Source: Candidatus Odinarchaeia archaeon (GTDB taxonomy: Archaea; Asgardarchaeota; Odinarchaeia; Odinarchaeales; Odinarchaeaceae). Taken from it: a stretch of 15,933 nt of DNA. The notes below the pieces were generated by a model. That model saw only the letters and a program-made list of their open reading frames with translations. It was not told where the DNA came from and did no database searches. Below are positions 1 to 15,933 of this stretch, piece after piece (the stretch's first letter is position 1; every line of letters begins with the position of its first letter). The stretch spans positions 1-15,933 of the forward strand of contig JAHQXC010000026.1 of assembly GCA_029856525.1 (NCBI GenBank), given 5' to 3'. The position numbers and the translations under genes are program-made.

Positions 1-65
1 TCATAGTATTCGAAACCTTTCTTAACATATTCTCTCGCTTTAATTATCTTCTCAGGGTCACCCAT
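1..65 (-). CDS. 5' fragment of a gene running off the window edge; TPR-like N-terminus
   Basis: Not in the ORF track. Manual translation from ATG at 65 gives MGDPEKIIKAREYVKKGFEYY..., open to the edge. An SD-like GAGGT overlaps the TGA stop of the upstream radical SAM gene. The A-x-x-Y-x-x-K-G-x-x-Y pattern resembles TPR helix A (weak). Confidence 0.6.
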   Translation of the reverse strand, partial: MGDPEKIIKAREYVKKGFEYY

Positions 66-76
66 CAATAAATACC

Positions 77-1078
77 TCAATTTAATTTCTTCACATAATA
101 GAAAGCATCATCCCCTACTCTCTTAACCTCTAAAATATTACTCGCTATAAGACGGTTTAAAACTTCAATAGCCGCACCCAGAGAAATATTCAAATCACTT
201 GTAATATCGATTATCCTACACGGTCTCCTGGTAAGTAGATCAAGTATCGTGTGCTCTGCGTCAACGCTACTCTTCCACTTCACTTTACGTCCACGCGCGT
301 CATGCACTCCGTAAACCCAAATCCTTTTCTCGCCAAGTTTACTATTTAACACATCAGCTGCTTTTTTAAGCTCCTCTAATGCAACTGGTTGAACAAAGCT
401 TTCAGCTGACGGCCTCCAAGGAGTGTAAAGTTGCACGATATGCGGGTTTATATCTAAAATACCATCAATCAGATTCACGTAGTATTCGCCTTCAATATTT
501 GAAAAACCTTGTTTAGTTCTCAGAAGCATGGTTTCTAAAGCTACAACACCTTTAGACCTCTCTTTAAGATTTTTAATACTGTCTTTTATCTCATTTAAAC
601 CGGGAAGACCTTTACAAGGCCTGTTAATTATTTTATATGCTCTCTCATCCCCTGCGTCGAATTTAGCGCTTACAAAGTCGAAATTCAGTAATGCTTGAAA
701 AACATCTTGACGTGGAATCAGAGAAGAATTAGTTAAAATACCTAGCGGTTTTCCACCGATAAGCTCACGTATATTATCCACTATTTCTGAGAGTGAAAGA
801 TTTAAGGTCGGCTCCCCTGTCCCGGAGATTGTAACGAAATCTATCGAATCTAATTCAATTCTACTTAAATACTCTTCTAAAGCCGCTCTCACCTGTTTAG
901 GTGTGGGAAGCTTGTTTTGAATCTCCTCCGGGTTTGAAACATACAGCTCAGTTCTCCCTAGCTGACAGTAAATGCAAGAGTAACTGCATTTCTTAGGCAG
1001 TGTAGTTACATCCACACCTAGTGAACGCCCGAATCTCCAAGACGGAACCGGCCCATAAATTAAACTCAAAATTAACAC
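77..1078 (-). CDS. Radical SAM Fe-S oxidoreductase (COG0731-like) with C-terminal winged-helix-like domain
   Basis: N-terminal YGPVPSWRFGRSLGVD family motif, CxxxCxxC (CSYSCIYC), SGTGEPTL, LTNSS and KFDAG. C-terminal ILDLLTRRP...AIEVLNRL looks wHTH-like. The true start may be TTG at 1069, preceded by GGTG. Confidence 0.9.
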   Translation of the reverse strand: MLILSLIYGPVPSWRFGRSLGVDVTTLPKKCSYSCIYCQLGRTELYVSNPEEIQNKLPTPKQVRAALEEYLSRIELDSIDFVTISGTGEPTLNLSLSEIVDNIRELIGGKPLGILTNSSLIPRQDVFQALLNFDFVSAKFDAGDERAYKIINRPCKGLPGLNEIKDSIKNLKERSKGVVALETMLLRTKQGFSNIEGEYYVNLIDGILDINPHIVQLYTPWRPSAESFVQPVALEELKKAADVLNSKLGEKRIWVYGVHDARGRKVKWKSSVDAEHTILDLLTRRPCRIIDITSDLNISLGAAIEVLNRLIASNILEVKRVGDDAFYYVKKLN

Positions 1079-1086
1079 CGCTACAA

Positions 1087-1896
1087 TTATTTATCTAATA
1101 TTTTAATAACCTCGTCAACCAGTTTTTCATAAGCCTGTTTAGATTCACTTTCACCCTTAGAAAGTATTAACGGCGTTCCGTTATCAGCCAGCTTAGAAGC
1201 CTCCGGGTCTAAAGGTATTTTAGCGAGCAAAACCGTGTTAAGATAGCTGGCTATCTTCTCCCCAGCGCCCTCGCCGAAAATATAGTATATGGAACCGCAG
1301 TTTGGACATTTAAAATAGCTCATATTCTCTACAACACCTAAAATAGGTATCCGTAGAATTTTAGCCATGTTACCCGCTTTATCCACGATAAACTCGGATA
1401 ACTGTGAAGGGTGAGTTACAAGTATTATTCCCTTAATCGATGGTATAAGCTGCATTATGCTTAAAGGCTCATCACCGGTTCCTGGAGGTAAATCTATTAG
1501 CAGGTAATCTAGACTCCCCCAATCAGCATCTGAGAGAAAACGTTTAATCATATTCCCTTTCATAGGACCACGCCAGATCACAGGCATAGTCTTATCTGGA
1601 AGCATTAAATCAATCGCTAAAACTTTAACTCCGAGTAACCCGCTCGGTAAAATCAGAGAATTATCCGCGCCATATAAGCCTTCACTAACCCCTAGCATCT
1701 TTGAAACGGAAGGCCCGTGAAAGTCGGCGTCGAAAACACCTACCTTAAAACCGCGGCTAGCTAAACCTACAGCGAGATTAACCGTCACAGTGCTTTTACC
1801 GACACCGCCCTTACCGCTCATAACAGCGATAATATTCTTCACAGAGCTTAAACGTTTAGTTAAACTCTCATCCTCAAGCTTACTCCCTGAGCTCAT
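1087..1896 (-). CDS. mrp: Mrp/NBP35 (ApbC) family P-loop ATPase, Fe-S cluster carrier
   Basis: Deviant Walker A SGKGGVGKST, DADFHGPS, VIWRGP, DLPPGTGD and the ENMSYFKCPNCG CxxC motif. GGAG SD upstream. An 8-nt gap to the next gene suggests an operon. Confidence 0.95.
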   Translation of the reverse strand: MSSGSKLEDESLTKRLSSVKNIIAVMSGKGGVGKSTVTVNLAVGLASRGFKVGVFDADFHGPSVSKMLGVSEGLYGADNSLILPSGLLGVKVLAIDLMLPDKTMPVIWRGPMKGNMIKRFLSDADWGSLDYLLIDLPPGTGDEPLSIMQLIPSIKGIILVTHPSQLSEFIVDKAGNMAKILRIPILGVVENMSYFKCPNCGSIYYIFGEGAGEKIASYLNTVLLAKIPLDPEASKLADNGTPLILSKGESESKQAYEKLVDEVIKILDK

Positions 1897-1942
1897 AAAA
1901 ACAACTCCCTTAATAGATACTTAAACAGTTAGAGTTTAAACA

Positions 1943-1972
1943 TATAAATATTTTGTGTAAAAGCACAAAATA
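1943..1972 (-). promoter_or_regulatory. mrp promoter (TTTATA box 1948-1943) with adjacent 9-bp perfect inverted repeat
   Basis: TATTTTGTG (1949-1957), a 6-nt spacer, then CACAAAATA (1964-1972), directly upstream of and overlapping the BRE position. TATA box lies ~47 nt before the ATG. Confidence 0.55.
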
Positions 1973-2235
1973 AATGGAGAAAAATGAGCGGATACAACTA
2001 AAACAAAAGTTTCAACCCTGTTTCCCTAGGTTATAGGCAGCAGAAATAAATATTGTGGAAACCTCTTAGAATTAGAGAATAGGTTTCAAGGAATAGTGTT
2101 TCAGTTTTTAACGAAATTTTATAATATGTCTTCATTAACTTTTATTTACTGAGATTTATATTTCAGATTCTTCCGGACGGTTATATGATTCGCTTGTTGA
2201 ACGCAGTAAAAGTTTAAAGATGAATATTAAAATTT

Positions 2236-2928
2236 TTATCTTGCTCTGCTTATTCTCGGCCCTATTAGAGTCCAGAGCCATTCTACGAATTCTCTTAGGT
2301 TTTTGGTTTGAATATATACTTCCCCCGGTCCTTTTATCTCTGTTACTAGGCCTTCTCCACCTAGTAGGGTTGATTTTAATCCGCCGAATTTTCTCACCGT
2401 GTACTCGCATGTATTCGTGAATGCGACTAAATGATAGTTGTCTACTATGATGCTTTCACCCGGTTTTAGCGTATGCTTGTCTAGGGCTCCGAAACTGTTT
2501 AAAAACACTTGGCCTTCCCCTTCAACTTTGATCATGAATAAGCTTTGACCGAATATCCCTTTCACGAAACCCTGCCATTTTGTATCCAGCTCTACACCTG
2601 GTGTTGAAGCGATGTAAGCTGACTGCTGGATTATATAACCGTTTTTAGCGTTCACATCTAGTTTCACAATATCTCCTAATGGTGCGGATACTAATCCTAT
2701 TTCACCTGGACCGCCGCGTGCAGTATAGTCGTTAACAAAGAATGATTGCTGACCTAGTATAGCTACTTTAAGAGATTTTAAAATTCCCTCCTCTCTTTTC
2801 CTTGTTTTAATCTCCAGGTTAGGGGTCATATAAGTCATAGCGCCGGCTTCAGCTGTTATCGTCTCCTCGGGTTTAAGTTTAACTACTAGCATTGAATAAG
2901 AAGGACTATACTTTATCTCATAATCCAT
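2236..2928 (-). CDS. AIM24 / TIGR00266 family protein
   Basis: Typical motifs: L.P.E.I.AEAGAM..M, G.SFF.N.Y, G.V.L.SFG, VDN.HLVAF, GGEGLV..I.GPG.V..QT. SD GGAGGT at 2940-2935. Confidence 0.92.
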   Translation of the reverse strand: MDYEIKYSPSYSMLVVKLKPEETITAEAGAMTYMTPNLEIKTRKREEGILKSLKVAILGQQSFFVNDYTARGGPGEIGLVSAPLGDIVKLDVNAKNGYIIQQSAYIASTPGVELDTKWQGFVKGIFGQSLFMIKVEGEGQVFLNSFGALDKHTLKPGESIIVDNYHLVAFTNTCEYTVRKFGGLKSTLLGGEGLVTEIKGPGEVYIQTKNLREFVEWLWTLIGPRISRAR

Positions 2929-3037
2929 TCAAATACCTCCAGAATACTTTTATACTATTAACTTATAGGCTGATCATCTTATAAATTGTTTAGGAGAATA
3001 GTAGGAAAAGGGAATTATGAAATTTTAACTGGCATGG

Positions 3038-4624
3038 TTATCTTGCGATAACGGAGACTAAGGCTTTCATCAACGGTTTACCGGGTTTAGTTAAATCCAC
3101 GTTTCTAAGCATTGTAAGCATCTGCTCAGGATGATTTCCTATTTTATCTATGAATCTTATGGTTTCATCTGATAGTCTTGAGAAAAGCTTGTTTAAGAAG
3201 ACTTGTGTTAGAGAGGCTTTCGCACCGGATGTTACGTGTTTAATATATTTTAAGGCGAAGGCGGCGCTGAGCTTCCAGCTTCTAGTTACAAGCTCCCAGC
3301 GTGCATCATTCATAAGATATGTTTTAAAGAACTCTTCACCGCTTAGAGCGCTGATACCTATAGGTATGAAGAATAACGGGAAGAACCAGGCGGGTGTGCC
3401 TTTAAGATCGTCTAAAAGTTCTAGTGTAAGCATTATGTCATCATCTGTCTCCTCAGGTAAACCTGTGATCATTGTTATGCAAGGATACCAGTAGACGTCT
3501 TTAAGAATCTGGCAGGCTTCCACCACTACTTCATGCCATTCCTGAGGTGTATAGGGGAGAACCTTGCCGCGCATGTATTTTTCAAGTAAACGTGGACTGC
3601 CTGTCTCTAAACCTATTTGAGGCCCAATCCACGGCTCTTTCTCGTTAACACCCATGTAATAGTTTAATTCTTGAATTGGTTTTTCACCAGCCAGCTTCAA
3701 AGTGCTGAAGTTAACGTGAGTGGATACTATTTTATCCACTCCAGGTATGCTTCTAAGTGTTTGAAGAAGTTTTACTATAGCTGGTATGTTAAGTTCCCGG
3801 AAACCGTTCGCCCCGTATCTTAACCAGTCTTCGCTTAGAAGATACAGGTTTTTCTCCCCTGCGGCTATGCTTAACTTAGCCTCCCTCTCTATTATATCTA
3901 GGGGGATACTTCTCCATGGAACCTGGGTTGGACCGCAGAATCTGCACCCTCTACCGCAGCCTTCTGTTATTTGAACGAAACCGCATCTAGCCGGTCCTAG
4001 AATCGGGTAGATTTGATCAGGTTTAGGCGGTGTAGCTTTAACCACCGATGGGACAGATTCGCCTTTAATGAGTTTACCTACTATTTCAGGGAAGGTGACT
4101 TCAGCCTGCCCATAGTATCTTACGTCTATGCCTAATAGTTCAGCCTCTCTATCAGTAACCTGCCAGGATCCAGGGCCTCCCAGAATAACTTTGAAACCAT
4201 ATTTTTCTTTAAGAGGTTTAATCTTCTTCATTAATGAGAGGAAAGCTAACTGTGTTGCTGGTTTACCTCCTCCTAGAAGATGGCGTAAAGTCCATGACAC
4301 GGGGCCGCGGCCCATCGGGTCGACAGCATCTATTCCTATTATCTTCGTCTCCTTGGAGACTGCTTCCTCCAGTTTAGAAGGGTGAATGAATTTTATATCA
4401 CTTCTATTGTAACCGTTATTAACTAGGGCTGCTTCAACTTTTCTCAGAGAGTATGGGGGGGCTAAAACTTCACCGTTTACCATTCTAGGGCGTGGGCATA
4501 TAATATATTTTACTAGAAAGTTTGGGAGTATTCGACGGGGAGCGCATAATATGAACCCTAAGAAGGATGCCCCACCGTACTCTGTCATAAGGGTTTCATC
4601 AGCGGTTAAGATTATTCGGCTCAT
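3038..4624 (-). CDS. Cobalamin-binding-domain radical SAM protein (archaeal family)
   Basis: N-terminal APPYSLRKVEAAL and Rossmann-like VILGGPGSWQ region. CxxxCxxC in ITEGCGRGCRFC, plus GLETGS and MITGLPEET. SD GGAGG at 4634-4630. Confidence 0.88.
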   Translation of the reverse strand: MSRIILTADETLMTEYGGASFLGFILCAPRRILPNFLVKYIICPRPRMVNGEVLAPPYSLRKVEAALVNNGYNRSDIKFIHPSKLEEAVSKETKIIGIDAVDPMGRGPVSWTLRHLLGGGKPATQLAFLSLMKKIKPLKEKYGFKVILGGPGSWQVTDREAELLGIDVRYYGQAEVTFPEIVGKLIKGESVPSVVKATPPKPDQIYPILGPARCGFVQITEGCGRGCRFCGPTQVPWRSIPLDIIEREAKLSIAAGEKNLYLLSEDWLRYGANGFRELNIPAIVKLLQTLRSIPGVDKIVSTHVNFSTLKLAGEKPIQELNYYMGVNEKEPWIGPQIGLETGSPRLLEKYMRGKVLPYTPQEWHEVVVEACQILKDVYWYPCITMITGLPEETDDDIMLTLELLDDLKGTPAWFFPLFFIPIGISALSGEEFFKTYLMNDARWELVTRSWKLSAAFALKYIKHVTSGAKASLTQVFLNKLFSRLSDETIRFIDKIGNHPEQMLTMLRNVDLTKPGKPLMKALVSVIAR

Positions 4625-4684
4625 AAGCTCCCTCCCATAGCGTTACGAGCTTTAAAAATCAGTTTTAATTAGAGAATTTAATCA

Positions 4685-4699
4685 TATAAATATATTTCG
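4685..4699 (-). promoter_or_regulatory. BRE/TATA promoter of the B12 radical SAM gene
   Basis: Minus strand reads CGAAATATATTTATA, ~60 nt upstream of ATG 4624. Confidence 0.5.
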
Positions 4700-4720
4700 A
4701 TATAGTTAGATACCTGTCCT

Positions 4721-6283
4721 TTATTTTTTAAATATCAAGTATAGCATTTTCTCTAGGAGAGGAGTGTTAAGAGAGGTTTGACTTTCAAATCTCCCCTTAT
4801 ACGCTTCTTTCTCTAAGCCTAGATCATAGCATGTAGTCTGCTCAATGTTAATAAGCAACCCCGGTGTTTTAAATTTTTCAAAGTCTGGTTGATGTTTCTC
4901 GTAAAATTGTTCACAGCAGCATCCGATGTAACCTTTCGAGCCGGCTTCATCTAGTTCAGCTAGCTTCTCTTCTAAATGCTCGTAGTTTACTATAGTGAAC
5001 GGTTTAAGATTATATTTTAAAGCAAGCTTGTAACCGTCGCCTACTGTACATAAACCGCATAGCGTGCACCCTTCTTTATGCCTGTACTCGCAGCCGACAA
5101 GCTTCGAACAGTAAGGTAATAGTAGAGTATCCACGCCTTTAGTGAGGAAATAATCGAGTTTCTCATTCACGAGAAAGAGGTTATTTATCTCACTGAGAGT
5201 TAAACCGTACCTGGTATATTTTACTCTTTCAACAGCCTCTTTGAATAAGAGTTTGAAGTCGCTTATTTTAACCCCTGGGATTTGAAACTCACGTCTACTT
5301 ATTTTAAGTAGAATCCTGTTTATTTCTCTCATATCGAGGGGTATATGCTTTAAACCAGCCTCTAAATCGTATATAATGCCGGGAGGGTAAGCGAAGAAGT
5401 CACCTGTGATGAAAGCTGATGTTATCGAGTTTAATTCAACGTCCACGGATAAAGCTAATCTAACAAGCCCGCCCGGGGTTTTCTTCAATGTGAAAACAGC
5501 GTTATCCTGGTTTCCAGCTGATCTGATCCCGTAAATCCATTCCCTTGATTTAAAATATGGGAGTTTGCGTAGAAACTCTCTTCTCTCAAATTCTGTAAGC
5601 TCCTGTTCTTCAAATTGTATTTGAAATTCTTCGCTGAACCCTTCTAAAATAGCCTTTTTAATCTCGTTATAAGAGGGGATATAACCTAGCTCCCATTTTA
5701 TAGTTGTCACCCGCTCTTTAAGACTGTCTATTTCTTTATCAGAGAGCTTTTTCACAGGTACTTTTAAAGCCCGGAGCATTCTGTTAACATCTAAATCAAC
5801 TAGCAGAGTACCTTGAAACATGAAAGCCCCGCCGCTGCTGGTTCCCCCTGTCCCGCTTATCTTCCGATGACCTATCTCTATATCGTTCTTCGGTCGGAAG
5901 CGTGCTTTCAACCCTAGTTTACGAAGACCTTTAACCGCTGCCGTGCAAAGCTTCCTGTAAAGTAAGTCAACTTTATACGGGAATCTATCACCGTCTAGTG
6001 TAGCGAATAACTCCCAGCCAAGATGCTCCGGGCTGAAGTATATAGCCCCTCCTCCAGTAATCCTCCGGTTAATATCAATATTATTCTCATTACAGTATGA
6101 GATTCGAATCTCCTGTTCAACTGATTGATGATAACCTACGAGGGCTACAGGCGGGTTAAATCTTAGAAAACGGAAAGTATTAGGTATTAATCCTTCAGCT
6201 CGAGCATCTAGGATAACCCGGTCGAGGGTTATATTCTCAGCTCCTGTTAAAAGCCCTGTGTCTACAACTCTCCAAGTCTCCAT
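4721..6283 (-). CDS. lplA: Lipoate-protein ligase (LplA catalytic + LplB-like domain) fused to C-terminal Cys-rich DUF116-like domain
   Basis: RRITGGGAIY, PKNDI, catalytic-Lys motif RKISGTG and FQGTLL. The TPGGLVR...ITGDFF accessory domain follows. The C-terminal LLLPYCSK..C...CTLCGLC...GCCC...TTC region matches the DUF116 pattern. Confidence 0.88.
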   Translation of the reverse strand: METWRVVDTGLLTGAENITLDRVILDARAEGLIPNTFRFLRFNPPVALVGYHQSVEQEIRISYCNENNIDINRRITGGGAIYFSPEHLGWELFATLDGDRFPYKVDLLYRKLCTAAVKGLRKLGLKARFRPKNDIEIGHRKISGTGGTSSGGAFMFQGTLLVDLDVNRMLRALKVPVKKLSDKEIDSLKERVTTIKWELGYIPSYNEIKKAILEGFSEEFQIQFEEQELTEFERREFLRKLPYFKSREWIYGIRSAGNQDNAVFTLKKTPGGLVRLALSVDVELNSITSAFITGDFFAYPPGIIYDLEAGLKHIPLDMREINRILLKISRREFQIPGVKISDFKLLFKEAVERVKYTRYGLTLSEINNLFLVNEKLDYFLTKGVDTLLLPYCSKLVGCEYRHKEGCTLCGLCTVGDGYKLALKYNLKPFTIVNYEHLEEKLAELDEAGSKGYIGCCCEQFYEKHQPDFEKFKTPGLLINIEQTTCYDLGLEKEAYKGRFESQTSLNTPLLEKMLYLIFKK

Positions 6284-6312
6284 TTAAGATCATGAAAAAA
6301 TTAAAAAAACAG

Positions 6313-6321
6313 TATATAAAA
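6313..6321 (-). promoter_or_regulatory. TATA box of the ligase gene (probably near-leaderless mRNA)
   Basis: TTTTATATA on the minus strand ~30 nt upstream of ATG 6283. No SD is present. Confidence 0.5.
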
Positions 6322-6330
6322 CTATTTTAA

Positions 6331-6492
6331 CTTTATCGGCGGGGTGAAAGACGAAAAATATTTATAGTATCCAATCTTCAAAAAGGATAGAGACGCCTGC
6401 TGACACGGAGCCTCCCCCGGTCGAAACACCGGCAAGCTCCATCATTGAAGCGGGAAACCCCATCCGATAGAGAGGGGCAGTTTATTATTCAA
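6331..6492 (+). mobile_element. Miniature non-coding IS200/IS605 (IS1341-type) derivative/remnant
   Basis: Left part CTTTATCGGCGGGG (6331-6344) is an imperfect inverted copy of CCCCATCCGATAGAG (6458-6472). The right part GAAGCGGGAAACCCC...GGGGCAGTT resembles archaeal tnpB right ends (GAAGCAGGAAGCCCC...GGGGTAGTTCAC). No tnpA/tnpB ORF. Ends are uncertain. Confidence 0.6.
6391..6485 (+). ncRNA. Candidate TnpB omega-RNA / sotRNA-like structured RNA
   Basis: 62% GC (56/90 over 6391-6480) within AT-rich flanks. Nested stems: CCUGCU 6396-6401 / AGCGGG 6449-6454; GGAGC 6407-6411 / GCUCC 6436-6440; CCGGU 6417-6421 / ACCGG 6428-6432. Terminal CCCC..GGGG hairpin at 6458-6477. BRE/TATA GAAAAATATTTATA lies ~25 nt upstream. 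Confidence 0.6.
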
Positions 6493-6515
6493 TGTAATCT
6501 TATACATCTTAGTGG

Positions 6516-7505
6516 TTGAAAATGAGTTTTCATAAGGAAGCGAGTGTAATATTTAACAGTCCACCCTACGAGTTCGCTGAATATTTACAACGTGCGTGGA
6601 GTCTTACAAGAGAGTGTTACGGACAGTGGATTAACTTTTACGCTCCTAGTATACTTGAATACGATGCGGAGGGTTTTAAAAAACCGGTTAAAAATATTTT
6701 TCAATCTGTTTCAGTTACAGGTAGAAGATGCCTGTTAATGTGTGAGCATTGTAAAGGAAGGCTTTTAGAATCCATGCATAGCGCTACAACACCTGAACAG
6801 CTTTTAAAACTCGGAGAAAGTCTTTACAATAACGGCTGCCGAGGCCTGTTAATCAGCGGGGGATCTGATTTAAATGGTTCAGTTCCTTTAAAACCTTTCA
6901 TAGAGAGCATAAGCCTTCTAAGGAAAAAATTTGGAATGAAGATCGCGGTGCACACGGGTTTAATAGACTATCAGACGGCGAGAATGCTTAAAGAAGCGGG
7001 TGTTGAATCCGCTATGATCGATATAATAGGTGACGAGGAGACTATAAGAGAAATATATCATTTAGATAAGAAACCCGGGGACTTTGAAAAAGCTTTAAAT
7101 AATTTAATCCAAGCAGGCTTAGAGGTGAGCCCCCATATAGTGGTGGGGTTGAATAAAGGTATGGTGAAAGGAGAGCTGAAAGCCTTAGAAATGATAAGTA
7201 AAAGTAAAGCTTCGAATATAGTTATCGTGGCTTTAAAACCTTTAGATCCTGGTGAGCTCGGCAACCGGGTGCCTAAACCATTAGAAATAGGGCGGATAAT
7301 CACGATTGCAAGGTTGATGAATCCCATGAAGAAAATTCTATTAGGATGCGCTAGACCAGGAGGGCTTCACAAGGTTAAAACAGATCTTCTCGCTATAAAA
7401 GCCGGCGTTAACGGGATCGCTTTCCCAACACAGGAGGCGTTAAACTACGCTGGAAAACTCGGGTTAAAAGAGAATTTTATCGGTTACTGCTGCTCTTTTA
7501 TTTAA
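6516..7505 (+). CDS. lipS1: Radical SAM protein of the LipS1 lipoyl synthase type (biotin-synthase-like)
   Basis: CxxxCxxC (CLLMCEHC), G.LISGG, AVHTG and PHIVVG. C-terminal GCARP and terminal YCCS match the GC(M/A)R and CC motifs described for Thermococcus LipS1. Adjacent to a lipoate ligase. Start may be ATG 6522. Confidence 0.8.
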   Translation: MKMSFHKEASVIFNSPPYEFAEYLQRAWSLTRECYGQWINFYAPSILEYDAEGFKKPVKNIFQSVSVTGRRCLLMCEHCKGRLLESMHSATTPEQLLKLGESLYNNGCRGLLISGGSDLNGSVPLKPFIESISLLRKKFGMKIAVHTGLIDYQTARMLKEAGVESAMIDIIGDEETIREIYHLDKKPGDFEKALNNLIQAGLEVSPHIVVGLNKGMVKGELKALEMISKSKASNIVIVALKPLDPGELGNRVPKPLEIGRIITIARLMNPMKKILLGCARPGGLHKVKTDLLAIKAGVNGIAFPTQEALNYAGKLGLKENFIGYCCSFI

Positions 7506-7587
7506 CCATTTATTCACTAAATAATTATTAGATAGATTTTAATATTATATAATTAAAAAATAATTTAAAAACATTGGAGAAGTAAAT

Positions 7588-7914
7588 ATGAGCTATGTGA
7601 AAGTAGCTGAAAAATCTCAAATACCAGTCGGCGCGATGAAAACAGTTAAACTAGGAGAGAAAGAAATTCTAATAGCTAACGTGAATGGAAAATATTATGC
7701 GATAGGAGGCAGATGCACGCATAAAGGCGGGGATCTTGGAAAAGGTATATTAGAAGGAGCGATAGTAACTTGCCCAAGACATAAAGCACAGTTCGATGTA
7801 ACCACAGGGAAATCTGTTTCGAAGCCGAAAATACCACTCAGCAAACCTTTAGAAGATGAGCCTGTATACAGGGTTAAAGTTGAAGGCGAAGACATTCTAA
7901 TATTACAGGAGTAA
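7588..7914 (+). CDS. Rieske [2Fe-2S] ferredoxin (NirD/dioxygenase-ferredoxin-like)
   Basis: CxH...CxxH ligands (CTHKGGDL...CPRHKAQFDVTTG). SD GGAG upstream. Confidence 0.93.
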   Translation: MSYVKVAEKSQIPVGAMKTVKLGEKEILIANVNGKYYAIGGRCTHKGGDLGKGILEGAIVTCPRHKAQFDVTTGKSVSKPKIPLSKPLEDEPVYRVKVEGEDILILQE

Positions 7915-7931
7915 AAATTATTCACATCATA

Positions 7932-7938
7932 TTTTTTT
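7932..7938 (+). terminator. Oligo-T archaeal terminator after the Rieske gene
   Basis: T7 tract 18 nt after the stop codon, between convergent genes. Confidence 0.45.
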
Positions 7939-7948
7939 AGATTATATT

Positions 7949-8551
7949 TCACCCTAACATTCGGTCACGCCAGTGTTCTATTTGAGCTGTTAACTCCTCT
8001 ACATCTCTTTTTGTAAGCTTAGAATCCTTATATTTTCTCAGAGTGTTTATAACACGAGCGATCTCATGGTAAACTGGGTGAAAAGAATGATACTCCATTA
8101 ATTTATCGCGCGCTGTTTCAAATTCCCTTGCAAGCTCTTCACCTGAAAGCTCCCTCTCTAAGCTAGACTCCATATATCTGAATATATCATCCACAGGTCC
8201 CCTGGAAGGGGTTACGTGAGATATTTGAACCGGAGGGCTCGCAGGCTCGGCTACAGGTTTAACCGTTGTTTCAACAACCTTAACCTCTTCTACAGGTTTC
8301 ACTTCAGGTTGAACGGCGACCGAGGGTTTAACAGTTAAATTTCTAACAGCCTCCTCTATCCTCATCACTCGATCATATAACTCTTTAACATCTATTTTCT
8401 GCTCCTTCAACTGGTTGAGTGAAACGCGAATCTGCTCGAATTTATCTGCAACAATTCCGATAAGCTCTTTGAAAAGGGTTTTAAGAGAATTATTCAAGCT
8501 GATAAGCTCCTCTATTTTTTTAATAAGCGCGTTTTGAATACTATCAGACAT
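7949..8551 (-). CDS. Hypothetical protein: N-terminal coiled coil, V/P/E-rich linker, C-terminal helical bundle
   Basis: ORF of ~200 aa. ATG at 8551 has SD AGGTGG, so it is preferred over GTG 8560. Heptad pattern in aa 5-76 and VKP repeats in the linker. Confidence 0.8.
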   Translation of the reverse strand: MSDSIQNALIKKIEELISLNNSLKTLFKELIGIVADKFEQIRVSLNQLKEQKIDVKELYDRVMRIEEAVRNLTVKPSVAVQPEVKPVEEVKVVETTVKPVAEPASPPVQISHVTPSRGPVDDIFRYMESSLERELSGEELAREFETARDKLMEYHSFHPVYHEIARVINTLRKYKDSKLTKRDVEELTAQIEHWRDRMLG

Positions 8552-8700
8552 GAAAACCACCTTAAACTTATTAAAAATATTATGTTAAACAATATTAAAA
8601 GCTAGCTTAACCGGATAATAGAAAACTAACAAAACACTTTTATTAACGGATGTTTTAAAATCTAAAAGAAGAGTTTAACAATAGTCTACGAGGGTTAAAT

Positions 8701-9399
8701 TTGGATAATGAAATCGGCGAGATTAAAGCCGGAATCATTTTAACAGTTATACTAGAATATTTCAAGGAGATATTCGTCAGCCGAAAAACTACAAAAGAAG
8801 GAGTTATAGTATACCAGGTTGAGGAGCCTTCAGGCCCTCTGTGCAGCTTCAGAGTTGAAGGTGATAAAGTCACTTTCACACCTGAATCTAAATTCGGTGG
8901 AAAAGAAAAAGAGATTAAAGAATTAATTTTGAAGAGAACAGGCCTAGTAGAGTACGCTCCACCGCCATTAACTGAGAAACCTGTTAAAGAAGAGCCTGTT
9001 ATCCCTGTTGAATCCGTGATTAAAAAACGTGAAATAGAACCAGAGATCCCTGAATTTGAAAGCAGACCGATAATACCATCAACACCCGGAATAGCTGAAG
9101 GCTTAGATACAATTCCAGGGAGAGTATTAGACTTCGAAGGGGAACCATTCCAGATACTAACAGAACAGCAGCCTATACCTTCAACATCCTACATGGTCTC
9201 CCTTGGAAAATATAAAAACGATTGGGCGGTGGCTGTAACACGGGGTAGAAAAATAATAGGAGTTGAGAAGCTTTCAGCCTTAGATACTAATGTGATAATA
9301 GGCGCTATACAGAAAATAATAGTTATACCTTTATTCTCACCATACGCGGTGTCCAGAGCTGTAGGCAGACTATTAGAAGAGGTAAAAGCGAGAAAATAA
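8701..9399 (+). CDS. Hypothetical two-domain protein with Pro/Glu-rich linker
   Basis: 232-aa ORF with TTG start, GAGGG SD and a downstream T-tract. 12 prolines in aa 86-140. Confidence 0.8.
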   Translation: MDNEIGEIKAGIILTVILEYFKEIFVSRKTTKEGVIVYQVEEPSGPLCSFRVEGDKVTFTPESKFGGKEKEIKELILKRTGLVEYAPPPLTEKPVKEEPVIPVESVIKKREIEPEIPEFESRPIIPSTPGIAEGLDTIPGRVLDFEGEPFQILTEQQPIPSTSYMVSLGKYKNDWAVAVTRGRKIIGVEKLSALDTNVIIGAIQKIIVIPLFSPYAVSRAVGRLLEEVKARK

Positions 9400-9571
9400 G
9401 AGAAACTATTTTTTAAAACACATGCAGAATCTTATAATTGTAATTAAACTGTTCGATGCGAAAACTAAGCGATATTTAACAGAGTATAAGTTAAAATATT
9501 CATATATTATTTGTTAAATAATTTACTATTTTAAACAGCTAAAAATTGTTTCGATGATTGGGGGAGTATAG

Positions 9572-10381
9572 GTGAATGTGAAAATAGAATCCCATCATAT
9601 GATGTTCACTGATGGTTATAAAATAATTATCATAGATGAAAGCGGGAATATTGAAAAACACTATATGAAGTTTGAGGATGGTATAAAAAACGTTTTCAAA
9701 TGGAATGTCCTATCCCCATTCCTAGCTAAACTGAAGATAATCAGCCAAGACTATCATATAAAAAACTCTCAGTTAAGATGGGAGAATGAGATAAAAGTCT
9801 TAAAATATTTGAGAGAAAAGCTATCTGAAGGAGAATACCCTTTATATGTTCCTAAAATTACTTCAAGCCGTGTTAAAAAAATCAGAGATCAGCACCTTCA
9901 AGAATTCCTCGCTCAGTGGAGAGACTACAGGTATACTATATTAGAGTACGTGGAGGGGCCGACGCTTAGAGAAATGTTAACTAAGCCGGAAAACTATAAT
10001 TTAGAGGATGAGGTGAGATTACTAGGAAAGTGTATTGGGATAATGCACGGCTTCGGAGTCTGTCAATTCGATCGGAGAACAACTAATGATATAAAAATAC
10101 CAGGCGGATTCTGCTGCGTGGATTATAGTCTAGCTAAAATATTCCGGAAACGGGGTGACGCATACTATCGAGGGGTTGCATTCGACATAGATAATGAAAG
10201 ACTATGGCTTCCCCCTAAACTATTCGATATATTTCAGGAGGCCCACGACGGCTACATGGAATCAGTGGAAGGTTTTAATATGAATAAATATGAGAAGGCG
10301 CTTTCACAGTTTAAACGATTATCCCAGTTATCTAGAATATTGAAACCGTTATTATTTCAGTTAGACGGGGCGCCGTTGTGA
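9572..10381 (+). CDS. Atypical protein-kinase-fold enzyme (Bud32/RIO/Kdo-kinase-like)
   Basis: alphaC Glu (RWENE), YVPKI, hinge LEYVEGPTL, catalytic loop MHGFGVCQFDRRTTN (DxxxxN), DFG-equivalent DYSLA and alphaF Asp (AFDI). Confidence 0.75.
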   Translation: MNVKIESHHMMFTDGYKIIIIDESGNIEKHYMKFEDGIKNVFKWNVLSPFLAKLKIISQDYHIKNSQLRWENEIKVLKYLREKLSEGEYPLYVPKITSSRVKKIRDQHLQEFLAQWRDYRYTILEYVEGPTLREMLTKPENYNLEDEVRLLGKCIGIMHGFGVCQFDRRTTNDIKIPGGFCCVDYSLAKIFRKRGDAYYRGVAFDIDNERLWLPPKLFDIFQEAHDGYMESVEGFNMNKYEKALSQFKRLSQLSRILKPLLFQLDGAPL

Positions 10382-10403
10382 GCTTAGCTTAACGGGCTAA
10401 GCT
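10381..10403. terminator. Hairpin between convergent kinase and rhomboid genes
   Basis: AGCTTAGC (10381-10388) / GCTAAGCT (10396-10403), a perfect 8-bp inverted repeat filling most of the 27-bp gap. Confidence 0.45.
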
Positions 10404-10408
10404 TTCTA

Positions 10409-11245
10409 TTATTTTCCTGATAAACTTAAATTTAATCGATTTTTAAAATCCCACACCGCGGTTAAGCCGAGTACTATTCCTGAAAGCAACCCGGCTAGAT
10501 GCGCCGTCACATCAATTACGACATCTTCAAATACGAAGATATCAGCCGGGAAAAGAAAGTAGGTTAACGTATAGTATACCGTCAAAGTTAGAAGCGTAAC
10601 TAAGATAATCAGTTTAGAGTAAAAGTCTTTTTTAAATAAGTCTGCGAGCAGTCGACGCGACTTCGATAAAAATATTAAGCTTAAGGCTAAGCTTCCTATA
10701 AAAATTATCAAGCAGAGTGGGTCGAAGATTCTTGGAAGAGAGATCACGGTTAACGTTAACATGAGCAGAGAAAAAGTGAAGCTGTTAAGTATGTAATTAT
10801 CTTGCACCGGTTTTATTAAAAATATTCTTAGAGAAGGGATCGTTAAACCAAGTAAGCCTGCTACAGCTATTGAAAGCCCGCAGGAGGTAAACGATTCTCT
10901 TATAATAAGCGTGGCGTAAAAATTGAAGAAAATATTGTACACGACTGGTATTAGAAAAATAGTTAACAACATTAATTTTAAAAGAATACTGGTTGCCCCC
11001 GCCTTCCAGTTCACTAAGTATAATATTATAGAGATTATGAGAAAAGAGATTATGTTACTTGATAAGTGAAGCTGGTTTAAGTGAATGAATATAGATGTGA
11101 AAAGTGTTAGAGGATTCCACACTCCTGTTTGAAGCATAAGAGAGCCTTGAACGTCTACTGGTAGAAGGGAGAGGATAAAGCATGTTAAAGGTATTATAAT
11201 TATAAGAGCGAGAATAATATAATCGTTTATACGATTATACTTCAT
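10409..11245 (-). CDS. Rhomboid-family intramembrane serine protease
   Basis: TLFTSIFIHLNQLHLSSN (HxxxxHxxxN), catalytic GxS (CGLSI) and AHLAG His. Many TM segments. ATG 11245 is preferred because the longer ORF-track start (11347) overlaps the opposite gene and a TATA sits ~25-30 nt upstream of 11245. Confidence 0.8.
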   Translation of the reverse strand: MKYNRINDYIILALIIIIPLTCFILSLLPVDVQGSLMLQTGVWNPLTLFTSIFIHLNQLHLSSNIISFLIISIILYLVNWKAGATSILLKLMLLTIFLIPVVYNIFFNFYATLIIRESFTSCGLSIAVAGLLGLTIPSLRIFLIKPVQDNYILNSFTFSLLMLTLTVISLPRIFDPLCLIIFIGSLALSLIFLSKSRRLLADLFKKDFYSKLIILVTLLTLTVYYTLTYFLFPADIFVFEDVVIDVTAHLAGLLSGIVLGLTAVWDFKNRLNLSLSGK

Positions 11246-11318
11246 AGTTAAATTATTTTTAAGCAACTTATATATAATATTAAGATCATCTCTAACTGTT
11301 AGATGATTAGCGATCTTA
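11218..11318. promoter_or_regulatory. Compact divergent promoter with central TATA and flanking palindromes
   Basis: TTATATATAA at 11268-11277. 9-bp perfect IR at 11218-11239 and an extended imperfect IR at 11281-11318. Confidence 0.5.
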
Positions 11319-11326
11319 GATAAGGG

Positions 11327-11848
11327 ATGTTTTTGGAGCACTACCATAATAGGAGACCTGAAAGAGCGATAACAGATTTACAGGAGATATTAGATATCAT
11401 AAATAGACAGAGATATATGACGCTGGCTCTCTGCAAAGATCATAACCCTTATCTGGTTACTGTGACATACGTGTTCGACTTTGAAAAATACTCTTTCTAC
11501 TTTCACTGTGCAACTAAGGGTAGAAAACTCGATTATATTGAAGCTAACCCGAGGGTTTACGGGCAGATTCTAGAAGACGACGGTTACATGGATGGAATGT
11601 GCCTTCACGCGTTTAAAACTGTTCAATTCACAGGGACAGCTAAAATCATAATCGATGAGAAGATTAAAAGAAGAGCTTTAAGCATGTTAATAGAGAAACA
11701 TGAAAGCAACCCTGAGAGAAGCAGAGAAAGGTTTATGAAGCAGGGTAAAATTGAAAAAACCGCTATTATAGAAATCGAAGTTTACAGTTTTTCAGGTAAA
11801 AAGATTAACCGCAGTCTACTAGATTCTAATGTTGAAAACAAGATTTAA
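11327..11848 (+). CDS. Pyridoxamine 5'-phosphate oxidase-like / NimA-family flavin-binding protein
   Basis: RRPERAITD start, PYLVTVTYV, YFHCATKGRKLDYIEANPRV and FKTVQFTG, a split-barrel FMN-binding signature. Confidence 0.88.
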   Translation: MFLEHYHNRRPERAITDLQEILDIINRQRYMTLALCKDHNPYLVTVTYVFDFEKYSFYFHCATKGRKLDYIEANPRVYGQILEDDGYMDGMCLHAFKTVQFTGTAKIIIDEKIKRRALSMLIEKHESNPERSRERFMKQGKIEKTAIIEIEVYSFSGKKINRSLLDSNVENKI

Positions 11849-11908
11849 CTATGAGAAAGTTTATGATTATTTTTAAAATAGATTAACTTATAGCTGAGGA
11901 AAATTAAG

Positions 11909-12388
11909 GTGTATGATTTGAAAATCAGAGCAGTATTAGCGTTTACATTCGGTTTATTATCAGCTTGGTTTCTAATTTACTTTCTTGTTTTAGGCGCCTC
12001 TCTAAGTAGCTTAGCTGATAGTTTAACAGATGGTTTAGAGCGCGTTAAGATAATTCTACTTGAAATATGTCTTATTCAATTCTCCGCTTTTCCCCTACTT
12101 TTAATAGGAGAGTATATTCTAACAGTGGTGCTTATCTTCACAGGGTTACTGATAGGAGTCATATGCGGCGGCTATAAGTGTAGTTTAATAGTTGTATTCT
12201 TCTACTCTCTTATAGTTTTTATAACACCTCTCATAATCCTCGTATCCAACGGTTACACGCCGCTGTTCGCTTTAACCCAGATCCTCTTCCTGTTTATAGG
12301 TCACTCTATAATCCACGTAGTTTTAAATTTTATAGTATACGAAGCGTTGTTAATTCTCCCAGCGATTACAGGAGCAGCGCTGATATAA
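11909..12388 (+). CDS. Hypothetical integral membrane protein (4-5 TM)
   Basis: 159-aa hydrophobic ORF with GTG start and a GAGG SD-like motif upstream. Confidence 0.7.
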   Translation: MYDLKIRAVLAFTFGLLSAWFLIYFLVLGASLSSLADSLTDGLERVKIILLEICLIQFSAFPLLLIGEYILTVVLIFTGLLIGVICGGYKCSLIVVFFYSLIVFITPLIILVSNGYTPLFALTQILFLFIGHSIIHVVLNFIVYEALLILPAITGAALI

Positions 12389-12430
12389 ATTTATTAACAG
12401 ACTTTATTAAATCATGTTAAAGAAGGTGAG

Positions 12431-13387
12431 TTGATGAGCTATCACGGTATTAAAATTATTTCTACAAGTGAAAGAGACGCTTGGTTTGATAAATACAGGG
12501 ATCGCTTCCTATACGAGAAGAAAGCTGATATATACGGGGTGTGCGTGAAGCTTATCACAGATACAGAGTGGATTAAAGACGCTTGGGAGGAGAACTTCTA
12601 TTCGATGTCTGAGAATATCCGCTCACACGGCCGGCTGCTAGTACTATTCGAACCAGACATGGAGCCTCAAATAATGTATGACCCGGTTTCTAAGACTGTT
12701 ATAATGTTTAACATAGACTATTATGGTAAGATTAAGTCTATAGCTCTATCAAACGCAGGGGATATTCTAGAAGATAATCACGGCATTTACTCAGTGCACG
12801 GAGCATGCGTAGACTATAATGGAAGCGGGGTGTGTTTAATAGCTCCTTCAGGAACAGGTAAAACCACGCACACCTACGGTTTACTGAGATATAATGATAT
12901 TAGAGTTGTCAGCGACGACTGGTTTTATGCGAGAGTATACGGTTCCCATGATATTTTAGCATTCAGCTCTGAGAAAAACTTCTATATTAGAGCGGATATA
13001 ATCGACATCTGGCCTGAATATAAGAATATTTATCATAGGATTAAATTAGATAATAAGGGGAGATCTATAATTCATATAAACTGGATTGTAGGGAAAGAAA
13101 GGCTGAGAACCATGTCAACGCTGAAGACAACTATACTATTGAAGAGAGATTACAATGACGCGGGGAAGGTTGTAGAGGTTGAACCTGAAGAGGCTTTAAA
13201 CTATCTAGAGGCGAATGATTATTATAATCCGCATACGCTTGTGTTAAACGAGTACAAGGAAAAAATAAGAAGAAGATTCTTTAAAACCCTCCTCGAGTCT
13301 ACGCGAATATTCATGGTTAACACGACAAGCCCCCCTGAAGAGACGAATCGCATAATACTTGAAACTTTAAAGTCTAGTTTAAAATGA
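12431..13387 (+). CDS. HPr-kinase/PEPCK-superfamily P-loop protein
   Basis: VHGAC strand, Walker A APSGTGKTT and VVSDDW di-acid motif typical of the HPrK/PCK fold. SD AGGTGA; start is probably ATG 12434. Confidence 0.75.
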   Translation: MMSYHGIKIISTSERDAWFDKYRDRFLYEKKADIYGVCVKLITDTEWIKDAWEENFYSMSENIRSHGRLLVLFEPDMEPQIMYDPVSKTVIMFNIDYYGKIKSIALSNAGDILEDNHGIYSVHGACVDYNGSGVCLIAPSGTGKTTHTYGLLRYNDIRVVSDDWFYARVYGSHDILAFSSEKNFYIRADIIDIWPEYKNIYHRIKLDNKGRSIIHINWIVGKERLRTMSTLKTTILLKRDYNDAGKVVEVEPEEALNYLEANDYYNPHTLVLNEYKEKIRRRFFKTLLESTRIFMVNTTSPPEETNRIILETLKSSLK

Positions 13388-13448
13388 GATTAAAGAGTTT
13401 AGATTAAGAAACCAGATACGCTTATATTTTCACAGATTATAATTTTTT

Positions 13449-13637
13449 GTGAGCTACAACAGTCTAGAAGCGGGCTTCTCCTCTCGCAAACTTAGCGTTA
13501 AAAAGTACAGAGGGTTGAAGCTGGTTCACATCAACCCTGCTACATATATTCACTCTGCAGATAAATTTCAATGCAAGAAGACCGCTGTTTTTAAGCGGTT
13601 GATGAATCGATGGGAAATTTATAGTATACACCGTTAA
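13449..13637 (+). other. Possible small basic ORF (62 aa) or structured non-coding segment
   Basis: GTG start without SD and no recognisable motif. The segment is GC-richer than its flanks and contains hairpins. Confidence 0.2.
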
Positions 13638-13747
13638 AAAGAAATATAAGAATATTATTAAGGAAATATTATTTAAGGAAAACTTGGAATTATAACTGAG
13701 AGATAAATGTATCCATCATATTCTAGATATGTTAAGGTGGTTTTAAA

Positions 13748-14275
13748 ATGTGTTTAAGAGAGGATTCTGAGACTAACAGCGGGGAAGCGGCTGAGCTAGA
13801 AAGTAAAACGGTACAGGAAGAAAAAGTTGAAAGATGGTCTCTGGCTAAAAAAATTCTCCCATTCTTTAAAAAGAGAATAGCGGTGTTAGTGGATGGCCCT
13901 AATATTTTAAGAAAAGAGTTTAACGTGAAGCTTGAAGAGATTTTAGAAGCTGTTAGCAGTCTCGGAAAGGTTCAAGTTGCCAGAGTCTATTTAAATCAGC
14001 ATGCTTCTGAGAAGCTTATCGAAGCTATATCTAACAGTGGTTTCGAACCCATTATCTCAACTATAGATGTACATTTAAAAATGGCGATGGATGTGATCGA
14101 GCTTATTAACAAGTTAGACCTCGATTACATAGCGATCGCCAGCCGGCATGCTAGATGCGTGCCTATCCTCCATAAATTAAAGGAGAGAAATCTTGGAACA
14201 GCTGTTATAGGCTTTGAACCAGGATTCAGCGTCGCTTTACAGAATACCGCGGACTATGTGTTCAAGTTAACATAA
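13748..14275 (+). CDS. NYN/PIN-fold protein (TIGR00288 / LabA-DUF88 family), catalytically degenerate
   Basis: VLVDGPNILRKEF, VYLNQHASEKLIEA and EPGFSVALQNTAD match the family. Conserved DVD reads DVH and TRDADF reads SRHARC. SD AGGTGG. Confidence 0.88.
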   Translation: MCLREDSETNSGEAAELESKTVQEEKVERWSLAKKILPFFKKRIAVLVDGPNILRKEFNVKLEEILEAVSSLGKVQVARVYLNQHASEKLIEAISNSGFEPIISTIDVHLKMAMDVIELINKLDLDYIAIASRHARCVPILHKLKERNLGTAVIGFEPGFSVALQNTADYVFKLT

Positions 14276-14326
14276 TTATTATAAATTATAATAAAAAATA
14301 AGTGAAGAATTCTCTAAAACAGTAGG

Positions 14327-15055
14327 TTAAAGTTTACTTATATAATTCTTGTTTTCCTCTTCCGAGAGGATTTTAAAAGTCTTAGTCTCAGTTGTGATGA
14401 AACCTATTTCCACAGTTTCTGGAAGTATCTGCTCGCCTTCACCTGCTTTTAAAGCTTTAAGTCCTAAGATGATAGCTTCATCTAAGTTCATTTTTTTAGA
14501 ATAGTGTTTTTCAAGATACTCTTTTATCTTAGAGTCCTTCCCTATAACGGTAGCATCCCAGCCGTAGTAGGTTCCGCTTGGATCCGTTGAATAGAGGGCT
14601 GGACCTTTAGAGTCAACTCCGCCTATAAGTAATGCGATTCCGAAGGGGCGGACACCGGCTTGCTGGGTGTATTGCTGTTTAAGATCGCTTATTTTTTTAA
14701 CAAGAGTTTCAACCATTATCGGTTCATCGTATGTTAAGCGCTCTATTTGAGCTTGAACTCGAGCGTAATCTATTAGCACACGCGCGTCAGCGTGTAAACC
14801 TGATATCGAGGCGCCTATATGAGAGTCTATTAAAAAGATTTTCTGGACGCTTTTACTCTCCATTAAAGGAGGGATATCCTTTTTCCTAGCGATTAAGATA
14901 ACAGCATCTTTAAGCTTTAAGCCTATTGTAGGACTCCCCTGTCGGACGGCTTCTATCGCATATTCTACTTGGAATAATCTGCCGTCGGGGCTGAATACAG
15001 TTATCGCACTGTCATAACCCATTTCATCACGTCTCTCAAACGTTTCCATCACCAA
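14327..15055 (-). CDS. psmA: 20S proteasome alpha subunit
   Basis: GYDSAITVFSPDGRLFQVEYA signature, SGLHADARVLIDYAR, TQQAGVRPFG and TDPSG. Start is ambiguous (15055, 15049 or 15022). Confidence 0.96.
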   Translation of the reverse strand: MVMETFERRDEMGYDSAITVFSPDGRLFQVEYAIEAVRQGSPTIGLKLKDAVILIARKKDIPPLMESKSVQKIFLIDSHIGASISGLHADARVLIDYARVQAQIERLTYDEPIMVETLVKKISDLKQQYTQQAGVRPFGIALLIGGVDSKGPALYSTDPSGTYYGWDATVIGKDSKIKEYLEKHYSKKMNLDEAIILGLKALKAGEGEQILPETVEIGFITTETKTFKILSEEENKNYISKL

Positions 15056-15071
15056 CCTTCAGTTAAACAAG

Positions 15072-15933
15072 TTAGTATTGTTTCGAAACTCTTATAATTT
15101 TTACTGCTTTACGGCCGCAAATACACTTCCCTTTAACACTTCTAGGTTCAAGCGGTTCCCCTAAAACATTCAGATAATTAGATATCTGCAGCTCGCATTT
15201 AATATCATCGCACACTGGGACCTCGACTATACCGCCTTTAAATTCACCTGTCTCCTCGTCTACGAGAATAGATATAGCGTCTTGTTCTGTGAATGAGAAG
15301 AATACTTCGCTCTGATATATTTTCGATTCAAAGTTTTTATCTGCTTCTAATATTATATTCTCTTTAATTTCATTCATAAGCTTCTCAATATCCTCGACTA
15401 AAGTATCTTTTTTCATATTAATTTTATTAAAGTTATCCCGTCTGAAAACCGTGACTGAACCTGTTTCAACCTCTTTTAAACCTATTTCAATTCTAACAGG
15501 AACACCTTTAAGCTCCCACTCATAGTATTTTCTACCAGGCCGTAAATCACGGTTATCCACTCTCACAGTGAATTTACCTGATAATTGCTCAGCTATTCTA
15601 TTAGCGTAGTCTAGTATTAGAGTATCAGATTCTTTACCTGAGGTTATAGGAATTATAACTATTTTTAAAGGAGCTATCTCAGGGTTTAATTTAAGACCGT
15701 GATCGTCACCGTGGATGGCTATTAAACTAGCTATAACACGCTCCGATAACCCGTAGCATGTTGTATAAGCATACTGATTTACACCGTTACTATCCAAGAA
15801 TTTAATGTCAAAGGATTTAGCGAATTTCTGGCCGTGATAGTGAACGGTCCCGATTTGAAGCGTCCGACCGTCTGGGAATATTGTGTCAAATGCGATAGAG
15901 TACTCAGCTCCAGGGAATTTATCATAATCAGGT
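15072..15933 (-). CDS. proS: Prolyl-tRNA synthetase, archaeal/eukaryotic type (3' part; 5' end outside window)
   Basis: The frame is open to the window edge: PDYDKFPGAEYS..D.IFPDGRTLQIGTVHYHGQKFAKSFDIKF, then motif 3 TCYGLSER, HGDDHGL, anticodon domain RPGRKYYEWELKGVPVRIEIG, Zn-type C-terminal domain and terminal Tyr. The ORF-track start at 15797 is internal. Confidence 0.97.
   Translation of the reverse strand, partial: PDYDKFPGAEYSIAFDTIFPDGRTLQIGTVHYHGQKFAKSFDIKFLDSNGVNQYAYTTCYGLSERVIASLIAIHGDDHGLKLNPEIAPLKIVIIPITSGKESDTLILDYANRIAEQLSGKFTVRVDNRDLRPGRKYYEWELKGVPVRIEIGLKEVETGSVTVFRRDNFNKINMKKDTLVEDIEKLMNEIKENIILEADKNFESKIYQSEVFFSFTEQDAISILVDEETGEFKGGIVEVPVCDDIKCELQISNYLNVLGEPLEPRSVKGKCICGRKAVKIIRVSKQY

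Follow-up and report, generated by a model that had tools for sequence, protein, structure and literature searches.

A DUF116-fused lipoate ligase and a LipS1-like gene: probable half of a second module for lipoate assembly in Odinarchaeum

The window analyzed here, a stretch of 15,933 nucleotides taken at its full length, encodes on its reverse strand (4721..6283) a 520-aa lipoate:protein ligase of the Lpl(AB) type fused to a DUF116 domain. Three Pfam domains follow one another in this protein: the ligase catalytic domain LplA-B_cat (residues 15-216, 5636..6241, reverse strand; PF21948, 157 bits), an LplB-like accessory domain (Lip_prot_lig_C, residues 269-343, 5255..5479, reverse strand) and DUF116 (residues 364-487, 4823..5194, reverse strand; PF01976). 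An accessory domain of the LplB type is the trait that separates ligases from octanoyltransferases. Here the putative domain scored just under the cut-off of PF10437 (23.8 bits, cut-off 24), with 82 of the 86 profile positions aligned, and under that of the NCBIfam LplB model (40.6 bits, cut-off 65); PF10437 is found in the precomputed annotation of many homologues. With 160.6 bits against the TIGR00545 equivalog (cut-off 280), the fused ligase is a member of the wider ligase superfamily outside that equivalog. The catalytic Lys141, located in the motif RKISGTGG, was invariant in all 24 aligned homologues.

The fused ligase shares 87% identity with a protein of Ca. Odinarchaeum yellowstonii. 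The ligase-DUF116 architecture is common to more than 120 clusters formed at ~50% identity and is present in at least 581 species; a tblastn search against plasmids returned ordinary ligases only, at ~30% identity, and the fused form was absent there. Searching the literature on DUF116 and PF01976, we found no paper describing the fusion, and the joining of an eight-cysteine DUF116 domain to a ligase is the one undescribed feature of the system. For the analysis of synteny we used 80 loci with the fused ligase, together with a well-flanked subset of 41 loci from other species, in which each side of the locus extends for 4.5 kb or more.

The DUF116 domain was recognized at 35.2 bits against a gathering cut-off of 25, and it contains a CxxCxxC motif plus five more invariant cysteines. 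The eight residues (C392, C398, C406-x2-C409-x2-C412, C456-C457 and C485) were all retained in 24 of 24 and in 79 of 79 aligned sequences. According to a profile search, this is the single DUF116 copy in the genome. An AlphaFold2 model (pLDDT 91) predicted an alpha/beta flavodoxin-like topology in which the invariant cysteines, including those of CxxCxxC, sit in loops after beta-strands. A sequence-profile search of the PDB gave no match, Foldseek returned nothing at E <= 0.001 for the model, and VIA-align wide retrieved generic Rossmann, flavodoxin and receiver folds (Z <= 7.3) with no specific PDB relative. A metal-binding, electron-transfer role for DUF116 was predicted independently (Makarova et al. 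2015, PMC5898192). From the cysteine pattern and the model we infer that the DUF116 domain of the ligase would carry Fe-S clusters and would hand electrons or clusters to both sulfur-inserting enzymes.

The ligase gene and a radical SAM gene diverge head-to-head from a 232-bp spacer (6284..6515), which is a predicted divergent promoter region. The earlier note had reported such an arrangement of a lipoate ligase and a radical SAM gene with GCARP and terminal CC motifs, and the domains, motifs and spacer length confirm it. Within the spacer lies a ~160-bp GC-rich dispersed repeat with at least 15 further copies on other contigs (72-91% identity); in three congeners the spacer is ~80 bp long and the repeat is absent. 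Folding of the GC-rich piece yielded weak z-scores (-1.6 and -1.1), and the piece turned out to be a copy of this repeat. Rfam gave no match, either for the window as a whole or for the spacer alone.

The radical SAM gene, designated lipS1b (6516..7505, forward strand, 329 aa; probable true start at ATG 6522), encodes a protein with the radical SAM motif C72-x3-C76-x2-C79, GCARP at position 277 and a CC pair at 325-326. The LipS1 encoded on contig C9 of the same genome has the same pattern of motifs, but with GCMRP. The top NCBIfam match of LipS1b was LipS1 (NF053742, 221.6-222 bits, compared with 44 bits for BioB). Both gene identities given in the earlier note, lipoate ligase and LipS1, hold. 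Because the score is under the equivalog cut-off of 230 bits, we filed the protein as a LipS1-like radical SAM sulfur insertase of a DUF116-linked subfamily and not as an equivalog; the LipS1 genes that Thorarchaeota, Syntrophaceae and Anaerolineae have in this module scored 210-226 bits against the same cut-off. LipS1b shares 35% identity with the canonical LipS1 of contig C9. In a tree built without BioB sequences, LipS1 and LipS2 were split with 100% SH-aLRT support and LipS1b fell on the LipS1 side, among LipS1 genes that neighbor DUF116 ligases and outside the canonical clade (99% support).

A small Rieske [2Fe-2S] ferredoxin gene (7588..7914, forward strand; PF00355, 66.7 bits) lies 83 bp 3' of lipS1b on the same strand. 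Its position is kept in two congeners, and a Rieske match occurs at only 2 of the 80 fused-ligase loci elsewhere; the protein is a possible candidate for an electron carrier of the lipoate module. Neither of the two further radical SAM genes of the window (77-1078 and 3038-4624) resembles LipS. Other window neighbors, among them the Mrp/ApbC iron-sulfur carrier, AIM24 and the B12-radical SAM protein, were rejected as parts of the module, as each is found at 0-1 of the 80 loci elsewhere. A six-frame regex scan of the window found no LipS2 motif, the LipS2 HMM gave a single 14.8-bit match in the window, on lipS1b itself, and the GCV_H and Biotin_lipoyl HMMs matched on contig C96 only. The window is thus devoid of LipS2 and of any GcvH or lipoyl-domain gene, as had been stated.

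Elsewhere in the genome, on contig C9, there is a lipS2-lplA-lplB-lipS1 operon of the canonical archaeal type. Its LipS2 scored 336.2 bits (cut-off 270) and has the motif TSGCHGCNRP, while the LipS1 HMM matched at 286.6 bits on this contig and at 222 bits in the window. LplA-B_cat domains are encoded only on contig C9 and in the window, and the catalytic domain of the fused ligase shares 38% identity with the unfused LplA of contig C9. Contig C79 holds a second LipS2-like gene (lipS2b, 250.0 bits), followed after 2 bp by a gene for a LipT-like flavoprotein of the geranylgeranyl-reductase (GGR) family (TIGR02032, 158.9 bits; cut-off 158.8). LipS1b therefore has LipS2 partners on two contigs of its own genome. 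LipS2b carries the motif TSGC-x8-CNRP, with a six-residue insert between its two cysteines, and is missed by the TxGCPxC(N/D)RP pattern that the earlier note had used to recognize LipS2. Both cysteines of TSGC...CNRP were present in 63 of 63 sequences. LipS2b proteins, here and in other phyla, score 223-250 bits, just below the NCBIfam equivalog cut-off of 270. The search of the genome for pathway partners that had been suggested was accordingly positive for lipS2 (contigs C9 and C79), for the LipT-like flavoprotein (contig C79) and for GcvH (contig C96), and negative for LipA, whose best match reached 17.5 bits (cut-off 310); LipB and LipM were not found in the genome either. All four components of an sLpl(AB)-LipS1/LipS2-LipT type system are encoded: the ligase and LipS1b in the window, LipS2b and the GGR-family flavoprotein on contig C79. 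The two lipoate modules coexist in an Asgard genome of 1.3-1.4 Mb.

The fused Lpl(AB)-DUF116 ligase, the LipS1-like and LipS2-like proteins and the LipT-like flavoprotein form a four-gene module. Among the 80 fused-ligase loci, a LipS1-like gene was found at 61, a LipS2-like gene at 65 and the flavoprotein gene at 43. In the well-flanked subset, a LipS2 gene lay within 5 kb of the fused ligase at 40 of the 41 loci, and LipS1 and LipS2 genes both did so at 38; the fused ligase is not a peculiarity of this lineage. With one LipS1 exception, the radical SAM genes of fused-ligase loci are closer to the copies in the window and on contig C79 than to those on contig C9. At 14 of the 80 loci there is an unfused ligase gene as well, which leaves room for a main ligase other than the fused protein.

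Most other lineages have the four genes combined in one operon. The Odinarchaeum module is not a single operon: its halves are on two contigs here and 29-34 kb apart in congeners. In a one-contig (complete) congener genome, lipS1b (at 1,211,353) and lipS2b (at 1,246,270) are ~34 kb apart, and in a second congener they lie 29 kb apart on the same contig. Four congeneric genomes have an intact copy of each of the four genes. The dN/dS values of 0.08-0.12 for lipS1b (versus congeners, dS ~1) and 0.09 for the fused ligase (versus a congener, 415 codons) indicate purifying selection on these genes. In our judgement, the window pair is probably half of a second lipoate-assembly module of the Odinarchaeum genome, with lipoylation roles that we infer. 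LipS1b and LipS2b form a subfamily of their own, which is presumed to share the chemistry of the canonical enzymes.

By analogy with Thermococcus and sulfur oxidizers, the ligase domain would adenylate octanoate or lipoate and load it onto a lysine of a GcvH-type protein; LipS2b would place sulfur at C8 and then LipS1b at C6, each using an auxiliary Fe-S cluster, and the flavoprotein would be the source of reducing equivalents. Less firmly, the eight cysteines and the structural model suggest that DUF116 may bind one or two Fe-S clusters, and it might serve as an electron relay between the flavoprotein and the radical SAM clusters or restore the auxiliary clusters after their sacrifice. As part of the ligase, the domain would be held beside the acylated substrate.

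The likely acceptors are proteins of the GcvH family. Three congeners each encode two paralogues, a canonical GcvH1 (128 bits with TIGR00527, above the cut-off of 115.85; lysine motif ESVKA) and a non-canonical GcvH2 (94.5 bits, below it; ETGKW). The sole GcvH-family protein of the window genome is of the GcvH2 type and contains no cysteines. A GcvH-like gene is a neighbor at 16 of the 41 well-flanked module loci; the six that were scanned are all below the TIGR00527 cut-off, and most have E-x-G-K-W. In Odinarchaeum, GcvH2 adjoins neither module. Across 101 Asgard genomes, a rough family-level tally by eye gave a loose co-occurrence of GcvH2-like proteins with b-type LipS1, several families having GcvH2-like proteins without b-type LipS1 and several the reverse. 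We dropped the claim of a dedicated acceptor from this co-occurrence, for which the tally is too loose. Many genomes have the b-type module only, which must serve every acceptor there.

A refinement of this explanation concerns how the two modules might share the work. The DUF116-type module could lipoylate GcvH2 while the canonical operon serves the GcvH1 of glycine cleavage. We regard this division as possible, if doubtful: the paired paralogues of the congeners, the GcvH2 type of the one protein in the window genome and the sub-cut-off GcvH-like neighbors with their E-x-G-K-W motif are consistent with it, and ligases that discriminate between acceptors have a precedent (bioRxiv 10.64898/2026.10.01.755906), whereas the loose Asgard co-occurrence, the location of GcvH2 beside neither module and the genomes in which the b-type module must act on all acceptors argue against it. 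A broader proposal is that DUF116 is the missing Fe-S partner of LipS1/LipS2-type synthases, as an electron relay from the flavoprotein or a regenerator of auxiliary clusters, and that in Odinarchaeum the second module serves its own GcvH2 alongside a canonical module that serves GcvH1; taken as a whole, we offer it tentatively and think it rather unlikely to hold in full. An improbable alternative has the b-type radical SAM pair and the DUF116 ligase install a modification other than lipoate, or act on a protein that is not GcvH-like. The scores of LipS1b and LipS2b under the equivalog cut-offs, the insert in the auxiliary-cluster motif of LipS2b and the presence of a canonical module in the same small genome would fit such a scenario, but ligase, LipS1 and LipS2 retain every catalytic and cluster motif, GcvH-like neighbors are frequent, and the many Asgard genomes with only b-type LipS1 would otherwise be left without LipS1.

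Two other explanations are far less probable. The earlier note had raised the possibility of a reduced synthase, in which LipS1 with the ligase-DUF116 fusion would produce the lipoyl group in the absence of LipS2, next to the more cautious option that lipS2 lies elsewhere in the genome. The latter proved correct, with LipS2 at 336 bits on contig C9 and 250 bits on contig C79. The former took its appeal from the window itself, which is without lipS2, and from an extra cysteine-rich domain that could in principle stand in for the second cluster-bearing subunit; it is contradicted by the canonical lipS2 in the C9 operon, a finding that the note itself had named as refuting it, by the presence of two LipS2 genes in this genome and in every congener, and by the LipS2 gene that accompanies the fused ligase at nearly every well-flanked locus. 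Moreover, LipS1 in vitro takes only what LipS2 produces, the 8-mercapto-octanoyl form (review PMC13692748), which makes a LipS1-only route unlikely on chemical grounds, and we consider the probability of a reduced synthase negligible. Nor do we give much credence to the split module being a horizontally acquired relic that has gone out of use. Its operon is broken up, and a mobile-looking repeat separates the shared promoter region from lipS1b in this genome only; still, intact genes in four congeneric genomes and the low dN/dS at dS ~1 make decay very improbable.

A lipoyl synthase free of LipS2 would have been a surprise, and none is present here. What the second module offers instead is a ligase-DUF116 fusion shared by hundreds of species, most of them uncultured and many belonging to known anaerobic lineages, through which an orphan cysteine-rich domain gains a clear pathway context. 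How the auxiliary clusters of LipS1 and LipS2 are regenerated is an acknowledged open question (2026 review, PMC13692748); the DUF116 fusion is a candidate answer to it, with regard both to the reduction of LipS1/LipS2 and to the rebuilding of the sacrificial clusters. The two modules and two GcvH paralogues of such a small genome hint at parallel lines of lipoylation beyond sulfur oxidizers.

The module resembles the sLpl(AB)-LipS1/LipS2-LipT pathway of sulfur oxidizers (Tanabe et al. 2023, PMC10332631) in its four functions, namely ligation by an ATP-dependent Lpl(AB) enzyme, sulfur insertion by two radical SAM proteins of BioB-like type, and a FAD protein similar to geranylgeranyl reductase. 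The sulfur-oxidizer genes usually form one operon, unlike the Odinarchaeum module with its two loci. The same study already inferred that such ligases were exchanged between bacteria and lineages of Asgard, Thermoplasmatota and Thermoproteota (PMC10332631). Compared by description, the characterized Hyphomicrobium sLpl(AB) is ~360 aa long (an estimate from the described deletion) and lacks DUF116, whereas the Odinarchaeum ligase has a 170-aa DUF116 with eight cysteines. The gene after Hyphomicrobium sLpl(AB) is lipX; we rejected LipX as a split-off DUF116, given its description as a putative glutamine amidotransferase. LbpA of sulfur oxidizers has two conserved cysteines and is linked to sHdr sulfur oxidation, in contrast to the cysteine-free GcvH-like protein of Odinarchaeum. 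A division of acceptors between the two modules would parallel sLpl(AB)/LbpA versus Lpl(AB)/GcvH in sulfur oxidizers.

With stand-alone DUF116/arCOG02078 proteins (e.g. MMP0162; PMC5898192) the window domain shares the Pfam family, CxxCxxC and more conserved cysteines, a predicted flavodoxin-like fold and a proposed electron-transfer role. Stand-alone members bear two transmembrane helices at the N-terminus, and their genes are found close to those for sulfite or nitrite reductase or ArsA-like proteins. The window DUF116 instead forms the C-terminal part of a lipoate ligase in a lipoate-assembly module, and no transmembrane helices are reported ahead of it. In Thermococcus kodakarensis, LipS1 (TK2109) and LipS2 (TK2248), each with a radical SAM and an auxiliary cluster, insert sulfur at C8 and then at C6 of the octanoyl protein loaded by the ligase LplA/LplB (TK1234/TK1908) (PMC13692748). 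The C9 operon is of this canonical archaeal type. The second module departs from it in having a LipS1 outside the canonical clade, a fused ligase in place of a bipartite one, and a flavoprotein among its members.

In the window, a lipoate ligase gene (4721-6283, minus strand) and a radical SAM gene, lipS1b (6516-7505, plus strand), are divergently oriented around a 232-bp spacer. The ligase (520 amino acids) consists of an LplA-type catalytic domain, an LplB-like accessory domain and a C-terminal DUF116 domain, and the 329-residue LipS1b carries CX3CX2C, GCARP and a terminal CC pair, so that the head-to-head pair described in the earlier note was borne out by domains, motifs and orientation. 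In a profile search, LipS1b matched the LipS1 family best (221.6 bits, just below the curated cut-off of 230 bits), with BioB at 44 bits. Motif and HMM searches of the window found no LipS2 motif, LipS2 HMM match, GcvH or lipoyl domain, in agreement with the same note. Low dN/dS values (0.08-0.12) indicate purifying selection on the window genes, the fused ligase shares 87% identity with a protein of Ca. Odinarchaeum yellowstonii, and gene order near lipS1b is conserved across the genus. A GC-rich repeat of ~160 bp (6317-6480), with at least 15 more copies on other contigs (72-91% identity), separates the lipS1b start codon from the shared promoter region; three congeneric genomes have no repeat at this site and a spacer of ~80 bp.

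The assembly holding the window comprises 1.32 Mb and is 93% complete, and a genome search assigned the window and a one-contig genome of 1,418,269 bp to one genus. Another contig of the assembly, C9, encodes a canonical operon, lipS2-lplA-lplB-lipS1, in which both radical SAM genes (336 and 286.6 bits, respectively) exceed their HMM cut-offs. Since a canonical lipS2 is thus present, the proposal that LipS1 works without LipS2, as a reduced synthase with the ligase-DUF116 fusion, is refuted, and the other option considered with it, a lipS2 elsewhere in the genome, proved correct. A second LipS2-like gene (lipS2b, 250 bits versus a cut-off of 270) was found on contig C79, directly followed by a flavoprotein gene of the geranylgeranyl-reductase family, to which LipT belongs. 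A single GcvH-family gene was also detected, on contig C96, and a genome-wide profile search found no LipA. Nor was a third LplA/LipB-type domain found, and therefore neither LipB nor LipM. On C79 (locus L020), a 124-residue ORF just upstream of lipS2b (253-627) matches a histone-deacetylase domain over the domain's C-terminal part only, and a ribonucleotide reductase large subunit (3854-7090) is split by an intein that carries a LAGLIDADG homing-endonuclease domain.

The fused architecture, LplA-B_cat plus DUF116, is very common: it occurs in more than 120 protein clusters (~50% identity), and relatives were found in at least 581 species of a one-genome-per-species collection, spanning Chloroflexota, Thermodesulfobacteriota, Thor-, Jord- and Bathyarchaeia, Nitrososphaeria, Thermoplasmata and others. 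Proteins encoded in the window and on C79, C9 and C96 were compared by tblastn with 80 fused-ligase loci, which yielded LipS1-like matches in 61, LipS2-like in 65, flavoprotein in 43 and GcvH-like in 23. LipS1 and LipS2 lay within 5 kb of the fused ligase in 38 of the 41 loci whose flanks extended 4.5 kb or more in both directions, the commonest archaeal order being lipS2-lipS1-ligase-flavoprotein. Those radical SAM genes that were complete at these loci were closer to LipS1b and LipS2b (the 'b' copies) than to the C9 ('a') copies, with one LipS1 exception (L096). From this synteny and the 'b'-type matches, the ligase-lipS1b pair and the C79 pair each make up half of a single conserved module. 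Their separation is real and not an assembly artefact, because 34 kb lie between lipS1b and lipS2b in a complete congener and 29 kb, on one contig, in another.

A small Rieske [2Fe-2S] ferredoxin (7588-7914, plus strand) is encoded 83 bp downstream of lipS1b, an arrangement that two congeners share. It could serve the split half-module as an electron carrier; a Rieske match was present in only 2 of the 80 loci elsewhere. Beyond the 3' end of the ligase gene, a minus-strand run (77-4624) encodes a 528-residue B12-domain radical SAM protein, an AIM24/TIGR00266 protein, an Mrp/ApbC-type iron-sulfur carrier ATPase and a further radical SAM protein of 333 residues; in other lineages none of these is associated with the module (0-1 of 80 loci).

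The 'a' and 'b' paralogues share 35-38% identity. In a quick-search LipS1 tree rooted on LipS2, where the root falls on a long branch, canonical LipS1 proteins adjoining LplA/LplB formed one clade (99% SH-aLRT), with LipS1b outside it among DUF116-linked copies. The DUF116-linked LipS1 and LipS2 proteins of three other phyla also fall slightly under the NCBIfam cut-offs. The LipS2b signature, TSGC-x8-CNRP, retains both LipS2 cysteines (conserved in 63 of 63 sequences) around a six-residue insert, and a strict LipS2 motif search would therefore miss it. Among 101 sampled Asgard genomes, 72 encode LipS1 and 21 have two copies; two LipS1 genes per genome are thus not unique to Odinarchaeum. Two genomes of a sister genus in the same order (G002, G003) each have two LipS2 (~360 and ~220 bits) and one detectable LipS1 (225-235 bits), which may reflect incompleteness (82-91% complete) or a real asymmetry.

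In characterised systems, the ligase attaches octanoate to a GcvH-type lysine, LipS2 inserts sulfur at C8 and LipS1 then at C6, LipS1 accepting only the 8-mercapto intermediate; LipT is the proposed electron supplier (PMC13692748; PMC10332631). The 'b' module would perform the same lipoyl chemistry. The DUF116 domain of the fused ligase has eight invariant cysteines, which a confident model (pLDDT 91) of alpha/beta flavodoxin-like topology places in loops after three beta-strands; sequence-profile and structure searches found no specific structural relative. A metal-binding, electron-transfer role was predicted for stand-alone DUF116 proteins by Makarova et al. (PMC5898192). Our best guess is that the domain would be an iron-sulfur domain relaying electrons to LipS1b and LipS2b or rebuilding their clusters. 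One reservation is that an unfused ligase is present as well at 14 of the 80 loci, so the fused protein may not be the main ligase.

As to acceptors, both GcvT and GcvP are encoded in the genome, and an E2 component was not found in it. The C96 GcvH is non-canonical, with the lysine motif ETGKW and a TIGR00527 score of 94 bits versus a cut-off of 115.85. Its type recurs in each of three congeners (95% identical in the complete genome), which also hold a canonical GcvH (ESVKA, 128 bits). The latter was not found in the window's assembly, from which the syntenic region is missing: it falls between the contig end of C112 and C12, whose terminal 2.2 kb is unrelated sequence; in the complete congener it lies at L143:8188-8625, flanked by NAD kinase, F420 ligase-like and Ras-family GTPase genes. 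This side-by-side occurrence, together with GcvH-like neighbours of DUF116 modules elsewhere that are also sub-threshold and mostly E-x-G-K-W, tentatively suggests two parallel lipoylation lines, one canonical and one served by the DUF116 module; the idea is rather doubtful, however, as a rough tally by eye found only loose co-occurrence across Asgard families. Five module loci of Thermoplasmata or 'Methanobacteriota' MAGs (L083, L087, L052, L050, L081) additionally encode an Lpl(AB)-like ligase that is unfused and a divergent GcvH-like protein (ESAKF, 68-79 bits on GcvH models) directly upstream of lipS2, giving two ligases per cluster.

Apart from being split, the module of which this locus forms one half is an ordinary member of a known pathway. 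The ligase encoded here represents a DUF116-fused variant that is itself undescribed, literature searches having found no published account of the fusion. The characterised Hyphomicrobium sLpl(AB), at an estimated ~360 amino acids, is without DUF116, whereas the window ligase carries it.

Follow-up and report, generated by a model that had tools for sequence, protein, structure and literature searches.

A probable decayed, non-autonomous IS200/IS605 element with a TnpB guide-RNA scaffold between the lipoate genes of an Odinarchaeia archaeon

Here we present an analysis of 15,933 nucleotides of DNA from a Candidatus Odinarchaeia archaeon (positions 1 to 15,933 of contig JAHQXC010000026.1, assembly GCA_029856525.1), referred to throughout as the window. 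Two lipoate genes lie divergently in it. The first, a lipoate-protein ligase gene (4721..6283, minus strand), was identified with TIGR00545 and the LplA/LplB models; the second (6522..7505, plus strand, ATG at 6522) encodes a lipS1-like radical-SAM lipoyl synthase, assigned with the NCBIfam LipS1 model at 221.7 bits and E 1.3e-65, a score slightly below the cut-off of 230. Between them, on the plus strand, is a segment of 155 bp (6331..6485) that the original prediction had described as an ORF-less mini IS200/IS605 element retaining its own promoter and a complete omega-RNA-like scaffold. The same intergenic region contains, at 6313-6330, a palindromic TATA-like sequence, TATATAAAA, which precedes the minus-strand start of the ligase gene (6283) by about 30 nt, a placement that would fit a leaderless ligase transcript; the 155-bp segment begins only about 10 nt beyond this palindrome.

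The segment is an insertion, and its limits are given by empty sites. In three genomes of the same genus (G001-G003), all with the same two flanking genes, the intergenic region reads ...CTATTTTAA/ATATTCG... (slashes mark junctions) and nothing is inserted; the empty site TTTTAA/ATATTC corresponds to TTTTAA-element-TATTC in the window. The element stands directly after TTTAA (6326..6330, plus strand), the target site or transposon-adjacent motif, which is host sequence outside the element and is present in the empty sites of all three congeners. On the other side the flank picks up again at TATTCAATG; there is no target duplication, and one base has been lost at the right junction. Two candidate right ends had been proposed, GTTTAT at 6480-6485 and TTCAA at 6488-6492, and the uninterrupted sites uphold the former and discard the latter. 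They also refute the reading of the segment as an ordinary cis-regulatory leader or riboswitch of lipS1. Such a leader would account for the presence of structured, GC-rich RNA just before a metabolic gene, but it would not be missing at the same site in three congeners, nor be repeated in some 20 copies that adjoin unrelated genes in both orientations; it also has no Rfam match, and we regard this reading as scarcely credible.

Searches with BLAST and an nhmmer profile, the latter matching the window segment at E 5e-45, revealed about 20 ORF-less copies and several fragments elsewhere in the same genome, with different flanks and in numbers far beyond chance. They are 78-91% identical to the window copy and 128-205 nt long (154-205 nt for the full-length ones). 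All are intergenic, and none lies within or contains an ORF of 80 aa or more. The copies adjoin unrelated genes, about 11 of 22 facing a gene start and the rest a gene end, with neither an orientation bias nor a favoured class of gene. TTTAA, or TTAA after one change, stands before nearly all of them, and most terminate in GTAGTTCAC, the intact ones ending in TTCAC. Target duplications and terminal inverted repeats are absent, and both hairpins are on the same strand. Read from left to right, an intact copy consists of TTTAA/CTTTATCGGCGGGAAG, an imperfect hairpin CCCCCTGC-GAAA-GCTGGGGG, GTGAAAGCTG, the BRE/TATA AAAAGTATTTATAG, a spacer of about 25 nt, the RNA body, a CCCC...GGGG-type hairpin and the terminus TAGTTCAC. 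The family consensus has GGAAR-CCCC...GGGG hairpins at both ends, of which the window copy has had the left one deleted. By its arrangement, this layout has the anatomy of IS200/IS605 ends.

The termini provide a further tie to that transposon class. The hairpin sequence that the family has at its left end recurs as the right-end hairpin of a G041 tnpB element, itself a relative of the P0001 element described below, and the family's right end is the same as that of tnpB elements in G075, in G041 and at Methanomethylicales and Bathyarchaeia loci. For a Sulfolobus islandicus TnpB, TTTAA is the target motif (TAM), TTCAC is the element end and the guide starts right after it (PMC11043419). The designation as an ORF-less IS200/IS605 mini-element is substantiated by the copy number, the position 3' of TTTAA, the lack of duplication, the subterminal hairpins and the tnpB-element ends. 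No copies were found in the three congeners, and BLAST of the element against 40 relatives returned nothing beyond a weak match to the right-end hairpin. Many copies have damaged hairpins, which, together with the identities of 78-91%, looks like decay.

Similar end modules were also seen on other mini-elements. In G014, from another family of the phylum, gene-less elements with a different body (L064:2320-2690 and L065:2100-2460) have a right-end hairpin and terminus (…GGAAGCCCCATCCGATAKGGTGGGGTAGTTYAC) nearly the same as those of the window family; from these elements, the right-end module appears to be kept across families. At five loci of the genome under study, G000 (C18:1815-2049, C93:3500-3730, C10:5043-5091, C3:4618-4664 and C85:9940-9979), the window family's left-end hairpin is attached to different internal sequence or occurs by itself, with the promoter beside it in two cases. 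The pattern suggests that left-end and right-end modules have recombined among several mini-element families.

The distant homologues of the RNA body were revealed by a scan with a 21-nt motif from it against one genome per species, which detected it at 12 loci, belonging to Methanomethylicales, Methanomethylicota, Bathyarchaeia and unclassified archaeal MAGs. In eight cases the whole body, running from the counterpart of AGGATAAAGATG to TAGYTCAC, overlaps a tnpB reading frame at its 3' end. Of these eight frames, one is truncated, another meets a contig end, and the remaining six are full-length, with 376-531 residues from stop to stop. The two proteins that were scanned, P0002 and P0003, matched Pfam OrfB_IS605 and HTH_OrfB_IS605, and P0003 aligned with the ISDra2 TnpB over residues 7-328 (E 1e-42). 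A covariance model, R2, was built from the eight tnpB-linked loci alone, none of them from this genome. It aligned end to end with the window at 6380..6485 (plus strand), except for model positions 7-24, with 58.7 bits and E 4e-16, a score far above noise; the model E-values are rough, coming from a short calibration. The missing positions are the 5' stem-loop, and the scaffold of the window copy is consequently not the complete one that had been claimed. R2 has 19 matches in this genome and matches in 35 of 151 sampled genomes of the phylum, relatives placed in Thermoproteota. Comparison of coordinates across these 151 genomes found R2 matches immediately 3' of a P0003-like tnpB at no fewer than 28 positions, spread over at least 14 genomes (for example G037:C210, G014:C191, G018:C137, G007:C59, G032:C17, G006:C32 and G008:C33).

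Furthermore, the left side of the family can be traced to the same source. In Methanomethylicales, the tnpB elements share the family's left-end arrangement (TTTAA/C, GCGGGAA, hairpin, TATA); what directly follows the TATA box in the family has homology to codons of tnpB (...DFISSNRIKMRG); and two sister copies, C32 and C119, gave tblastn matches to the TnpB tail. Taken together, these similarities indicate that the family is an internal-deletion derivative of a tnpB element. The original prediction had seen no tnp coding remnant between promoter and scaffold; judging from the tblastn matches, the scaffold itself is the remnant of a tnpB 3' coding tail. The deletion appears to have left the left-end promoter about 25 nt before the guide-RNA scaffold. 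The other part of that prediction, a promoter of the element's own followed by an omega-RNA-like scaffold, agrees with what was found: an archaeal promoter motif and, after it, a scaffold homologous to the RNA at tnpB 3' ends.

The TnpBs that accompany this scaffold class in Bathyarchaeia and Methanomethylicales (L096:2310-3437(-), L097, L102, L103:2259-3410(+) and L104) are multi-copy even though the C4 zinc ribbon is missing from the interval between 'GTS' motif and RuvC-III. Additionally, in the Methanomethylicales loci the left-end promoter is separated from tnpB by a small ribbon-helix-helix-like ORF (MMKGTIAVSKEVKDALDKL...), fused in frame in L102. That some TnpB branches have lost the zinc finger, and that one archaeal branch is associated with MazE, is mentioned in PMC10691335.

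An RNAalifold analysis of the R2 alignment gave 32 predicted pairs; as its eight sequences are 83% identical, only three of these pairs have compensatory changes. Among the copies of this genome, 84% of alignment cells were paired, no better than in shuffles, and single-sequence folds of both strands were likewise no better than shuffles (z -1.64 and -1.12); because of these two results, selection on RNA structure in this genome is not demonstrated. The lack of covariation beyond shuffles and the damaged hairpins fit neutral decay. No Rfam model, HgcC included, matched the window at gathering score, and at E up to 10 the sole match in 6200-6600 was a chance CRISPR-DR44 at E 8.3. This search, proposed with the original prediction, was negative because the scaffold class is absent from Rfam. 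ARAGORN found no tRNA or tmRNA.

These results bear on the idea of a host small-RNA gene family, C/D-box-like or K-turn and unrelated to transposons. The predicted promoter, the conserved body and the presence of CUGA and UGA motifs would suit it, but the box order is unlike that of C/D RNAs, there is no Rfam or tRNA match, and the transposon-type ends and the tnpB 3' homology account for every part; we consider it highly improbable. The reading that we prefer, and hold with good confidence, is that positions 6331-6485 represent, in decayed form, a non-autonomous IS200/IS605 element, or PATE, produced by internal deletion of a tnpB element and carrying a TnpB guide-RNA scaffold.

The window copy has three defects: the left hairpin is deleted, the 5' stem-loop of the scaffold (R2 positions 7-24) is gone, and the terminus has become TTTAT. 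Its left end is the remnant CTTTATCGGCGGG/GTGAAAG (6331..6349, plus strand), in which the copy alignment places the deletion between 6343 and 6344. Here the intact sisters have a hairpin of about 22 nt that both the window copy and the copy C109 have lost, and the half of a GC hairpin noticed in the original prediction is what remains of it. Since the same deletion is found in these two copies at different sites, it is a poor fit with a strict need for the hairpin in transposition. The BRE/TATA (6353..6366, plus strand), recognized at the outset, is retained in nearly all copies, and the succession left end, hairpin, TATA is repeated upstream of Methanomethylicales tnpB. It appears to be inherited from the left end of the parental tnpB elements and is a predicted promoter of the element. 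The predicted transcription start (6386..6392, plus strand) is placed by the spacing typical of archaeal promoters, about 26 nt past the TATA-box centre. A transcript starting at about 6389 would contain about 97 nt of scaffold; the functional scaffold of ISDra2 has 116 nt (PMC10097598).

Within the scaffold, the single-sequence fold, on the plus strand, pairs 6396-6401 with 6449-6454 in an outer stem, 6407-6411 with 6436-6440 in a middle stem and 6417-6421 with 6428-6432 in an inner hairpin, and the right-end terminal CCCC/GGGG hairpin pairs 6458-6461 with 6474-6477. These are the three nested stems and the terminal hairpin of the original prediction; the G+C content, put there at 62%, is 0.56 for 6380-6485. 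The right-end terminus, CAGTTTAT (6478..6485, plus strand), compares with the family consensus TAGTTCAC, the cleavage motif TTCAC having mutated to TTTAT. Just past it, 6486..6505 (plus strand) would, from its position, be the guide flank of a read-through RNA, and it is also part of the lipS1 5' region. In the published IS200/IS605 mechanism, TnpA requires both hairpins and the cleavage motif, and the window copy is therefore probably immobile. It probably also has no TnpB partner.

The transposon genes of this genome comprise three tnpB-related loci and one tnpA. On contig C44, in an element region at C44:8001-9902, a Y1 tnpA (about 8222-8614) overlaps a tnpB (8559-9902); the tnpA gives the single PF01797 match of the genome (C44:8252-8602, E 1e-39). 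A Y1 TnpA would be available to the elements in trans from this locus, its recognition of their ends being putative. The 180 nt upstream of the tnpA (C44:8001-8180) resemble a decayed copy of the window family, with left end, TATA and the 5' part of the scaffold. A derivation of the 5' half of the RNA from the tnpA 5' UTR of this IS605 element was considered and dropped, since tnpB 3' ends elsewhere contain the whole body; the stretch C44:8001-8180 may rather be a decayed family member adjoining tnpA.

The second tnpB locus, C93:26009-27289, is an intact tnpB-only element encoding P0001 (426 aa), with D-E-D catalytic residues and a CxxC..CxxC zinc ribbon; it stops its contig at the right end ...GAGGAGTAGCTCAC. 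The third is a tnpB fragment on C121. The right end of the P0001 element has the same terminal form as the family, a hairpin followed by GTAGCTCAC. An alignment (A2) of the right-end RNA from eight TnpB genes of this type, in eight genomes, has a well-supported consensus structure, with 20 of 36 pairs showing compensatory changes; the covariance model R1 was built from it. As a parent of the window family the R1 class was rejected, its matches being weak and mainly to the last 3' hairpin (E 0.005-0.04). A second mini-element family (C125:20-400, C71:10602-10950 and C29:3839-4200 on the minus strand, with scraps at C77:29838-29927 and C78:10460-10531) consists of internal-deletion derivatives of the P0001 tnpB element; it keeps approximately the first 20 codons, the last 50 or so codons and the right end, that is, the whole guide-RNA region.

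The cognate TnpB implied by the original prediction was not encountered. A genome search and tblastn detected no P0002- or P0003-like tnpB body in this assembly of 1.32 Mb (127 contigs, 93% complete), just the tail remnants inside the copies, and the three congeners likewise yielded no P0003-like tnpB. Other members of the order carry both P0003-like tnpB and the scaffold. Several contigs end in the element repeats, and the matching tnpB could for that reason be present in the organism yet unassembled. Among the sequencing runs listed, this DNA occurs in a sediment metagenome, probably its source, and in no RNA run. No nuclease-dead TnpB was found; the TnpB genes found in the genome are the nuclease-intact P0001 and one other class, and neither is adjacent to the element.

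One alternative is that the cassettes are active now, their RNAs being loaded in trans by the resident P0001 (C93) or by an unassembled matching gene, and the 20 or so copies being retained through cutting of emptied sites. The genome does contain an intact TnpB with D-E-D residues and zinc ribbon, whose element shares the terminal form of the right end; most copies have retained the promoter; and standalone omega RNAs act in trans with compatible effectors (PMC10691335). The scaffold classes, however, differ, the copies being matched weakly by R1 and strongly by R2, and R2-type tnpB was not found in the genome. The copies, moreover, look decayed in identity and hairpins, and the one in the window is without the 5' stem-loop and the TTCAC end. 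We therefore think present activity unlikely, and prefer to read the copies as decaying remains of a tnpB element.

The effect of the insertion on lipS1 can be approached through the congeners, which have a conserved TTTTAAATATT (TTTAAATATT at the junction site) 42-43 nt before the lipS1 ATG. This sequence looks like the lipS1 TATA box, and the insertion falls inside it, at TTTAA/ATA. The right junction of the window copy reads TTTATTATT (6481..6489, plus strand), aligned at the position of the congeners' TTTAAATATT; it is a product of the terminal mutation together with the loss of one base, stands as far from the ATG as the original sequence did, and may be a re-created TATA box. No oligo-T terminator (five or more T) follows the right end. 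Transcription of lipS1 could then come from the element promoter by read-through, or else start from the TATA-like TTTATTAT that the mutated right junction provides. Among 19 copies, six have right flanks beginning ATA or TAT, as against 6% of all genomic TTTAA sites (binomial p 7e-4), a rough contrast in that the baseline includes coding DNA. This is a hint that the elements often land in TATA boxes. In archaea the TTTAA target is a TATA-box core, which means that such elements tend to land in promoters.

The original prediction had also raised the possibility that a TnpB, or one of its nuclease-dead relatives, is led by the RNA to the sequence upstream of lipS1 and so regulates the lipoate genes. 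The guide-equivalent flank, 6486-6505, does lie in the lipS1 5' region, and the mutated end TTTAT, which stands beside the target, matches TTTAA at four of five positions. The base that has changed, though, is the one adjoining the target (-1A), whose mutation had the second-largest effect on cleavage among the five TAM positions in the S. islandicus TnpB (PMC11043419). Nor was a nuclease-dead or matching TnpB found, and the other copies follow no pattern of gene class or orientation. Searches for trans targets of 21 guides gave self matches and chance near-matches only, none TTTAA-flanked, and in this genome the window flank has an exact match only at its own site, preceded by TTTAT. We give this regulatory role very little credence; a transcriptional effect is the likelier present-day consequence of the window copy.

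The following sequence of events would account for the family. An internal deletion in a tnpB element would have joined its left end, with hairpin and TATA promoter, to the last 120 nt or so of the element, comprising the guide-RNA (omega/reRNA) scaffold, the right-end hairpin and the TTCAC terminus. The product would have been moved as single-stranded DNA by a Y1 TnpA acting in trans and inserted 3' of TTTAA without duplication, in the window splitting the conserved TATA-like sequence before lipS1. Transcription would begin near 6389 and continue across the scaffold, with the flank supplying the guide; given an intact copy and a matching TnpB, the RNA would direct cutting of the emptied site, and recombination would restore the element. 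Selfish retention by cutting of emptied sites has already been demonstrated for bacterial elements.

A more far-reaching version can be put forward as speculation, and we think it quite improbable. It would make the 20 or so promoter-equipped scaffolds a working guide set that outlived the loss of its own nuclease and is served by a non-matching resident, or an unassembled, TnpB-like protein, the TTTAT end of the window copy letting the complex bind its own flank and modulate lipS1. A milder form would have selection repairing the split TATA box with the terminus of the element.

The finding leaves the current understanding of TnpB systems unchanged. It provides a boundary-defined archaeal gene-less IS605 derivative, in which a deletion appears to have set the transposon's own TATA promoter before a TnpB guide scaffold, and it defines a scaffold class that is outside Rfam and present in 35 of the 151 sampled genomes of the phylum. 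For Methanomethylicia, Bathyarchaeia and related groups, the models offer a possible means of annotating orphan guides and tnpB right ends.

Several known systems bear comparison with the window family. In regulation, the nearest parallel to the idea of lipoate control is TldR, the nuclease-dead, TnpB-derived RNA-guided repressors (PMC10705468), in which a guide is likewise directed to a promoter region; the window locus differs in being without a nuclease-dead TnpB, a functional TAM beside the target or a conserved gene association. In RNA type, the likeness is to the omega RNA of ISDra2: the parental class P0003 matches the ISDra2 TnpB, the RNA overlaps the tnpB 3' end in both, and the scaffold sizes are about 100-120 nt in the window's class and 116 nt in ISDra2 (PMC10097598). 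The ISDra2 target motif, in contrast, is TTGAT, there is no detectable similarity in RNA sequence, and the ISDra2 pseudoknot was not identified here (PMC10097598). The reRNA of the Sulfolobus islandicus IS605 TnpB7/SisTnpB1 shares the TTTAA site/TAM, the TTCAC end and the guide directly after it (PMC11043419; 10.1101/2023.03.06.531077); that system, unlike the window family, is a full element with tnpB and has been experimentally tested, and the likeness noted is one of motifs and ends.

The closest relatives in kind are gene-less. PATEs were named in Haloquadratum walsbyi for gene-less IS605 derivatives with near-terminal palindromes, no target duplication and repeat-mediated core deletions (PMC3119063), and Meers et al. 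note, in work with Geobacillus stearothermophilus, that omega RNAs are often encoded in them and have to be used in trans (PMC10055086). Like the window family, PATEs are too short for a protein, lack terminal inverted repeats and target duplications, occur in many copies, have near-terminal IS605-type palindromes and a core deletion, depend on TnpA in trans and often carry omega RNAs. The standalone omega RNAs of OMEGA systems resemble it in being mobilized scaffolds without effector or transposase, for use in trans with compatible effectors, as summarized by Altae-Tran et al. (PMC10691335, citing its ref. 1); those come from genomes in which a compatible effector is also encoded, whereas here only non-matching TnpB classes were found. 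The element type is thus already known, PATEs and standalone omega RNAs having been described, and it is not a new system. What is particular to the window family, and sets it apart from the PATEs, is the absence of a matching tnpB class from the assembly, a scaffold class outside Rfam, its home in an uncultured archaeal lineage and a dedicated predicted promoter, with the TATA box about 25 nt before the scaffold.
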